Source: a virus. Taken from it: 21,101 bases of DNA. This document shows, one piece after another, positions 1-21,101 of the stretch. The notes beneath the pieces were generated by a model. It had not been told where the DNA came from, searched no databases, and saw only the letters and a program-made list of their open reading frames with translations. The stretch lies in the UHGV virus genome UHGV-1793583, one strand, 5' to 3'. Made by a program: the position numbers and the translations under genes. Numbering within the stretch: the first letter of the stretch is position 1; each line of letters opens with the position of its first letter.

Positions 1-18
1 CAATATAGGTTTTAAGAT

Positions 19-231
19 ATGAAAAGTAACCGCAAGCGCCTTGTAAGGGCATACGACAAAGCATTAATGGCTTTTGATGATCTGCGACGCAATAAGCGCC
101 AGCGCCGTAAATGGGCGCGCATGCTTGTAAGGGAATGGCATAGTGAGGAATATTTCCTTGAGGCCAGGCACATGACGCAGGATGTAGCTGACATGTTAGC
201 TGACGAGAACGTTTATTATATGATGTGGTGA
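19..231 (+). CDS. hypothetical early protein (70 aa, basic)
   Basis: ATG ORF from track; stop 4 nt before next start; no recognisable motif. Confidence 0.45.
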   Translation: MKSNRKRLVRAYDKALMAFDDLRRNKRQRRKWARMLVREWHSEEYFLEARHMTQDVADMLADENVYYMMW

Positions 232-235
232 TAAT

Positions 236-601
236 ATGCAAATAATCATTGATTATCTCTGTCATGCTGTGAATACGCTTTTTGGTTTTTATCAACAACC
301 ATTCCTCAAAGAATGGGATGAAATGCTTAATGACATTATTGACAAAGGGTTAATAATGGAGGTTGACGATCTCACAATCAAATTTAATTACGATGGTAAG
401 GAATATCAAATTTGGGTAGGTAATAGATGGTACGCATACGGACATATTTATTCAATTGGCGGTAAATACATTAAACGAAGCCAGGAGTTCAGGCCGCGAT
501 TCAGAACAATGCGCAGACTGCATGACCTGCATATGAATATATTTGAAGATCAGGAAGAGCGCGAACTATTCAAGATCTACGGAGATAAATCATGGAATTA
601 A
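236..601 (+). CDS. hypothetical protein (121 aa)
   Basis: ATG at 236 preceded by GGTGA; stop overlaps next start (ATGGAATTAA). Confidence 0.5.
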   Translation: MQIIIDYLCHAVNTLFGFYQQPFLKEWDEMLNDIIDKGLIMEVDDLTIKFNYDGKEYQIWVGNRWYAYGHIYSIGGKYIKRSQEFRPRFRTMRRLHDLHMNIFEDQEERELFKIYGDKSWN

Positions 602-822
602 AAATCTGGCAGGCTATCGACGTTGTTGATAACGCGTTGTCTATGTTCGCCACCGATGGGAAACGCGTAGCAATCACTACATGGACGCACAACTATGATG
701 ATATTTCTTTTCGTCGCAGAACGGCGGAGTGGTTTTTCTCTGAAGGCGGCTACACGATGAACATCGCACAGCTTGCCAGAATGAAAGATGAAAAGCTGGT
801 GGACAGCTACACAACTGCGTAA
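592..822 (+). CDS. hypothetical protein (76 aa)
   Basis: ATG at 592 with GGAG 8 nt upstream; overlaps previous stop. Confidence 0.5.
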   Translation: MELKIWQAIDVVDNALSMFATDGKRVAITTWTHNYDDISFRRRTAEWFFSEGGYTMNIAQLARMKDEKLVDSYTTA

Positions 823-832
823 CGGGGTAAAT

Positions 833-1066
833 ATGCGTATCTATGAACACAAGCGGGATAAAACCCGCTTTTTTGTTCGTGCTGGCGTGGCGTACCAGTA
901 TCACGAATGCGGTTACATTGAGGCGCTTACTTACGATCTGGACTTCGAGCAAGAAAAGGAATGGTTCGATTTTAAAATTTACCGTAAGCGCAAACCAACT
1001 CGCGACGAGCGCCACGCTATCCGTGAATTTTTAATCAGCATTGAACGTTGGGAGACAGAAGAGTGA
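833..1066 (+). CDS. hypothetical protein (77 aa)
   Basis: Internal ATG at 833 of track ORF 788..1066, preceded by GGGG (824-827); chosen because 788 start overlaps upstream gene. Confidence 0.45.
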   Translation: MRIYEHKRDKTRFFVRAGVAYQYHECGYIEALTYDLDFEQEKEWFDFKIYRKRKPTRDERHAIREFLISIERWETEE

Positions 1067-1290
1067 AAGTTAAATTCTTGCACGATCACGGTTATCCGTC
1101 ATTGAAACAGGTTGTTGGTAAGGTGGTTGACGTCGTTCATAGTGATAATGTTACTTGCATGATTAACGGTGCTGACCTCATTGCCGCTGGCGCTGATGAC
1201 CATTACATCAATCCGGCATGGTCGTATACGTTCAGCCTTGCCGACTTCGTTGGCGACAAGGGGCGCGGGCTGCAAGTAGTCGAGGGTTAA
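1063..1290 (+). CDS. hypothetical protein (about 75 aa)
   Basis: Track ORF 1048..1290 begins at TTG; GTG at 1063 sits 7 nt after GGGAGA and overlaps upstream stop; start uncertain. Confidence 0.4.
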   Translation: MKVKFLHDHGYPSLKQVVGKVVDVVHSDNVTCMINGADLIAAGADDHYINPAWSYTFSLADFVGDKGRGLQVVEG

Positions 1291-1294
1291 TATC

Positions 1295-1543
1295 ATGGAC
1301 GTTTACGAAGATCTATACCTTCAGACGAATACCCACACTTTTTATTTTTTGAAAAACGGCGTTGTATATCGCAGTGACGACGGGGCGGTAATGAAGGAGT
1401 GGTTATTTAAGCGTAAAGACATACTCGACGATCTGGTTTTTGCCGGGATATTTCGTAAACGTCCGGCTAACCTGGAAGAAGAAATGTTGATTGAGGTAAT
1501 TAAAAATGAAAATCAGGGTAAGTTATTTCCGGGCGAAAGATAA
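1295..1543 (+). CDS. hypothetical protein (82 aa)
   Basis: ATG at 1295 with GAGGG about 8 nt upstream. Confidence 0.5.
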   Translation: MDVYEDLYLQTNTHTFYFLKNGVVYRSDDGAVMKEWLFKRKDILDDLVFAGIFRKRPANLEEEMLIEVIKNENQGKLFPGER

Positions 1544-1757
1544 GGCAACAGGAAAGCAGATGGCGATCCTGGTTAACGAGGCGCAGTACATGTTTGTCCT
1601 TCAGCCGTGGTGTGTTGTAGATCTTAACGACAACTGTCGCCGCCACGCTGCGCGAAGTGCTGTTGGTATGAAAGGCTGGCAACCGCGCGACATGGAAAGC
1701 TATTGTGAATGGAAACTGATAGCAAAATATACGGTCGATTATAAAGGTGTGTTCTGA
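1506..1757 (+). CDS. hypothetical protein (83 aa)
   Basis: ATG at 1506 with GAGGT upstream; overlaps previous gene by 38 nt in another frame. Confidence 0.4.
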   Translation: MKIRVSYFRAKDKATGKQMAILVNEAQYMFVLQPWCVVDLNDNCRRHAARSAVGMKGWQPRDMESYCEWKLIAKYTVDYKGVF

Positions 1758-1821
1758 TGGGTGTTTCTTTCACGTAAGAAATATAAAACGTGATCTACCT
1801 CGCAAAGTATACGAAATGGCA

Positions 1822-1850
1822 TTGTTTCGGCAGTGCCATTTTGTTATATA
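1822..1850 (+). promoter_or_regulatory. sigma70-like promoter TTGTTT-N17-TATATA, embedded in inverted repeat AAATGGCA/TGCCATTT
   Basis: -35 at 1822-1827, 17-bp spacer, -10 at 1845-1850 with TG at 1842-1843; lies in the 110-bp gap before gene 1869. Confidence 0.5.
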
Positions 1851-1868
1851 TAAGCCACCGAAAGACGG

Positions 1869-2180
1869 ATGGGCAAAATCATGAAAAGCAATAAATTCAT
1901 AGCGTGCTGTTTTGTTGAAGTACCTGAAGGTGATGTCTTCTGCAATTACGAATTTAAAGACAGTTGGGGAAAATCTCATGTTGTAGTTGGCAAGCGCGGG
2001 GACTGGTTATACATAACAGACGATGACATGATTTTTACTGTAAGCCAGTTATTCAAAATTAAGTCAGAAAATAGTGAAGCACCACTTTGCAGAATGTTTA
2101 ACATGCATTATCACTCACTATTATTGTTAAAACAAGATGTTGTAAACAAAGCGCGTAGCTTACCTGGTGCCGAATTTTAA
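1869..2180 (+). CDS. hypothetical protein (103 aa; alternative start ATG 1881)
   Basis: First gene after the 1822-1850 promoter; ORF from track. Confidence 0.5.
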   Translation: MGKIMKSNKFIACCFVEVPEGDVFCNYEFKDSWGKSHVVVGKRGDWLYITDDDMIFTVSQLFKIKSENSEAPLCRMFNMHYHSLLLLKQDVVNKARSLPGAEF

Positions 2181-2203
2181 TTTCTTACGAAGGAGAATGA
2201 CAA

Positions 2204-2527
2204 ATGTCTAAATTTATCAGCGTTAAAGTTTTTCGTGGCACTTTTCCAGAAGATGAAAAAAATGGACAATTCGCCGGACAACCTGGCGCATGTTTCCGTG
2301 TAGCAACTGACAACGAAGATTGCGTAAAATGCTACCACGTATCTGAACCTCCTTTTGACGTGAAAGATCTTGATAATGCAGATCACGTTAAATTTTTTAT
2401 CTTAGTATCATTGGGACTTAATCCATTCCCTGGTGATGAAGTGGAATTGATTGGCGCTGAACTGGTCGCTGAATACAAAATGACTGAAGGTGTAACAGGG
2501 GGAATTGACATTGAGCGCATCAAATAA
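2204..2527 (+). CDS. hypothetical protein (107 aa)
   Basis: ATG at 2204 with AGGAG upstream (cgaaggagaatgacaaATG). Confidence 0.55.
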   Translation: MSKFISVKVFRGTFPEDEKNGQFAGQPGACFRVATDNEDCVKCYHVSEPPFDVKDLDNADHVKFFILVSLGLNPFPGDEVELIGAELVAEYKMTEGVTGGIDIERIK

Positions 2528-2759
2528 GCCATACAAAATCAGGTGCAAAGGCGAATATCCTGGGTTTACGATTGGTTGCGAATATTTGGGCCATATTGGG
2601 TATGGACCTTTTGGTGAATTAGGGATGAATACGCTGGACGATGACGGCGACAGCCGGACGCTTGATCTTGATTCTGATGATTTCGAATACATCCCGCCAG
2701 TAACTTGCCGCGTAGTTGATGATTTTCTGGCTGAACATGAAGACGATGAGGGCGATTAA
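2511..2759 (+). CDS. hypothetical highly acidic protein (about 82 aa)
   Basis: Only TTG starts available (2505 or 2511); GGGGGA 8 nt upstream of 2511; C-terminus DDDGDSRTLDLDSDDFEY...EHEDDEGD. Confidence 0.4.
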   Translation: MSASNKPYKIRCKGEYPGFTIGCEYLGHIGYGPFGELGMNTLDDDGDSRTLDLDSDDFEYIPPVTCRVVDDFLAEHEDDEGD

Positions 2760-2891
2760 ATGGAAGAGTGGTATAAAAATTTATTAATTATGTTTCTTTC
2801 TGAAAATTGGGCGCTATTTGAGCGCTTTTGCGAGGAACATGGTGAAGACCCTAATGATATTTATCACGATCTTGGGGGTGAAGATGATTGA
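2760..2891 (+). CDS. small acidic protein (43 aa), not in supplied track
   Basis: ATG immediately after upstream stop (TAAATG), GAGGG about 9 nt upstream; MEEWYKNLLIMFLSENWALFERFCEEHGEDPNDIYHDLGGEDD; stop overlaps next start (ATGATTGA). Confidence 0.3.
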   Translation: MEEWYKNLLIMFLSENWALFERFCEEHGEDPNDIYHDLGGEDD

Positions 2892-3081
2892 ATGCCTTAT
2901 TGTTGCGGTAGTTATAATTTACCTGGCTGGTGTCATTTTAATGGGAGCTTTTCAGAAAGCTGTTGATAGTGACGGCATTATTTGGTTCGAGCTAGTCTTC
3001 TGGCCTTTCATTACGATATACGCATTCTGTGACGCCATGCGCGTTAACATCATGCGAGCTATTAAGGAGCGCAAGAAATGA
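2884..3081 (+). CDS. small membrane protein (65 aa)
   Basis: ATG at 2884 preceded by GGGGG; MIECLIVAVVIIYLAGVILMGAF... has two hydrophobic stretches; track start 2818 is TTG with no RBS. Confidence 0.45.
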   Translation: MIECLIVAVVIIYLAGVILMGAFQKAVDSDGIIWFELVFWPFITIYAFCDAMRVNIMRAIKERKK

Positions 3082-3260
3082 TTGAAGATGGCGTGTACGC
3101 AGCAACAGTGGTGGAAGGGTTGTTTTATCGCGTGGAAAGTGATGATATTCGCATCCGCGTTGGCGGTGGTGGGTGGGTAGAGCCAATCATTATGACTACG
3201 CGAGAAACAATTAAAATATTTCTTGATGCTGGTGAACTGGTGAAGGTTGGCGACCTATGA
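3078..3260 (+). CDS. hypothetical protein (60 aa)
   Basis: ATG at 3078 with AGGAG 9 nt upstream; ATGA overlap with previous stop. Confidence 0.5.
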   Translation: MIEDGVYAATVVEGLFYRVESDDIRIRVGGGGWVEPIIMTTRETIKIFLDAGELVKVGDL

Positions 3261-3433
3261 ACGAGATCGAAGATGGTATGTATTTTCATAAGGTATTTGA
3301 CATCGCCTATTTGGTAAGAGGTGAAGAGGTGATGATAAGGAATGAAGATGTTCCTTATTGGGAATTAAGCGACATGGATCGCGAACACATGCAAACATTG
3401 CTTGATAACGGCCTGATATACAGAACTGCGTAA
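3257..3433 (+). CDS. hypothetical protein (58 aa), not in supplied track
   Basis: ATG 3257 overlaps upstream stop (ATGA); MNEIEDGMYFHKVFDIAYLVRGEEVMIRNEDVPYWELSDMDREHMQTLLDNGLIYRTA; last ORF before promoter-terminator module. Confidence 0.4.
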   Translation: MNEIEDGMYFHKVFDIAYLVRGEEVMIRNEDVPYWELSDMDREHMQTLLDNGLIYRTA

Positions 3434-3441
3434 AGCCGTAT

Positions 3442-3470
3442 TTGCAGAGCGTAAACAAACAGATTAAAAT
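3442..3470 (+). promoter_or_regulatory. sigma70-like promoter TTGCAG-N17-TAAAAT upstream of lysis cassette
   Basis: -35 at 3442-3447, exact 17-bp spacer, -10 at 3465-3470. Confidence 0.5.
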
Positions 3471-3498
3471 ATTACCTAACAATGCGAAATTGTAATTA

Positions 3499-3520
3499 CC
3501 CGGCCCCGCGCCGGGTTTTT
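3499..3520 (+). terminator. intrinsic terminator (CCCGGC-loop-GCCGGG + T5)
   Basis: 6-bp GC stem, 5-nt loop, then TTTTT; about 30 nt downstream of the promoter -10 and 20 nt before the holin RBS. Confidence 0.65.
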
Positions 3521-3540
3521 GCTTTGTTGGAGGTAAATCT

Positions 3541-3741
3541 ATGTTCGACAGAATACGGGAGGCGTGCGCGTATGTGACTGGGGCCGTAACTGCTTTTTTC
3601 GGCGCGATAACCATCAATGATATTGCCGTCTTTGTGGGTATCTTATCAACCATAGGCACATTTGCCGTTAATTATTACTTCAAATCACAGGAGAACAAGC
3701 GAGCGCAAGAGGAACACGACGCGCGAATGGGGAATAAGTAA
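3541..3741 (+). CDS. holin, two-TMD pinholin-like (66 aa)
   Basis: GGAGGT RBS; two hydrophobic segments and charged C-terminus; directly precedes SAR endolysin. Confidence 0.75.
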   Translation: MFDRIREACAYVTGAVTAFFGAITINDIAVFVGILSTIGTFAVNYYFKSQENKRAQEEHDARMGNK

Positions 3742-4233
3742 ATGATTAGCCAATCGCTGAAAAACAAGATTGTTGCGGCGGCGGCTGGTGGTGCAATCGC
3801 TATTGCGGCTGTAATGATTAAGCAATTAGAGGGCGTGGAATACGATCCTTATCGTGATGTTGTTGGTGTATGGACTGTTTGCTACGGTCACACCGGAAAA
3901 GACATCATGCTTGGGAAGACTTACACGCAATCAGAATGCGATGCTTTGTTAAATAAAGATCTACACAAGACCGCAAAAGCGATTGACCCATATATTAAAG
4001 TCGAAATATCAGATTTTACCCGCGCAGCACTTTATTCATTCGCCTATAACGTAGGCGCAACCAACTTCAAAACATCAACCTTATTGAAGCTACTCAATGA
4101 CGGCAAGAAATCAGAAGCGTGCGCACAGCTTAAACGCTGGGTATACGCTGGCGGTAAGAAGTGGCATGGTCTGGTTAACCGCCGCGAGGTTGAATATGCC
4201 GTTTGCGAATGGGGTGAGAAATGGACAAGGTGA
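3742..4233 (+). CDS. SAR endolysin, T4/P21-type lysozyme (GH24-like), 163 aa
   Basis: N-terminal Ala/Gly-rich signal-anchor-release segment ([16 protein letters not shown]); E-x8-D-x5-T catalytic spacing in [24 protein letters not shown]; resembles phage 21 R as recalled. Confidence 0.85.
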
Positions 4234-4691
4234 AGACGTTAATCATCGCCGCTATCGTTTGTGTCGTTGTTGGGCTTGTTGCCGCGCTTAGTCACTGCCA
4301 GTCAGTGATAAACACAATGCAAAGCGAGCTAACTACTACGCAGGGCGCACTAAAAACAGCAAGTAACACTATTCAGCAGATGAAGGAGCGAAACGCCGAG
4401 CTGTCAAAACTTGATAAGAGGTATCACGATGAAATTAAAGCTATCAGATCTGACATTGCCGATCTGCGCACTGGTATTGATAACGGCACTATCCGGCTGC
4501 GCGTCAACGCAACGCCCGTGCGAGTGTCTGACCCCACCGGATCCGCCAGCGCCATTGATGGAGCCACCTGTAGACTCACTCCCGACGCTGAATCAGCTTA
4601 TCTATCCCTCAGAGAACAACTAAAAACGAAAGACGCTCAGATCACTGGGTTACAGGACTACATCAAAACGCAGTGCTTACGCAAAGAATAA
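4221..4691 (+). CDS. Rz: Rz-like i-spanin (156 aa)
   Basis: N-terminal TM helix then long charged helical periplasmic domain; overlaps endolysin stop; contains embedded Rz1 frame. Confidence 0.8.
4429..4623 (+). CDS. Rz1: Rz1-like o-spanin lipoprotein, embedded in Rz in +1 frame (64 aa precursor)
   Basis: ATG 4429 with AAGAGG 8 nt upstream; signal peptide with lipobox LSGC; proline-rich mature part [12 protein letters not shown]. Confidence 0.75.
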   Translation: MKLKLSDLTLPICALVLITALSGCASTQRPCECLTPPDPPAPLMEPPVDSLPTLNQLIYPSENN

Positions 4692-4970
4692 CAGCGCGTG
4701 GACGTGTCGCCGTTTCCGCCAGCCAGCCATAACCGGGCCAATCCTTCCCGCGAGCGGCGGCGGAAAAGTCAAAAACACGTAATACCGGGTAAACAACCTC
4801 ATTAACAGGTCAGGCGCTACCTGGGTAGAAGAAAGCGCCATTATACAGTTTTATAAAATTCTGAAAACGGTACTCATGCAGCGCCGTTTTTAGTGTTTTA
4901 TAGCTGTTTTCACTCCCTGCGGTGTCCAGTTTTGCGGGGGTTATATTTTTCAGGATAGAGGAATATTCTG

Positions 4971-5555
4971 ATGGCTAAGGCTAAAGGCATCAAGTTGCCT
5001 CAATTCAAAGTTCCGCTCTTTGAGCATACAACTGTTTTCTTCTGCCCGACCCGCGACATGTTTTATGAATTTTGCGAGAAGGCAGGGATTCCGATCGAAC
5101 CTGATTTCGAACTGGCAGGCGGCCTGACATTAACCTGCACGGGTGAGAAAGGCGGTAACTTCTACGTGATCGCAGTATTCGATAATGAGTTAGGAACGCT
5201 GGTACATGAATGCGCCCACACTACGTTCCACGTTTTAAGCGATGTAGGCGTCGTGGCAACCACTGATCCAACTCACCCGGCAAACGAGACTTATGCTTAC
5301 ATGGTAGGCCGCATCTTTGACGCATTCTTCCCGATCCTTGCTGAATCAAACGAAGCACAGGTTGCAGCAATGCAGGCGGCTGAAGTCGTTGAGCAGGCAT
5401 TGGAGCAGGCAGAACAGGCGACTAAATCAGCAGAACAGGCAGTAGAACAGACAGAGGAGCAGAAAGAAGAGAAAAAACCAGCTAAGAAAGGCAAACGTAA
5501 GCCTAAAGCAAAAGAAGCGCTTGTACCGCGCGTGATGAGCTTTAAACGGGGGTGA
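4971..5555 (+). CDS. HExxH-motif protein (putative zinc-metallopeptidase-like) with Glu/Gln/Ala helical linker and Lys-rich tail, 194 aa
   Basis: Motif LVHECAHTTFH; C-terminus KKPAKKGKRKPKAKE; GGATAGAGGA RBS; family not identifiable by eye. Confidence 0.6.
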   Translation: MAKAKGIKLPQFKVPLFEHTTVFFCPTRDMFYEFCEKAGIPIEPDFELAGGLTLTCTGEKGGNFYVIAVFDNELGTLVHECAHTTFHVLSDVGVVATTDPTHPANETYAYMVGRIFDAFFPILAESNEAQVAAMQAAEVVEQALEQAEQATKSAEQAVEQTEEQKEEKKPAKKGKRKPKAKEALVPRVMSFKRG

Positions 5556-5557
5556 TT

Positions 5558-5626
5558 ATGGTTACTTTCCTGTTAGGTTTATTTATCGGAATGGCTGCGG
5601 CTGTAATATTGCTGGTTGGTGAATAA
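5558..5626 (+). CDS. hydrophobic micropeptide 1 (22 aa, MVTFLLGLFIGMAAAVILLVGE)
   Basis: ATG 3 nt after upstream stop, GGGGGTGA RBS; single predicted TM helix. Confidence 0.4.
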   Translation: MVTFLLGLFIGMAAAVILLVGE

Positions 5627-5630
5627 TGTT

Positions 5631-5747
5631 ATGGATGATTATATCATTGCCGGATTGATCGGCATTTCTGTATATCTGGTGGGTTTTATTGCAGTTGCAC
5701 TAATAAACGCAAAGATCAAGCGCTGGGTGGAGGGGCAAGATGATTGA
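5631..5747 (+). CDS. hydrophobic micropeptide 2 (38 aa, MDDYIIAGLIGISVYLVGFIAVALINAKIKRWVEGQDD)
   Basis: ATG 5 nt after previous stop; single TM helix, charged C-terminus. Confidence 0.4.
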   Translation: MDDYIIAGLIGISVYLVGFIAVALINAKIKRWVEGQDD

Positions 5748-5814
5748 CCCACTCGTTATCCTTTCTTTATGCGTCGCTGTATGGCTGGCGATCATGATAT
5801 TCATTGAAAGCTGA
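5740..5814 (+). CDS. hydrophobic micropeptide 3 (24 aa, MIDPLVILSLCVAVWLAIMIFIES)
   Basis: GGAGGGG 6 nt upstream; ATGATTGA overlap with previous ORF. Confidence 0.4.
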   Translation: MIDPLVILSLCVAVWLAIMIFIES

Positions 5815-5825
5815 AGGTATTCACC

Positions 5826-5900
5826 ATGAATATTTACGATCTCATCTGGTGGTCAGTGGTCGCCGTCATTATCTATTTCTGGTGGAAGAATGTTGTATAG
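5826..5900 (+). CDS. hydrophobic micropeptide 4 (24 aa, MNIYDLIWWSVVAVIIYFWWKNVV)
   Basis: GAAGG 7 nt upstream of ATG; single TM helix. Confidence 0.4.
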   Translation: MNIYDLIWWSVVAVIIYFWWKNVV

Positions 5901-5908
5901 GTGACGGC

Positions 5909-6013
5909 ATGGATATATTCGAATTACTGGCGATTATGTGCGGAATGATGCTAGGCGTTGTCGCCATAATCATAATCATAATCATCGGCCTTGTTATGGG
6001 TAGCATCAAATGA
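5909..6013 (+). CDS. hydrophobic micropeptide 5 (34 aa, MDIFELLAIMCGMMLGVVAIIIIIIIGLVMGSIK)
   Basis: AGGTGA upstream of ATG 5909; contains (ATAATC)x3 repeat encoding the Ile run; track ORF 5804..6013 is the non-ATG extension. Confidence 0.4.
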   Translation: MDIFELLAIMCGMMLGVVAIIIIIIIGLVMGSIK

Positions 6014-6090
6014 ACGCATACGAAATGCTATTGCTGGTGGCTGTTATTACAGTTATTGCCGTTGATTTCTATCGAGGGTTTAAAAGATGA
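6010..6090 (+). CDS. hydrophobic micropeptide 6 (26 aa, MNAYEMLLLVAVITVIAVDFYRGFKR)
   Basis: ATGA start/stop overlap with micropeptide 5. Confidence 0.4.
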   Translation: MNAYEMLLLVAVITVIAVDFYRGFKR

Positions 6091-6158
6091 GAGAAGCAGA
6101 CTTCTTTTGCATGATTATAGTGATTGTCATCGTTGCGGTGCTTTTAAGTGTTAACTGA
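6087..6158 (+). CDS. hydrophobic micropeptide 7 (23 aa, MREADFFCMIIVIVIVAVLLSVN)
   Basis: ATGA start/stop overlap with micropeptide 6. Confidence 0.4.
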   Translation: MREADFFCMIIVIVIVAVLLSVN

Positions 6159-6174
6159 ATCGCAGGAGTTAAAA

Positions 6175-6243
6175 ATGAAATGGCTTGATTTCTTTTTCCT
6201 GATTGTCGCAATTGTTCTAACCATGACCGCGCTGACTCAATAG
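6175..6243 (+). CDS. hydrophobic micropeptide 8 (22 aa, MKWLDFFFLIVAIVLTMTALTQ)
   Basis: AGGAG 7 nt upstream of ATG 6175. Confidence 0.4.
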   Translation: MKWLDFFFLIVAIVLTMTALTQ

Positions 6244-6311
6244 GTTGTGGCTTGGACGCGCATTTTATGCGCTTCCTAAATTCATCAAGTCAAATAAAGT
6301 GGATGGTAACG

Positions 6312-6503
6312 ATGAAAGAGCTATTCGACTTTCTGGAAACGGTAACATACTGCGCAACATTAATTGCGTGTTTATATATTCTGTGCAAATGGTTTTTGAG
6401 AGGTGAAATATGGCCCGCACTAAAAAGGCAAAAGCTGACGATAAAAAGCCAGCAGCTAAAAAGGTTGGCCGTCCGCATGGTTATACCGAAGAAAAGGCAT
6501 TAG
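6312..6503 (+). CDS. possible ninth membrane micropeptide (MKELFDFLETVTYCATLIACLYILCKWFL...); 3' part overlaps terS
   Basis: Same N-terminal pattern as the array members; frame runs 94 nt into terS, so true extent uncertain. Confidence 0.25.
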   Translation: MKELFDFLETVTYCATLIACLYILCKWFLRGEIWPALKRQKLTIKSQQLKRLAVRMVIPKKRH

Positions 6504-6895
6504 AGATCTGTGAGCTGGTGGCGGACGGTCAAAGTATTAACAGGATTTCGAAGATGCCTGATATGCCTGCGCGTTCAACAATCCTTAAATGGTTCAAAGA
6601 CGTGCCAGAGTTCTCGGACATGTACATACGCGCGAAAGAGATCGGTTTTGAGGTATTGGCTGATGAGATTATCGACATAGCTGACGCAGCGGAGAACACC
6701 GATAAAGACCAATGCCGCCGCCATCAATTGATGATTGAAACCCGTAAATGGCTATTGGCAAAACTGCAACCGCGTAAGTATGGCGAACGCGTTACGCAGG
6801 AAATCGTAGGCAACAGGGAAGAAGCACCAGTACAGGTAGAAGTCACAAAAGAAGAGATTGCCCGCATCGTTCAGGAGGTAGAAGATGAGGTGTGA
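6410..6895 (+). CDS. terS: terminase small subunit (161 aa)
   Basis: Strong RBS GAGAGGTGA; basic N-terminus, HTH-like segment, acidic C-terminus; directly precedes and overlaps terL start. Confidence 0.75.
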   Translation: MARTKKAKADDKKPAAKKVGRPHGYTEEKALEICELVADGQSINRISKMPDMPARSTILKWFKDVPEFSDMYIRAKEIGFEVLADEIIDIADAAENTDKDQCRRHQLMIETRKWLLAKLQPRKYGERVTQEIVGNREEAPVQVEVTKEEIARIVQEVEDEV

Positions 6896-6897
6896 TT

Positions 6898-8376
6898 ATG
6901 CTGACAATCAAAGAACGAGTTATTCAGTCCAAATGTGAAAACGATGGCCTGTTTTTCAATCGCTACTTCTATAAGCAAGCGAACGGAACGAAGATGTTAA
7001 TCTCAGGCCATCACTTAGCTATCCGCGACGCACTGCAACGCGTTGTCAATGGTGAGATAACCCGACTCATCATTAACATCCCTCCAGGGTACGGCAAAAC
7101 CATGATCGCAACTATCAACATGATGGCGCGGTCACTCGCAATAAATCCCCGCACACGATTCCTTCATGTCTCCTATTCCAACAACCTGGCGTTACTCAAT
7201 TCCTCGACCGTAAGAAACATGATCTGTACGCCTGAATATCAGGCAATGTGGCCCATGAGGATCCGCAACGATGCAAACTCAAAATCAATGTGGTGGACTG
7301 AATACGGTGGCGGCGTGTATGCAACGTCATCGCTTGGCCAGGTTACAGGGTTCCGCGCGGGGTATATGGAACCAGGATTTAACGGCGCGTTAATCATCGA
7401 CGACCCATTAAAACCCGCTGACGCTTACTCTGACGTGGTGAGAAAGCAGGTTAACACAAACTATAACGACACGCTTGCTTCACGTCTGGCAGTGCAAACA
7501 ACGCCTGTTATCGTCATCATGCAGCGCATCCACTACGATGATTTGTCCGGCTACCTGCTACGCGGTGGGAGCGGTGAAAAGTGGTATCACCTTAACCTGC
7601 CAGTGAAAATCGACAATAGCGTTGACTACCGGGATTTGTACCCTGAAAACGAGTTCGCTATCCCCATTCCTCATAACCTGCCAGATGGCTGGCTATGGCC
7701 TAAAAAGCACAATGACGCCCATGAAGCTGGGCTGAAAGCACACAGACGGTCATTTGAGGCCCAGTACATGCAGCGCCCGCGTAAATTCGACGAAGAGGGT
7801 GCGTTGTGGACAGAGGCGATGATTACCGCCGCGCACCGGATGCAGATAACGCAGGAGAAAATCCGCACTGTGATAGCCATCGACCCGGCGACAACGTCAT
7901 CTGATGAGTCGGACGAAACGGGGATCATGGCGTGTTCCGCCTATGGTGGCGGCAAGAATGCTCAGTATTCTGTTGATGGTGACTACTCGGGCCGCATGTC
8001 ACCTAATGACTGGGCGCAAGCATCAATGAACGCCTACAACATCCATGAAGCTGACGCGATAGTCATCGAAACCAACCAGGGCGGCGAAATGGCAGAGGCC
8101 ACTTTGCGTAATGCCGGATTCAAAGGCCGCATTGTTAAGGTGCACGCAAGTAAAGGTAAGTTCGCCCGTGCTGAACCAATATCGGCACTGTATGCACAAG
8201 GAAGGGTGGCACACACTGGTGAGCTATACACGCTGGAAAATCAAATGATGGAATACGTGCCAGCCACCGCCAAAAAATCCCCTGACCGTATGGATGCGAT
8301 GGTATGGGGTATCACCGAATTAAGCCAGCCACAGGCAATGGGCCTCATGTTACCGAAGCGCCTGCGCGGATTTTAA
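6898..8376 (+). CDS. terL: terminase large subunit (492 aa)
   Basis: Walker A PPGYGKT, Walker B-like LIIDDP, nuclease-type acidic residues (VIAIDPA, DETGIMA); GAGGTG RBS 5 nt before ATG 6898. Confidence 0.9.
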   Translation: MLTIKERVIQSKCENDGLFFNRYFYKQANGTKMLISGHHLAIRDALQRVVNGEITRLIINIPPGYGKTMIATINMMARSLAINPRTRFLHVSYSNNLALLNSSTVRNMICTPEYQAMWPMRIRNDANSKSMWWTEYGGGVYATSSLGQVTGFRAGYMEPGFNGALIIDDPLKPADAYSDVVRKQVNTNYNDTLASRLAVQTTPVIVIMQRIHYDDLSGYLLRGGSGEKWYHLNLPVKIDNSVDYRDLYPENEFAIPIPHNLPDGWLWPKKHNDAHEAGLKAHRRSFEAQYMQRPRKFDEEGALWTEAMITAAHRMQITQEKIRTVIAIDPATTSSDESDETGIMACSAYGGGKNAQYSVDGDYSGRMSPNDWAQASMNAYNIHEADAIVIETNQGGEMAEATLRNAGFKGRIVKVHASKGKFARAEPISALYAQGRVAHTGELYTLENQMMEYVPATAKKSPDRMDAMVWGITELSQPQAMGLMLPKRLRGF

Positions 8377-8409
8377 AATCTGACTCACAATCCCCCACAA
8401 GTTTTTCTA

Positions 8410-8439
8410 TTTTTCGCGTAGCAACGCGTAAACATGTAT
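8410..8439. promoter_or_regulatory. conserved 30-nt leader element TTTTTCGCGTAGCAACGCGTAAACATGTAT (copy A)
   Basis: 27 of 30 identical to copy at 20512-20541; both lie 15-30 nt upstream of an SD; CGCG-hexaloop-CGCG hairpin potential. Confidence 0.45.
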
Positions 8440-8454
8440 TCAGGAGTAAACATT

Positions 8455-9825
8455 ATGCCATCCAATTTAGAATTGGCGGTTAATGCTGCCTTGTCACAAC
8501 GTAAGGCGGCCTATGCCCGCTATGCAGCCGCCAACCCATTCACTATGGGGATAGATGCCAAACGCGATACTGCGTGGAGTGAATACGGATTCAAAGAAGA
8601 GATCACGTATGACGACCTGTACAAACTGTACAGACGCGGTGGTATCGCTCACGGTGCTGTGGAAAAGATTGTTACTACTTGCTGGCGCACCAAGCCAAAG
8701 ATGATCGAAGGAACTGAAGACGGGAAAGCGAAAAAGGAAACACCGTGGGAAAGAGAAATCAAGAAGAAATTTAACAACAGATTTTGGCGCACTGTTGCTG
8801 AATGTGATCGCCGCCGCCTCATTGGTCGTTATGCTGGCCTGTTGATTCATGTCAGAGATAACCAGCCGTGGGATCAGCCAGTGACAAAAGGCGTAGGCAT
8901 TGCCAAATTTACCCCGGTATGGGCTGGCGCTCTTACACCGAAGGACTTCGAAGAAAACCCGGATAATGAAAACTATGGCCTGCCAACGTGGTGGGAATAC
9001 AAAGAACGCATTAACAGTAAGACCATTGCTAGAAAGATCCACCCTGACCGCATATTCATCTTTGGCGACTATTCTGATGATGTCATCGCTTTCCTTGAAC
9101 CGTCCTATAACGCCTTTGTGTCACTTGAGAAGGTGGAAGGGGGTAGCGGTGAATCATTCCTGAAAAACGCCGCCCGCCAGCTTGCTATCTCGTTCGATAA
9201 AGAGATTGACTTCCGTTCCCTTGCTGCAACATACGATTGCGACGTTACAGAGTTACGCGAAAGATTTAATGAGGCTACTGCTGAAATGAATAAGGGTAAT
9301 GACGTAATGATGGCGTTACAGGGTGCAACAGTAAGCCCGCTGGTTACTGCTGTATCTGACCCGTCATCAACCTATGACGTAAACCTGCAAACCGCCGCCG
9401 CTGGTGTTGATATTCCAACCCGCATCCTGGTTGGGAACCAGCAGGGAGAACGCGCATCAACCGAAGACCTGCGTTACTTCAACAGCCGCTGCATGACCCG
9501 CAGGGAGGAAATCGGTGGCGAGATTGAAGATCTGTTCCGCAAGATGGCAGATCTACGCCTTATCAGTATGCCAGTAGACGTATCAGTGCTATGGGACGAC
9601 CTTAACGCCATGACCAAAGCGGAGCTACTGGAAGCCGCAGACAAGATGGCGCAAATCAATCAGGCTTGTTTGGCTACTGGTGAAGAAATATTTAGCGGTG
9701 ACGAGATCCGCGAGGCTGCCGGATACGATGGCCCAGCCAGTGTAGTAGAAACGGAAGAGGAAGACGATGATGAAGGTGAAGAAGATAATCAGGCGAATAC
9801 CTCCAGCCGCGATAATGCCATCTAA
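8455..9825 (+). CDS. portal protein (456 aa)
   Basis: Immediately after terL; size and acidic C-terminus typical of portals; ATG 8455 with GGAG 8 nt upstream preferred over track start 8434. Confidence 0.7.
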   Translation: MPSNLELAVNAALSQRKAAYARYAAANPFTMGIDAKRDTAWSEYGFKEEITYDDLYKLYRRGGIAHGAVEKIVTTCWRTKPKMIEGTEDGKAKKETPWEREIKKKFNNRFWRTVAECDRRRLIGRYAGLLIHVRDNQPWDQPVTKGVGIAKFTPVWAGALTPKDFEENPDNENYGLPTWWEYKERINSKTIARKIHPDRIFIFGDYSDDVIAFLEPSYNAFVSLEKVEGGSGESFLKNAARQLAISFDKEIDFRSLAATYDCDVTELRERFNEATAEMNKGNDVMMALQGATVSPLVTAVSDPSSTYDVNLQTAAAGVDIPTRILVGNQQGERASTEDLRYFNSRCMTRREEIGGEIEDLFRKMADLRLISMPVDVSVLWDDLNAMTKAELLEAADKMAQINQACLATGEEIFSGDEIREAAGYDGPASVVETEEEDDDEGEEDNQANTSSRDNAI

Positions 9826-10711
9826 CACCGAAGACCCGACCATGACAGGGAAGTTACGGTCGGGAGCTATCAAGCGTTTTAAAGCCTGCCTGAAGAAAGT
9901 TGCGGATCCGTATATTGCCATACTGGACAGAATACAATATACCCTGGCTGTTAATAAGAAATACACCTTTCAGATCTACATTGACGAATTGCATGATTTG
10001 CTGGAAGACGCCAGCGACATGATTGATGAAATATTCGAGTTAACAGACCCGGAAAACTTCTGGTTCTGGCAGAATTACGTGAAAGTGGCATATCAGCGCG
10101 GCACTTCTCAGGAATATGCCAACCTCGCTAACCAGTCAGTCACATATTCCAGAGCTTACCCTGAAGTGTCAGCGGTATTAACCAGTCAGACATATCGCAC
10201 GCGCCTTGCCCTGGTGCGTACCCGTGTATTTGAAGAGATGCGCGGGCTGACCGCACAGATCAAGAAGGATATGGCCCGCCGATTAACCGAAGGCATGGCC
10301 CGTGGCTTAAACCCACTCGAAATAGCGCGCACATTGCAGCAGGAAACGCAATTGCCGCTATACAGGTGCAAACGTATTGCCCGTACTGAAATATGCACAG
10401 CGTTGCGCACAGCGCGTATGGATGAGGCAGAGGCCGCATCGGATGAGCTTAATTTGCGCACTATGCAGATGCACATTTCGGCATTGTCACCGACTACCAG
10501 GTTATCACACGCGCAGCGGCACGGAAAAACGTACACCATAGACGAGCAGCGCGAATGGTGGAGTAAATCCCCCAATTCAATTAACTGCAAATGTAGCACA
10601 ATTACCGTGCTGGTGGATGAATCTGGTAACATATTAAACAAAAGAATCCTTGAGCGAGCGCAAGAAAATTACAAAGTTGCGCACGCTAAATATGGCGAAG
10701 ATTGGGAGTAA
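9767..10711 (+). CDS. head morphogenesis protein, Mu F-like / SPP1 gp7-like (314 aa)
   Basis: Follows portal; contains RIARTE motif (CKRIARTEICTALRTARMDEAEA) recalled as typical of Mu F-like proteins; start overlaps portal 3' end by 59 nt, uncertain. Confidence 0.7.
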   Translation: MMKVKKIIRRIPPAAIMPSNTEDPTMTGKLRSGAIKRFKACLKKVADPYIAILDRIQYTLAVNKKYTFQIYIDELHDLLEDASDMIDEIFELTDPENFWFWQNYVKVAYQRGTSQEYANLANQSVTYSRAYPEVSAVLTSQTYRTRLALVRTRVFEEMRGLTAQIKKDMARRLTEGMARGLNPLEIARTLQQETQLPLYRCKRIARTEICTALRTARMDEAEAASDELNLRTMQMHISALSPTTRLSHAQRHGKTYTIDEQREWWSKSPNSINCKCSTITVLVDESGNILNKRILERAQENYKVAHAKYGEDWE

Positions 10712-10716
10712 AAACC

Positions 10717-11985
10717 GTGAATAAAGAACTGATTCAGGTTAATACCAAATTAACCGCTAATACCATCCGCAGGGAAACATATAACGGGCGAGAACACATC
10801 GTGGTCCCGTCTTATACGTTGCCCTTCAATATCGTTATGAATCGGGAATATTACCCGGAAGCCGAAATCATTGCTAATTATCAATCTCTGGAAGGTACGC
10901 TTGCACCGCTGGGCCATCCTACGGTTAACGGTGAATTTGTTTCCGCATTTAGCCCTGAAGGTCTGAATATTGGCTTTTGTGGCGCATGGAACAGGAATGT
11001 TGAATTACGCGGCAACCGTGTTTATGTGGAAAAATGGGTGGATGTTGAAACAGCCAGCCATTCAGAACAGGGGCGCGAATTATTAAGCCGACTCGAAGCA
11101 CTGGAAAAAGGCGAAAGCAAAGATCCGATCTGGTCATCTGTTGCCGTATATCGCCAGCGTATGCCAGCCACCGAAGAGATGAAAGCGCAGGGCGCTGACA
11201 GCGTTGTCAAAATCATGTCAATTGACCATGACGCCATCTTACTACATGAACCGCCAGCCGCATCGCCAGAACAGGGCGTTGGCCTGATGGTTAACACTGA
11301 CCAGGCTAAGCCGTTAATGGCGGTGGCAATGAAAGAAAATAGCTATCGCACGCTTGAAAAACAATTGGAAGAAGCTGCGCGTAAACTGTTCCCAGATGCA
11401 GATTATGTCTATGTCGTGGACTTCACTGATAAAGAAGTGACCATTGCCACTAATGCCGAAAGTGCTCAAGTTTGCACGTATGAAAAACAGGCTGATAAAA
11501 TAATTCTCAATAATGGCGAGCTTGCAACCAATGAGGAAAGTAAATCATGGTTCGCTCAGTTCGCTGAACACCTATCCAGTCTTTTCTCACTAAGTGAAAA
11601 AATTAAGGCCAATAAATCGGAGGACGATCCCATGCCTTTGACCAAAGAAGAACGCGCCGAACTGGTAAAAGAAATTAACGAAAGTATTACCGCTAATATG
11701 GCTAATGCAATCGCTGAAGCACTTAAACCAGTACAAGCAAGCGTTGAAGAATTACAGACCAATCAGAAAGCGATTAAAGAAGAGATCGCAGCAAACGCAA
11801 ATAAAGAAGAAGCAGAAAAACGCGCCGCAGTAGCAAAAGTACACGGCGAAATTGTTGCTAACGCATTAAGTGGTGAAGCGTTAGAAGCAATGTTTAAATC
11901 CCTGGGCAAAGCCGCACCGATGGCAACCAACGCAGCAAGCGAAGGTAAAAAAGGCGAAGTCCCGGACTTTAACACCTATTTTTAA
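10717..11985 (+). CDS. putative scaffolding protein (422 aa)
   Basis: Sits between head morphogenesis and capsid genes; C-terminal third is Ala/Glu/Lys-rich helical repeat; GTG 10717 chosen 8 nt after GGGAG. Confidence 0.55.
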   Translation: MNKELIQVNTKLTANTIRRETYNGREHIVVPSYTLPFNIVMNREYYPEAEIIANYQSLEGTLAPLGHPTVNGEFVSAFSPEGLNIGFCGAWNRNVELRGNRVYVEKWVDVETASHSEQGRELLSRLEALEKGESKDPIWSSVAVYRQRMPATEEMKAQGADSVVKIMSIDHDAILLHEPPAASPEQGVGLMVNTDQAKPLMAVAMKENSYRTLEKQLEEAARKLFPDADYVYVVDFTDKEVTIATNAESAQVCTYEKQADKIILNNGELATNEESKSWFAQFAEHLSSLFSLSEKIKANKSEDDPMPLTKEERAELVKEINESITANMANAIAEALKPVQASVEELQTNQKAIKEEIAANANKEEAEKRAAVAKVHGEIVANALSGEALEAMFKSLGKAAPMATNAASEGKKGEVPDFNTYF

Positions 11986-12001
11986 TTAAAAGGGGATCAC
12001 A

Positions 12002-12430
12002 ATGTTTCGTTTTCGTCGTGTAAATATTGATGGTAAGTCCATCACCGAAACCCGCCTCGCTGGTGCTGAACTGAAACCGGGTGAACTGGTTAAACTGGCT
12101 AGTGGTAAATTTGCTAAAGCCGCCCCAGCCGATGTAGGCGCAACTCAACTGTTTGTCGTTAACCCGGCATTCCATGAAGGTAAAACCATTGCTGATGCAA
12201 TCGCAGCTAATGCTACGGTTGTCGCTGATTATGTAGAGCAGGGCCGTGAATTTGCTCTTCGTGTTCCCGCTGGCACTTACACTAAAGGCGCGGCTATCGC
12301 TCTTTCTGCTACTGGCGTCAAGCTGTTTACAGCGCCGAGTGATGAGGGTACTGCGGACCCAATCATCGCATACTGCCAGGAAGACGTAACCCTGGAAGCA
12401 GAAGACTTCATTCGCGTTCGCGTAGCTTAA
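12002..12430 (+). CDS. capsid-associated protein, possibly head decoration (142 aa)
   Basis: Strong RBS AAAAGGGGA; position between scaffold and major capsid; function by position only. Confidence 0.45.
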   Translation: MFRFRRVNIDGKSITETRLAGAELKPGELVKLASGKFAKAAPADVGATQLFVVNPAFHEGKTIADAIAANATVVADYVEQGREFALRVPAGTYTKGAAIALSATGVKLFTAPSDEGTADPIIAYCQEDVTLEAEDFIRVRVA

Positions 12431-12447
12431 TTTAAAAGGGGAAAAAC

Positions 12448-13500
12448 ATGTACTTTACTAAAGAAAACCTTGCTACCAACGCCCGTATGCAGGGCCATTG
12501 GAAAGAACTGTGGGCGCAACGCAACATCTTCAACGATCAGCATGACGCCATGATTGCAGCAAACAAAGCAAACATGACCGCTGAAATGATTGCCTGTAAC
12601 GCTGTTGGTGGCTTCGCAAAAGAGTTCTGGAAAGAAATTGATAACCAGATCATCGAACTGAACACCGAAGAAATCGGTATTGAAATCGTCAACGACCTGA
12701 TGGGTGTGCAAACCGTACTGCCTATCGGTAAAACGCTGAAAATGTACAGCGTATCCGGTGACATCAACGATGAAGTCGTAATGTCTATGGATGGTCAAGC
12801 GCCGCACGGCTATGATCACACCGAATACGGCAGCGATGGCGACCCGATCCCGATGTTCGCAGCGGGTTACGGTGTTAACTGGCGTTTAGCCCAGGGCTTA
12901 AATACTGTAGGCATCGACCTTGCCCTGGATAGCCAGCGCCTGAAACTGAAAAAATTCAACAAAGCACGCGTTAAATTCTACCTTGAAGGTAACGAAAACA
13001 TCGTGGTTGATGGTCATAAAGCTATGGGTATTAAAAAACATAAAAACACCCAGCAACTGACCTTGACTACTGACCTTACCACTGCAAAATTTGACGCACT
13101 GATCGACTTCTTCACCGTTGGTGAATTTGGTGTTCTGGCCCGCAATAACTTCGTTGCAAAATATGATGTGATGTGGGTATCACCTGAAATCATGGCTAAC
13201 CTGGCACGTCCGCACATCGTTAACGGTGCTGTCGTTGGTAGCGTACTCAACACGGTTATGCCGTTCGCCCCTGTTGGTGAAATCCGTCAGACCTTTGCGC
13301 TGAAAGGCAACGAAATCATTGCTTATCAGCGCCGCCGTGACGTCATCACCCCGCTGATCGGTATGACTACTGGTGTAGTTCCTGTTCCTCGCTTTATGCC
13401 GACTGATAACTATAACTTCAAAATCATGTCAGCAGAAGGTTTACAAATCACCTGCGACATGCTGGGCCGTTCCGGTGTAGTTTACGGCAAAAAATCTTAA
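12448..13500 (+). CDS. major capsid protein (350 aa)
   Basis: Strong RBS AAAAGGGGA; size and position typical; followed directly by strong intrinsic terminator. Confidence 0.7.
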   Translation: MYFTKENLATNARMQGHWKELWAQRNIFNDQHDAMIAANKANMTAEMIACNAVGGFAKEFWKEIDNQIIELNTEEIGIEIVNDLMGVQTVLPIGKTLKMYSVSGDINDEVVMSMDGQAPHGYDHTEYGSDGDPIPMFAAGYGVNWRLAQGLNTVGIDLALDSQRLKLKKFNKARVKFYLEGNENIVVDGHKAMGIKKHKNTQQLTLTTDLTTAKFDALIDFFTVGEFGVLARNNFVAKYDVMWVSPEIMANLARPHIVNGAVVGSVLNTVMPFAPVGEIRQTFALKGNEIIAYQRRRDVITPLIGMTTGVVPVPRFMPTDNYNFKIMSAEGLQITCDMLGRSGVVYGKKS

Positions 13501-13520
13501 TTATAACGTTTCCTGTAACT

Positions 13521-13548
13521 CCCCGGCGCGATGCCGGGGATTTTTTTT
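13521..13548 (+). terminator. intrinsic terminator after major capsid gene (CCCCGGC-loop-GCCGGGG + T8)
   Basis: 7-bp GC stem, 5-nt loop, ATTTTTTTT tail. Confidence 0.75.
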
Positions 13549-13566
13549 GTATGTGGAGCAAACAAA

Positions 13567-13953
13567 ATGGTCACTACAGAACAGGCACGGGAATATCTTG
13601 AAAGCCAGGGTATTGACCTGCCAGACATTATCTTATCCTTGCTGGTGGAGCAGGCAAATAGCGTTAATGAATGCCTTGATGCCAACTATCCGGCCTCCAC
13701 TGCAACATTAATCCAACTTTATCTGATTGGCCTGTTAGGACTCACTCAGGCTAACAAGTACGTTTCCTCGCAAACTGGTCCGAACGGTGCAGGCCAGTCA
13801 TACCGCTATGTCGATTTTAATAAAAAATGGAAGGCAGCCTACTCGTTGCTTTACTCCCTTGATAAACATCACTGTACAGCCGAACTGATTCCACCAGATC
13901 CAGAAAACACCGCGCACGCAGGATTGTGGATAGGTAAAAGCGGGAGGATGTAA
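13567..13953 (+). CDS. putative head-tail connector/adaptor protein (128 aa)
   Basis: ATG 13567 with GGAG 8 nt upstream (track start 13531 lies inside the terminator); first gene after capsid. Confidence 0.45.
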   Translation: MVTTEQAREYLESQGIDLPDIILSLLVEQANSVNECLDANYPASTATLIQLYLIGLLGLTQANKYVSSQTGPNGAGQSYRYVDFNKKWKAAYSLLYSLDKHHCTAELIPPDPENTAHAGLWIGKSGRM

Positions 13954-13955
13954 CA

Positions 13956-14141
13956 ATGTGGAACGACCTGACATTACCGGATCCGCTATTGCCGAAACTG
14001 TTTACCCGCGTGTGGGTGAAAACTGACACCGGGCGACAGGTGGCGGCCTACCTCAATGATGCTGGTGAATGGGTAATTCTTTGCCCGCGCGTGGCGAAAA
14101 CCCATCCGAAAATCGTTAAATGGAGCTATGGCTATGAGTAA
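13956..14141 (+). CDS. hypothetical small structural-module protein (61 aa)
   Basis: GGGAGGA RBS; tightly coupled to neighbours. Confidence 0.45.
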   Translation: MWNDLTLPDPLLPKLFTRVWVKTDTGRQVAAYLNDAGEWVILCPRVAKTHPKIVKWSYGYE

Positions 14142-14502
14142 GATCGCGAGATTCAGTTACAAGGCATTAGCCACCATTTACCCCGTGACGCGTGACGACT
14201 GGATAAACTCCGATGTATACGGAACGCCATACCTGATTGATTGTGCATGGGAACGCACTGACGGAACAGCAACAGACGCAAACGGGAATGAGGTTAGCAA
14301 CACGATAACCGTATATACCGAACTGCTTTACAAGATGCAGCCAGTTCAGCGCCCTGAAAAAGGGTGGATGATTGCCACTGGCGACACTACCGCTATCGCT
14401 GACCCGCTGGCGGCTGGGGCCAACTTTATAACCGGGATCGTTGAATGGGACATGAGTATGTTTAACGACACTCCGGATTATAAGATCGTCACAGGAGGTT
14501 AA
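14128..14502 (+). CDS. hypothetical head-tail joining protein (124 aa)
   Basis: ORF in head-to-tail region; start 14128 or 14134. Confidence 0.45.
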   Translation: MAMSKIARFSYKALATIYPVTRDDWINSDVYGTPYLIDCAWERTDGTATDANGNEVSNTITVYTELLYKMQPVQRPEKGWMIATGDTTAIADPLAAGANFITGIVEWDMSMFNDTPDYKIVTGG

Positions 14503-14504
14503 TC

Positions 14505-14978
14505 ATGCCACTGAAAGGCGTCAGGCGTGTCCGTATGAAAATGACGGAAGAGATCAGGAATATAGCAGACAAAAAGACTTACGAAGTGTTGTGGATAGTT
14601 GGCAACGTTGCATCCGGCCTTGCATCTGGAATGACGCCAGTTGATACGGGTTTTTTAATTAACAGCATGTATCAGACAGTTGAGAAAAACGGTAACGGTC
14701 TTTGTCTAAGGGTTGGATATACCGCCCGCTATGCTGAATGGGTGCATGACATGCCAGGGACATTAATGGGGCAGCCTCGCGAGCATTTCGGTAAAACCAA
14801 TAACCTTTCAGATTTTGGCCCAAAACAGGTAGTTGAGTTCGGCGGCGGTACTGGGAAGGGTTATTATTGGGATCCGAACGCGGAACCGGAATTTTTGCGC
14901 AAGGCGTTCGAGGAACCAGATAATTTTAATGAGATCTGGAACACGATTAAACTTGGTTACTGGACGAAACAATCATGA
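14505..14978 (+). CDS. putative head-tail joining / tail completion protein (157 aa)
   Basis: Position upstream of tail tube gene; AGGAGG-like RBS (cacaggaggttaatcATG). Confidence 0.45.
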   Translation: MPLKGVRRVRMKMTEEIRNIADKKTYEVLWIVGNVASGLASGMTPVDTGFLINSMYQTVEKNGNGLCLRVGYTARYAEWVHDMPGTLMGQPREHFGKTNNLSDFGPKQVVEFGGGTGKGYYWDPNAEPEFLRKAFEEPDNFNEIWNTIKLGYWTKQS

Positions 14979-15361
14979 AACGCAGCGAAGTATACGACGA
15001 AATAAGGGATTGGATTAAATCCCACGGGTACGACGAAGGTTGTATTTTGCAGGCCCGTTTCTGGAATGAGCGATCCAATTCTAATAACGACCGATATATT
15101 GTTATCCAGCAAAATGGCGGGGCGGCTGGTGAAGAAGCAGTAACCCGTGACTACTTCCGCATCCTGGTTATTTCAGCGCGCAATGATGCAAATATCAGTG
15201 AAGTGGAAGATCTCGCCGACGCAATACGTCAAAGTATGATAACAGAATACAAAACTGATAAAATTACACACATGAAGCCAGTTGGCGCTATTCCTGCAAT
15301 GCAGACAAGAGAAGGGCGCTTTATTTTTACCGTAGCTTTTCAAACCATCATATCTAGATAA
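14975..15361 (+). CDS. putative tail terminator/completion protein (128 aa)
   Basis: ATGA overlap with previous gene; immediately precedes tail tube gene. Confidence 0.45.
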   Translation: MKRSEVYDEIRDWIKSHGYDEGCILQARFWNERSNSNNDRYIVIQQNGGAAGEEAVTRDYFRILVISARNDANISEVEDLADAIRQSMITEYKTDKITHMKPVGAIPAMQTREGRFIFTVAFQTIISR

Positions 15362-15374
15362 GAGGTAACTAAAC

Positions 15375-15851
15375 ATGTCTCAGACTTGTGATAAAGGTTC
15401 GTTCTTAGGCCGCGACGTTGCCGTATTTTACGCTATCGCTTGCCCTAATGCGAAACCTAATGACGAAGCATATAAAGCGTTAGGCATGATGCGTGGTAAA
15501 TCTCTTTCCGTAGAATGGGAAACCGCAGACGCCACCGCTGACAAATCAGCAGACTACACCAAAGAATCACTGGTAACTTACAAGTCCGTTTCCTTCTCAG
15601 GTGACGGCGTATCCCGCACAGAAGCGCTTCACAATCAGAAAGAGTTGAAACGCCACGTTATTAACCCGGGTGAGGTAACTGGTTCTCAGCCAATCGTATG
15701 GTTAAAAATTGTTTCTCCGCTTGATGTGACTGAAGGCCCGTTTCTTTGCACTTCCTTTAAAGAAGAAGATCCGCATGACGATGTGTCCACCTGGTCCATT
15801 GAATGCGAAAGCGCTGGCAAGGTTACAGTAGCTGACGTTCCGGCGGCGTAA
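15375..15851 (+). CDS. major tail (tube) protein (158 aa)
   Basis: AAGAGG RBS; followed by intrinsic terminator and chaperone/tape-measure genes. Confidence 0.6.
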   Translation: MSQTCDKGSFLGRDVAVFYAIACPNAKPNDEAYKALGMMRGKSLSVEWETADATADKSADYTKESLVTYKSVSFSGDGVSRTEALHNQKELKRHVINPGEVTGSQPIVWLKIVSPLDVTEGPFLCTSFKEEDPHDDVSTWSIECESAGKVTVADVPAA

Positions 15852-15868
15852 CAACAAACACTGACATT

Positions 15869-15893
15869 GGGGCCACATGGCCCCTTTATTTTT
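15869..15893 (+). terminator. intrinsic terminator after tail tube gene (GGGGCC-ACAT-GGCCCC + TTTATTTTT)
   Basis: Perfect 6-bp GC stem, 4-nt loop, T-rich tail. Confidence 0.7.
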
Positions 15894-15905
15894 AAGGTGA
15901 CAGCT

Positions 15906-16583
15906 ATGATTCATGTTCGAACAGGACAATTTGCGGCTGTGGTTGATGGCAGGAGGTATGTGTTCAATCCCTGCTTTGCTGCAATGGCTAAGATCGGCAG
16001 TGACAGGGAACTGGTCGAATACTTCGCAACTGTGCACGGTGGCAAATACCCACAGCGTTTGCCAACAGATCCAGACCTCCGCAATCGCATTATGGCGCGT
16101 TGTTATGGTGAACTGGTGCAAACGTCCATCCACATATTGAAATGTTGCTCAGAATGCGAAATAGGCCCGTTATTGGGCGAATGTAGCTTTACTCCTTCGG
16201 GTAAGTTGAGACTGAAACCTGGATTGATGCCCACCAGCGACGTCATCACACTAGCGCAACACTGCATGTTCCACGGTTTAATTGGTGACGGACCAGATGA
16301 AGACGCTGGCGAGAAACAGGATGGCGACTATAAACAGACGTTTGACATCCTTGAATATGTTTACTCCGCCGTTGCTCACCTGGGATTGTCTGAATCTGAA
16401 GCATGGGGCATGACAATGACCGGATACAGGGCCGCTGTACGCGCTAAAACGCCACCAGACGAAAGAAACGAGAAAGGTAAACCAAACGTTCATATAAATA
16501 AACGTGATTATGATGAGCAAATGGGAGCGGCTAAAAGGGTGCTGGAATTGATGAAAAAACGCGAGCAAGAAAAAGCCAGGTAG
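15906..16583 (+). CDS. putative tail assembly chaperone (225 aa)
   Basis: Between tail tube and tape measure genes; ATG 15906 with AAGGTGA 5 nt upstream; track start 15867 lies inside the terminator hairpin. Confidence 0.5.
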   Translation: MIHVRTGQFAAVVDGRRYVFNPCFAAMAKIGSDRELVEYFATVHGGKYPQRLPTDPDLRNRIMARCYGELVQTSIHILKCCSECEIGPLLGECSFTPSGKLRLKPGLMPTSDVITLAQHCMFHGLIGDGPDEDAGEKQDGDYKQTFDILEYVYSAVAHLGLSESEAWGMTMTGYRAAVRAKTPPDERNEKGKPNVHINKRDYDEQMGAAKRVLELMKKREQEKAR

Positions 16584-16591
16584 AACCTGGC
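16566..16591 (-). terminator. intrinsic terminator for minus-strand moron 1
   Basis: 7-bp stem GCCAGGT/ACCTGGC with 3-nt loop; on minus strand followed by TTTTTCTT; overlaps stop codon of plus-strand chaperone gene. Confidence 0.5.
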
Positions 16592-16626
16592 GTTATATGT
16601 CGATGATGCTTTTTTGATAGTGCTCA

Positions 16627-17043
16627 TTATCTGATCCTTACATTTTCAATTCTGCCGTTACCTAAATCAACGATAGCATGATTTTTTACACCCGCGCCGC
16701 CTTCGTTAGATATTCTTTCAGCAAATGCGGCTTTATCAGCGTTGCACTCGTTGGCTATTCTGTTTCTTATTTCATTGTTACCTTCGAATACGACACCTAC
16801 AGCAGCCTCCATCACAAGCCCATAATTAAACCATCTTGCATAAACTGGTTTACCTTCGAAATGCTTGTCAATTGCTTTATAAAAAACCTTGATGGCTTCG
16901 GGTTCCTTCTTGAAAATTTTATGGTATTCGGCAACGTTATTTGCTACTTCATCGCAGTTTATATTTATTACATCGTTTGCATTTGCGTTGAATGCCAAAC
17001 CAACCATTACCGCCATCATTGCCGCTCTAATTAACCGTTTCAT
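16627..17043 (-). CDS. secreted moron protein with Sec-type signal peptide (138 aa)
   Basis: Reverse strand inside forward tail operon; N-terminus MKRLIRAAMMAVMVGLAFNANA, no lipobox; GGGTGAG RBS; own promoter and terminator. Confidence 0.65.
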   Translation of the reverse strand: MKRLIRAAMMAVMVGLAFNANANDVININCDEVANNVAEYHKIFKKEPEAIKVFYKAIDKHFEGKPVYARWFNYGLVMEAAVGVVFEGNNEIRNRIANECNADKAAFAERISNEGGAGVKNHAIVDLGNGRIENVRIR

Positions 17044-17055
17044 AACTCACCCAGC

Positions 17056-17142
17056 TTAGTTTTTGTTTTTAAGTGCTTTCAGCATTTCCTCGATGAAGTC
17101 TGCATAACGCTCATGCTCGTTTGGTCGGCAGTAGTTTTTCAT
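17056..17142 (-). CDS. small upstream ORF (28 aa, MKNYCRPNEHERYADFIEEMLKALKNKN), not in track
   Basis: AAGAGGA 7 nt upstream of ATG; stop 13 nt before the secreted-protein ATG. Confidence 0.3.
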   Translation of the reverse strand: MKNYCRPNEHERYADFIEEMLKALKNKN

Positions 17143-17218
17143 TTTCTTATCCTCTTTTGCTTCCTCCGGTTCATCCGGCCTTCTGAATCCATTCACTCAA
17201 TCCCTTTCCTTTGACTTA

Positions 17219-17247
17219 CTTATACAAAATGTATTCGTTGAAGTGAA
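17219..17247 (-). promoter_or_regulatory. sigma70-like promoter for moron 1 (-35 TTCACT, 17-bp spacer, -10 TATAAG)
   Basis: -35 is reverse complement of 17242-17247, -10 of 17219-17224; -35 overlaps the GTGAAGCCATTTTGTA motif. Confidence 0.4.
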
Positions 17248-17299
17248 GCCATTTTGTATAGAATAGAGATCTAGATCACAATTTTCATGAGGTTAAATC

Positions 17300-19639
17300 A
17301 TGGCTACCAGTTTAGGTACAATTTATTACGAAGTCGATGCAAAAACTGGTCAGCTTCTTGTCGCTCAACGACAGGCAGACCAGGCATTTGACAGTATAGA
17401 GCGCGGCGCGAAACGCGCTGACCGCCAGGTAAACACGTTTAAGACTTCAATCAAAGCACTGTCCAGGGTTATCCATTTGCTACTTGCTGCGGAGGCGGTG
17501 CGCCAGTTTATTGACATGGCGGAGCAAGCAAAAATGCTTCGCGTAAAAATCAAATTGCTTACAGGTGATGCAGAGGTCGCGGGACGTGTTTTCGATGGCC
17601 TGAAAGAAATATCAAAAGAAACCGGGCAAAGCCTGAAGGATACTGGCGAACTATGGCAGGGCCTGGCTATCTCACTGAATAACACGTCAGCTACGGATGG
17701 TCAATTGCTTAACCTGGTTGGCACGATTCAAAAGATGGGGGCGTTAGGCGGCGCGTCAGCGGAACAGATGTCTAATTCTATGCGCCAGTTCCGCCAGTCT
17801 ATAGACGGTGGCGTTCTTCGTGCCGAAGAGTTTAACAGTCTGCTTGAAAACACGCCGACCATCGTACAGACAATGGCCCGCCATATGGGGTTGTCAATGG
17901 GTCAGTTCCGCGCCGAAATGCTGGACGGCAAGATCACGGCTGAAAGGATGGTTAACGCGATCCAGGCAGCTACACAGGAAACAAACGAGAAGTTTGCACA
18001 GTTGCCTCGCACATCCGGCAAGGCTATCAATGAGCTTAAAGTAGAGGTGATGGGGCTTGTTGAGCAACTGGATGATCTTTTCGGTGTATCAGATGGCGTT
18101 GTGTCAGCTATCGACCTAATAACTGGCGGCGTTGAGGGATTAGGTAAAGGTGCAAAATTCGCCGCAACCTGTTTCAATACACTCAAAACCGCTGGCAGCG
18201 AGTTTATAGACATGTTTGACGACGTTGCTGTTAAAGCTGGTGAGGTGGCGGAAGAGATTATTAGGATGGTAACGCCAATAAAAGCGCTAATGGATGGCCA
18301 CAAATGGATGAAGGAGATCATTGATAAACGCAAGGAAGAGCTAAACAGCAATAACGAGAAGAAATTCGGCCCCACCATTGGCAAATTCATGACGTTTAAG
18401 AATGACATCGAAAAAGCAACTGCCGCTTATGATGAGTTCATGCAGAAACAGGGTGAGGCTAACGATGGCAAGATCACCGGATTCGATCAGCCAGTTGGTA
18501 AGCCGAAAAAACCGAAAAAACAAAAGAAATCTGAAGCTGATCGGCTTGGTGATGAAGGTGTAAAAGTGTCCGACCAGTACAACAAGGAAGCCGCCGCTAA
18601 GCGTAAAGCACTGGAGAACGGCAAGGCCATTGATGCTGCATTCGCCAAGGGAAAAATAACCCTCCTTGAGTACAAGGCCGCGCAGAAAGGGATAGGCAAG
18701 GAACTGAAGGACGAATTGGCCCAAATCCCGGTGGAAGAATTGCAAGACAAATGGGCGCACATAGTAAGCCCAATGGATCAACTTAAGGGCGAAATTGACC
18801 CCATCAAACAGGTGCAGAATGAGTGGGCCGTCAAAAAACAAATGCTGATAGACCTGGGCGCTACAGAAGCGCAACAGAAACAGGCGCTTTTGGAATATGA
18901 GCAACAGATACGAGATCTGAAGTGGGAACAATGGCAGGCGCAAAGCGACACGAATAGCCTAATCGGTGCTTGTGTTAGTGGCCTAAAAGGTGGCATGGGT
19001 AATGCTCTCACCGGCCTGTTAAACGGTACTCAATCATTAAGCGAGGTTTTCGCCAACCTGGGAAGCAGTATCCTCAATACCGTTGGCAACAAACTATCAG
19101 AGATTGCCGCTAACTGGATAGCAGATCAATTGATGATGGAAACGCAAAGCAAGGCTACCCAGGCAAGTACAACTGCTGGCGCTGTGGCGGCGCAAGGCCA
19201 GATTGCGGCGGCGGCGGCCCCGGCTGCGGCTGCAACGGCTGCGTCAACTGGTGGTAGCTGGGCTGCGGCTGGTGCTGCGGCACTTTCTGCGATCATTTCG
19301 CTGGCAACATCAATTTTTGGCGGCGGGCGTTATAATGGTGGTTCTGTTAATGGTGGAAGTCTGTATCGAGTAGGGGAACACGGAATACCTGAGCTATTCC
19401 AGACGAGCAACGGGCGTCAGTATATGATTCCAGGCGAGAATGGTAGGGTAATTCCTGGTCGCGATCTCTTCAGTGGTGGCGGCATCAATATGCCTGTTAA
19501 CATCACCGTTCAGACCACAAACGGGTTTAGCGACGATGATAGTCGCAGGCTTGAACAGACAATGGAACGCGTAGCAATGAAAATGATGGCAAGGGAATCA
19601 CAACGCCCTGGAGGAATGTTGCAACCTCGCCGCAAATAA
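17300..19639 (+). CDS. tail tape measure protein (779 aa)
   Basis: Largest ORF; helical charged N-terminal and central regions; Gly/Ala-rich hydrophobic C-terminal segment; follows chaperone. Confidence 0.9.
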   Translation: MATSLGTIYYEVDAKTGQLLVAQRQADQAFDSIERGAKRADRQVNTFKTSIKALSRVIHLLLAAEAVRQFIDMAEQAKMLRVKIKLLTGDAEVAGRVFDGLKEISKETGQSLKDTGELWQGLAISLNNTSATDGQLLNLVGTIQKMGALGGASAEQMSNSMRQFRQSIDGGVLRAEEFNSLLENTPTIVQTMARHMGLSMGQFRAEMLDGKITAERMVNAIQAATQETNEKFAQLPRTSGKAINELKVEVMGLVEQLDDLFGVSDGVVSAIDLITGGVEGLGKGAKFAATCFNTLKTAGSEFIDMFDDVAVKAGEVAEEIIRMVTPIKALMDGHKWMKEIIDKRKEELNSNNEKKFGPTIGKFMTFKNDIEKATAAYDEFMQKQGEANDGKITGFDQPVGKPKKPKKQKKSEADRLGDEGVKVSDQYNKEAAAKRKALENGKAIDAAFAKGKITLLEYKAAQKGIGKELKDELAQIPVEELQDKWAHIVSPMDQLKGEIDPIKQVQNEWAVKKQMLIDLGATEAQQKQALLEYEQQIRDLKWEQWQAQSDTNSLIGACVSGLKGGMGNALTGLLNGTQSLSEVFANLGSSILNTVGNKLSEIAANWIADQLMMETQSKATQASTTAGAVAAQGQIAAAAAPAAAATAASTGGSWAAAGAAALSAIISLATSIFGGGRYNGGSVNGGSLYRVGEHGIPELFQTSNGRQYMIPGENGRVIPGRDLFSGGGINMPVNITVQTTNGFSDDDSRRLEQTMERVAMKMMARESQRPGGMLQPRRK

Positions 19640-19643
19640 ACTA

Positions 19644-19673
19644 AACCCCGGTACAATGCCGGGGTTATCTTTT
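19644..19673. terminator. bidirectional intrinsic terminator (AACCCCGG-loop-CCGGGGTT)
   Basis: 8-bp stem, 7-nt loop; T-rich on plus side (ATCTTTT) and on minus side (TAGTTTATTT); between TMP stop and minus-strand cassette. Confidence 0.55.
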
Positions 19674-19968
19674 AGTTATTCTCAAAACTTGTATATCCTC
19701 TCTCAATTTTCCCTCCATGTACACTTCTGGCAAATACCGCGTCAGTATACCTAAAAAAATGGACACGTATATGTATCCCCTTTACTATCCATATATTTTA
19801 GCACCCATGCCATGCGTTTTACGTTGCTTTTATTTGCCGGGTTTTTCATTTTATTTTCCTCCGCAAATCACAATCTTCCGTTTCTTGCTGTATAGCTGCG
19901 AGCAAACATCACCTGCCAGATGTTCCAGATCTCCATCCAGGTGAATTTATCGTCATCCATATTTCACC

Positions 19969-20223
19969 TCATTTATGTGCCCCTTTTACGCCACAGTGGC
20001 GGTTGTATTCCAGATGGTCAATAATTAACCACATCTTTAGATCTTCGCTGAATAACCGCCAATCGGGGTTGATGTCAAATTTATAACCGTAGCCATCGCG
20101 TAATTTTTTGGGGTTGGCCTCTTTTTTCAGGAAAGCGTTTAATAAGGCCTTGCCCTTTTTGATGATCCGGTCCTGTGCGTTTTTCTGTGCTTTCAGGTTT
20201 TTACCAATCGCCACCAATTTCAT
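19969..20223 (-). CDS. small basic protein of unknown function (84 aa)
   Basis: Reverse-strand ORF; ATG at 20223 preferred (GGGGTGGG RBS); Lys-rich; second gene of two-gene minus cassette. Confidence 0.5.
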   Translation of the reverse strand: MKLVAIGKNLKAQKNAQDRIIKKGKALLNAFLKKEANPKKLRDGYGYKFDINPDWRLFSEDLKMWLIIDHLEYNRHCGVKGAHK

Positions 20224-20241
20224 AACCCACCCCACAATCCA

Positions 20242-20397
20242 TTAGCTGACCACTTTCAGGAAGAAATCACGGTATTCATCTTCTTTTGCATTCATCATGA
20301 ATTGACCGTATTTGAATGCGTCATCGAAGCCTTTTACAATCGCCACTTCCACCTGTTCGAATGCGTTGTTCAGCATTACCACTACATAGCGTTTCAT
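20242..20397 (-). CDS. small acidic protein of unknown function (51 aa, MKRYVVVMLNNAFEQVEVAIVKGFDDAFKYGQFMMNAKEDEYRDFFLKVVS)
   Basis: ATG at 20397 with AGGAGGGG RBS; first gene of minus cassette; 18-nt gap to downstream basic-protein gene. Confidence 0.45.
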   Translation of the reverse strand: MKRYVVVMLNNAFEQVEVAIVKGFDDAFKYGQFMMNAKEDEYRDFFLKVVS

Positions 20398-20439
20398 GAT
20401 GCCCCTCCTTTGTTGGTACTGCTTTCTCTTCTTGCTTCC

Positions 20440-20468
20440 TATATACATCTTGTTACGTCCTGTGTGAA
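20440..20468 (-). promoter_or_regulatory. sigma70-like promoter for moron 2 (-35 TTCACA, 17-bp spacer, -10 TATATA)
   Basis: -35 is reverse complement of 20463-20468, -10 of 20440-20445; -35 overlaps the GTGAAGCCATTTTGTA motif. Confidence 0.45.
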
Positions 20469-20486
20469 GCCATTTTGTAAACTGGG

Positions 20487-20492
20487 TATAAT
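20487..20492 (+). promoter_or_regulatory. consensus -10 hexamer TATAAT without clear -35, possible plus-strand promoter for the gpM-like gene
   Basis: Perfect TATAAT 8 nt after the 16-bp motif; nearest -35 candidate TGTGAA is poor. Confidence 0.3.
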
Positions 20493-20511
20493 TCTTGTGA
20501 CGAAGTTCTAA

Positions 20512-20541
20512 TTTTTCGCGTAGAAGCGCGTAAAGATGTAT
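20512..20541. promoter_or_regulatory. conserved 30-nt leader element TTTTTCGCGTAGAAGCGCGTAAAGATGTAT (copy B)
   Basis: 27 of 30 identical to 8410-8439; 27 nt upstream of the gpM-like start. Confidence 0.45.
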
Positions 20542-20567
20542 GCAATATGTAACTTATAGGGGGAATC

Positions 20568-20921
20568 ATGCTTGAAGTTTTCAAATGGACGCCACAAAGA
20601 AGCTACAGCGTGACCAGGGAACCAAATGTGTCAGTCATTAAACTTGGTGATGGATATGAACAGCGCCAGGCGAAAGGGATTAACACATTACTTGATAAAT
20701 ACACCCTGGTTTTTAAAGGCAGTAGCGCAGGATGCGGTGATGGTGGAAACGTGGCGATCCAGGCAGAAGCATTCTTGAGGGCGCGCGGCGCTGTCGAGGC
20801 TTTTTACTGGTCGCCGTCTATGGATGGCGTGCAAAGGCTTTTTGTTTGCCGTAGCTGGAGTATGACTAAGGACGGGCCTGTGTACACGCTAAACGCAACG
20901 TTTGAACAAGTTGTTGGCTAA
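20568..20921 (+). CDS. minor tail protein, lambda gpM-like (117 aa)
   Basis: Follows tape measure; motifs KLGDGYEQRQAKGINT, FYWSPS and C-terminal ATFEQVVG match my recollection of lambda gpM (FGDGYSQRA..., FLWTPP, ...EFEQVVN); AGGGGGAA RBS. Confidence 0.8.
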   Translation: MLEVFKWTPQRSYSVTREPNVSVIKLGDGYEQRQAKGINTLLDKYTLVFKGSSAGCGDGGNVAIQAEAFLRARGAVEAFYWSPSMDGVQRLFVCRSWSMTKDGPVYTLNATFEQVVG

Positions 20922-20932
20922 TGGAGGTTGTT

Positions 20933-21101
20933 ATGTACGGGACTTGTGTAGTTGACAAAACTGACTCTTTTACATTGTTTGACGACTATGAGATCAACGA
21001 CCTTACTGTAAAGGCTGACAATGGCGATACCTGGTATCTTCATGATGTTGGTGACGGGTATGTGGGATGCAGATCCAGGGAAGGCAAGGAGGTTTTATTT
21101 T
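20933..21101 (+). CDS. hypothetical tail-module protein, 3'-truncated by window end
   Basis: ATG 20933 with GGAGG 5 nt upstream; open to window end; does not resemble lambda gpL as I recall it. Confidence 0.4.
   Translation, partial: MYGTCVVDKTDSFTLFDDYEINDLTVKADNGDTWYLHDVGDGYVGCRSREGKEVLF

Follow-up and report, generated by a model that had tools for sequence, protein, structure and literature searches.

A putative accessory promoter cassette in an mEpimmI-type prophage and the intergenic word that marks promoter regions of the phage family

The inverted repeat and promoter-like hexamers at positions 1814-1850 of the window (the whole stretch of DNA that was analysed, 21,101 nt, an mEpimmI-type E. 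coli prophage) are best accounted for, with a probability that we put at roughly 0.45, by an accessory sigma-70 promoter cassette of ∼90 bp (1789 to ∼1880; site A), a flipped paralogue of the cassettes found at leftward morons (modules B and C). If so, a box, CC(A/G)TTTTGTA(T/A)A, that occurs twice in the cassette in opposite orientations, once upstream of the -35 and once adjoining the -10, accounts for the inverted repeat. The upstream box, ACGAAATGGC at -46 to -37, would be a site for the RNA polymerase alpha C-terminal domain (alpha-CTD) next to CRP, and the end of the spacer, GCCATTTTGT, would supply the TG of an extended -10 ahead of TATATA; transcription would start near 1857 and serve the 99-aa gene at 1881. 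The left box would also make a mirror-image -10-like element facing left, as in module B. A hairpin with a UUCG loop followed by UUUUGUUAU is most likely an intrinsic terminator or insulator directly before the promoter. Whether the boxes are parts of promoters or sites of a regulator, 1814-1850 is an accessory copy of the cassette rather than a point of core control.

Anatomy of site A

The coordinates given by the sequence-only reading for the repeat, the hexamers, the spacer and the shared core all agree with the letters: the arms are AAATGGCA (1814-1821) and TGCCATTT (1834-1841), a spacer of 17 nt separates the -35-like TTGTTT (1822-1827) from the -10-like TATATA (1845-1850), and the right arm with its flank occupies 1835-1844. 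The features of the site are:

1789-1804, no strand assigned: CRP-like palindrome CGTGATCTACCTCGCA, two mismatches to TGTGA-N6-TCACA; centre at 1796.5, which is -60.5 from the predicted start at 1857
1806-1811, minus strand: mirror-image -10-like hexamer TATACT, adjoining the left arm and facing left
1811-1821, plus strand: left arm or upstream box, ACGAAATGGCA, at -46 to -36, homologous to the 16-bp moron motif when that is reverse-complemented
1814-1841, plus strand: core hairpin AAAUGGCAUUGU-UUCG-GCAGUGCCAUUU, loop at 1826-1829; the repeat as first described plus the palindromic centre
1822-1827, plus strand: weak -35-like TTGTTT, three of six consensus matches
1834-1844, plus strand: right arm or downstream box, TGCCATTTTGT, at -23 to -13; contains the extended -10 TG (1842-1843) and begins the U-tract after the hairpin
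1845-1854, plus strand: A/T-rich -10 region TATATATAAG, the -10 being taken as TATATA 1845-1850
1857-1880, plus strand: predicted start (∼1857) and short leader, from the position of the -10 and an alignment in which it corresponds to the leader of the moron transcript that runs leftward from module B
1881-2180, plus strand: downstream gene, 99 aa, MKSNKF...; in a near-identical prophage the start is the ATG at 1881, not 1869

Perfect 8-bp inverted repeats with loops of 3-20 nt are not in excess in the window (8, compared with 6.6 in shuffles), and an 8-bp repeat taken alone is at the chance rate. The repeat itself is real, and its arms are longer than had been reported: ACGAAATGGCA pairs with TGCCATTTTGT at 10 of 11 positions, and the 11-bp dyad is perfect in the MFDS1019527 copy.

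Both hexamers are weak. TTGTTT, which also precedes the box and -10 at the nutR2-proximal promoter, agrees with TTGACA at three of six positions, below the 4/6 criterion for a sigma-70 -35. TATATA, behind a 17-bp spacer, has the A at position 2 and an A rather than T at position 6; the final T is absent too from the overlapping alternatives TATATA (1847-1852) and TATAAG (1849-1854), the latter being the hexamer that module B uses. Promoters that depend on an activator or have an extended -10 typically show a weak -35; the poor hexamer makes a promoter here less likely and is still compatible with one. The extended -10 is present (T1842 and G1843, at -15/-14 relative to TATATA 1845-1850; consensus TRTGn, PMC4132738). 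Sites A, B and C are all missing from the list of a consensus promoter scan.

The leftward hexamer at 1806-1811 is TATACT, TATACA or TAAACC/T across relatives and is the counterpart of the element of module B that faces the tape-measure gene; at site A there is no leftward gene beyond it. The product of 1881-2180 matched no Pfam or PHROG family, and Rfam at the gathering threshold gave no matches in the whole window.

Homology with the moron cassettes

A 16-mer, GTGAAGCCATTTTGTA, is present at 17243-17258 and 20464-20479, in two modules with the following parts:

17219-17280, no strand assigned: module B, between a leftward moron and the tape-measure gene
17219-17224 and 17242-17247, minus strand: predicted leftward promoter of module B, reverse complements of which read TATAAG (-10) and TTCACT (-35)
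17221-17233: left arm of module B
17243-17258: 16-mer of module B
17259-17264: rightward -10-like TAGAAT of module B
17265-17280: CRP-like site of module B
20440-20511, no strand assigned: module C, between a leftward ParE-like toxin-antitoxin pair and a minor tail gene
20440-20445 and 20463-20468, minus strand: predicted leftward promoter of module C, -10 and -35 (TTCACA) read as reverse complements
20464-20479: 16-mer of module C
20478-20483: TAAACT of module C
20487-20492: TATAAT of module C
20496-20511: CRP-like site of module C

Lying antisense to the late operon, the leftward morons of modules B and C must have promoters of their own. The only conserved -35/-10-like elements there are TTCACT-N17-TATAAG (B) and TTCACA-N17-TATATA (C); ACAAAATGGC adjoins the -35 in both, in a geometry identical to that of site A. 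The plus strand of site A (1789-1857) aligns with the minus strand of module B over ∼87 nt (score 45, z 9.6), while z is only 4.0 for the plus strand of B and 1.3-2.4 for module C; the three elements are paralogous over 60-87 nt. The layout that A and B have in common comprises a CRP-like site at -60.5, ACAAAATGG at -46 to -37 (UP-proximal), a weak -35, a 17-bp spacer and, at the downstream end, CATTTTG(T) beside an A/T-rich -10. Since site A is homologous to cassettes that must drive leftward morons, the promoter proposed at 1822-1850 is plausible. The arms of module B are invariant in 46 relatives, and its centre, candidate -35 hexamers included, varies.

The same alignment changes the assignment of the core that site A had been said to share with the 16-bp moron motif. 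The word is indeed non-random; however, because site A is homologous to the minus strand of B, the equivalent of the motif is the left arm (1811-1820), not the right one. This arm adjoins the upstream side of the -35, as the 16-bp motif does in the leftward promoters of B and C.

Conservation among relatives

Relatives were collected by protein-anchored retrieval instead of a 14-mer scan; the 14-mer GAAGCCATTTTGTA gave mostly chance matches in unrelated contigs of IMG/VR. Likewise, none of 45 matches to TATACAAAATG-N12-24-CATTTTGTATA in species-representative genomes resembled an mEpimmI relative: they were phylogenetically scattered, mostly in metagenome-assembled genomes, and the enterobacterial one that was read (Rosenbergiella) lay in an unrelated context.

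All 34 relatives examined have the downstream gene, and only six have the promoter cassette. Absent from mEp021, mEp010 and most relatives, it is therefore an accessory cassette and not a core early promoter. Where present, one 75-bp block stands ahead of two different genes. In 10 cassettes from these two gene contexts the core shows 100% conservation, and the conserved block does not stop at the hairpin but takes in the CRP-like site and the leader.

CRP-like sites and the position of the upstream box

The CRP-like site of the window reads CGTGA-N6-TCGCA (8/10 relative to TGTGA-N6-TCACA) and aligns with that of module B. At this position the cassettes of M1/5 and strain 127 have TGTGA-N6-TCACA without a mismatch, and a poly-C tract interrupts the site in MFDS1019527; the two mismatches in the window and the disruption in one relative weigh against the preferred reading. 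CRP-like sites with at most one mismatch are enriched (9, with 1.6 expected). Counted from the predicted starts, with an uncertainty of 1-2 bp, the sites of A and B are centred at -60.5 and that of C one helical turn further upstream, at -70.5.

Class I CRP promoters (lac-type) have CRP at -61.5, with alpha-CTD between CRP and the -35. Site A resembles them in its palindrome ∼60.5 bp before the predicted start (in module C the distance is 70.5 bp), in an A-tract at -43 to -41 before a weak -35, and in having the extended -10 TG as well. It differs in that the intervening element is a sequence- and lineage-specific word and not just an A-tract, and in that its CRP-like copy has two mismatches, its start is predicted and the role of CRP is putative. 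The UP-element consensus is AAAAAARNR (PMC4132738), with critical adenines at -41 to -43 (PMC4390567). A proximal subsite would have this sequence at about -46 to -38. The corresponding stretch is ACGAAATGGC, from -46 to -37, in A and ACAAAATGGC, from -45 to -36, in B, C and PR; AAA(A) falls on -43 to -41, the UP proximal subsite, and six of the eight specified positions match (five of the six A's and both R's).

Judged by position, the left arm would lie at the UP-proximal/alpha-CTD site beside a CRP-like site, a geometry of activation rather than repression. The repression suggested earlier, through a -35 enclosed by the repeat, finds no specific support, given this geometry and arms that are 24 bp apart, centre to centre, and as such do not fit a single dimeric operator.

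The box word and a possible regulator

In the window CCATTTTGT occurs four times (0.29 expected), a count reached in none of 100 shuffles; one copy (13562, minus strand) is merely the context of a start codon, ...GGAGCAAACAAAATGG. In the full sequence of the near-identical prophage, CATTTTGT/ACAAAATG is the top intergenic 8-mer, with 12 occurrences in 6 kb against 0.3 in shuffles, an enrichment of ∼40-fold. The sequence-only reading had named lack of genome-wide enrichment of the half-site as its own refutation; the enrichment is there. The word is the top intergenic 8-mer of mEp021 as well (15 versus 3.8) and is not enriched in phage lambda (3 versus 2.8).

As a signature of the family, the box can be written CC(A/G)TTTTGTA(T/A)A, 12-13 bp and asymmetric. 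It is confined to intergenic regions genome-wide, the immunity region included, and it marks almost every promoter region of the phage family, with the exception of the candidate late promoter. Instead of the three binding places proposed earlier there are at least 10 boxes per genome, among them those at PL, PR and the promoter upstream of nutR2. The box adjoins the -10 at the PL and nutR2-proximal promoters; at PR (TTGACT-N17-TATATT; strong and invariant) GTATACAAAATG adjoins the -35. Inverted pairs of boxes bracket the -35 at A, B and PL. The centres of paired boxes are 24 bp apart at A, 26 bp at B, where the 13-bp arms of most relatives give 31 bp, 36-38 bp at PL and ∼59 bp near nutR2. About six boxes are co-directional with transcription and about six opposite, with no stoperator-like bias.

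Most copies of the box have G at -13, not -14, and the extended -10 rule thus fails to explain the conservation of CC(A/G)TTTTG. This part is conserved in the spacers of PL and the nutR2 promoter, the distal halves of which vary freely. Also, one word of 14-17 nt appears in either orientation and takes up two different positions within promoters; such a dual-orientation, dual-position, lineage-specific word is more typical of a transcription-factor site than of a core promoter.

These observations lend weight to a different reading, credible if on the improbable side, in which the boxes are sites of a dedicated lineage-specific DNA-binding protein and site A, the moron/tail junctions, PL, PR and the nutR2 promoter make up one regulon. 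Candidate binders would be the CI-like repressor Rep, a MarR-like Cro analogue encoded first in the PL operon, or some other factor of phage or host; boxes adjoining a -10 would repress, and boxes at about -42 would be neutral or activating. A regulator would fit a box that is the most over-represented intergenic word here and is not enriched in lambda. It would fit the invariance of the box at module B in 46 relatives with a variable centre, and at PL and PR in 20 relatives with a variable distal PL spacer. The 17-nt word ATCCATTTTGTATACTT, which PR and the nutR2 promoter share letter for letter in opposite orientations, the A/G wobble at box position 3 that recurs at three different sites, and the inverted pairs around the -35 point the same way. 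The boxes are, moreover, present at the immunity promoters PL and PR, as those of an operator would be.

Their arrangement is another matter. Operator half-sites would lie about one helical turn apart; the paired boxes are 24-59 bp apart and each is asymmetric, a misfit to a lambda-CI-like dimer such as Rep, and separate TTGCA/TGCAAG palindromes in the immunity region look more like the operators of Rep. Nearly all the boxes adjoin an outward-facing TAnAnn hexamer or a -35, as parts of promoters would; shared ancestry of A, B and C (paralogous over 60-87 nt) explains part of their identity; and repression of morons in a lysogen would be unusual. There may be a common trans-acting regulator, as first suggested. 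We find the cassette promoter, with its boxes as promoter parts, the better account.

One could speculate further, on what we regard as an unlikely footing, that the box is the recognition site of an mEpimmI-family factor tying PL, PR and the nutR2 promoter to every moron/tail-gene junction as two-way switches, site A being the same switch reversed, plus a terminator. A bound box would block the rightward promoter because it adjoins its -10, and the same box would stand at about -42 of the leftward moron promoter. Lambda CI activates PRM from about that position. A lysogen would then have morons on and tail genes off, or the reverse would hold in lytic growth.

The hairpin of site A

A feature missed in the sequence-only reading is that the repeat can be read as the stem of a plus-strand hairpin followed by a U-tract after a stop codon, the anatomy of a terminator. 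RNA of the plus strand at 1805-1856 folds into a 19-bp stem capped by UUCG (-21.7 kcal/mol, z -5.5; none of 200 shuffles as stable), ranking about 31st among 10,526 windows of 52 nt. The minus strand folds more weakly (only -9.2 to -11.2 kcal/mol); the continuous stem is strand-specific because it contains G.U pairs. Six additional central pairs are unique to site A, and two of them are G.U, valid in plus-strand RNA only. The core stem (8-10 bp, four G-C pairs, UUCG loop, -10.0 to -12.7 kcal/mol) is comparable in energy with the other terminators of the window; for the core hairpin at 1814-1841 the energies run from -10 to -14.5 kcal/mol. The hairpin lies ∼60 nt past the stop codon at 1757 of the upstream ORF (1506-1757), and after A1838 the U-tract TTTTGTTA has T at six of eight bases; the tail as a whole is UUUUGUUAU. 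Among the cassettes compared, only site A has the palindromic centre between the boxes, and so upstream transcripts reading in could fold into the hairpin. We consider the hairpin with its U-tract a likely intrinsic terminator, a function predicted from this anatomy.

The terminator scan does not list the hairpin, probably on account of the extension of the stem into A/T tracts. In 10 homologues, the sequences of which are very similar, none of 15 consensus pairs is broken and none shows a compensatory change; two of the pairs switch between G.U and A-U or between U-A and U.G.

The repeat might, then, be simply an intrinsic terminator or RNA-stabilising hairpin that ends the upstream cluster, with the hexamers incidental to its A/T-tract flanks. 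The stem with its stability and strand asymmetry, the core energy, the tail and its distance from the stop codon, and the central pairs found in A alone would all suit this; relatives without the cassette carry a different GC hairpin ahead of the same downstream gene. That hairpin, however, has no U-tract, and termination would therefore be no general requirement at this position. Neither the absence of covariation nor the silence of the terminator scan favours the idea, the conserved block continues well beyond the hairpin into the CRP-like site and leader, and the 87-nt homology is to module B, which cannot be a terminator and must hold a promoter. We rate a terminator without a promoter as quite improbable; in the preferred reading the predicted terminator stands before the promoter cassette.

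A chance inverted repeat with a chance shared 9-mer, devoid of function, would be compatible with the ordinary number of 8-bp repeats, the weak hexamers and the lack of the site in most relatives, yet it is effectively refuted by the extended homology to module B, the ∼40-fold intergenic enrichment of the word, a core identical in 10 cassettes of two gene contexts, and the z of -5.5 of the hairpin.

Relation to known systems

Lambdoid morons are said to be autonomous promoter-gene-terminator units inserted in an operon. The promoter cassette described here, like them, travels independently of core genes, and its type drives leftward accessory genes, the ParE-like toxin-antitoxin pair among them, within the tail operon. 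Unlike in a moron, which as a whole unit with a 3′ terminator would be present or absent, the mobile part at site A is the cassette: the gene stays where the cassette is absent (34/34 versus 6/34). The hairpin precedes the promoter, and downstream, at 2528-2624, no terminator came to light.

With intrinsic (Rho-independent, including bidirectional) terminators site A shares an A-tract, a stem, a UUCG loop, a tail with U at six of eight bases and a preceding stop codon; it departs from them in a stem that has two G.U pairs, runs into A/U tracts and overlaps the -35/-10.

Some divergent promoter pairs reportedly have symmetric -10 elements with starts ∼18 bp apart. Like such pairs, A and B have two outward -10-like hexamers, each with the same word, about a common centre; module B has a gene in each direction, and at site A nothing lies downstream on the left. 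Here, instead of sharing -10 elements, the two promoters would have neighbouring -35 positions and starts separated by ∼58-59 bp.

The 'stoperators' of mycobacteriophage L5 are reportedly multi-copy asymmetric sites of the repressor gp71. At least 10 copies of a 12-13-bp asymmetric intergenic word throughout the genome, immunity region included, recall this arrangement; unlike stoperators, the boxes have no orientation bias and often form inverted pairs, and the repressor is lambda-CI-like, not an L5-type monomer.

Phages of the mEpimmI group are reportedly as common as lambdoid phages in human-gut E. coli, and the one genomic paper devoted to them (PMC11893012) speaks of a promoter a single time, without defining any operator. 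Promoters and operators of the family being essentially undescribed before, the present data give a first candidate promoter map for it (PL, PR, the nutR2-proximal and moron promoters, and a candidate late promoter), with one signature word for all these regions except the candidate late one. The element is of an ordinary kind, newly described for this phage family. Should the CRP reading be true, accessory genes of the prophage, the ParE-like toxin-antitoxin pair included, would be tied to the carbon status of the host; should the regulator reading be true, the family would have a genome-wide regulon of unusual layout.

Candidates considered and rejected

Comparison with consensus sequences by eye found no fit to all copies of the box for sites of IHF, Fis, ArcA, CpxR or TyrR or for 434-type ACAA-N6-TTGT sites. 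The box also seems an improbable operator of the lambda-CI-like Rep: no dyad was found within it, and no shared helix-3 residues that would predict a half-site. A sigma-54 promoter was dismissed by eye, as TGGCATTGTTTCGGCA has GG and GC 12 bp apart without the TTGC context, a by-product of the palindrome. Finally, a late promoter for a Q-like antiterminator was rejected for site A, the cassette being absent from mEp021, mEp010 and most relatives; immediately ahead of the holin gene, at 3441-3516, TTTGCA-N18-TAAAAT with a terminator behind it makes a better late-promoter candidate.

Sequence and setting of site A

The window matches the temperate siphophages of the mEpimmI group (mEp010, mEp044, mEp554, mEp021 and others; described in PMC11893012) at 85-92% identity; around site A, a cassette with an inverted repeat and a candidate promoter (1789 to ~1880), identity is 100% with an E. 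coli WCHEC025970 prophage, used as the full-genome reference. Site A occupies a 111-bp gap flanked by small genes of unknown function; in the reference annotation a Q-like antiterminator gene is situated ~2.5 kb upstream and a holin gene ~1.7 kb downstream. The gene after site A (99 aa, ATG 1881 in the reference annotation) had no match in Pfam or PHROG. The ORF list puts its start at ATG 1869 (MGKIMKSN...); ATG 1881 (MKSNKF...) is indicated by the reference annotation and by where conservation begins in relatives.

Direct reading of 1800-1860 gave cgcaaagtatACGAAATGGCAttgtttcggcagTGCCATTTTGTtatatataagcc. The elements considered were as follows.

1814-1821, left arm, AAATGGCA
1822-1827, -35-like hexamer, TTGTTT
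1834-1841, right arm, TGCCATTT
1835-1844, right arm plus flank (core), GCCATTTTGT
1845-1850, -10-like hexamer, TATATA
17243-17258 and 20464-20479, 16-mer, GTGAAGCCATTTTGTA

All coordinates that the sequence-only reading had assigned to arms, hexamers and core proved right; the arms are longer than it described (11 bp, 10/11 matching). Perfect 8-bp inverted repeats alone are unremarkable (8 in the window versus 6.6 in shuffles), and the list from a consensus promoter scan contained neither site A nor the two moron junction sites carrying the 16-mer, B (17219-17280) and C (20440-20511).

A signature word of the lineage

The arms are two inverted copies of a word, CC(A/G)TTTTGTA(T/A)A, called the box below. 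We observed CCATTTTGT 4 times in the window, with 0.29 expected; its minus-strand copy at 13562 is mere ribosome-site/start-codon context. In the reference prophage (11.6% intergenic) the top intergenic 8-mer was ACAAAATG/CATTTTGT, with 12 of 18 copies intergenic, and the words ranked after it were overlapping fragments of the same motif. Thus, the half-site enrichment across the full genome, on which the proposal of a shared motif had been staked beforehand, was indeed present: 12 intergenic copies versus a mean of 0.31 (maximum 4) in 2000 per-segment intergenic shuffles. There were 15 copies in mEp021 (3.8 expected) and 3 in phage lambda (2.8 expected), none of the latter at known promoters; being enriched in the prophage and mEp021 and not in lambda, the word is a lineage signature rather than a general coliphage promoter feature.

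The word had been expected at three sites, one early promoter and both moron promoters; its distribution turned out to be wider. The strongest-looking phage promoter, TTGACT-N17-TATATT, lies between the repressor gene (upstream) and nutR1 (downstream), with GTATACAAAATG adjoining its -35; in 20 relatives box, -35 and -10 are invariant and the spacer is variable. At the leftward promoter upstream of nutL (PL), TTGAYY-N16-TAAACT, CCATTnTG adjoins the -10; the spacer is constant in the half with the box and varies in the distal half, and upstream of the -35 there is another box, in inverted orientation. Two more moron/tail junctions outside the window also carry boxes. A promoter-like TTGTT(T/C)-N16-TATACT with CC(A/G)TTTTG is found ~25 nt upstream of nutR2 boxA (15125-15200 in L004, the prophage locus reaching outside the window; 20130-20200 in mEp021); this third nut site may have its own promoter, beyond PR transcripts alone.

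Relation to the moron junctions

Sites B and C are both in divergent gaps, B between the tape-measure gene and a leftward cassette (small ORF and 138-aa secreted-looking protein), C between the minor tail gene and a leftward ParE-like toxin-antitoxin pair. In the latter cassette, at 19969-20448 (-), between tape-measure and minor tail genes, a small gene for a putative antitoxin comes before the ParE-like toxin (PF24732, E 8e-12).

In local alignment A(+) matched B(-) with score 45 and z 9.6 over ~87 nt, compared with z 4.0 for A(+) and B(+), 1.3-2.4 for A(+) and C, and 8.6 for B(+) and C(+); these z-scores indicate that site A is a turned-round paralogue of the moron-junction cassette. The A/B block begins with a CRP-like palindrome, takes in the two arms and the -10, and reaches into the leader. 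The right arm had been taken for the counterpart of the 16-bp moron motif; given the flipped homology, it is the left arm. In A, B and C alike the box adjoins the -35 of a candidate promoter facing the accessory gene.

Site A, ACGAAATGGC-a-TTGTTT-N17-TATATA
Site B, minus strand, ACAAAATGGC-TTCACT-N17-TATAAG
Site C, minus strand, ACAAAATGGC-TTCACA-N17-TATATA

The leftward moron cassettes need their own promoters because they are antisense to the late operon; at B and C there are no other suitably placed hexamers than TTCACT/TATAAG and TTCACA/TATATA.

At site B, TATACAAAA.G and CATTTTGTATA.AATAG are invariant in 46 relatives, with the intervening 18 bp variable; in most of these relatives TTTATACAAAATG and CATTTTGTATAAA form a perfect inverted repeat of 13 bp around a variable N18 centre (17219-17264 in the window; ~2920-2965 in L133-L177), and -10-like hexamers face outward, toward the moron and toward the tape-measure gene. 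Several unrelated moron types lie left of the box, and the repeat is thus the mark of a mosaic boundary. In the minor tail gene leader, hairpin CGCGTAGAAGCGCG (20517-20530) has nearly invariant CGCG/CGCG arms and a variable loop (17 relatives); most relatives also have an inverted box copy, ATACAAAATGTAA, ~20 nt ahead of the ribosome site, and the window has a degenerate one.

The 75-bp core of the site A cassette is nearly identical among prophages, is followed by two different genes and was present in 6 of 34 relatives with the MKS(N/D)KF gene; we therefore characterized site A as an accessory, exchangeable cassette. In most cassette-less relatives that position is taken by another ORF and a GGGGCCGGATGGCCCC hairpin. 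This GC hairpin (~560-600 in L182-L213; 23530-23560 in mEp021) is conserved, with G.U variants and without a U-tract, and precedes the start codon of the MKS(N/D)KF gene by ~20 nt.

CRP-like sites and candidate promoter elements

All minus positions depend on a start inferred to lie 7 nt past the -10.

CRP-like 16-mer, site A, 1789-1804, centre -60.5
CRP-like 16-mer, site B, 17265-17280, centre -60.5
CRP-like 16-mer, site C, 20496-20511, centre -70.5

Positions -60.5 and -70.5 are class I CRP positions, on one helix face. In two A-cassette variants the site is a perfect TGTGA-N6-TCACA; the prophage has 9 sites with ≤1 mismatch (1.6 expected), several sharing gaps with boxes. Palindromes (T/C)GTGA(T/C)-N4-ATCACA stand beside boxes in nearly all its regulatory gaps (L004 6617, 11496, 15098, 38847 and 40520; window 1789, 17265 and 20496), which suggests genome-wide input from cAMP-CRP or from a phage-encoded protein whose site resembles that of CRP. 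In the E. coli MFDS1019527 prophage (~1480-1500 in L009) a 13-C poly-C tract replaces the right half of the site; it could be slippage-prone, altering promoter spacing or regulation.

With AAA at -43 to -41, the upstream box is similar to the proximal UP subsite AAAAAARNR (PMC4132738), whose critical adenines are at -41 to -43 (PMC4390567). The downstream box ends in TGT, an extended -10 properly positioned in A (consensus in PMC4132738).

A hairpin specific to site A

In A the palindrome is completed by the 12-nt centre between the arms, TTGT-TTCG-GCAG; alignment revealed no such centre in modules B and C. Plus-strand RNA folds into a stem of 15-19 bp capped by a UUCG loop, at -21.7 kcal/mol (z -5.5); the best minus-strand fold has only -11.2 kcal/mol, as four positions are G.U pairs. 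The 8-10-bp core stem (-10 to -12.7 kcal/mol), akin to other predicted terminators of the window, is directly followed by UUUUGUUAU; the hairpin is ~60 nt past the stop codon of ORF 1506-1757. Across 10 cassette copies 15/15 consensus pairs are kept; two vary (G.U to or from A-U, U-A to or from U.G), with no two-sided changes, thus the structure fits the data without covariation proof.

Interpretation

We tentatively consider site A a compound element (probability roughly 0.45): a moron-type promoter cassette, box arms and an insulating terminator-like hairpin. Host RNA polymerase, aided by CRP and alpha-CTD, would read the cassette, whose two boxes would be the two arms; the hairpin would have arisen ahead of the promoter, shielding it from upstream transcription. 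All parts would be of known kinds (class I CRP promoters, UP subsites, extended -10, intrinsic terminators, morons, divergent promoter pairs); for the mEpimmI family, neither the signature box nor where it occurs had been described before.

The main rival, possible but less probable, takes the boxes for sites of a dedicated factor. In its favour, a single 14-17-nt, lineage-specific word serves in both orientations and at two different promoter positions, and the PL spacer keeps its proximal half; however, the box is asymmetric, box pairs vary in spacing, nearly all boxes adjoin a -10-like or -35-like hexamer, and Rep, the repressor, is lambda-CI-like, with other palindromes in the immunity region. 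A genome-wide regulon defined by the box, in which the moron/tail junctions would act as two-way switches, we regard as rather improbable. It is improbable that site A is a terminator and nothing more, as this leaves the homology to B and the conserved flanks unexplained; chance is excluded.

Other regulatory elements

In the immunity region outside the window (L004 6534-6632) repeated TTGCA/TGCAAG palindromes, e.g. CTTGCATCCTTGCAAG, surround the promoters of PL and of the repressor gene; 20 relatives have them without variation. They are the likeliest candidates for operators of the CI-like repressor, which has no published operator.

Immediately ahead of the holin gene come, in this order, TTTGCA-N18-TAAAAT (3441-3470), a small ACAAT/ATTGT repeat and, at 3498-3516, a strong terminator that corresponds to TERM_5 of the mEp021 record. 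The stretch 3441-3516 looks like a late promoter unit of the lambda PR'-tR' type; the Q-like gene is unusually distant, ~4 kb upstream.

Follow-up and report, generated by a model that had tools for sequence, protein, structure and literature searches.

How RNA polymerase gains access to the late genes of a temperate phage when a strong intrinsic terminator stands directly in front of them is the question raised by a short stretch of the virus genome UHGV-1793583, of which 21,101 nucleotides (hereafter the window, numbered from its first letter) were analysed. Promoter-like hexamers are followed there almost at once by a hairpin, and the hairpin by the ribosome-binding site of a holin gene. 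The original prediction, made from the letters alone, took this order of elements as the signature of late transcription under antitermination control and supposed that lysis and downstream genes would be expressed only when a Q-like or other processive antiterminator modifies the polymerase. We address here from which phage the locus comes, which letters would serve as promoter, pause element and terminator, where the antiterminator is encoded and to what family it belongs, and how well other explanations account for the same stretch.

Source phage

Over positions 2800-4800 the window is 92.6% identical to phage mEp010 and 89-92% identical to mEp013, mEp021, mEp044, mEp515, mEp554 and MagusPhagus (the last a cultured, viable phage), and over positions 1-3500 it is 99.6% identical to a prophage of Escherichia coli WCHEC025970. 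Judged by these identities, the window is an mEpimmI-type temperate coliphage or prophage. The mEpimmI phages have been described recently as a gut-prevalent E. coli group of Nus-dependent, temperate, 'non-lambdoid' coliphages (PMC11893012).

Elements of the control region

The elements discussed below, all on the plus strand, are the following.

3078-3433, + strand: two tandem paralogous ORFs of 60 and 58 aa, both phrog_15318, function not known
3441-3446, + strand: alternative -35 hexamer TTTGCA (4/6 match, 18-nt spacer)
3442-3447, + strand: -35-like hexamer TTGCAG (weak, 3/6 match to TTGACA)
3453-3464, + strand: conserved part of the spacer, AAACAAACAGAT, candidate Q-binding element from its position only
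3465-3470, + strand: -10 hexamer TAAAAT (5/6 match; 17-nt spacer after TTGCAG)
3478-3483, + strand: AACAAT, predicted start A3478 and predicted sigma70-dependent pause element, -10-like, +1 to +6
3491-3498, + strand: TGTAATTA, +14 to +21, poor -10-like element
3498-3527, + strand: intrinsic terminator, putative tR' equivalent (7-bp stem 3498-3504/3510-3516, loop 3505-3509, U-rich tail)
3530-3534, + strand: ribosome-binding site GGAGG, directly after the terminator
3541-3741, + strand: holin, 66 aa (PF16080 Phage_holin_2_3, E = 1.8e-14; phrog_20)
3742-4233, + strand: endolysin (PF00959, E = 1.3e-45)
4221-4691, + strand: Rz-like spanin (PF03245, E = 2.1e-27)
4861-4900, + strand: second intrinsic terminator, between lysis and packaging genes (fold -20.7 kcal/mol, z = -5.35; TERM_6 of mEp021)
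13520-13548, + strand: third strong terminator, after a 350-aa ORF at 12448-13500 (9-bp stem with 7 GC pairs, then T8)
15869-15884 and 19644-19666, + strand: further strong co-directional terminators from the window scan

The hexamers TTGCAG and TAAAAT, 17 nt apart, are present as had been described; the window reads TTGCAG-N17-TAAAAT-ATTACCT-AACAATGCGAAATTG, the stretch between the -10 and the hairpin being made up of ATTACCT and then AACAATGCGAAATTGTAATT. To call this a near-consensus promoter, on the other hand, overstated the match, since TTGCAG agrees with the -35 consensus at only three of six positions, and matches of 9/12 quality, the score that the promoter scan gave to the pairing TTTGCA-N18-TAAAAT, are not enriched in the window (11 found versus 15.2 +/- 3.5 in shuffles). 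The match score alone is no evidence, and the promoter becomes credible only because of the conservation and homology described below.

The predicted start, A3478, is a purine 8 nt past the -10 with a pyrimidine before it; with this base taken as +1, G3484 is +7 and T3493 is +16. The hexamer AACAAT begins 7 nt after the -10 and carries A at its second and T at its sixth position, as sigma needs, and would thus be a pause element at +1 to +6, start site and pause both being predictions from these letters. In lambda the pause lies at +16 (PMC4005639). A different octamer, TGTAATTA, had been put forward as the pause element; a G stands in it at the place of the essential A(-11), and at its T(-7) position, T3496, roughly half of the relatives have C, while the pause-element position at +1 to +6 is occupied by the invariant AACAAT. 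On account of these bases we reject it as the sigma-binding pause element, and it more likely marks the region in which the 3' end of the paused RNA would be expected.

The claim of a strong terminator directly upstream of the holin ribosome-binding site was borne out. The G+C-rich hairpin ACCCGGC-CCCGC-GCCGGGT (3498-3516), whose stem holds 6 GC pairs and which is followed by TTTTTGCTTTG, is the top-ranked terminator-like site in a scan of window positions 1-8000, and its RNA folds at -18.1 kcal/mol (z = -2.8). The same terminator appears as TERM_5 (score 100) in the mEp021 GenBank record and as ARNold T9, T10 and T8 in those of mEp010, mEp013 and mEp044, respectively. It starts at +21, so that the predicted terminated RNA would measure about 46-48 nt (3478 to about 3524), and only 14 nt separate the terminator from the ribosome-binding site, TTTTTGCTTTGTT being the stretch between hairpin and GGAGG. 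Holin, endolysin and spanin form the start of the late operon, and packaging and structural genes lie further downstream. The presence of several co-directional terminators within this operon calls for processive antitermination and fits it better than a simple activator.

Conservation across related loci

The region was gathered from seven phage records, from E. coli prophages found via BLAST (35 genomes) and from IMG/VR contigs, the last yielding 44 loci via the promoter core and 45 via the terminator alone, with 42 common to both; the three retrieved via the terminator only are one discriminator base off the promoter core. The invariance of 3464-3486 in the 44 IMG/VR loci is partly forced by the search pattern, but it is reproduced in the loci retrieved by the terminator alone and by BLAST. 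Pairwise identities, computed over 40 distinct sequences from 56 loci, were as follows.

3' end of the upstream ORF: 51%
-35 region (3434-3447): 75%
-35/-10 spacer: 80%, AAACAA and GAT invariant
-10 TAAAAT: 100%
AACAAT, 3478-3483: 100%
rest of the initial transcribed region: 90%, GCGAAA invariant
hairpin arms: 98-99%
hairpin loop: 78%
5' part of the holin gene: 86%

The -35 is weak and variable throughout the mEpimmI relatives, with TTGTAG, TTGTGG, TTGTTG and TTGTAT among its variants, and in the MagusPhagus subclade it is unrecognisable, TCGCGC (2/6) standing in its place without an extended -10. The spacer holds 9 invariant positions out of 17 in the 40 distinct sequences, those of AAACAA and GAT. 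According to the annotation of the phi80 record, the Q-binding site of lambda and phi80 lies between -35 and -10; within the mEpimmI group, no covariation was found between the type of Q arm and the spacer sequence.

Mosaic junctions fall just upstream of 3453, several prophages having lost homology upstream of exactly that position, and one prophage carries a 250-nt extra ORF right before the promoter; an insertion between the -10 and the terminator was seen in none of the loci compared. Together, these junctions and the lack of insertions indicate that the unit under selection extends from about -25 to the ribosome-binding site. A minus-strand ORF at 3255-3659 was considered as a cause of the conservation and dismissed, as it matches no family. 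A composite of the form TAnnnT-N6-7-AAC[AG]NT would be expected about 3.3 times in the 42 kb that both strands make up, or roughly 0.003 times in the 40 nt before the terminator. The putative sigma70 promoter ahead of the pause element would combine an invariant -10 with a -35 that is weak, variable and, in one subclade, absent.

The antiterminator and the small upstream ORFs

The antiterminator had been expected to lie outside the window or else to be of an unrecognised type, and it is the former alternative that holds. In the WCHEC025970 prophage, the 99.6% twin of the window, the Q gene ends 734 nt before window position 1 and 4,198 nt before the -10; the annotation of that prophage names its product 'antitermination protein'. 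The protein, of 240-242 aa, is an ordinary Q-lambda-family member: it matches PF03589 'Antitermination protein Q' with 102.9 bits against a cut-off of 26.7 (E = 1e-29), a family that is Q-lambda by definition in PMC9388147, as well as PHROG 127, and it aligns with Q-lambda (7UBM_Q, E = 3e-39) over most of the chain, with the exception of an extra zinc-ribbon insertion that distinguishes mEp Q from Q-lambda. In this alignment the zinc-ribbon cysteines are kept, as is the stretch at the N terminus from which the nozzle is built, and the insertion, a second CxxC...CxxC, is shared with Q of ST104, Evi and phi80.

Unlike in the 'cassette' defined in PMC9388147, the Q gene does not adjoin the promoter. 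In each of the 23 related loci with sufficient upstream sequence, 1,931-6,729 nt separate it from the -10, the interval in the mEpimmI loci being filled with variable small ORFs. A search for a rival qut site near Q returned nothing other than a qut-like TAAGCT-N7-AACGAT after the gene in L032, mEp010 and MagusPhagus, which we reject, as it lies inside the coding sequence of the next ORF, has neither -35 nor terminator, and is absent from mEp021.

The two ORFs immediately upstream of the promoter are small, as had been noted (60 and 58 aa), and a role for them in readthrough had been contemplated. They are phrog_15318 paralogues and are swapped for unrelated ORFs in the UMNK88, STEC308 and E21845 prophages, which keep the module; such replacement speaks against them as antiterminators and indicates that they are not part of the switch. 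Among the other ORFs of 1-3433, no regulatory annotation was found.

Comparison with known Q systems

Seven phages of the Q-lambda family were read directly (lambda, P22, ST104, Evi, phi80, PhiR47_1 and a Klebsiella phage), and in all of them the -10 is followed, after 5-7 nt, by (T)AAC[GA]xT, the hexamer at +1 being AACGAT in lambda and P22, AACAGT in ST104, and AACGAT or AACGCT in Evi, PhiR47_1, phi80 and the Klebsiella phage; in these last four, the first hairpin begins at +40 to +44. We further surveyed 70 loci of the same family whose Q is 34-41% identical to mEp Q; a scan of genome contigs for the Q protein gave no match. The strict pattern TAnnnT-N6-7-AAC[AG]NT occurs in 41 of the 70; there, the -10 follows Q at a distance of 30-68 nt, and the start of the first hairpin has its median at +39 and its mode at +26. 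In the remaining 29, inspection by eye reveals this architecture too, with discriminators of 5 nt or hexamers of the AATGAT type and a promoter similarly close behind Q. Across the seven phages and the 70 loci, the terminator that comes after the hexamer usually lies 26-45 nt downstream. By its letters, the element in the window bears all the hallmarks of this class of promoter. As far as these loci indicate, a promoter-proximal terminator is the norm for the Q-lambda family, and lambda itself, at about +170-194, is the exception. The layout of a promoter with an immediate terminator is thus present in the window as claimed, yet it is no special signature but what the family ordinarily displays; no hairpin of the phages read directly, and none called cleanly in the 70 surveyed loci, begins nearer to the start than the one at +21 here.

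A close correspondence is with lambda, whose antiterminator comes from the same family, PF03589. The lambda region, TTGACT-N17-TAAATT-TGACTC-AACGAT, shares with the window the order of elements, the 6-7 nt between -10 and hexamer, the hexamer at +1 to +6, G at +7, a pyrimidine at +16 and lysis genes after the terminator; it differs in its strong -35, TTGACT, in the position of its terminator (about +170-194 versus +21 here), and in that about 50 nt lie between the end of its Q gene and the -35, versus the 1.9-6.7 kb found here. P22 (BK000583), in whose record P late, qut, the start and 't late' (+31 to +59, directly before the holin gene) are annotated, has almost the promoter sequence of lambda and resembles the window in that the promoter is followed at once by a terminator; however, its gp23 all but equals Q-lambda and shares only about 34% identity with mEp Q, gene 23 adjoins the promoter, and about 300 nt separate terminator and holin as opposed to 14 nt to the ribosome-binding site here. 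The phi80 record likewise annotates pR' and a Q site.

Outside the mEpimmI group, the closest Q proteins are those of the ST104/ES18/SEN22 type (38-40% identity, ST104 about 39%), which also contain the zinc-ribbon insertion. ST104 reads TTGCAA-N17-TATCAT-AACCCT-AACAGTAGAAATCCG, that is, AACCCT and then AACAGT, and its initial transcribed sequence CCTAACAGTAGAAAT resembles CCTAACAATGCGAAAT of the window, being the most similar of those compared; in this type, however, the terminator begins at about +41, Q lies directly upstream and the phages are P22-like lambdoid ones. The Q21 (PF06530) and Q82 (PF06323) systems follow the same logic of a sigma-dependent pause close to the promoter, the loading of Q and antitermination that is processive (PMC9388147), but they belong to unrelated protein families with other Q-binding sites and pause positions and are analogues only. 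Within the same phage group, Gp17 of mEp021 is an N-like protein that acts on early operons via the RNA nut sites nutL, nutR1 and nutR2. Five terminators, t1-t5, are described for mEp021, and the one considered here, TERM_5, is probably the 't5' of PMC11893012. The expectation that late control would need a processive Q-type antiterminator holds at the level of comparative sequence.

Proposed mechanism

We consider it quite probable, given this agreement in layout, conservation and protein family, that 3442-3527 controls the late operon of an mEpimmI phage and is the equivalent of lambda PR'-qut-tR'. The promoter activity, start site, pause, Q binding and Q-dependent readthrough that we infer from the sequence would combine as follows. 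Host sigma70 polymerase would start at about A3478 with the help of the invariant -10 TAAAAT and in spite of a weak -35, whereupon sigma70 would re-bind at AACAAT (+1 to +6) and hold the polymerase at about +16; without phage Q, transcription would end at the +21 hairpin and leave an RNA of about 46 nt. Q would be made from the early rightward operon, itself in need of the N-like antiterminator Gp17, and, once accumulated, would bind DNA in the -35/-10 spacer and load onto the paused polymerase. The polymerase so modified would pass this terminator and those at 4861-4900, 13520-13548, 15869-15884 and 19644-19666, and the holin, endolysin, spanin, packaging and structural genes would then be transcribed.

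By the sequence comparisons made here, the module adds one more case to a textbook mechanism and does not represent a new one, and its unusual features are the hairpin at +21, a Q gene 1.9-6.7 kb away and a -35 that has been lost in one subclade. The short distance between start and hairpin need not be an obstacle: when Q-lambda loads, the 5' end of the transcript passes through the torus of Q while its length increases to 15-16 nt (PMC9388147), and since the first nucleotide of the hairpin is +21, Q could sit in place before the terminator RNA exists. The uncoupling of Q from its site by 2-7 kb of fast-changing ORFs, together with a subclade devoid of any recognisable -35, suggests that loading might also occur independently of the promoter. 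In that event the module would be, in part, a promoter-independent Q-loading site at which a polymerase arriving from the early operon captures sigma70 at AACAAT, loads Q and reads through the terminator 21 nt on, an idea that we regard as unlikely. In a milder form, Q might simply act efficiently in trans over kilobases; lambda Q is said to act, in the classical accounts, preferentially in cis.

Alternative explanations

Unlikely, in our estimation, is an arrangement in which the hairpin is t5, the end terminator of the early/delayed-early rightward operon, polymerase from the early promoter, modified by Gp17 at nutR2, reaches the late genes, and the promoter hexamers are a chance match. From Q up to the holin the genes follow one another in a single direction with hardly a gap, the early operon leading in that direction into this terminator, the promoter-like matches are not above chance and the -35 is not conserved, and PMC11893012 describes Gp17 and three nut sites for mEp021 and lists t5 as an experimentally demonstrated terminator. 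This explanation nevertheless leaves unaccounted for the invariant TAAAAT and AACAAT beside diverging coding DNA, as well as a layout that agrees base for base with PR' promoters of the Q-lambda type; moreover, every member of the group keeps a Q-lambda homologue, which must load somewhere, and the module is the sole candidate for this. Nor does 3440-3530 contain a boxA/boxB-like nut element: nutR1 and nutR2 of mEp021 carry GCTCATTAACAA and GCTCTTTAAAAA plus a hairpin, a boxA of the GCTC(T/A)TTAA type was not found in 3440-3530, and a nut/boxB-like RNA element in 3477-3497 was rejected for want of a boxA and because its would-be stem, CAAT/ATTG, does not hold in relatives whose base at 3490 is C or G. 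N-type readthrough through Gp17 may still add to the action of Q or replace it, and in lambda N-type readthrough does add to that of Q.

The weakness of the -35 could also be read as a sign of an activator-dependent late promoter, in which the spacer, AAACAA..GAT, binds an activator that makes up for the missing -35 and the terminator insulates the late genes from readthrough out of the upstream genes while being weak for local transcripts. A -35 that is weak or absent next to a conserved spacer, and the viability of MagusPhagus without one, would suit such a promoter, but the terminator lies downstream of the start and so acts on these transcripts too, with a 7-bp stem, 6 GC pairs and a good U-tract; AACAAT at +1 to +6 is invariant yet would have no role in pure activation, and no candidate activator besides Q emerged from the ORFs of 1-3433, none of which has an assigned function. 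We deem this reading improbable, and more improbable still one in which the transcript, running for about 46 nt from 3478 to about 3524, acts as a functional small RNA, with the conservation of 3478-3527 stemming from that role, and is made constitutively in lysogens, as lambda PR' constitutively makes the short 6S RNA. Conservation does extend past the pause hexamer, GCGAAA being invariant, but the whole window contains no Rfam 15 match at the gathering threshold (the best sub-threshold match, rnk_pseudo, reached 25.5 versus 55 bits), and there is no covariation, the variation falling in the hairpin loop, at +13 and at +19, as in a plain terminator. We know of no function for the short RNAs homologous to this transcript in lambda or P22.

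Significance

Taking 3442-3527 as a Q-dependent control region of the lambda type, these findings would locate the late-gene switch of the mEpimmI phages, whose records annotate only the terminator and the Q-like gene, and suggest that late control in this group follows the lambda type in all those sequence features that are open to checking. They supply exact bases for mutation and predict an RNA of about 46 nt in lysogens. The locus may thereby serve as a natural test case in two respects, namely how near to the Q-loading site a terminator may lie (+21 here) and whether Q can do its work with kilobases between its gene and the site. For the family at large, the succession of a -10, 5-7 nt, AAC[AG]NT and a terminator within about 45 nt would constitute a usable annotation signature of Q-lambda-type late promoters.

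Late-operon and structural-operon terminators

Intrinsic terminators are also found beyond the late promoter region, and those of the structural-gene operon are strong and co-directional with it:

4861-4900 (4840-4900 with an overlapping promoter-like match): terminator 3' of the spanin gene, homologue of TERM_6 of the related phage mEp021 (z = -5.35)
13520-13548: strong intrinsic terminator, structural-gene operon, co-directional
15869-15884: strong intrinsic terminator, structural-gene operon, co-directional
19644-19666: strong intrinsic terminator, structural-gene operon, co-directional; bidirectional

One of the structural-operon terminators is placed after a 350-aa ORF (12448-13500). The TERM_6 homologue is overlapped by a minus-strand promoter-like match, TTTTCA-16-TATAAT (10/12, at 4867-4840), which is the top-scoring match of this kind on the minus strand of the window. 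The ORF 3' of the large terminase gene (window 8434-9825; 10031-10148 in the UMNK88 prophage, L052) bears the RefSeq name 'anti-CBASS protein Acb1 family protein', and its homologue is labelled portal protein in the mEp021 record.

Q proteins and the small-ORF array

In two relatives the genes for the Q antiterminator lie as follows:

L001, 3579-4301: Q gene
L002, 331-1059: Q gene

Relative to Q-lambda, the mEpimmI Q proteins carry an additional CxxC...CxxC zinc-ribbon insertion, of which two sequence types occur inside the group; which type a phage has shows no correspondence with its variant of the promoter spacer.

From the Q gene to the late promoter extends a hypervariable array, 2-7 kb long, of 8-25 small ORFs (window 1-3433 and related loci), nearly all of them function-unknown, whose number and content vary even among otherwise close phages. 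The two ORFs directly 5' of the promoter (3078-3433) are tandem paralogues, both of the function-unknown family phrog_15318. Further upstream, a hairpin that strongly resembles a terminator (851-870; AAGCGGGATAAAACCCGCTT, then TTTTTG) lies within a small ORF (843-1034) and is not intergenic. Another hairpin, ATGGCATTGTTTCGGCAGTGCCAT with TTTGTT after it, occupies a 110-nt intergenic gap (1757-1870); the record of the related phage mEp010 lists it as terminator T8.

A mosaic junction at the promoter

The TTGCAG -35 hexamer is found in the window only, all relatives having TTGT.. or TCGCGC. It is one of four differences that separate the 112-nt intergenic stretch (3434-3545) from its counterpart in the WCHEC025970 prophage (L226, 7434-7545), which is elsewhere 99.6% identical to the window. 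In the E. coli MLI107 prophage an additional 250-nt ORF, flanked by the direct repeat GCCGTATTTGT, is inserted immediately 5' of the promoter (L065, 455-715), and in several further prophages homology ends precisely at window position 3453. The segment 3434-3452 acts as a recurrent mosaic junction.

What the first reader, a model, noticed from the sequence alone, without database searches (positions are those of the whole stretch)
5558..6503. Tandem array of eight to nine coupled single-helix micropeptide genes between lysis cassette and terminase
From 5558 to about 6320 there are eight consecutive ATG ORFs of 22-38 codons, each encoding a short polar N-terminus, about 18 hydrophobic residues, and a short charged C-terminus. 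They are chained by ATGA/ATGATTGA overlaps or 3-25 nt gaps, most with their own SD (GGGGGTGA, GGAGGGG, GAAGG, AGGTGA, AGGAG). Several share an N-terminal pattern M-x-x-[YF]-[DE]-[LFM]-[LIF] (MNIYDLIWW, MDIFELLAI, MNAYEMLLL, MREADFFCM, MKWLDFFFL, MKELFDFLE), suggesting a paralogous family made by tandem duplication. A ninth candidate (6312) runs into terS. Size and hydrophobicity resemble type I toxin / small membrane-protein classes, but the co-directional coupled arrangement inside a phage late operon is not a described system I can name. Possible roles: membrane depolarisation or lysis timing, superinfection exclusion, or interference with membrane-bound host defence effectors. The ORFs are too short for the supplied track, so this locus would normally be annotated as empty.
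Basis: partly seen in the sequence, partly recalled or inferred. Interest (0 to 1): 0.9.

Follow-up and report, generated by a model that had tools for sequence, protein, structure and literature searches.

The report
Phage array of tiny membrane-protein genes
Between the lysis genes and the DNA-packaging genes of a gut E. coli phage lies a chain of nine real, evolutionarily conserved genes for 22-38-residue single-helix membrane peptides; related phages carry 3-13 of them in a fixed order but in many combinations, an arrangement I could not find described and whose function is unknown.

Summary
Window 5558-6243 holds eight ATG ORFs of 22-38 codons, and a ninth starts at 6312. All are on the + strand, and each encodes one hydrophobic helix. 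Dinucleotide shuffles give 0.8±0.8 such ORFs (maximum 4 in 2000), and the reverse strand has none.

The window is a temperate coliphage of the mEp021 ("mEpimmI") group. In 53 related loci the same slot holds 3-13 micro-ORFs from about 20 families. The order is fixed (A-B-C-D-E-F-G-H-I-J-K-L-Z), but there are 40 different combinations.

They are real genes. Pooled dN/dS is 0.21 in frame, against 0.92 and 1.54 out of frame. Variable sites by codon position are 128/81/229. SD-like sequences precede 75% of starts, against 18% at random positions. Of 430 junctions, 417 overlap or have gaps of 25 nt or less.

No Pfam-independent family library (PHROGs, NCBIfam) or Rfam family matches. One peptide searched against 1.84 billion proteins found only its own cluster. 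Type I toxin and holin membership both fail.

Most likely these are late-expressed, accessory inner-membrane microproteins, predicted N-out/C-in, that act on membrane partners. The function is inferred, not shown.

The ninth ORF's run into terS comes from one extra T found only in this window. A single paralogous family is only partly supported.

The parts
4971..5555 (+). Upstream 194-aa gene (mEp021 gp49 homologue). It has an invariant HExxH motif and a charged, K-rich tail. Its stop codon (5553-5555) lies inside the SD GGGGGTGA (5548-5555) of the first micro-ORF.
5558..5626 (+). Micro-ORF A, 22 aa: MVTFLLGLFIGMAAAVILLVGE (GxxxG/Ala-rich helix).
   Evidence: Family A is in 27 of 53 loci; dN/dS 0.25, against 1.01 and 2.90 in the shifted frames.
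5631..5747 (+). Micro-ORF B, 38 aa: MDDYIIAGLIGISVYLVGFIAVALINAKIKRWVEGQDD.
   Evidence: dN/dS 0.18; present in 45 loci. phmmer against 1.84 billion representatives found only its own cluster. Held in public collections only as 'hypothetical protein'.
5740..5814 (+). Micro-ORF C, 24 aa: MIDPLVILSLCVAVWLAIMIFIES. It overlaps B by 8 nt (ATGATTGA).
   Evidence: 46 loci; dN/dS 0.28.
5826..5900 (+). Micro-ORF D, 24 aa: MNIYDLIWWSVVAVIIYFWWKNVV (Trp-rich).
   Evidence: 35 loci; dN/dS 0.29. Paralogue of families d and F. Inactivated copies occur in L009 (frameshift) and L025 (ATG>ATA).
5909..6013 (+). Micro-ORF E, 34 aa: MDIFELLAIMCGMMLGVVAIIIIIIIGLVMGSIK. It contains a CATAAT x3.5 repeat (5965-5985) that adds two Ile compared with relatives.
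   Evidence: (25 loci; dN/dS 0.11). PGAP annotates only a mis-extended 67-aa version of this ORF.
6010..6090 (+). Micro-ORF F, 26 aa: MNAYEMLLLVAVITVIAVDFYRGFKR. ATGA overlap with E.
   Evidence: 51 of 53 loci; dN/dS 0.22. The E/F spacing of -4 recurs in 18 loci.
6087..6158 (+). Micro-ORF G, 23 aa: MREADFFCMIIVIVIVAVLLSVN. ATGA overlap with F.
   Evidence: 19 loci; dN/dS 0.21. Paralogue of H and K. Never co-occurs with K in any of 40 architectures.
6175..6243 (+). Micro-ORF H, 22 aa: MKWLDFFFLIVAIVLTMTALTQ.
   Evidence: 50 loci; dN/dS 0.10.
6244..6311 (+). 68-nt spacer. This is where relatives carry the additional cassettes I, J, K and L.
6312..6503 (+). Micro-ORF Z. In relatives it is 27-28 aa (MKELFDFLETVTYCATLIACLYILCKWF) and ends 10-11 nt before terS. 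In this window an extra T in the run 6393-6397 removes the stop, so the frame runs 94 nt into terS.
   Evidence: Z or its variant z is present in all 53 loci; dN/dS 0.08.
6410..6895 (+). Small terminase subunit (Sf6 type), the gene immediately downstream. Its SD GAGGTGA (6400-6406) lies where Z normally ends.
   Evidence: PF20901, E=3e-37.

Best explanation
The locus is a cassette array of real protein-coding genes. Each gene makes a 22-38-residue (up to 47 in relatives) single-pass inner-membrane microprotein.

How it is expressed: the genes are transcribed late, as part of the lysis-to-packaging transcription unit. They are translated as a coupled chain that starts at the stop codon of the upstream 194-aa gene and ends at the SD of terS.

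Predicted topology: an acidic N-terminal cap and a neutral or basic C-terminus predict N-out/C-in. Peptides this short would be inserted post-translationally by YidC or SecYEG.

Proposed mechanism (inferred, not shown): each peptide acts on its own as a transmembrane-helix ligand that binds and modulates a specific host or phage membrane protein, the way bacterial small membrane proteins such as AcrZ, MgrB, MgtS and SgrT do. The array would then be a reshufflable accessory toolbox for host-membrane takeover during late infection, for example blocking entry of competing phages or neutralising membrane-anchored host effectors. Z/z is the one universal member, C, F and H are near-universal, and the rest are dispensable extras.

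Shown here: coding status, coupling, late-operon position, modular gain and loss, lineage restriction, and constraint beyond hydrophobicity. Inferred: membrane insertion, topology, partner binding and biological role.
For: Coding status:
- Pooled NG86 dN/dS is 0.21 in the ORF frame, against 0.92 and 1.54 in the +1 and +2 frames. Per family it is 0.08-0.31. Flanking real genes give terS 0.08 and gp49 0.18.
- Variable columns by codon position are 128/81/229 (chi-square p=1e-17).
- The only antisense frame that echoes the signal (0.32) is broken by stop codons in about half of the families.

Expression signals:
- SD-like matches of at least 4 nt precede 75% of starts, against 18% of random positions.
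- Of 430 junctions, 160 overlap (ATGA 83 times, the 8-nt overlap 40 times) and 257 have gaps of 0-25 nt.
- No + strand promoter-like site lies downstream of the one at 3441-3470, and no strong terminator lies inside or after the array. A promoter-like site plus a strong terminator sit upstream of the holin.

Membrane character: uncharged spans are 15-30 residues. The N-flank is net negative in 16 of 21 families and positive in 1. The C-flank is positive in 10 and negative in 2.

Sequence-specific constraint: even hydrophobic-to-hydrophobic replacements occur at 0.37-0.46 of the synonymous rate, and radical ones at 0.16-0.20.

Accessory, modular nature:
- 3-13 cassettes per genome, 40 architectures in 53 loci, strictly collinear order.
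- The lab phages mEp021 (5 cassettes) and mEp010 (10 cassettes) both grow on K-12.
- Rare inactivated copies exist.
- Paralogues G and K never co-occur, and I and J are always together.
- No cassette associates with the Rz type, and the endolysin is nearly constant.

General precedent: small membrane proteins typically act by binding larger membrane proteins, and peptides under about 45-50 aa are inserted post-translationally by YidC or SecYEG (review PMC12648545).
Against: - No partner, phenotype, transcript, ribosome footprint or peptide was available.
- Variability along the helices shows no significant one-face (100 degree) periodicity (combined p=0.29 over 13 families), so there is no positive sign of a packing interface. 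Power was low.
- Several hydrophobic spans are only 15-17 residues, short for a bilayer-spanning helix.
- Position next to the lysis module, together with what looks like a membrane-potential-sensitive lysis system (class II holin plus an endolysin with a SAR-like N-terminus), fits a lysis-timing role equally well.
- The promoter and terminator scans are simple consensus matches, so expression from the prophage cannot be excluded.
- The dN/dS values use pairwise sums over related sequences and intact ORFs of modal length only, so they somewhat overstate independence.
Confidence: 0.45

Rival explanations
1. Lysis-timing modulators. The peptides tune the lysis system (class II holin plus an apparently SAR-type endolysin), either as antiholin-like helices that bind the holin or the SAR domain, or as a collective membrane load that lowers the proton-motive force and sets the time of triggering.
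For: They lie in the same late transcription unit, downstream of holin, endolysin and Rz/Rz1. The endolysin N-terminus is Gly/Ala-rich and looks SAR-type, so lysis is probably sensitive to membrane potential. A, B and E carry GxxxG-type motifs of the kind seen in holin helices. Actinophages carry up to four consecutive holin-like membrane-protein genes after lysA (PMC9671378).
Against: A Pfam-recognised holin is already in the canonical position. The array is separated from Rz by a 279-nt spacer and a 194-aa gene. No peptide matches a holin family: the best is PHROG holin E=0.04, for L only. Array content varies from 3 to 13 cassettes while the endolysin stays 90-100% identical in all but one locus, and no cassette tracks the Rz type. 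Most peptides lack the charged C-terminal domain typical of holins.
Confidence: 0.2
2. Translational relay. The chain of coupled short ORFs exists to deliver or meter ribosomes to terS, or to protect the mRNA. The peptides are by-products.
For: The chain is unbroken from the stop of the upstream gene to the terS SD. Z/z is universal and ends 10-11 nt before terS in 47 of 53 loci.
Against: Selection acts on the amino-acid sequence: dN/dS is 0.21, and conservative hydrophobic swaps are themselves disfavoured. Every unit encodes a hydrophobic helix, which a relay does not need. Five loci insert an unrelated soluble ORF between Z and terS, and four more end with the variant z, apparently without harm. 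The number of units varies four-fold.
Confidence: 0.07
3. One hetero-oligomeric membrane complex (a 'split' multi-helix protein or channel), or the remains of a fragmented polytopic membrane-protein gene.
For: Fixed gene order and coupled, presumably equimolar, translation. I and J always occur together.
Against: Membership varies freely, with 40 architectures and as few as 3 units. All helices have the same predicted orientation (acidic N-flank, basic or neutral C-flank), whereas consecutive helices of a polytopic protein alternate. Each unit has its own ATG and SD.
Confidence: 0.05
4. Type I toxin-like killing or addiction peptides that stabilise the prophage.
For: Size and hydrophobicity match Ibs, Ldr, ShoB and DinQ. 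Some type I systems sit in prophages (PMC12648545).
Against: No Rfam antitoxin RNA or any other RNA family at E<=1. Only one weak - strand promoter-like site in the array, and no + strand promoter. The ORFs have SD sites and are coupled within an operon rather than being individually repressed units.
Confidence: 0.03
5. Chance ORFs in T-rich DNA with no function.
For: The region is 34% T and 41% G+C, which favours hydrophobic codons. High hydrophobicity of intergenic smORFs can be a by-product of AT content (PMC11188072).
Against: Shuffles give 0.8 ORFs against 8 observed. The purifying selection is frame-specific, the ORFs are conserved across 53 loci, SD sites are enriched, and 86% of all slot DNA is covered by the ORFs.
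Confidence: 0.02

Closest known systems
Bacterial small regulatory membrane proteins (AcrZ, MgrB, MgtS, MgtR, SgrT, PmrR, CydX, KdpF)
   Same: They are 50 aa or less with one transmembrane helix and a mostly C-in orientation. They have no enzymatic domain and act by binding a larger membrane protein. They are inserted post-translationally by YidC or SecYEG (PMC12648545).
   Different: Those are single genes, usually beside their target operon or under stress control. None is known as a tandem, translationally coupled, combinatorially variable array of up to 13 genes in a phage late operon. No sequence similarity was found.
Tandem 'holin-like' membrane-protein genes in actinophage lysis cassettes (Gordonia and Mycobacterium phages; PMC9671378, PMC13056207)
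   Same: Several consecutive, co-directional, unrelated membrane-protein genes in the late region near the lysis genes, with different combinations in different phages.
   Different: Those lie directly downstream of lysA, number at most four, are quoted at 113-168 aa and have 1-4 transmembrane domains. The authors say the arrangement is not described for phages of Gram-negative hosts. Here there are 3-13 genes of 22-47 aa with one helix each, separated from the lysis genes by another gene.
Type I toxins in repeated loci of E. coli (ibs/sib, ldr/rdl, zorO/orzO)
   Same: Hydrophobic peptides of 19-35 aa present in several nearby copies.
   Different: Each copy there is a separate unit with its own promoter and an antisense RNA antitoxin. 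Here there is no RNA family, no own promoter, and the ORFs are coupled in one operon.
Phage inner-membrane exclusion and host-targeting proteins (HK97 gp15, T4 Imm, P22 SieA; single-gene lysis protein Sgl-M, 37 aa, which targets MurJ). This comparison is from my own knowledge.
   Same: Small phage-encoded membrane proteins that work by binding a host membrane protein or blocking DNA entry.
   Different: Those are single genes, mostly larger, and often expressed from the prophage or early. No homology was found, and none is organised as an array.
Pf3 coat and M13 procoat type YidC substrates (from my own knowledge; see also the YidC review PMC7618853, listed)
   Same: Acidic N-terminal tail, one hydrophobic helix and a basic C-terminus, which predicts N-out/C-in insertion without a signal peptide.
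   Different: Those are virion coat proteins of filamentous phages. This is a tailed temperate phage, and nothing suggests the peptides are structural.

Membership tests
Type I toxin-antitoxin toxins (Hok, Ldr, Ibs, TisB, ShoB, DinQ, ZorO) | Small (<60 aa) hydrophobic single-helix peptide | tested here: met
   22-38 aa with uncharged spans of 15-26 residues.
Type I toxin-antitoxin toxins (Hok, Ldr, Ibs, TisB, ShoB, DinQ, ZorO) | Antisense or overlapping small-RNA antitoxin with its own promoter | tested here: not met
   No Rfam family at E<=1 on either strand of 4600-6600. Only one weak (9/12) - strand promoter-like site in the array, at 5997-5969, which is below the shuffle expectation for the region.
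Type I toxin-antitoxin toxins (Hok, Ldr, Ibs, TisB, ShoB, DinQ, ZorO) | Stand-alone transcription unit whose translation is kept off | tested here: not met
   No + strand promoter-like site between 3470 and 7000. SD-like sites precede 75% of starts, and 417 of 430 junctions are overlaps or gaps of 25 nt or less.
Type I toxin-antitoxin toxins (Hok, Ldr, Ibs, TisB, ShoB, DinQ, ZorO) | Toxicity on overexpression | not testable with these tools
   Needs inducible expression.
Holins and antiholins | Match to a holin family model | tested here: not met
   No significant PHROG or NCBIfam hit for any of the peptides scanned. The best is L against holin phrog_920, E=0.04. The phage's own holin at 3541-3741 matches PF16080 at 1.8e-14.
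Holins and antiholins | Gene adjacent to the endolysin gene | tested here: not met
   The array starts 866 nt after the Rz stop, beyond a 279-nt spacer and a 194-aa gene.
Holins and antiholins | Charged, usually basic, cytoplasmic C-terminal domain | tested here: not met
   C-flanks are 0-5 residues in most families. Only L has an 11-residue basic tail.
Holins and antiholins | Controls the timing of lysis | not testable with these tools
   Needs lysis curves of deletion mutants.
Small regulatory membrane proteins (a functional class, not a homology family) | 50 aa or less, single helix, C-in topology | tested here: met
   By the positive-inside rule only: N-flank negative in 16 of 21 families, C-flank positive in 10 of 21. 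This is a prediction, not a measurement.
Small regulatory membrane proteins (a functional class, not a homology family) | Sequence-specific constraint on the helix beyond hydrophobicity | tested here: met
   Conservative hydrophobic swaps occur at 0.37-0.46 of the synonymous rate.
Small regulatory membrane proteins (a functional class, not a homology family) | One conserved helical face (a packing interface) | tested here: inconclusive
   Helical moment of variability at 100 degrees: combined p=0.29 over 13 families, with few variable sites.
Small regulatory membrane proteins (a functional class, not a homology family) | Binds a defined larger membrane protein | not testable with these tools
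   Needs pull-down, two-hybrid or multimer modelling.
Actinophage tandem holin-like membrane proteins | 1-4 genes directly downstream of lysA, proteins of roughly 110-170 aa with 1-4 transmembrane domains | tested here: not met
   Here there are 3-13 genes of 22-47 aa with one helix each, not adjacent to the endolysin. Description of the family is from PMC9671378.

The most novel reading that the evidence does not exclude
The array is a membrane-embedded counterpart of an anti-defence or exclusion gene island: a modular arsenal of transmembrane-helix 'ligands'. Each would have evolved (some by duplication, some perhaps de novo from T-rich DNA) to bind and disable or hijack a different host inner-membrane protein, such as membrane-anchored abortive-infection effectors or proteins that rival phages need for DNA entry. 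Phages would exchange whole cassettes to match the hosts and competitors they meet. This would be a new organisational class of phage accessory genes, and a natural system for studying how functional single-helix microproteins arise and diversify.
Probability: 0.25. Interest if true: 0.85.

Novelty: new variant of a known kind. Interest (0 to 1): 0.68.

Why it matters
Genes this short (22-38 codons) fall below the cut-offs of standard gene callers. RefSeq/PGAP annotates the slot as almost empty, and peptides under 30 aa are absent from a 15-billion-protein collection.

This locus shows that such a blind spot can hide up to 13 selected genes in one kilobase of a phage group reported as prevalent in the human gut (PMC11893012). 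It offers a compact, genetically tractable set of about 20 natural single-helix microprotein families, in lab phages that grow on E. coli K-12.

Natural presence/absence variants already exist: mEp021 has 5 cassettes, mEp010 has 10 and MagusPhagus has 12. The function, the targets and the evolution of transmembrane microproteins could therefore be tested directly. If the peptides target host membrane proteins, they would also be leads for small membrane-active inhibitors.

Tried and rejected
- Family libraries: PHROGs and NCBIfam on representative peptides of nine and eight families gave no significant family. The peptides themselves were not scanned against Pfam. Rfam at E<=1 found nothing.
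- Remote homology: phmmer of peptide B against 1.84 billion representatives found only its own cluster. tblastn of peptide L against 50,697 phage records found only MagusPhagus.
The F pattern hit 42 IMG/VR contigs, essentially those already found through terS. The H pattern hit nothing in the GTDB species representatives, and neither did terS.
- Analogous arrays in distant cousins: the terL relatives (Pseudomonas phage VB_EV13 at 66%, Vibrio phage pYD38-B at 51%) and the P22-like phages that carry the gp49 N-domain homologue (ST64T, HK620) have none.
- A universal recombination 'linker' around the start codons: rejected. Only the ATG and a G-rich SD zone are shared across families.
- Cassette-length DNA repeats in the window: none, only short two-copy matches.
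- One-face helical conservation: not significant.
- Association of cassettes with the lysis-gene type: none.
- Antisense coding: rejected.
- 'Zero stop-gain variants' is circular, because only intact ORFs were collected. I replaced it with a search for decayed copies, which found seven.
- Literature: the paper on this phage group does not mention the region. Neither the phage small-protein review nor the Enterobacteriaceae microproteome paper describes such arrays. Fremin et al. 2022 was not held in the library.
Full report
**What is in the window.** Reading 5200-6800 and listing ORFs of at least 20 codons confirms eight consecutive ATG ORFs on the + strand:

| ORF | Coordinates | Length |
|---|---|---|
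| A | 5558-5626 | 22 aa |
| B | 5631-5747 | 38 aa |
| C | 5740-5814 | 24 aa |
| D | 5826-5900 | 24 aa |
| E | 5909-6013 | 34 aa |
| F | 6010-6090 | 26 aa |
| G | 6087-6158 | 23 aa |
| H | 6175-6243 | 22 aa |

A ninth ORF, Z, starts at 6312. Junctions are 4-, 11-, 8-, 16- and 68-nt gaps, plus overlaps of 8 nt (ATGATTGA) and 4 nt (ATGA, twice). The first ATG lies 2 nt after the stop of a 194-aa gene, and that stop sits inside the SD GGGGGTGA.

**Context.** The neighbourhood runs as follows:
- class II holin, 3541-3741;
- endolysin, 3742-4233, with a Gly/Ala-rich N-terminus that looks SAR-type;
- Rz, 4221-4691, with an embedded Rz1 lipoprotein;
- a 279-nt spacer;
- the 194-aa gene, 4971-5555;
- the array;
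- Sf6-type terS, 6410-6895, then terL and the portal gene.

**Is it more than chance?** Eight hydrophobic ATG ORFs cover 85% of 5556-6312 on the + strand, and the - strand has none. In 2000 dinucleotide-preserving shuffles the mean is 0.79±0.83 and the maximum is 4. No other 757-nt stretch of the window holds more than two. Elsewhere in the window only four scattered hydrophobic micro-ORFs exist on the + strand.

**Which phage, and how it is annotated.** The region matches the mEp021 ("mEpimmI") group of temperate coliphages at 83-93% identity: mEp044, MagusPhagus, mEp013, mEp010, mEp021, mEp515 and mEp554. It also matches prophages in 35 of 5426 complete E. coli genomes, the best at 98.2%.
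- The mEp021 record leaves the slot blank.
- PGAP annotates only one mis-extended 67-aa ORF in the near-identical prophage.
- PHANOTATE-based records call some units 'hypothetical protein'.
- The paper describing the group never mentions the region; the words 'transmembrane' and 'terminase' do not occur in it.

**Comparative anatomy.** A terS scan of IMG/VR added 46 loci. In 53 loci the slot between the 194-aa gene and terS is 481-1317 nt long. It holds 3-13 hydrophobic micro-ORFs that fall into about 20 families.
- The order is strictly collinear: A B C D E F G H I J K L Z, with minor families a, b, d, m, n, o, p, q and z interleaved.
- Content is combinatorial: 40 distinct architectures in 53 loci. 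The window is ABCDEFGHZ.
- Z, or its variant z, is in every locus. F (51 loci), H (50) and C (46) are near-universal.
- I and J always travel together, overlapping by 8 nt.
- The paralogues G and K never co-occur in any architecture.
- Recognised micro-ORFs cover 86% of all slot DNA.

**Are they genes?** Yes.
- NG86 dN/dS per family is 0.08-0.31 (family K, with three sequences, gives 0.67). Pooled, it is 0.21. The same alignments read in the +1 and +2 frames give 0.92 and 1.54. Flanking real genes give 0.08 (terS) and 0.18 (the 194-aa gene).
- Variable alignment columns by codon position are 128/81/229 (p=1e-17).
- The antisense frame that shares wobble positions gives a weaker echo (0.32) and is interrupted by stop codons in about half of the families.
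- SD-like matches of at least 4 nt precede 75% of starts, against 18% of random positions in the same slots.
- Of 430 junctions, 160 are overlaps and 257 are gaps of 0-25 nt.
- Selection is more than 'stay hydrophobic'. Hydrophobic-to-hydrophobic replacements occur at 0.37-0.46 of the synonymous rate, and radical ones at 0.16-0.20.
- The absence of stop-gain variants in that count is circular, because only intact ORFs were collected. I therefore searched the uncovered DNA for decayed copies and found seven: one frameshifted D (L009), one D with ATG>ATA (L025), four loci of one lineage in which a synonymous AAT>AAC change in I destroys the overlapping ATG of J, and one J remnant (L037). About 480 copies are intact. 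Single cassettes can therefore be lost, but loss is rare.

**The ninth ORF.** In the window Z has no stop codon until 6503, 94 nt into terS. An alignment shows one extra T in the run 6393-6397. The two closest IMG/VR loci and the 98.5%-identical prophage have TTTT, a 28-aa Z, and a stop 10-11 nt before terS. The window is the only one of 53 loci with the overrun. It is either a sequencing error or a very recent mutation, not a feature of the system.

**Paralogy.** With a null that keeps each peptide's architecture (shuffling within the N-cap, the core and the tail separately), only F-d, D-d, Z-z, H-K, G-K and G-H stand out (z = 4.3-8.9). The window has no cassette-length DNA repeats. Nothing beyond the ATG and a G-rich SD zone is shared around the starts. 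Duplication therefore explains subgroups. A single family is not demonstrated.

**Peptide properties.** Uncharged spans are 15-30 residues. The N-flank is net negative in 16 of 21 families and positive in 1. The C-flank is positive in 10 and negative in 2. By the positive-inside rule this predicts N-out/C-in for essentially all of them. That argues against a fragmented polytopic protein, whose helices would alternate in orientation. Peptides this short cannot be targeted co-translationally by SRP and are inserted post-translationally through YidC or SecYEG (PMC12648545).

**Expression context.** The consensus scan finds no + strand promoter-like site downstream of the one at 3441-3470, and no convincing terminator inside or after the array. 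That site at 3441-3470, followed by a strong terminator at 3498-3516, lies just upstream of the holin, an arrangement like lambda pR'-tR'. The array is therefore most simply part of the late, antiterminated transcript that continues into terS. This is inference from consensus scans only.

**Comparison with known things.**
- No significant PHROG or NCBIfam family matches any peptide scanned, and there is no Rfam family.
- An exhaustive phmmer search of B against 1.84 billion representatives finds only B's own cluster.
- L finds only MagusPhagus among 50,697 phage records.
- A degenerate DNA pattern for F finds essentially the same IMG/VR contigs as terS did.
- GTDB species representatives hold neither H nor this terS.
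- More distant terL relatives, and P22-like phages carrying a homologue of the upstream gene, have no array.
- Peptides of at least 30 aa are in public collections only as unnamed or 'hypothetical' proteins. Those under 30 aa are absent.
- Type I toxin membership fails on the antitoxin RNA, the own promoter and the repressed translation. Holin membership fails on family match, position and C-terminal domain.
- The closest described arrangement is the set of up to four consecutive holin-like membrane-protein genes after lysA in Gordonia phages. Those proteins are much larger, and the authors note the arrangement is not described for Gram-negative hosts (PMC9671378).
- Functionally, the nearest analogues are bacterial small regulatory membrane proteins.

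**Mechanism.** What is shown: these are real, selected, coupled genes in a late operon. They are modular and individually dispensable, restricted to one phage lineage, and constrained beyond hydrophobicity.

What I infer as most likely (0.45): each peptide is an independent inner-membrane helix that binds a specific membrane partner, and the array is a reshufflable accessory toolbox for late-infection membrane takeover (exclusion or anti-defence).

The main rival (0.2) is modulation of lysis timing in what is probably a potential-sensitive holin/SAR-type endolysin system. Against that rival, array content varies widely while the lysis genes stay nearly constant, with no association to the Rz type. 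My test for a conserved helical face was negative or underpowered (p=0.29), so partner binding has no direct support yet. Translational relay, obligate complex, type I toxin and chance ORFs are each unlikely, for the reasons given under the rival explanations.

**Verdict.** It is wrong or overstated on three points: the type I toxin likeness, the single paralogous family, and the ninth ORF's overlap with terS. Novelty: a new variant of a known kind, namely phage small membrane proteins in a previously undescribed tandem, collinear, combinatorial cassette organisation. Interest: 0.68.

Noticed in passing
[not shown]
   Followed up: partly
window 6393-6397: The T-run is TTTTT here but TTTT in the closest relatives, including a 98.5%-identical prophage (NZ_CP036177). 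The extra T removes the stop of micro-ORF Z and sends its frame 94 nt into terS. It is a sequencing error or a very recent mutation.
   Followed up: yes
window 5965-5985: A perfect hexanucleotide tandem repeat (CATAAT x3.5) inside micro-ORF E encodes a run of seven Ile. Relatives have one unit fewer (32 aa instead of 34). This is an in-frame, slippage-prone length polymorphism of the helix.
   Followed up: partly
window 3441-3516: A promoter-like site (TTTGCA-18-TAAAAT, 3441-3470) is followed at once by a strong GC-rich terminator (3498-3516), just upstream of the holin. The layout resembles lambda pR'-tR', where late genes are read only after antitermination.
   Followed up: no
window 3742-4233 and 4411-4623: The endolysin begins [28 protein letters not shown], a Gly/Ala-rich, weakly hydrophobic helix that looks like a SAR anchor. 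An Rz1-type lipoprotein ORF (…LSGCAS…) is embedded in Rz in another frame.
   Followed up: no
window 4692-4970: A 279-nt stretch between Rz and the 194-aa gene has no convincing ORF. It contains a weak hairpin plus T-run (AAACGG…CCGTTTTT, about 4865-4891), at the position where the mEp021 record annotates a terminator, and a - strand promoter-like site (4867-4840, 10 of 12).
   Followed up: no
L016, L026, L027, L033, L053 (about 2835-3000 in each): Five related loci carry an extra, non-hydrophobic, acidic 47-aa ORF (MNDEELKIADEIRKALDSAENNETIYLSEQEVEKMMNEFKLRFGKDD) between Z and terS, with the terS SD duplicated. The slot can therefore also accept a soluble small-protein cassette.
   Followed up: partly
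L004 (mEp013) 1998-2483: An HNH endonuclease gene lies between the 194-aa gene homologue and the array in mEp013. This is another sign that the slot is an insertion hot spot.
   Followed up: no
L100 (NZ_CP036177) 1897-2100; window 5804-6013: The only PGAP gene call in the array is a 67-aa 'hypothetical protein'. It is micro-ORF E extended upstream to a TTG start through the D region in E's frame, so it is almost certainly a mis-annotation.
   Followed up: partly
53 related loci: Cassettes G and K are paralogues at different positions in the array and never co-occur in any of 40 architectures. I and J always occur together. In four loci a change that is synonymous in I (AAT>AAC) destroys the overlapping start codon of J.
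   Followed up: partly
family C in relatives (for example L001 2841-2915): Most C peptides read MIDPLIILSACVAV…, which contains a lipobox-like LSAC. The window's copy reads LSLC, and the N-terminus lacks a basic n-region, so this is probably coincidental.
   Followed up: no

Follow-up and report, generated by a model that had tools for sequence, protein, structure and literature searches.

A family-specific, two-copy element in the leaders of the portal and gpM-like tail genes of mEp021-type phages

The closest described analogue of the element analysed here appears to be the SAS/ESAS repeats of cluster K mycobacteriophages, which are short, phage-family-specific repeats found in one orientation, immediately 5' of the start codons of a subset of genes (PMC3203893). 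SAS are present in 11-19 copies per genome, include the Shine-Dalgarno (SD) sequence and precede non-structural genes, and ESAS are imperfect inverted repeats with a variable spacer (PMC3203893). Neither these repeats nor the present element show RNA covariation, and the question of RNA versus DNA arises for both (PMC3203893). The element is likewise specific to one family, kept across genomes and placed in one orientation immediately 5' of its start codons, here those of the portal and gpM genes. It differs from SAS in having two copies, in belonging to a structural late operon, in leaving the SD separate and in its core, which is a tandem repeat of GCGTAR.

Small hairpins next to a ribosome-binding site, whose conserved loop and bulge bases a protein reads in a sequence-specific way, are typified by the MS2 and PP7 coat-protein hairpins and by the T4 gp43 and RegA sites. 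The element departs from these operators in that it occurs in a temperate siphovirus with a lambda-type Q, that two genes share the site and that copy 2 lies 16 nt from its SD. The stoperators of cluster A mycobacteriophages are asymmetric, short and located in small gaps between genes, where they follow the direction of transcription; the protein bound to them halts elongation into the lytic genes in the prophage (PMC9283540, PMC6550527). Stoperators, however, number about 20-30 per genome and match the operator of the early lytic promoter, whereas the element is present twice and has nothing that corresponds to it in the immunity region. The boxB hairpins of mEp021 nutR1, nutR2 and nutL resemble the element in combining a short GC stem with a purine-rich loop (PMC11893012), but the element differs from a lambda-type boxB by the absence of a boxA, a loop that is not GNRA-like, its location in the late region and a stem without covariation. 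Finally, there is a resemblance, and a resemblance only, to the CpxR box (PMC9603713): the element is a tandem repeat with a 10-bp period and, in both copies, a third GTAA 18-19 nt downstream, but its first half-site is GTAG and an invariant GC precedes each GTA.

The two copies and their setting in the late operon

The window, that is, the whole stretch of 21,101 nt analysed here (virus genome UHGV-1793583), shares 92% identity with phage mEp021 and five sister phages and 86% with phage MagusPhagus, and is the late region of a phage of the mEpimmI group (the mEp021 group; E. coli prophages). This group comprises temperate, Nus-dependent, non-lambdoid coliphages published in 2025 (PMC11893012), which reportedly match lambdoid phages in frequency in human faecal E. 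coli; the paper makes no mention of a 30-nt leader element. The mEp021 family encodes a lambda-type Q antiterminator (Pfam PF03589) and an N-like protein, Gp17, for which three nut sites have been described, each of them in the early region (PMC11893012). The late operon of mEp021 is broken three times by minus-strand gene clusters with flanking terminators, which sit before the tape-measure gene, gpM and gpL; the window contains a bidirectional terminator 3' of the tape-measure gene. The two-gene insert adjoining copy 2 (Table 1) is probably a toxin-antitoxin pair and seems to be fixed in the family, given that mEp021 and KKa019 carry these two genes as well.

Table 1. Positions of the two copies, their cores, the surrounding conserved blocks and the adjoining genes in the window
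Feature	Position	Strand	Description
Copy 1	8410..8439	+	TTTTTCGCGTAGCAACGCGTAAACATGTAT; in the 79-nt gap from the terL stop (8376) to the portal ATG (8455)
Copy 2	20512..20541	+	TTTTTCGCGTAGAAGCGCGTAAAGATGTAT; between the minus-strand ParE-like (probable toxin-antitoxin) insert and the gpM-like gene (ATG 20568)
Copy 1 core	8416..8432	+	GCGTAG-N4-GCGTAAA, repeat starts 10 nt apart
Copy 2 core	20518..20534	+	GCGTAG-N4-GCGTAAA
Copy 1 extended leader block, near-invariant	8402..8454	+	U-rich tract, element, SD AGGAG 8442-8446, second GTAAACAT at 8446-8453
Copy 2 extended conserved block	20507..20557	+	TCTMA, element, ATGTAACTTAT (20547-20557) touching the SD
TATAAT hexamer	20487..20492	+	19 nt 5' of copy 2; GTGAAG 17 bp further upstream
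Portal gene, downstream of copy 1	8455..9825	+	Pfam PF06381
gpM-like minor tail gene, downstream of copy 2	20568..20921	+	Pfam PF05939
Two-gene insert adjoining copy 2	19969-20397	minus	51-aa gene, then 88-aa ParE-like toxin (Pfam PF24732, E = 8e-12)

The initial annotation had reported two 30-mers with 27/30 identity, and its coordinates are exact; both copies are on the + strand and differ at three element positions, 13 and 15 in the loop and 24 in the 3' flank. Both copies contain, as it had described, two CGCGTAR repeats 10 nt apart, both have the potential to form a CGCG...CGCG hairpin, and both lie on the coding strand of the structural genes that follow them. The identities proposed for these genes, portal and gpM-like tail protein, are borne out by Pfam (Phage_portal_3 and Phage_min_tail, the latter with E = 4.5e-29), which also supports the terminase subunits and the tape measure in the window. 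The proposed distance of 15-30 nt to the SD applies to copy 2, which ends 16 nt from its SD (AGGGGG, 20558-20563) and 26 nt from the ATG, and fails for copy 1, which ends 2 nt from its SD and 15 nt from the portal ATG. The likeness of the two copies spans about 33-40 nt, with AAGTT..TCTMA 5' of the T run and TAT-N-CA on the 3' side. The portal start is most likely the one listed in Table 1, and not the in-frame ATG at 8434 within the element, because of the SD that precedes it and because PGAP picks the equivalent downstream start in E. coli KKa019. The GenBank record of mEp021 sets the portal start at the ATG within the element (L001 15635), yet marks a ribosome-binding site 3' of it.

A search for more copies, as had been suggested, returned these two sites only. 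A degenerate 27-position pattern with up to 3 mismatches occurs at two sites in the 21.1 kb window and at none in 100 dinucleotide shuffles; a 44-column weight matrix, applied to the window and to the whole mEp021 genome, gives no third copy, only two sites exceeding 5 bits; and nowhere in the complete mEp021 genome, other than in the two copies, is there a match to the core pattern GCGTAR-N3-5-GCGTAR. Nor is there an antisense partner elsewhere in mEp021, where complementary or repeated stretches do not go beyond the chance-level 10-12 nt. The TATAAT hexamer 5' of copy 2 is invariant in 26 distinct family sequences. A promoter consensus scan makes no call there, with only 3/6 matches at the -35; TATAAT and GTGAAG possibly constitute a plus-strand promoter, which would put copy 2 at about +13 to +43 of the transcript. 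The stretch ATGTAACTTAT, just 5' of the gpM SD, contains TAACTT and the start-stop pair ATG-TAA. TAACTT is known from the translational enhancer in the T7 gene 10 leader.

The inserts of the late operon are accompanied by other shared sequences. A second repeat, GTGAAGCCATTTTGTA, is present at 17243-17258 and 20464-20479, in the divergent regions 5' of the tape-measure gene and of gpM; on the minus strand it reads TTCAC(T/A)-17 bp-TATAAG/TATATA, and the two sites look like shared sigma-70 promoters for two minus-strand inserts. CRP-like sites at 17265-17280, 20496-20511 and about 30714-30729 of L001 (AGAGA-TCTAGA-TCACA, TGTGA-CGAAGT-TCTAA and CGTGA-CGTAGA-TCACA) each lie between a minus-strand insert and the next plus-strand tail gene. 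In relatives the half-sites persist while the 6 bp between them differ. The sites are centred at about -61.5 to -71.5 relative to the promoters predicted for the inserts, and overlap the positions at which predicted plus-strand promoters (TAGAAT, TATAAT, TGgTATGAT) would start. Because the number of CRP matches in the window is at chance (10 observed vs 9.5 expected), the CRP reading derives from position and conservation only. Elsewhere in the window, the region between the lysis genes and the small terminase subunit (4971-5555 and 5540-6250) encodes a 194-aa protein that has no Pfam match, contains an HExxH motif (LVHECAHTTFH) and ends in an acidic tail rich in lysine; after it comes a series of very small hydrophobic ORFs.

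Distribution, selection and variant anatomy

Both copies are present letter for letter in mEp021, and the copy 1 sequence is identical in mEp021 and in 76 collected loci. The element occupies exactly two places in each of the isolated phages of the group (7/7), and two copies per genome are likewise present in IMG/VR contigs and in one E. coli prophage. Outside the mEp021 group, the element is missing from every entry in a set of 50,697 phage records. A scan of IMG/VR with the core pattern yielded about 89 loci, all of the portal or gpM type except for two obvious chance matches. Loci were also gathered by protein homology, which avoids selection on the motif itself: the element was carried by all of the roughly 50 family portal loci so obtained, 15 nt from the ATG, and by 31/31 family gpM loci. 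The next-nearest gpM homologues (67-70% identity, in ordinary lambdoid contexts) are devoid of it. In a single scan with the capsid protein as query, a one-genome-per-species collection gave no relatives in other species, and the gpM-upstream region was found in only 35 of 5,426 complete E. coli genomes; a single metagenome scan with a flank anchor was swamped by chance matches and returned 5 family loci with no new variants. The element is confined to one narrow phage family, always with the same two genes. It stays on the portal gene despite an insertion of about 70 nt 5' of copy 1 in L201-type phages, and in the loci with this insertion the downstream element and portal leader are unaltered. 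The insertion (553-625 of L201, IMG/VR contig 3300045988_084845, and about 12 similar loci) lies in the gap between the terminase stop and the portal leader; within it are an ORF of 10 codons and the perfectly palindromic sequence CTTCGAAAA-A-TTTTCGAAG.

Conservation in relatives had been set beforehand as a test on which the element was to stand or fall; in the roughly 50 portal and 31 gpM loci it far exceeds that of the flanks. In the portal alignment, diversity per 10 nt is 0.004-0.026 over 8405-8454, compared with 0.15-0.19 in 8375-8404 and 0.05-0.2 in the coding flanks. In the gpM alignment it is 0.05-0.08 over 20508-20537, vs about 0.26 in both 20498-20507 and 20558-20567. Strong purifying selection acts on both copies, and each evolves independently of the other: the portal copy is canonical in genomes where the gpM copy varies, and no co-variation of copy 1 with copy 2 was found inside a genome. 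The element is real, family-specific and present in two copies as a cis element; it is not an artefact.

The anatomy of the site was deduced from 35 distinct variants (alignment A1). G14, C15, G16, T17 and G19 are invariant, as are G24 to A30, part of the upstream T run, and T33, A36 and C39 of the 3' tail. The A of the first repeat, GCGTAG, is replaced by G in one lineage. The base 5' of the first GCG is C, T or A, that 5' of the second GCG is C or T, and the three bases 5' of the second repeat are CAA, AAG, AAT, AGG, AAA, CGA or CTA. One T of the T run is G or A in some E. coli prophages, alignment positions 31-32 are variable, and the L117/L118 lineage has a 1-nt deletion between the repeats. 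A hairpin alone would be insufficient to account for this conservation, because positions irrelevant to folding are invariant, which indicates that the sequence itself is read. The pattern suggests that the element is a sequence-specific recognition site and not a purely structural hairpin, and the sequence-specific core points to a trans-acting reader.

RNA and DNA as candidate forms of the site

As RNA, the element can be written as a hairpin of 11 pairs and a single bulged U (AUUUUUCGCGU, a loop of four bases, RCGCG-U-AAASAU). This hairpin is predicted in every variant folded, at -6.2 to -9.3 kcal/mol (z-scores -1.4 to -2.6), the 30-mers alone giving -6.1 and -8.0 kcal/mol (z-scores -0.8 and -1.7). 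Across the 35 variants, 95% of the cells of the helix are paired, and six helix pairs vary on one side via G-U or A-U changes. The covariation analysis across related phages that the initial annotation had recommended lends no support to its stem: 0/11 pairs were altered on both sides in the 35 variants, shuffle controls being uninformative, and a covariation search of IMG/VR with the stem bases left free gave AT-rich chance matches only. The boxB of nutR2 served as a positive control for covariation at comparable divergence; its stem is compensatory, GCGC...GCGU vs CCGC...GCGG around the same UGAAAU loop (L001 6887-6925, L009 about 2181, L072 about 166). In a 200-nt context the probability of the hairpin is 0.85-0.99 for copy 2 and 0.02 for copy 1, where it is made improbable by the GC-rich 3' end of terL, which competes for pairing. 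The hairpin originally proposed can form, then, but it is weak, devoid of compensatory change and, at copy 1, hardly populated in its context; and the accompanying remark that differences spare the stem holds in the window but not in the family, where the first C of either CGCG is T or A in several lineages. Of the seven transitions observed at paired positions, six preserve base pairing in RNA of the plus strand and would not do so in the complement (neutrality p about 0.1), and the mean predicted stability cost of stem substitutions is 1.12 kcal/mol for those observed vs 1.81 for those unobserved (one-sided p = 0.06). U17, G19, the bulged U27 and U33 are invariant though irrelevant or unfavourable for folding. 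As modelled, the hairpin is compatible with the data and not demonstrated by them.

Tentatively, I favour an RNA operator in both leaders, which a protein would recognise and which would control translation or stability. I infer that RNA is the active molecule, that it binds a protein and that the output is translational or on stability; a translational operator or a processing/stability site are both possible, and the sequence does not separate them. The element would act in cis as a recognition site within the transcribed 5' leaders of two late blocks, one comprising the portal and head genes and the other gpM and the tail-tip genes. Its short GC stem would present the conserved 5' half of the loop (U-A-G) and the 3' bulge and tail (U-AAA) to a putative trans-acting factor, which would read the loop and the bulge/tail and thereby set translation initiation or mRNA stability for both blocks together. 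This proposal is favoured by the location of the copies, on the coding strand 15 and 26 nt from a start codon, a position kept family-wide. Copy 1 fits a translation-initiation region, since diversity is continuously low from the U-tract, across the SD, up to the ATG and the rest of the gap is variable, and it would be internal to a polycistronic late transcript, since there is no conserved promoter upstream and no room for one downstream. The 1-nt deletion in the loop of L117/L118 and the free 3' half of the loop, both tolerated, also argue for an RNA operator, and so do the fold-neutral invariants U17, G19, U27 and U33, which occupy the loop, bulge and 3' tail, the parts of an RNA hairpin that proteins usually read.

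Several facts argue against an RNA operator. The hairpin is weak and has no double-sided change; U11 of the extended stem is G or A in some E. coli prophages, with its partner A29 invariant; the KKa019 prophage has AGCG...UGCG, which leaves two GC pairs and one GU pair in the original register; no candidate RNA-binding protein was identified; and the part that varies least is a tandem repeat with a spacing of one helical turn, a classic signature of a DNA site. Simple occlusion of the SD cannot explain both copies, because their distances to it are 2 and 16 nt. Rfam gave no match at gathering score in the whole window and, at E <= 10 round each copy, two chance-level matches that do not meaningfully cover the element core. 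A more specific version of the proposal, in which a dedicated RNA-binding factor, possibly phage-encoded (for example Gp17 as an early translational repressor), couples synthesis of the portal, which initiates head assembly, to that of the tail-tip genes, is a rather unlikely one. If true, it would define a small post-transcriptional regulon in the late operon of a temperate siphovirus of the lambda-Q type. Such a regulon is not known to have been described for this kind of phage.

Nearly as likely as an RNA operator, and likewise uncertain, is a double-stranded DNA operator, in which a protein that binds tandem repeats, either phage-encoded or a winged-helix response regulator of the host, would read GCGTAG and GCGTAAA on one face of the helix. 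Transcription into the portal and tail-tip blocks would be blocked or modulated, either by a roadblock in the style of the mycobacteriophage stoperators or from an operator just 3' of the TATAAT promoter of copy 2. The DNA half-sites, mentioned only in passing in the initial annotation, are in fact the best description of the invariant core: two GCGTAR hexamers start 10 bp apart, and the base that precedes them, required for the hairpin, varies between C, T and A. The KKa019 prophage (AGCGTAGAAGTGCGTAAAG) has a weaker stem with both hexamers intact. T27 and A28-A30 are invariant although T27 is a bulge and the partners of the A-run vary, and changes in the T-run without matching changes in the A-run favour recognition of a tandem sequence; the T-run and the A-run flank the core, an arrangement typical of protein-binding sites that are bent. 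The placement of copy 2 at about +13 to +43 relative to the conserved TATAAT hexamer would suit such an operator. Moreover, GTAG(A/C)-N5-GTAAA resembles the CpxR box, GTAAA-N4-8-GTAAA (PMC9603713), GTAGC/GTAGA-N5-GTAAA agreeing at 8-9/10 positions with the quoted consensus, but the invariant GC before each GTA falls outside that consensus. The authors of the cluster K study were also inclined to DNA binding for ESAS, on similar grounds (PMC3203893). On the other hand, the spacing is 9 bp and not 10 bp in the L117/L118 lineage, no related sequence exists at the immunity region, the late promoter or elsewhere in mEp021, and no candidate phage protein was identified. A DNA operator, besides, need not be strictly co-oriented with ribosome-binding sites and adjoin them, and the conservation of copy 1 covers about 50 nt.

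Three further explanations have to be set against the RNA operator. It is improbable that the element is an activator-dependent late promoter with AAASAT (8430-8435, 20532-20537) as its -10, a start at the conserved CA (A8442, A20544) and the repeat, centred near -21, in place of a -35. Such a replacement of the -35 by a repeat is known from the Lpa-dependent late promoters of P1 and from MerR-type spacers. The key sigma-70 positions, -11 A and -7 T, are invariant and -9 and -8 vary, and an invariant C39 and nearly invariant A40 lie exactly 7 nt 3' of the hexamer, but -12 and -10 are an invariant non-consensus A, there is no -35 element or TG extension, and the consensus scan is negative at both copies. 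Since antisense inserts and terminators break up the late operon, promoters inside it would be of use; yet the family has a lambda-type Q (PF03589) and no second late activator is known in it. At copy 2 a CRP-like TGTGA-N6-TCTMA (20496-20511) is centred at -41.5 from the proposed start, but no CRP site is present at copy 1, and a better TATAAT already lies upstream of copy 2. Copy 1 would give a transcript that starts at the first base of the SD, with a 13-nt leader, and the late-activator site offered as one possibility by the initial annotation is geometrically implausible there, because any start falls in or after the SD. Less probable still, the N-like Gp17 would bind the element as a boxB-like hairpin, which would serve as an extra late nut site or as a translational operator for N. 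The short GC stem, the purine-rich six-base loop and the co-orientation with transcription are those of a boxB, the copy 2 loop, UAGAAG, is one position off the first six bases of the mEp021 nutR1 loop, UGGAAGU, the loop of the L105/L107 variant is UGGAAG, and copy 2, like a nut site, lies just 3' of a possible promoter. However, all nut sites of the family have (C/T/A)GCTC(T/A)TTAA(A/C)AA 7-8 nt upstream, and the element has no boxA; the family loops start with UG and are GNRA-like (GAAA, GCGA), whereas those of the element start with UA (AGAA, AGCA); the nutR2 stem covaries (G-U to C-G) and the element stem does not; and the three published nut sites are all in the early region (PMC11893012). 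Least credible of all is the idea that the element has no function of its own and persists by hitch-hiking, as what is left of a leader duplication or as the joint of a recombination between modules. There are two copies only, and the loop triplets CAA and AAG are occasionally swapped between contexts (P_L002, M_L057, L378-380), which could be gene conversion, but both copies are sharp minima of diversity amid variable intergenic sequence, they otherwise evolve independently, and when the upstream neighbour of copy 1 changes, as with the L201-type insertion, the element stays with the portal gene.

Several known motif types were compared with the element and rejected. An intrinsic terminator does not fit, as on both strands the hairpin comes after the T run and is trailed by an A-rich tail, and a terminator scan made no call. 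The longest predicted helix has 11 pairs and a bulge, vs about two helical turns needed for an RNase III site. A nut site was discarded for want of a GCTCTTTAA-like boxA, only the U-rich TCTMATTTTT being present upstream, and for its loops, UAGCAA/UAGAAG vs UGAAAU, UGGAAGU and UGCGAA in the family, UGGAAG occurring only in the rare L105/L107 variant; an ordinary sigma-70 promoter was discarded for the absent scan call, an AAASAT that lacks a -35 and a copy 1 RNA that would begin at the SD. The operator of NagC/Mlc has TT/AA at positions +/-5,6 of a 23-bp quasi-palindrome (PMC4288165), where the element has CG/GC. A link with lambda-Q binding or a late promoter motif came from GCGTAAAGCCGTAT at 3428 (3428-3441), which matches the 3' half of the element and is not conserved in relatives: these have CCGTAAG, CAGTAAAG or CGTTAACG at that site, and the second GCGTAAAC is TCGAAAAC or GCGCAAAC. 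Judged by these sequences, the match is a coincidence. The adjacent block just 5' of the holin gene (3442-3520) is conserved across relatives and contains TTGCAG-17 bp-TAAAAT (3442-3470), a -10-like AACAAT and the hairpin CCCGGCCCCGCGCCGGG with a T run (3499-3520). It is likely to be a late promoter with a terminator and resembles lambda PR'-tR'; the terminator would be only about 25-40 nt past the start.

Implications for mEpimmI phages

The element is the first candidate cis-regulator of the structural genes of mEpimmI phages, whose late operon is unusual in being broken up by antisense inserts and terminators. An RNA operator would add post-transcriptional control to a type of phage thought to rely on Q antitermination alone, and a DNA site would point to an unrecognised regulator of, or a host input on, the virion assembly genes. 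On either reading, the element offers a precise 33-nt target for mutagenesis in a genetically tractable phage.

Follow-up and report, generated by a model that had tools for sequence, protein, structure and literature searches.

A two-gene accessory unit occupies the minus strand at 16566-17260 of the window, a 21,101-nt stretch of viral DNA (UHGV virus genome UHGV-1793583) representing a temperate mEpimmI-type (mEp021/mEp010-like) E. coli prophage. The unit comprises a promoter-like site, a 28-aa ORF, a 138-aa ORF and a hairpin terminator, and comparison of related loci identifies it as one allele of a cassette slot, in which the promoter, the small ORF, the signal-peptide-coding 5′ end and the terminator form a constant frame. 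It is a genuine moron, a known and here neatly modular kind of prophage add-on, and not a new kind of system. Taken as a whole, the locus is probably best explained as a horizontally exchanged accessory unit set backwards between the DUF6246 and tape measure genes of an mEpimmI-type coliphage.

Flanking genes and control elements

The left flank of the unit is the plus-strand DUF6246 protein gene (15906-16583), located directly after the tail tube gene in the tail assembly chaperone position, and the right flank is the plus-strand tape measure protein (TMP) gene (17300-19639; Pfam TMP_3, E 2e-50; PHROG 1538). The sequence-only reading had called the left neighbour a chaperone, a label that its position fits. 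The protein itself matches Pfam PF19759 (DUF6246; E 2e-56; also annotated in RefSeq) and a search for a structural relative that would point to a chaperone role found none, leaving gene order alone to suggest that role. The GC content is 38-41% inside the unit versus 45-53% in the flanks and the skews invert across the unit along with the GC dip. An Rfam search of the region gave no match.

The candidate sigma-70 promoter, TTCACT-N17-TATAAG (minus strand, 17247-17219), would start transcription near 17212. Directly 5′ of its -35 hexamer lies a 12-nt motif, TATACAAAATGG (minus strand, 17249-17260), that has the look of an UP element and might alternatively be bound by a regulator. This motif is the right arm of an 11-bp perfect inverted repeat (17221-17231/17250-17260) and is invariant in 38/38 distinct related sequences. 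The spacing between the hexamers is 17 nt in all related loci, where the -35 reads TT[CT]A[CT]T and the -10 reads TATAA[AG] or TATAGA, giving a conserved module with the layout TATACAAAATGG-N1-TTCACT-N17-TATAAG. The promoter proposed from the letters alone is present as a candidate site, with its spacing kept and its module repeated. A generic promoter scan omits it because its -10 hexamer does not end in the customary T, and what speaks for it is that it is conserved and repeated. The 19-nt pattern formed by the TATACAAAATGG motif and the -35 has two exact copies in the window against 0.17 expected, while mEp021 holds three exact copies and one with two mismatches against 0.03 expected. The second copy of the module (TTCACA-17-TATATA) precedes a ParE-like toxin island (island 2) just after the tape measure gene. 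The third is the early rightward promoter (TTGACT-17-TATATT in mEp021), which adjoins the repressor gene, upstream of an N-like antiterminator. This early promoter has an extra ATATCACG element, common to the rep-cro intergenic region and missing from both moron promoters, those of the unit and of the ParE-like island. Operators of Rep021 were sought by sequence and nothing was found beyond ATATCACG as a candidate shared element. A stem-loop, CCGG-N5-CCGG (minus strand, 17166-17178), lies in the predicted 5′ untranslated region, its stem conserved and its loop varying across loci.

At the opposite end, the putative intrinsic terminator (minus strand, 16566-16591) consists of the hairpin GCCAGG-TTCTA-CCTGGC followed by the T-tract TTTTTCTT. 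Its G+C-rich stem of 7 bp and loop of 3 nt span 16575-16591, with a centroid hairpin of -11.9 kcal/mol, and the plus-strand TAG stop of the DUF6246 gene (16581-16583) falls inside it. The overlap of a hairpin terminator with the stop codon of the chaperone-position gene, as originally described, is found at the sequence level, and a hairpin occurs in 24 distinct related sequences, whatever their cargo. In the window the stem shows two substitutions that compensate each other (GCCAGG/CCTGGC versus GCCCGG/CCGGGC).

The 28-aa and 138-aa genes

The 28-aa ORF (MKNYCRPNEHERYADFIEEMLKALKNKN; minus strand, 17056-17142) is preceded by the Shine-Dalgarno sequence GAGGA (17150-17154), 7 nt ahead of its start codon ATG. 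Both had been noted before, as a leader ORF with a strong Shine-Dalgarno, but the ORF is more than a leader: it qualifies as a conserved coding gene because its amino acids are kept through many synonymous changes. Across 24 distinct coding sequences pN/pS is 0.07 in its own frame (dN/dS about 0.07), compared with 1.4-3.9 in four alternative frames and 0.23 in an antisense one, while its variable sites fall 8/3/16 by codon position and its indels are in frame. These sequences place it under strong purifying selection. The ORF is conserved across cargo types, yet absent from some loci, which still carry cargo behind the same promoter region. A tblastn search of 50,697 phage records gave matches in mEpimmI phages only, and a degenerate DNA pattern applied to one genome per species gave 0 matches. 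The 46-aa form annotated in RefSeq was ruled out by an in-frame TAA in most relatives.

The cargo gene (minus strand, 16627-17043) encodes the 138-aa preprotein, its ORF and translation being confirmed as first quoted. Codons 1-22 (17043-16978) encode the predicted signal peptide, MKRLIRAAMMAVMVGLAFNANA, after which the cut would expose a mature protein beginning ND, of 116 aa and 13 kDa. The n-region MKRLIR carries a charge of +3, the h-region AAMMAVMVGLAF provides a 12-residue hydrophobic core with a mean Kyte-Doolittle value of 2.29, and the cleavage site A-N-A places Ala at -3 and -1, a layout conserved in homologues and agreeing with the Sec/signal peptidase I rules in a rule-based check. 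Residues 1-35 contain no lipobox of the form [LVI][ASTVI][GAS]C, and the mature part is free of hydrophobic stretches, its highest 19-residue window reaching 1.01. Cys30 and Cys100 are invariant in 16/16 homologues and could form a disulfide. The sequence features behind the proposal of a secreted minus-strand protein, namely a Sec-type signal peptide, two Cys and no lipobox, are borne out. The median dN/dS of the gene is 0.09 (16 distinct coding sequences) with synonymous sites saturated, a pattern that marks it as a real gene under strong purifying selection. It is accordingly very hard to credit that the two ORFs are chance frames in a region that is conserved for the sake of the plus strand, for example to regulate the tape measure gene. 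A plus-strand 33-aa ORF, annotated in mEp010, does overlap the small ORF and a conserved inverted repeat sits just upstream of the TMP ribosome-binding site, but the plus-strand frames over the small ORF give pN/pS values of 3.9, 0.23 and 2.3, sister phages are viable with an entirely different cargo, and the substitution patterns in both ORFs already contradict such an origin.

The AlphaFold model of the mature product is confident (pLDDT 86.5, pTM 0.80) and displays an alpha+beta fold, for which no informative fold neighbour was found. Likewise, the 138-aa protein has no usable match in Pfam (E up to 1), PHROG, NCBIfam or PADLOC, a profile search of PDB sequences returned nothing, and no profile match was obtained to known periplasmic lysozyme inhibitors or defence proteins (Ivy, MliC/PliC, PliG; PADLOC models). 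The impression that the protein belongs to no nameable family thus persisted through sequence, profile and fold searches. A word-indexed search found homologues in 17 clusters at 69-90% identity, all those with a named source being from E. coli, whereas an exhaustive phmmer search of 1.84 billion representatives returned its own cluster, one fragment and three long repeat proteins only. Two of these repeat proteins are EF-hand-like and matched residues 37-74. Kinship with EF-hands was rejected, since the loop has none of the calcium ligands and the repeats exaggerate the E-value, leaving a helix-loop-helix resemblance only. The family is confined to the mEpimmI phage group and to the DUF6246-TMP slot, and the gene is present in very few complete E. 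coli genomes, its carriers being gut-associated E. coli prophages. In mEp021, the set of proteins flagged as virion structural does not include the cargo product, gp63, and the mEpimmI phage paper contains no discussion of gp63 or of the DUF6246-TMP slot.

Cargo exchange at the DUF6246-TMP junction

The slot was compared across 60 related loci. Two distant relatives are without the insert, the DUF6246 and TMP ORFs abutting in one (L058) and showing the same minimal gap in the other (L059). In the 48 mEpimmI-type loci the slot is always filled, by 646-1278 nt of minus-strand cargo. Five or more unrelated types of cargo occur, almost all of them directed to the envelope. Besides the 138-aa protein (type A), the cargoes include lipoproteins, one of them of the VasI/TagO family (Pfam E 1.4e-15; same name in RefSeq), a transmembrane pair and secreted proteins. 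Taken in the Juhala/Hendrix sense of a moron, the unit presents extra DNA between genes that are adjacent in relatives, its own terminator as far as the sequence tells and a divergent base composition, and the earlier view of a self-contained accessory unit in the tail operon is upheld by relatives that either lack the insert or carry unrelated cargo with the same promoter and terminator.

Cargo types have been reassorted against the flanking genes. A locus carrying type C (L007) has 97.7% TMP and 95% DUF6246 identity to the window, and a type B cargo (L016) shows 88-92% identity to type A over the first 66 nt and 47% after, an alignment that locates a recombination joint at the signal-peptide/mature boundary. 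Types A and B were rejected as distant relatives (hhalign probability 0.5%; BLASTP matches to the signal peptide only), and a relationship of the type C cargo to HK97 gp15/YebO was also rejected on comparison. Cargo type is associated with the tape measure N-terminus or the receptor only weakly, as linkage would predict, and clear counter-examples exist. The phages mEp021 (OmpA) and mEp010 (LamB) both carry type A, which does not follow receptor type, and the finding of the same TMP N-terminus with different cargo types gives no indication of a TMP-type-specific target.

The closest parallel is the HK97 gene 15 moron, whose YebO-like product gp15 is reported to exclude superinfecting phage. 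Gene 15 is found in the same slot, with the gene for the tail assembly chaperone on one side and that for the tape measure protein on the other, and is likewise an accessory insert with its own terminator and an envelope-located product, a location predicted from sequence in the present case. In contrast, HK97 gp15 is a 62-aa single-pass inner-membrane protein encoded co-directionally with the late genes and matching Pfam YebO (PF13974, E 1.2e-8), while the unit described here lies on the opposite strand, has the 28-aa gene ahead and encodes 138 aa with a cleavable-type signal peptide, no membrane span and no YebO match. The slot also resembles the variable defence and accessory hotspots of temperate phages and satellites in its fixed flanks and in a cargo that varies between close relatives. 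It differs from them in that the constant frame extends over the promoter, the 28-aa gene and even the stretch at the 5′ end of the cargo that encodes the signal peptide, and in that the cargo consists almost entirely of small envelope-targeted proteins instead of cytoplasmic defence systems, with no PADLOC matches.

Expression, possible functions and significance

In the proposed mechanism, the sigma-70 promoter with its upstream TATACAAAATGG would direct leftward transcription starting at the border of the tape measure gene. The resulting bicistronic RNA of ~650 nt would run to the hairpin that covers the DUF6246 stop codon and encode the conserved 28-aa peptide, presumably cytoplasmic, together with the 138-aa preprotein. 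The preprotein would be exported by the Sec system and cut by signal peptidase I after Ala22, leaving in the periplasm an alpha+beta protein of 13 kDa in which Cys30 and Cys100 are probably joined by a disulfide. Within this constant frame, unrelated envelope-targeted mature domains would be exchanged.

The hints of prophage expression point both ways. Head-on orientation inside a late operon is typical of prophage-expressed morons, and the ParE-like island under the same module holds a toxin, a kind of gene expected to be on in a prophage. The promoter module is also common to the early rightward promoter, which has to be repressed in lysogens, and the unit may be repressed there too. It is therefore conceivable, if rather unlikely, that the cargo is an early lytic accessory gene whose promoter is repressed by Rep021 in the prophage and fires on infection or induction, its protein remodelling the envelope in the lytic cycle, for instance for exclusion of secondary infection or lysis timing. 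The shared 12-nt motif, -35 and 17-nt spacing, and the location of that early promoter beside the repressor gene and ahead of the N-like antiterminator, are in keeping with such timing. Against it stand the head-on orientation, the sister copy before the ParE-like island, a toxin island easiest to understand as active in a prophage, and the absence of ATATCACG from both moron promoters.

Since no family or fold relative emerged, the function of the 138-aa protein can only be inferred. Protection of the lysogen at the envelope appears the most likely role, although we propose it tentatively, and the favoured form, by analogy with the HK97 gene 15 moron, is one in which entry of an incoming siphophage genome would be blocked after receptor binding. 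T4 Spackle, a small, Sec-exported, mostly helical periplasmic superinfection exclusion protein that acts after adsorption, offers a likeness in its described properties. Cor, T5 Llp and the mEpimmI proteins Lpp021/Lpp010 are also exported prophage accessory proteins and act at the envelope to exclude phages, but they carry a lipobox, which the 138-aa protein lacks, and its presence does not follow receptor type, in contrast to receptor-blocking lipoproteins. Several points weigh against an exclusion role. No homology or fold link connects the protein to any exclusion, immunity or inhibitor protein, and mEpimmI phages already possess, in Lpp021/Lpp010 (gp81, gp116), experimentally tested exclusion lipoproteins encoded elsewhere in the genome. 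In addition, strong purifying selection with no diversifying change is unlike the usual arms-race factor.

The same selection fits a fixed molecular target, as would be expected of a periplasmic factor that confers immunity to, or protection from, attack by agents other than phages (type VI effectors, colicins, periplasmic lysozymes), the slot then collecting orphan envelope-protection genes. The product is small, exported and helical with an invariant Cys pair, its cargo type is independent of phage receptor and TMP N-terminus, and one alternative cargo is a T6SS-associated VasI/TagO-family lipoprotein. Nevertheless, the function of TagO/VasI itself is not established, no effector gene lies nearby and there is no sequence or fold similarity to known immunity proteins or lysozyme inhibitors, so that this kind of protection is a minority possibility. 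Lower still is the likelihood of a host-fitness or colonisation factor apart from defence, with a periplasmic binding, stress or chaperone-like activity helping gut E. coli. Many morons encode such factors, and the strong purifying selection and the gut-associated carriers would suit one, but the family does not extend beyond a single phage group and a single slot, the gene is rare among complete E. coli genomes, and no ligand-binding or enzyme family was detected.

Returning to lysogen protection against phage, a bolder and doubtful extension would make the DUF6246-TMP junction a dedicated envelope-cargo expression platform with fixed promoter, 28-aa protein, signal-peptide arm and terminator, into which unrelated mature domains would be swapped by homologous recombination. 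Type A would then be a periplasmic factor of previously unseen fold that protects the lysogen after receptor binding, for example by hindering the periplasmic steps of tape-measure-dependent genome entry.

For now, the unit ranks as a well-formed moron of an ordinary sort, and the first moron to be defined, HK97 gene 15, came from this position too. The junction constitutes a natural experiment, with at least five unrelated cargoes under the same promoter and between the same flanking genes, and mEp021, mEp010, mEp044 and mEp515, which differ in the slot, are in culture. It may serve for the study of how prophages trade envelope-acting genes, with signal peptides as recombination joints. If phage exclusion or envelope protection proved to be the role of the 138-aa protein, a soluble periplasmic factor without known fold relative would join the few post-adsorption exclusion proteins.

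Layout, coding status and export signal of the minus-strand unit

The window corresponds to the late region of a temperate coliphage of the mEpimmI type. Over the 735-nt stretch tested (16566-17300) it shares 99.2% identity with an E. coli WCHEC025970 prophage; its identity to phages mEp010 and mEp021 is about 90%. The plus strand carries the tail tube gene (15375-15851), followed by a DUF6246 protein gene (15906-16583) and the tape measure gene (17300-19639). Between the last two, the minus-strand unit comprises a promoter-like site, TTCACT-N17-TATAAG (17247..17219), a 28-aa ORF with a GAGGA ribosome-binding site (17142..17056) and, starting 12 nt later, a 138-aa ORF (17043..16627). A G+C-rich hairpin of 7 bp followed by TTTTTCTT (16591..16566) is located 36 nt past the 138-aa ORF and contains the TAG stop of the plus-strand DUF6246 gene. 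Every feature listed in the sequence-only reading lies where that reading had placed it. The chaperone role it gave to the DUF6246 protein has gene order as its only basis, and no similarity of this protein to known tail assembly chaperones is detectable. A TGTGATC motif with a Dam GATC site, positioned between the tape measure ribosome-binding site and the promoter motif of the unit, is kept in all related loci; in the window this region forms the palindrome GATCTAGATC (17265-17283).

Judged by how their sequences vary, both ORFs are real genes. Across 16 distinct coding sequences taken from related loci, the 138-aa ORF has a median pairwise dN/dS of 0.09. Between the two subgroups, synonymous sites have reached saturation with the proteins still about 72% identical, and the alignment of these proteins (cargo type A) retains 58 invariant columns, both Cys among them. 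The 28-aa ORF displays a pN/pS of 0.07 in its own frame (24 distinct coding sequences), against 1.4-3.9 in four of the other frames and 0.23 in the fifth, an antisense frame. Its variable sites are distributed 8/3/16 over the codon positions and its length changes are whole codons. Thus the proposed leader ORF is present, but the substitution pattern and in-frame length changes mark it as a bona fide small protein gene, not a mere leader. Conservation does not extend to the 46-aa RefSeq form, since an in-frame TAA precedes the ATG in most relatives.

The Sec signal peptide without lipobox proposed for the 138-aa protein agrees with its N-terminus, and by classical rules the protein is predicted to be exported. 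The n-region, MKRLIR, has a charge of +3 and precedes a 12-residue hydrophobic core and the c-region A-N-A, followed by Asn-Asp; the protein has no lipobox and no second hydrophobic span. Signal-peptide cleavage and a disulfide would be expected. At the cleavage region itself the number of Asn-Ala repeats varies (AFNANA, AFNANANA, AFNANANANA; homologues P0010 and P0013, locus L036), apparently through in-frame slippage.

Cargo and constant frame at the DUF6246-tape measure junction

The comparison covered 57 loci from viral contigs, fetched with the DUF6246 protein, and four phage records. The insert is absent from two distant relatives, one of which, L058, has its DUF6246 and tape measure ORFs directly adjoining. 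In further distant relatives the junction is occupied by inserts of quite another kind, which makes it a recurrent insertion point; its content in L050, L052, L055, L057 and L060 includes Arc/MetJ-like repressors, an antirepressor-like 271-aa protein, a BamE-like lipoprotein and co-directional small membrane proteins. All 48 mEpimmI-type loci have minus-strand cargo in a gap of 646-1278 nt. Type A, the 137-139-aa protein of the window, occupies 17 loci. Type B is a secreted protein of 116-119 aa, unrelated to type A and without profile similarity to it; type C is a membrane pair of 35 aa and 100 aa, type D a 219-aa VasI/TagO-family lipoprotein accompanied by either a 106-aa protein or a second lipoprotein of 124 aa, and type E a secreted protein of 165 aa. 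Some loci combine types. At the equivalent position, other cargoes begin either with a signal peptide resembling that of type A or with a lipoprotein signal (LVGC), which fits an export role. The 219-aa lipoprotein, assigned to the VasI/TagO family associated with T6SS (Pfam PF11319, E 1.4e-15; TagO in RefSeq), is found in L017, L022, L027-L032, L039-L042 and other loci, often partnered by the 124-aa lipoprotein, which weakly resembles BamE.

Cargo types and flanking genes have been reassorted: one type C locus shares 97.7% tape measure identity with the window, against 88% for some type A loci. The type A gene is accessory, as sister phages are viable with different cargo in its place. GC content is 0.38-0.41 within the unit and 0.45-0.53 around it, and the skews invert. 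The earlier interpretation of the unit as a moron is well supported by the two relatives without insert, the unrelated cargo of sister phages and the GC dip, the comparative evidence being strong.

Four elements are kept across cargo types, namely the terminator, the small ORF, the 5' untranslated region and the promoter block. The complementary strand of the terminator 3' arm and T-tract supplies the final codons of DUF6246, and the stem in the window displays a compensatory double change. The small ORF is found alongside every cargo type (34 of the 48 loci) and is absent from most type D loci. The 5' untranslated region is conserved with a small stem-loop, and the promoter block is conserved in all loci. 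In L010, L025 and L049 a purine-rich stretch of ~93 nt is inserted downstream of the -10 region, ahead of the small ORF; in L010 and L049 it contains a short Lys/Arg-rich ORF of 30-32 aa. By sequence comparison, the signal-peptide-coding 5' end of the cargo is likewise part of the constant frame. Over the 66 nt encoding the signal peptide, the L016 type B gene shares 88-92% identity with type A genes, falling to 47%, the background level, thereafter; its mature part resembles other type B genes more than its signal peptide does. The identity break therefore marks one recombination joint at the signal-peptide/mature boundary.

Candidate promoter module and second reverse-strand island

The promoter block is the best-conserved part of the intergenic region, with TATACAAAATGG and TTTTGTATA invariant and the 17-nt spacing constant among 38 distinct sequences. 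The -10 hexamer of the unit lacks the usual final T, and the site is not reported by a generic promoter scan. The pattern T[AT]TACAAAATGG-N-TT[CG]AC[AT] has two exact occurrences in the window (0.17 expected), and three exact occurrences plus one with 2 mismatches in mEp021 (0.03 expected). The exact copies belong to the 138-aa unit, to the promoter of a second reverse-strand island (TTCACA-17-TATATA) and to the early rightward promoter (TTGACT-17-TATATT), flanked by the genes for the repressor and the N-like antiterminator. The latter lies at 11925-11966 of mEp021 (L063), downstream of the repressor gene, with TATACAAAATGG one base 5' of the -35 as in both tail-region morons; the weaker fourth copy lies just after gp33 (20076-20094). 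The TATACAAAATGG motif occupies the position expected of a proximal UP element, and it may be a UP-like element or a regulator site. The ATATCACG element, present on the early promoter and common to the rep-cro intergenic region, is missing from both moron promoters.

An 11-bp perfect inverted repeat, TATACAAAATG / CATTTTGTATA with an 18-nt spacer, spans the moron promoter (17221-17260). Its arms are invariant in nearly all of the 38 related sequences and the spacer is variable. In the island-2 promoter the mirroring is limited to the outer 6 nt; the repeat may therefore simply arise from the motif together with the -10 region.

The second island (19640-20481, minus strand) directly follows the tape measure gene. 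Downstream of its promoter, TTTACAAAATGGCTTCACA-N17-TATATA, lie the genes for a 51-aa protein (20397..20242) and for a ParE-like toxin (20223..19969; Pfam E 7e-12), two further short ORFs, and a terminal hairpin that adjoins the tape measure stop. It looks like a toxin-antitoxin-type moron. The ParE-like toxin suggests that the module is active in the prophage state; it is an indirect pointer, as is the lack of ATATCACG from both moron promoters, and expression of the 138-aa unit in that state is somewhat favoured.

Identity and possible function of the 138-aa protein

The 138-aa protein has no match in Pfam, PHROG, NCBIfam, PADLOC or PDB sequences, in keeping with the earlier statement that no family could be named, and an exhaustive search of 1.84 billion representatives revealed no credible additional homologue. 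Homologues with a source name are all from E. coli or uncultured Caudoviricetes. Querying 2.9 million viral contigs with the protein's own sequence gave 15 loci, the single one not already found through DUF6246 being a short 5.6-kb contig; the protein is therefore confined to the mEpimmI phage group. The mature domain is modelled with confidence (pLDDT 86.5, pTM 0.80): five helices pack against a three-stranded sheet made up of the N-terminal strand and a C-terminal hairpin. The sole matches of the exhaustive search outside the family, at residues 37-74, are long eukaryote-like EF-hand repeat proteins (KVFYKAIDKHFEGKPVYARWF aligned with KVLFKELDENSDGGISEKEWLHWF). EF-hand kinship is unlikely: the invariant FEGKP loop lacks calcium ligands, so the match is probably a helix-loop-helix resemblance only. 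On these data the gene is real; every sequence rule predicts export of its product, which is an orphan both by sequence and by fold.

[quoted passage not shown] Membership of that family is ruled out, as the 138-aa protein neither matches YebO nor contains a membrane span; its gene, in addition, is on the opposite strand. It may nevertheless work comparably, from the periplasm. Cargo type is independent of receptor type (OmpA vs LamB), and the tested receptor-level exclusion lipoproteins of mEpimmI genomes are encoded elsewhere than the slot; therefore the type A protein, if phage-excluding, should act after adsorption. Against exclusion stand its strongly conservative evolution and the lack of association between cargo and the tape measure N-terminus. 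The protein may instead confer immunity against periplasm-acting toxins, or have an early-lytic or a host-fitness role.

The unit is a further case of an already known kind of prophage accessory element, the moron, and the cassette architecture of its slot is of more interest than the 138-aa gene alone.

Follow-up and report, generated by a model that had tools for sequence, protein, structure and literature searches.

The stretch of DNA analysed here (the window) comprises 21,101 nucleotides of the virus genome UHGV-1793583 and is that of a mEpimmI-type temperate coliphage of the mEp021 family. Two divergent intergenic regions among its tail genes, J1 towards the tape measure gene and J2 towards the minor tail gene, each stand at the head of a cassette of minus-strand genes (Table 1). 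Both cassettes have the features of morons, namely a predicted promoter of their own, a terminator, conserved flanking genes, variable cargo and atypical composition, with a GC content of 0.38-0.43 against 0.48-0.54 in the flanks. In distant phages, the minor tail gene follows the tape measure gene directly. No Pfam, PHROG or PADLOC family was found for the J1 cargo, which is replaced by other genes in relatives, with at least four cargo types lying behind the same J1 promoter. The 88-aa protein of J2 carries a ParE-like toxin domain (PF24732, E 8e-12). Searches on cargo function returned no PHROG annotation and no defence-system match. A third tail-gene junction, J3, lies outside the window and has the same layout as J1 and J2.

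Table 1. Features of the two junctions, their cassettes and the related element at 1789-1850 (window coordinates).
Feature	Position	Strand	Details
Third cassette of the same design	1789-1850	+	CGTGATCTACCTCGCA, 5 nt, TACGAAATGGC, ATTGTT, 17 nt ending GCCATTTTG, TTATAT
Bidirectional terminator-like hairpin	16575-16591		Closes J1 cassette; annotated terminator in mEp010 and mEp021
J1 cargo	16627-17142	-	28-aa ORF (17142-17056); 138-aa protein with N-terminal signal-like sequence (17043-16627); GC 0.38-0.40
Predicted -10 TATAAG, leftward J1 promoter	17219-17224	-	17-nt spacer; TG directly upstream
Imperfect inverted second motif copy, TATACAAAATGTATTC	17221-17236	+	Left arm of J1 repeat; overlaps leftward -10 region
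Predicted -35 TTCACT, leftward J1 promoter	17242-17247	-	4/6 to TTGACA
16-mer, J1 copy	17243-17258	-	TACAAAATGGC at 17258-17248 (about -46 to -36), then TTCAC
-10-like TAGAAT	17259-17264	+	With TTGAAG (17238-17243), 15-nt spacer; possible rightward promoter toward tape measure gene
CRP-type palindrome, J1	17265-17280		TGTGATCTAGATCTCT on minus strand (17280-17265); two GATC sites inside
Bidirectional terminator-like hairpin	19644-19666		Closes J2 cassette; 3' of tape measure gene
J2 cargo	19751-20397	-	51-aa (20397-20242), 88-aa (20235-19969), 30-aa (19960-19868) and 32-aa (19849-19751) ORFs
Predicted -10 TATATA, leftward J2 promoter	20440-20445	-	17-nt spacer; TG directly upstream
Predicted -35 TTCACA, leftward J2 promoter	20463-20468	-	5/6 to TTGACA
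16-mer, J2 copy	20464-20479	-	TACAAAATGGC at 20479-20469, then TTCAC
Consensus TATAAT	20487-20492	+	17 nt past GTGAAG (20464-20469); probable rightward promoter toward minor tail gene
CRP-type palindrome, J2	20496-20511		TTAGAACTTCGTCACA on minus strand (20511-20496)

The shared 16-mer and its neighbouring elements

An earlier note on this DNA had reported an exact 16-bp match between the promoter regions of the two cassettes, and the coordinates confirm it: GTGAAGCCATTTTGTA on the plus strand is present at both J1 and J2, with no further copy in the 21.1-kb window even when up to three mismatches are allowed. The 16-mer is not itself palindromic. Its minus-strand reading consists of TACAAAATGGC and TTCAC, the latter forming the first five bases of the predicted -35 hexamer at both sites, which supports the claim of that note that a shared cis-regulatory element overlaps the -35 of both moron promoters. 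The 16-mer, a divergent stretch of 10 nt and a CAnnnTG-TATAnn block align base for base between J1 and J2, and the similarity is confined to the first and last of these. Downstream of each predicted -10 come a leader, a ribosome-binding site and minus-strand genes, an orientation that fits leftward transcription. Starts would lie near 17212 at J1 and near 20433 at J2, the latter being followed by AAGGAGG and then an ATG (20397).

The inverted structure described previously at J1 also stands, with perfect 10-nt partners ATACAAAATG (17222-17231) and CATTTTGTAT (17250-17259) separated by 18 bp. A repeat finder extends these to 16-nt arms (17221-17236 and 17245-17260) that are complementary at 14/16 positions. 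As single-stranded DNA the J1 repeat folds far better than shuffled sequences (z about -5), while the equivalent stretch of J2 does no better than its shuffles (z +0.5), and the inverted repeat therefore belongs to the J1 site and not to the 16-mer. A hairpin or terminator reading of the repeat was rejected on the same pattern, strong at J1 and at the element at 1789-1850 (hereafter 1810) and absent at J2. For this hairpin no compensatory changes were available, and an Rfam search of the full window found nothing at E <= 1.

Candidate promoters were ranked with a motif-blind sigma-70 matrix, whose frequencies approximate published compilations. Among 210,660 candidates the leftward promoters rank 201 (J1) and 259 (J2), below the plus-strand candidates of the same junctions, TTGAAG-15-TAGAAT (rank 23) and GTGAAG-17-TATAAT (rank 17). 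A built-in consensus scan did not report the leftward J1 and J2 promoters. Their -10 hexamers have the A at -11 and lack the T at -7, and no other register supplies it; T at -7 is a highly conserved position of the -10 element. An extended -10 was considered and rejected, given that the TG lies one base too near the hexamer at J1, J2 and J3 for the consensus used in the comparison (TRTGn; PMC4132738) and that the alternative register loses A-11. Upstream of the -35, TACAAAATG matches 6/8 specified positions of AAAAAARNR, the consensus for the proximal UP subsite (-46 to -38; PMC4132738), with an A-run at -43 to -40. Sigma-54 -24/-12 elements, sites for IHF, FNR and LexA, the marbox and a sigma-S-type -10 were compared by eye, and none fits.

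Beyond the 16-mer, each junction of the window carries a palindrome that was absent from the earlier note and that matches 8/10 core positions of TGTGA-N6-TCACA. One half is perfect and the other degenerate (TCTCT at J1, TTAGA at J2), giving the general form TGTGA-N6-TCnCn. In most relatives the J2 palindrome is TGAGATCTTCATCACA, and that of J3 is TGTGATCTGCGTCACG. Counted from inferred leftward starts placed 7 nt after the -10, the palindromes are centred at -60.5 (J1), -70.5 (J2), -62.5/-63.5 (J3) and -59.5 (1810). CRP activation peaks near 61 and 71, class I positions lying near -61, -71, -82 and -93, and the CRP site of many CRP promoters is closely followed by UP-like sequence (PMC4132738). 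The J3 palindrome is 2-3 bp out of phase with those of J1 and J2. In mEp021 a further junction, J4, which precedes the exclusion lipoprotein, has class II geometry, with a centre at about -40.5. Relative to the possible rightward starts (near 17271 at J1 and near 20499 at J2), the centres fall at about +2 (J1) and about +5 (J2). CRP-type sites with at most one mismatch are enriched in the mEp021 genome, with 14 strand hits against 3.6 expected. Since no such palindrome was found at the mEp021 early promoter, an operator for a CI-type repressor is unlikely, and the immunity region has repeats of another type (TTGCATCA). The palindromes are most simply read as host CRP sites in class I position. 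Our literature search found no paper linking CRP with phage morons.

Conservation and recurrence of the predicted promoter block

Relatives were gathered through the minor tail protein and not through the motif, yielding 23-28 distinct relatives per junction (28 for J1, 26 for J2). The prospect, raised in the earlier note, of the motif missing from the equivalent junctions of relatives is contradicted by its conservation in this set. The spacer varies, in contrast to the conserved motif, -35 and -10 region: differences per site amount to 0.03-0.13 in the upstream part of the motif, 0.03-0.16 in the -35 hexamer, 0.18-0.41 in the first 10 spacer nucleotides, 0.03-0.12 in the last 7, 0-0.09 in the -10 hexamer and 0.16-0.34 in the 20 nt that follow. 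The register of TGTATA is unchanged in 30/30 genomes. Variants of the J1 -35 are TTCAC, TTTAC and TTCAT, CATTTTG+TATAAx is conserved at J1, and the J2 -10 is TATACA in some relatives. The palindromes show a similar pattern across the three junctions, with conserved half-sites (0-0.14 differences per site), a variable central 6 bp (0.29-0.40) and a spacing to the motif that is fixed within each junction; at J1, all 28 relatives keep the TGTGA half unchanged while differing in the central 6 bp.

Two details of this comparison concern the motif itself. The J1 box TATACAAAATG is better conserved than the J1 -35 (0.034 versus 0.157 differences per site in 28 relatives), which is unusual for a plain UP-like sequence and might be due to a specific binding protein or to the box overlapping a rightward -10. 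In distant relatives, the J1 and J2 copies of the motif fall to 11-13/16 mutual identity. Two relatives (L088 and L089) have a J2 spacer that resembles the J1 spacer (ACTCCATnTTGTATA).

Related blocks recur at other promoters. The best two promoters found by the sigma-70 matrix in the mEp021 genome are TTGACT-17-TATATT at +11938 and, in second place, TTGATA-17-TATATT at -43981, which is J3, each with ATAC(C)AAAA(T/C)GG immediately upstream. The -35 of J3 is TTGATC or TTGATA, and the -10 of both promoters (TATATT) has A-11 as well as T-7. The +11938 promoter lies upstream of nutR1 and gp17 in mEp021 (PMC11893012), making it an early promoter that the host polymerase has to use unaided. Within the window, the cassette at 1789-1850 precedes an ORF (1869-2180). 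As in J1, it includes an inverted second copy of the motif (1834-1845), offset by 27 bp, and its fold z is -4.8. The spacer is exactly 17 nt at J1, J2, J3, 1810 and the mEp021 early promoter. Other motif copies in mEp021 (20078, 20152 and 16552) are not followed by a good -35 and -10.

The cargo shows the converse pattern. In relatives with different cargo, similarity stops about 20-25 nt past the J1 -10, and at J2 and J3 it stops where the coding sequence starts. Conserved and exchangeable sequence meet within the leader or at the start codon, some 45-80 bp away from the motif. The cassettes belong to the conserved backbone, and exchange affects the cargo that they head. In Escherichia coli MS 21-1, a J3 junction without cargo keeps the whole promoter block.

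A probable promoter core and the competing readings

We favour, at a probability of roughly 60%, the reading that two paralogous sigma-70-type promoters, firing leftward into the minus-strand morons, have the 16-mer in common as their core. The repetition of the block, its register, its conservation pattern and the exchangeable cargo behind it are observed, and a mechanism can be proposed from them. TACAAAATGGC would form an A-tract box spanning about -46 to -36, in the place and with the approximate sequence of a proximal UP subsite, and would be bound by the RNA polymerase alpha subunit through its C-terminal domain. TTCAC would open the -35 and, 17 nt further on, TG-TATAAG or TG-TATATA would serve as the -10, followed by the leader, the ribosome-binding site and the cassette genes, up to a putative bidirectional terminator. 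CRP bound at the palindrome, about 60 bp (J1) or 70 bp (J2) upstream of the start, would bring the alpha domain to the A-tract box, which is the direction of regulation that we infer. The same block would have been reused at J3, at the mEp021 early promoter and at 1789-1850. J1 and J2 are best described as paralogous moron promoters that are probably assisted by CRP, each likely with a rightward partner, and in such a divergent pair the CRP-type site would cover the rightward start. The dedicated common operator suggested in the earlier note does not fit this picture: the motif behaves like a promoter core, an A-tract box abutting the -35 that is also present at the strongest predicted promoter of the phage, an early one that depends on host polymerase only, and the operator-like element is instead the CRP-type palindrome. 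Autoregulation by a toxin-antitoxin pair was likewise discarded as the cause of the motif, which also heads J1 with its unrelated cargo.

The motif might instead mainly serve rightward promoters from which transcription of the tail genes resumes past each backward cassette, with GTGAAG as the -35 and CCATTTTG as the spacer leading into TAGAAT, TATAAT or TAAACT. The -10-like hexamers reported earlier, TAGAAT at 17259 and TATAAT at 20487, are indeed present, adjacent to the motif and conserved, and the plus-strand candidates outscore the leftward ones in the matrix. The J2 hexamer (ATTATA on the minus strand) is an invariant island amid variable positions in 26 relatives; at J1, where TAGAAT is TAAAAT in most relatives, TA(A/G)AAT retains the A at position 2 and the T at position 6, as does TGG-TATGAT at J3. 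Moreover, CCATTTTG followed by TATACT or TAAACT occurs upstream of plus-strand genes in mEp021 (20142-20160 and 16562-16578), and the block is retained at the cargo-less J3 of MS 21-1. However, the 16-mer ends 0 nt from the hexamer at J1 and 7 nt from it at J2, so that the geometry on the plus strand differs between the sites while that on the minus strand is identical. GTGAAG is consequently 17 nt from the -10 at J2 but 10 nt at J1, which therefore needs another -35 with a 15-nt spacer. In addition, the mirror -35 of J1 (TTCGTT) is not conserved in relatives, and at the mEp021 early promoter and J3 the motif lies upstream of a -35 pointing the opposite way. As the main role of the motif this is unlikely. 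The conserved plus-strand hexamers suggest that each junction is a compact divergent promoter pair, and rightward promoters probably exist in addition to the leftward ones, not in their place.

Similarly doubtful is the proposal that TATACAAAATGG is the site of a sequence-specific phage or host protein, which would act at early, late and moron promoters and co-regulate them, as in an operator or stoperator network. It would account for a box more conserved than the adjacent -35 at J1, for inverted pairs with an equal 27-bp offset at J1 and 1810/1845, and for copies without a convincing -35 and -10 in mEp021 (20078 and 16552). It is also consistent with an excess of copies: the window contains 8 copies of TACAAAATGG with at most one mismatch where 2.1 are expected, a count reached by 0/100 shuffles, and mEp021 has 12 copies of CAAAATGG where 4.0 are expected. 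Against this, the site is asymmetric, the paired copies are 27 bp or about 2.6 helical turns apart and hence on opposite faces of the helix, and J2, J3 and the early promoter have one good copy each. An early promoter must act before any phage protein exists, and the J1 and J2 copies differ at 3-5/16 positions in distant family members. The motif is unlike a repressor operator or stoperator in being non-palindromic and in lying upstream of the -35 at the early promoter. It also does not resemble the repeats found between the genes for the repressor and the divergent regulator, which belong to the TTGCATCA type. No candidate protein was found.

A more speculative extension, which we regard as improbable, combines elements of these readings into a two-way switch at each junction, in which cAMP-CRP or a factor of like specificity chooses between cargo and tail genes and the TATACAAAATGG box is the site of a dedicated factor. 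One palindrome may both cover the rightward start and stand at class I distance from the leftward promoter, and the presence of the box at early, late and moron promoters, together with its 27-bp inverted pairs, may point to something other than a generic UP-like sequence. If true, this would amount to a phage-wide promoter code linking lysogenic-conversion and structural genes to the carbon status of the host.

The recombination joint put forward in the earlier note, by which the motif would be a scar of moron entry into the tail operon, is very unlikely. Cargo is exchanged behind the promoters, the J1-like spacer at J2 of L088 and L089 hints at exchange between paralogous cassettes, and conserved cassettes could give homology for cargo swapping. 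Nevertheless, this reading is largely refuted by breakpoints that fall downstream of the promoter, and the motif is therefore no insertion joint. Moreover, the motif is found on one side of each cassette only, with no copy at the terminator end, the cargo-less J3 keeps its full block, and the early promoter and 1810 carry the motif without any inserted DNA.

Finally, the earlier note had considered an exact 16-bp match unlikely by chance, which holds less firmly than supposed for the match by itself: some exact 16-nt direct repeat was present in 6.6% of 500 dinucleotide shuffles of the window composition, leaving the match alone suggestive of a non-chance origin. A scan of 596 Gb of genome_contigs returned 16-mer matches scattered over unrelated taxa, in about the number expected by chance, and the distribution there is therefore uninformative; in viral_contigs the 16-mer was found in the J1 and J2 families, along with coding-region matches in unrelated phages. 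A chance repeat in AT-rich intergenic DNA is nonetheless extremely improbable, as both copies lie in divergent intergenic regions, share partner elements and the register to the TGTATA block 17 nt past TTCACN, are conserved in some 30 genomes gathered without reference to the motif, and have related copies at further promoters.

Significance and comparison with known systems

The mEpimmI phages were first described in 2025 and are a common group of temperate gut coliphages, with 48 published genomes, whose promoters are unannotated save for antitermination sites; the sole paper on the group is silent on the promoters treated here. No new class of element is involved, and the value lies in annotation and in a testable regulatory hypothesis. 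A CRP-type site, a TACAAAATGG box, a -35, a 17-nt spacer and TG-TATA together provide a handle for annotating prophage transcription units. The design helps to predict accessory genes expressed from prophages, such as the ParE-like toxin pair, secreted proteins and exclusion lipoproteins, and makes the dependence of their expression on host cAMP status testable. It also bears on moron gain and loss, the accessory slots being fixed features of the backbone with exchangeable cargo.

The morons of lambdoid and HK97-like phages, reportedly described by Hendrix, Juhala and co-workers, resemble these cassettes as promoter-gene(s)-terminator units amid conserved morphogenesis genes, with lower GC, variable cargo and sites that are empty in more distant phages. 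Here, unlike in those cases, promoter and terminator belong to the conserved backbone and the cargo alone changes, and one promoter design occupies 3-4 slots of the tail cluster, always against the late operon. With class I CRP promoters of the lac P1 type (Zhou et al. 2014, PMC4132738), the junctions share a TGTGA-N6-TCACA-type site, an A-rich box at about -46 to -38, a -35, 17 nt and a -10, inferred centres at about -60.5 and -70.5, and weak core elements. They differ in that the CRP sites and the starts are predicted, each CRP site in the window has one degenerate half, the -10 lacks T-7, and J3 is 2-3 bp out of phase.

Like a proximal UP subsite, the box abuts the -35, has its A-run at -43 to -40 and is found at the strongest predicted promoters of the phage, but it matches at 6/8 positions only, its invariant flanks (TA-C...TGG) are outside the consensus and it is more tightly conserved than expected. 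Mycobacteriophage stoperators are short asymmetric motifs repeated in intergenic regions. The present motif is likewise asymmetric and intergenic in early and late regions, including an early promoter, whereas its copies are few, their orientation is not uniformly tied to transcription and the immunity-region repeats differ. An analogy of logic only can be drawn with the Pc/Pint promoters of the Vibrio cholerae integron, given that the present locus is a phage tail operon with no integrase or attI/attC system. The integron promoters are conserved, CRP-regulated and divergent, and stand before exchangeable cassettes (PMC3948777), and both systems combine a conserved promoter block, variable cargo, a divergent promoter pair and cAMP-CRP, the last being predicted here.

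Predicted leftward promoters at the cassette junctions

The window belongs to a temperate siphovirus and covers its late region. The phage is one of the mEpimmI group, which comprises mEp021, mEp010 and their relatives and is described in PMC11893012; a prophage in E. coli WCHEC025970 matches the window best, at 96.9% identity. Lysis, head and tail genes lie on the plus strand, where the tail genes are broken by two short, low-GC minus-strand units behind the divergent intergenic junctions J1 and J2. In distant phages (minor tail protein 65-70% identical) the tape measure gene directly abuts the minor tail gene, so both units are regarded as insertions in the moron sense.

Features of the junctions, cassettes and promoter copies (J3, a third tail-gene junction, lies just outside the window)
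Feature	Position	Strand	Description
J1 unit	16627-17142	minus	between DUF6246 gene and tape measure gene; cargo: 28-aa ORF and 138-aa signal-peptide protein
J1 terminator-like hairpin	16575-16591		bidirectional, end of unit
J1 16-mer	17243-17258		GTGAAGCCATTTTGTA
J1 TAGAAT	17259-17264	plus	
J1 CRP-type element	17265-17280		TGTGA-N6-TCnCn; 8/10 core positions, one perfect half
J1 design		minus	TGTGATCTnnGTCTCT - 6 nt - TACAAAATGGC - TT(C/T)ACT - 17 nt - TATAA(A/G)
J2 unit	19751-20397	minus	between tape measure gene and minor tail gene; cargo: 51-aa protein, ParE-like toxin-domain protein, two tiny ORFs
J2 terminator-like hairpin	19644-19666		bidirectional, end of unit
J2 16-mer	20464-20479		GTGAAGCCATTTTGTA
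J2 TATAAT	20487-20492	plus	
J2 CRP-type element	20496-20511		TGTGA-N6-TCnCn; 8/10 core positions, one perfect half
J2 design		minus	TGAGATCTTCATCACA - 16 nt - TACAAAATGGC - TTCACA - 17 nt - TATA(T/C)A
J3 design		minus	TGTGATCTGCGTCACG - 8 nt - TACCAAAA(T/C)GG(A) - TTGATC - 17 nt - TATATT
Third window instance	1789-1850	plus	CGTGATCTACCTCGCA - 5 nt - TACGAAATGGC - ATTGTT - 17 nt - TTATAT; upstream of ORF 1869-2180

The exact 16-mer and the two plus-strand hexamers reported in the earlier note are confirmed, and no further copy of the 16-mer with up to three mismatches was found in the window. Since an exact 16-nt direct repeat is present in 6.6% of shuffled windows, the match alone is suggestive and not decisive. 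On the minus strand both sites read TACAAAATGGC-TTCAC(T/A), 17 nt, then TATAAG or TATATA directly preceded by TG. The first cassette gene comes next, behind a leader and a Shine-Dalgarno sequence. When J1 and J2 are laid in register, only the 16-mer and TGTATA are common, and the 10 nt after TTCACN are unrelated. Such an arrangement corresponds to a -35 and a -10 element set 17 nt apart, with an 11-nt A-rich box directly upstream of the -35. J1, J2 and J3, relatives included, follow one common minus-strand design. The proposal that the motif is a shared regulatory element overlapping the moron -35s is supported.

Relatives comprised 31 IMG/VR loci gathered through the minor tail protein, independently of the motif, together with mEp021, mEp010 and WCHEC025970; the DNA preceding the tape measure gene (J1), minor tail gene M (J2) and tail gene L (J3) was extracted. 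With 23-28 distinct sequences compared at each junction, pairwise differences per site averaged 0.03-0.13 in the upstream box, 0.03-0.16 in the -35 hexamer, 0.18-0.41 in the first 10 nt of the spacer, 0.03-0.12 in its last 7 nt, 0-0.09 in the -10 hexamer and 0.16-0.34 in the 20 nt after it. The 16-mer repeat is not a chance match. Of 30 genomes, 10 have its exact form at J1, 20 have it at J2 and 7 have it at both. Between the J1 and J2 copies of a single genome, 11-16 of the 16 positions agree, and the TGTATA register is unchanged throughout; because of this variation, the identity seen in the window represents the well-preserved end of a degenerate consensus close to TACAAWATGKMTTYAC, not a strict 16-bp word.

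The box also accompanies other promoters. A sigma-70 matrix blind to it (hexamer frequencies approximating published compilations, plus a spacing term) was run over both strands of mEp021; it ranked first +11938 (TTGACT-17-TATATT), directly preceded by GTATACAAAATGGA, and second -43981 (TTGATA-17-TATATT, the J3 promoter), directly preceded by TCATACCAAAACGG. The former is flanked by the repressor gene's terminator on one side and nutR1/gp17 on the other, which identifies it as an early promoter, needing recognition by unaided host polymerase; its counterpart in the window's closest relative is TACAAAATGTG-TTGACT-17-TATATT. With at most one mismatch, TACAAAATGG occurs 8 times in the window (2.1 expected), a count reached by 0 of 100 shuffles. 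The third window instance, located in the first larger gap that follows the closest relative's Q-like antiterminator gene, contains a near-perfect 15-bp palindrome (fold z -4.8) and may be a promoter of genes leading to the lysis cassette. Further box copies, with near-consensus CRP-type palindromes TGTGATCGCAATCACG and TGTGATCCACATCACG, lie in the mEp021 early-right operon (16510-16580 and 20078-20160; equivalent in locus L146), among them two convergent boxes separated by about 74 bp and adjoining the nutR2 region, as placed by a 2025 paper (PMC11893012).

The inverted pair ATACAAAATG / CATTTTGTAT at J1 has no mismatch, and its longer arms, 17221-17236 and 17245-17260, match at 14/16; folded as single-stranded DNA, it is much more stable than shuffled sequences (z about -5), and no comparable fold was found at the J2 site. 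J1 and the third window instance carry a weaker, inverted second box copy 27 bp away, overlapping the TG-TATA region, and at J2, J3 and the early promoter such partners are degenerate only. The repeat can be read as a by-product of two back-to-back promoters, each contributing CATTTTG-TATA in one direction and TATACAAAATG in the opposite one. It can also be read as paired sites for a protein, a reading kept alive by the J1 box being more conserved than the -35 (0.034 vs 0.157).

CRP-type palindromes and probable rightward promoters

In relatives, the half-sites of the palindrome beside each box are conserved (0-0.14) and its central six bases are free (0.29-0.40), while the distance from palindrome to box is constant within each junction; this pattern is characteristic of a dimeric factor sharing the specificity of CRP. 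Assuming a start 7 nt past the -10, the palindromes are centred at -60.5 (J1), -70.5 (J2), -62.5/-63.5 (J3) and -59.5 (third window instance); CRP activation peaks near 61, 71, 82 and 93 (PMC4132738). In mEp021, CRP-type sites with at most one mismatch are enriched (14 strand hits vs 3.6 expected). No such site was found at the early promoter, which makes a CI-type repressor operator unlikely, and host CRP would be the most economical candidate. The common operator proposed in the earlier note fits the adjacent palindrome better than the motif itself.

Class II CRP sites are centred at -41.5. At a fourth divergent junction (J4), upstream of the exclusion lipoprotein gene gp81 (mEp021 52894-53029), the minus strand reads TGTGATCTATGTTGCA - 9 nt - TATACAAAATG - TATATT; the box here directly abuts the -10, and the CRP-type site would be centred at about -40.5, similar to a class II site. 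The J1 site holds two GATC (Dam) sites (17268-17277), and TGTGATC is the half that is conserved at J1 and also at J3 and J4. The phage family has genes for adenine methyltransferases, and binding could conceivably be sensitive to methylation.

Generic scoring prefers the plus strand at both junctions (TTGAAG-15-TAGAAT rank 23, GTGAAG-17-TATAAT rank 17 of 210,660), the leftward promoters ranking 201 and 259, chiefly for want of a T at -7. The J2 TATAAT is an invariant island amid variable positions, J1 keeps TA(A/G)AAT and J3 keeps TGG-TATGAT, so that rightward tail-gene promoters are likely real and each junction is probably a compact pair of divergent promoters whose CRP-type site overlaps the rightward start (+2 to +6). 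However, GTGAAG lies 10 nt from the rightward hexamer at J1 and 17 nt at J2, with no common register, whereas the register of the 16-mer with the leftward elements is identical at J1, J2, J3, the third window instance and the early promoter; its primary role is therefore assigned to the leftward promoters. A 34-nt plus-strand element, ATTTTTCGCGTAGnAnCGCGTAAAnATGTATnCA, is found in the leaders of the portal and minor tail genes (8409-8442 and 20511-20544; 88% identical). Both copies also occur in mEp021, the J2 copy is invariant in 26 relatives, and a small CGCG hairpin follows a T-run with ordinary folding energy (z about 0); it might be a protein-binding or boxB-like element of the late transcript.

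Cargo exchange behind conserved predicted promoters

The same J1 promoter heads at least four different cargos in relatives, and J2 has others. Similarity stops about 20-25 nt past the -10 at J1 and at the start codon at J2 and J3. In E. coli MS 21-1 (5978-6101 of its locus) and one IMG/VR contig the J3 cargo between genes M and L has been lost, but the CRP-type site, box, -35, -10 and the leader as far as the old start codon have all been kept; transcription leftward from here would enter gene M in antisense. With breakpoints downstream of the promoter, the block retained at cargo-less J3 and no motif copy found at the terminator end of either cassette, the suggestion that the motif marks a recombination joint is not borne out. 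On these alignments the promoter cassettes belong to the backbone, and it is the cargo that moves. In two relatives (L088, L089) the J2 spacer resembles that of J1, a hint of exchange between cassettes.

The J2 cassette (19969-20397) resembles a toxin-antitoxin pair, with the 51-aa protein (phrog_29810) followed by the 88-aa protein with a ParE-like toxin domain (PF24732, E 8e-12). Without the small gene in between, the ParE-like gene of L088 and L089 seemingly comes straight after the promoter. A 21-nt repeat (17134-17154 and 19841-19861, 90% identical; minus strand GAGGAnAAnAAAATGAAAAAC) provides two tiny ORFs on the minus strand, one per cassette, with their ribosome-binding site and start; both begin MKN (28 and 32 aa).

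A probable promoter family with an UP-like box

We favour, with a probability of about 0.6, a paralogous family of sigma-70 promoters with an UP-like box and -35, probably CRP-assisted, that would head fixed accessory-gene slots in mEpimmI phages and likely be paired with rightward promoters. In the simplest mechanism, the alpha C-terminal domain of the polymerase would dock on the box, beside sigma region 4. The proposed family helps annotation and offers a hypothesis that can be put cleanly to experiment. Counting the -35 as positions -35 to -30, the box extends from -46 to -36, with its A-run at -43 to -40. The consensus of the proximal UP subsite, AAAAAARNR, covers -46 to -38 (PMC4132738), and TACAAAATG matches it at 6 of 8 specified positions. 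An UP-like sequence just downstream of the CRP site occurs in many CRP-dependent promoters (PMC4132738). The element is of a known kind and would not surprise a specialist.
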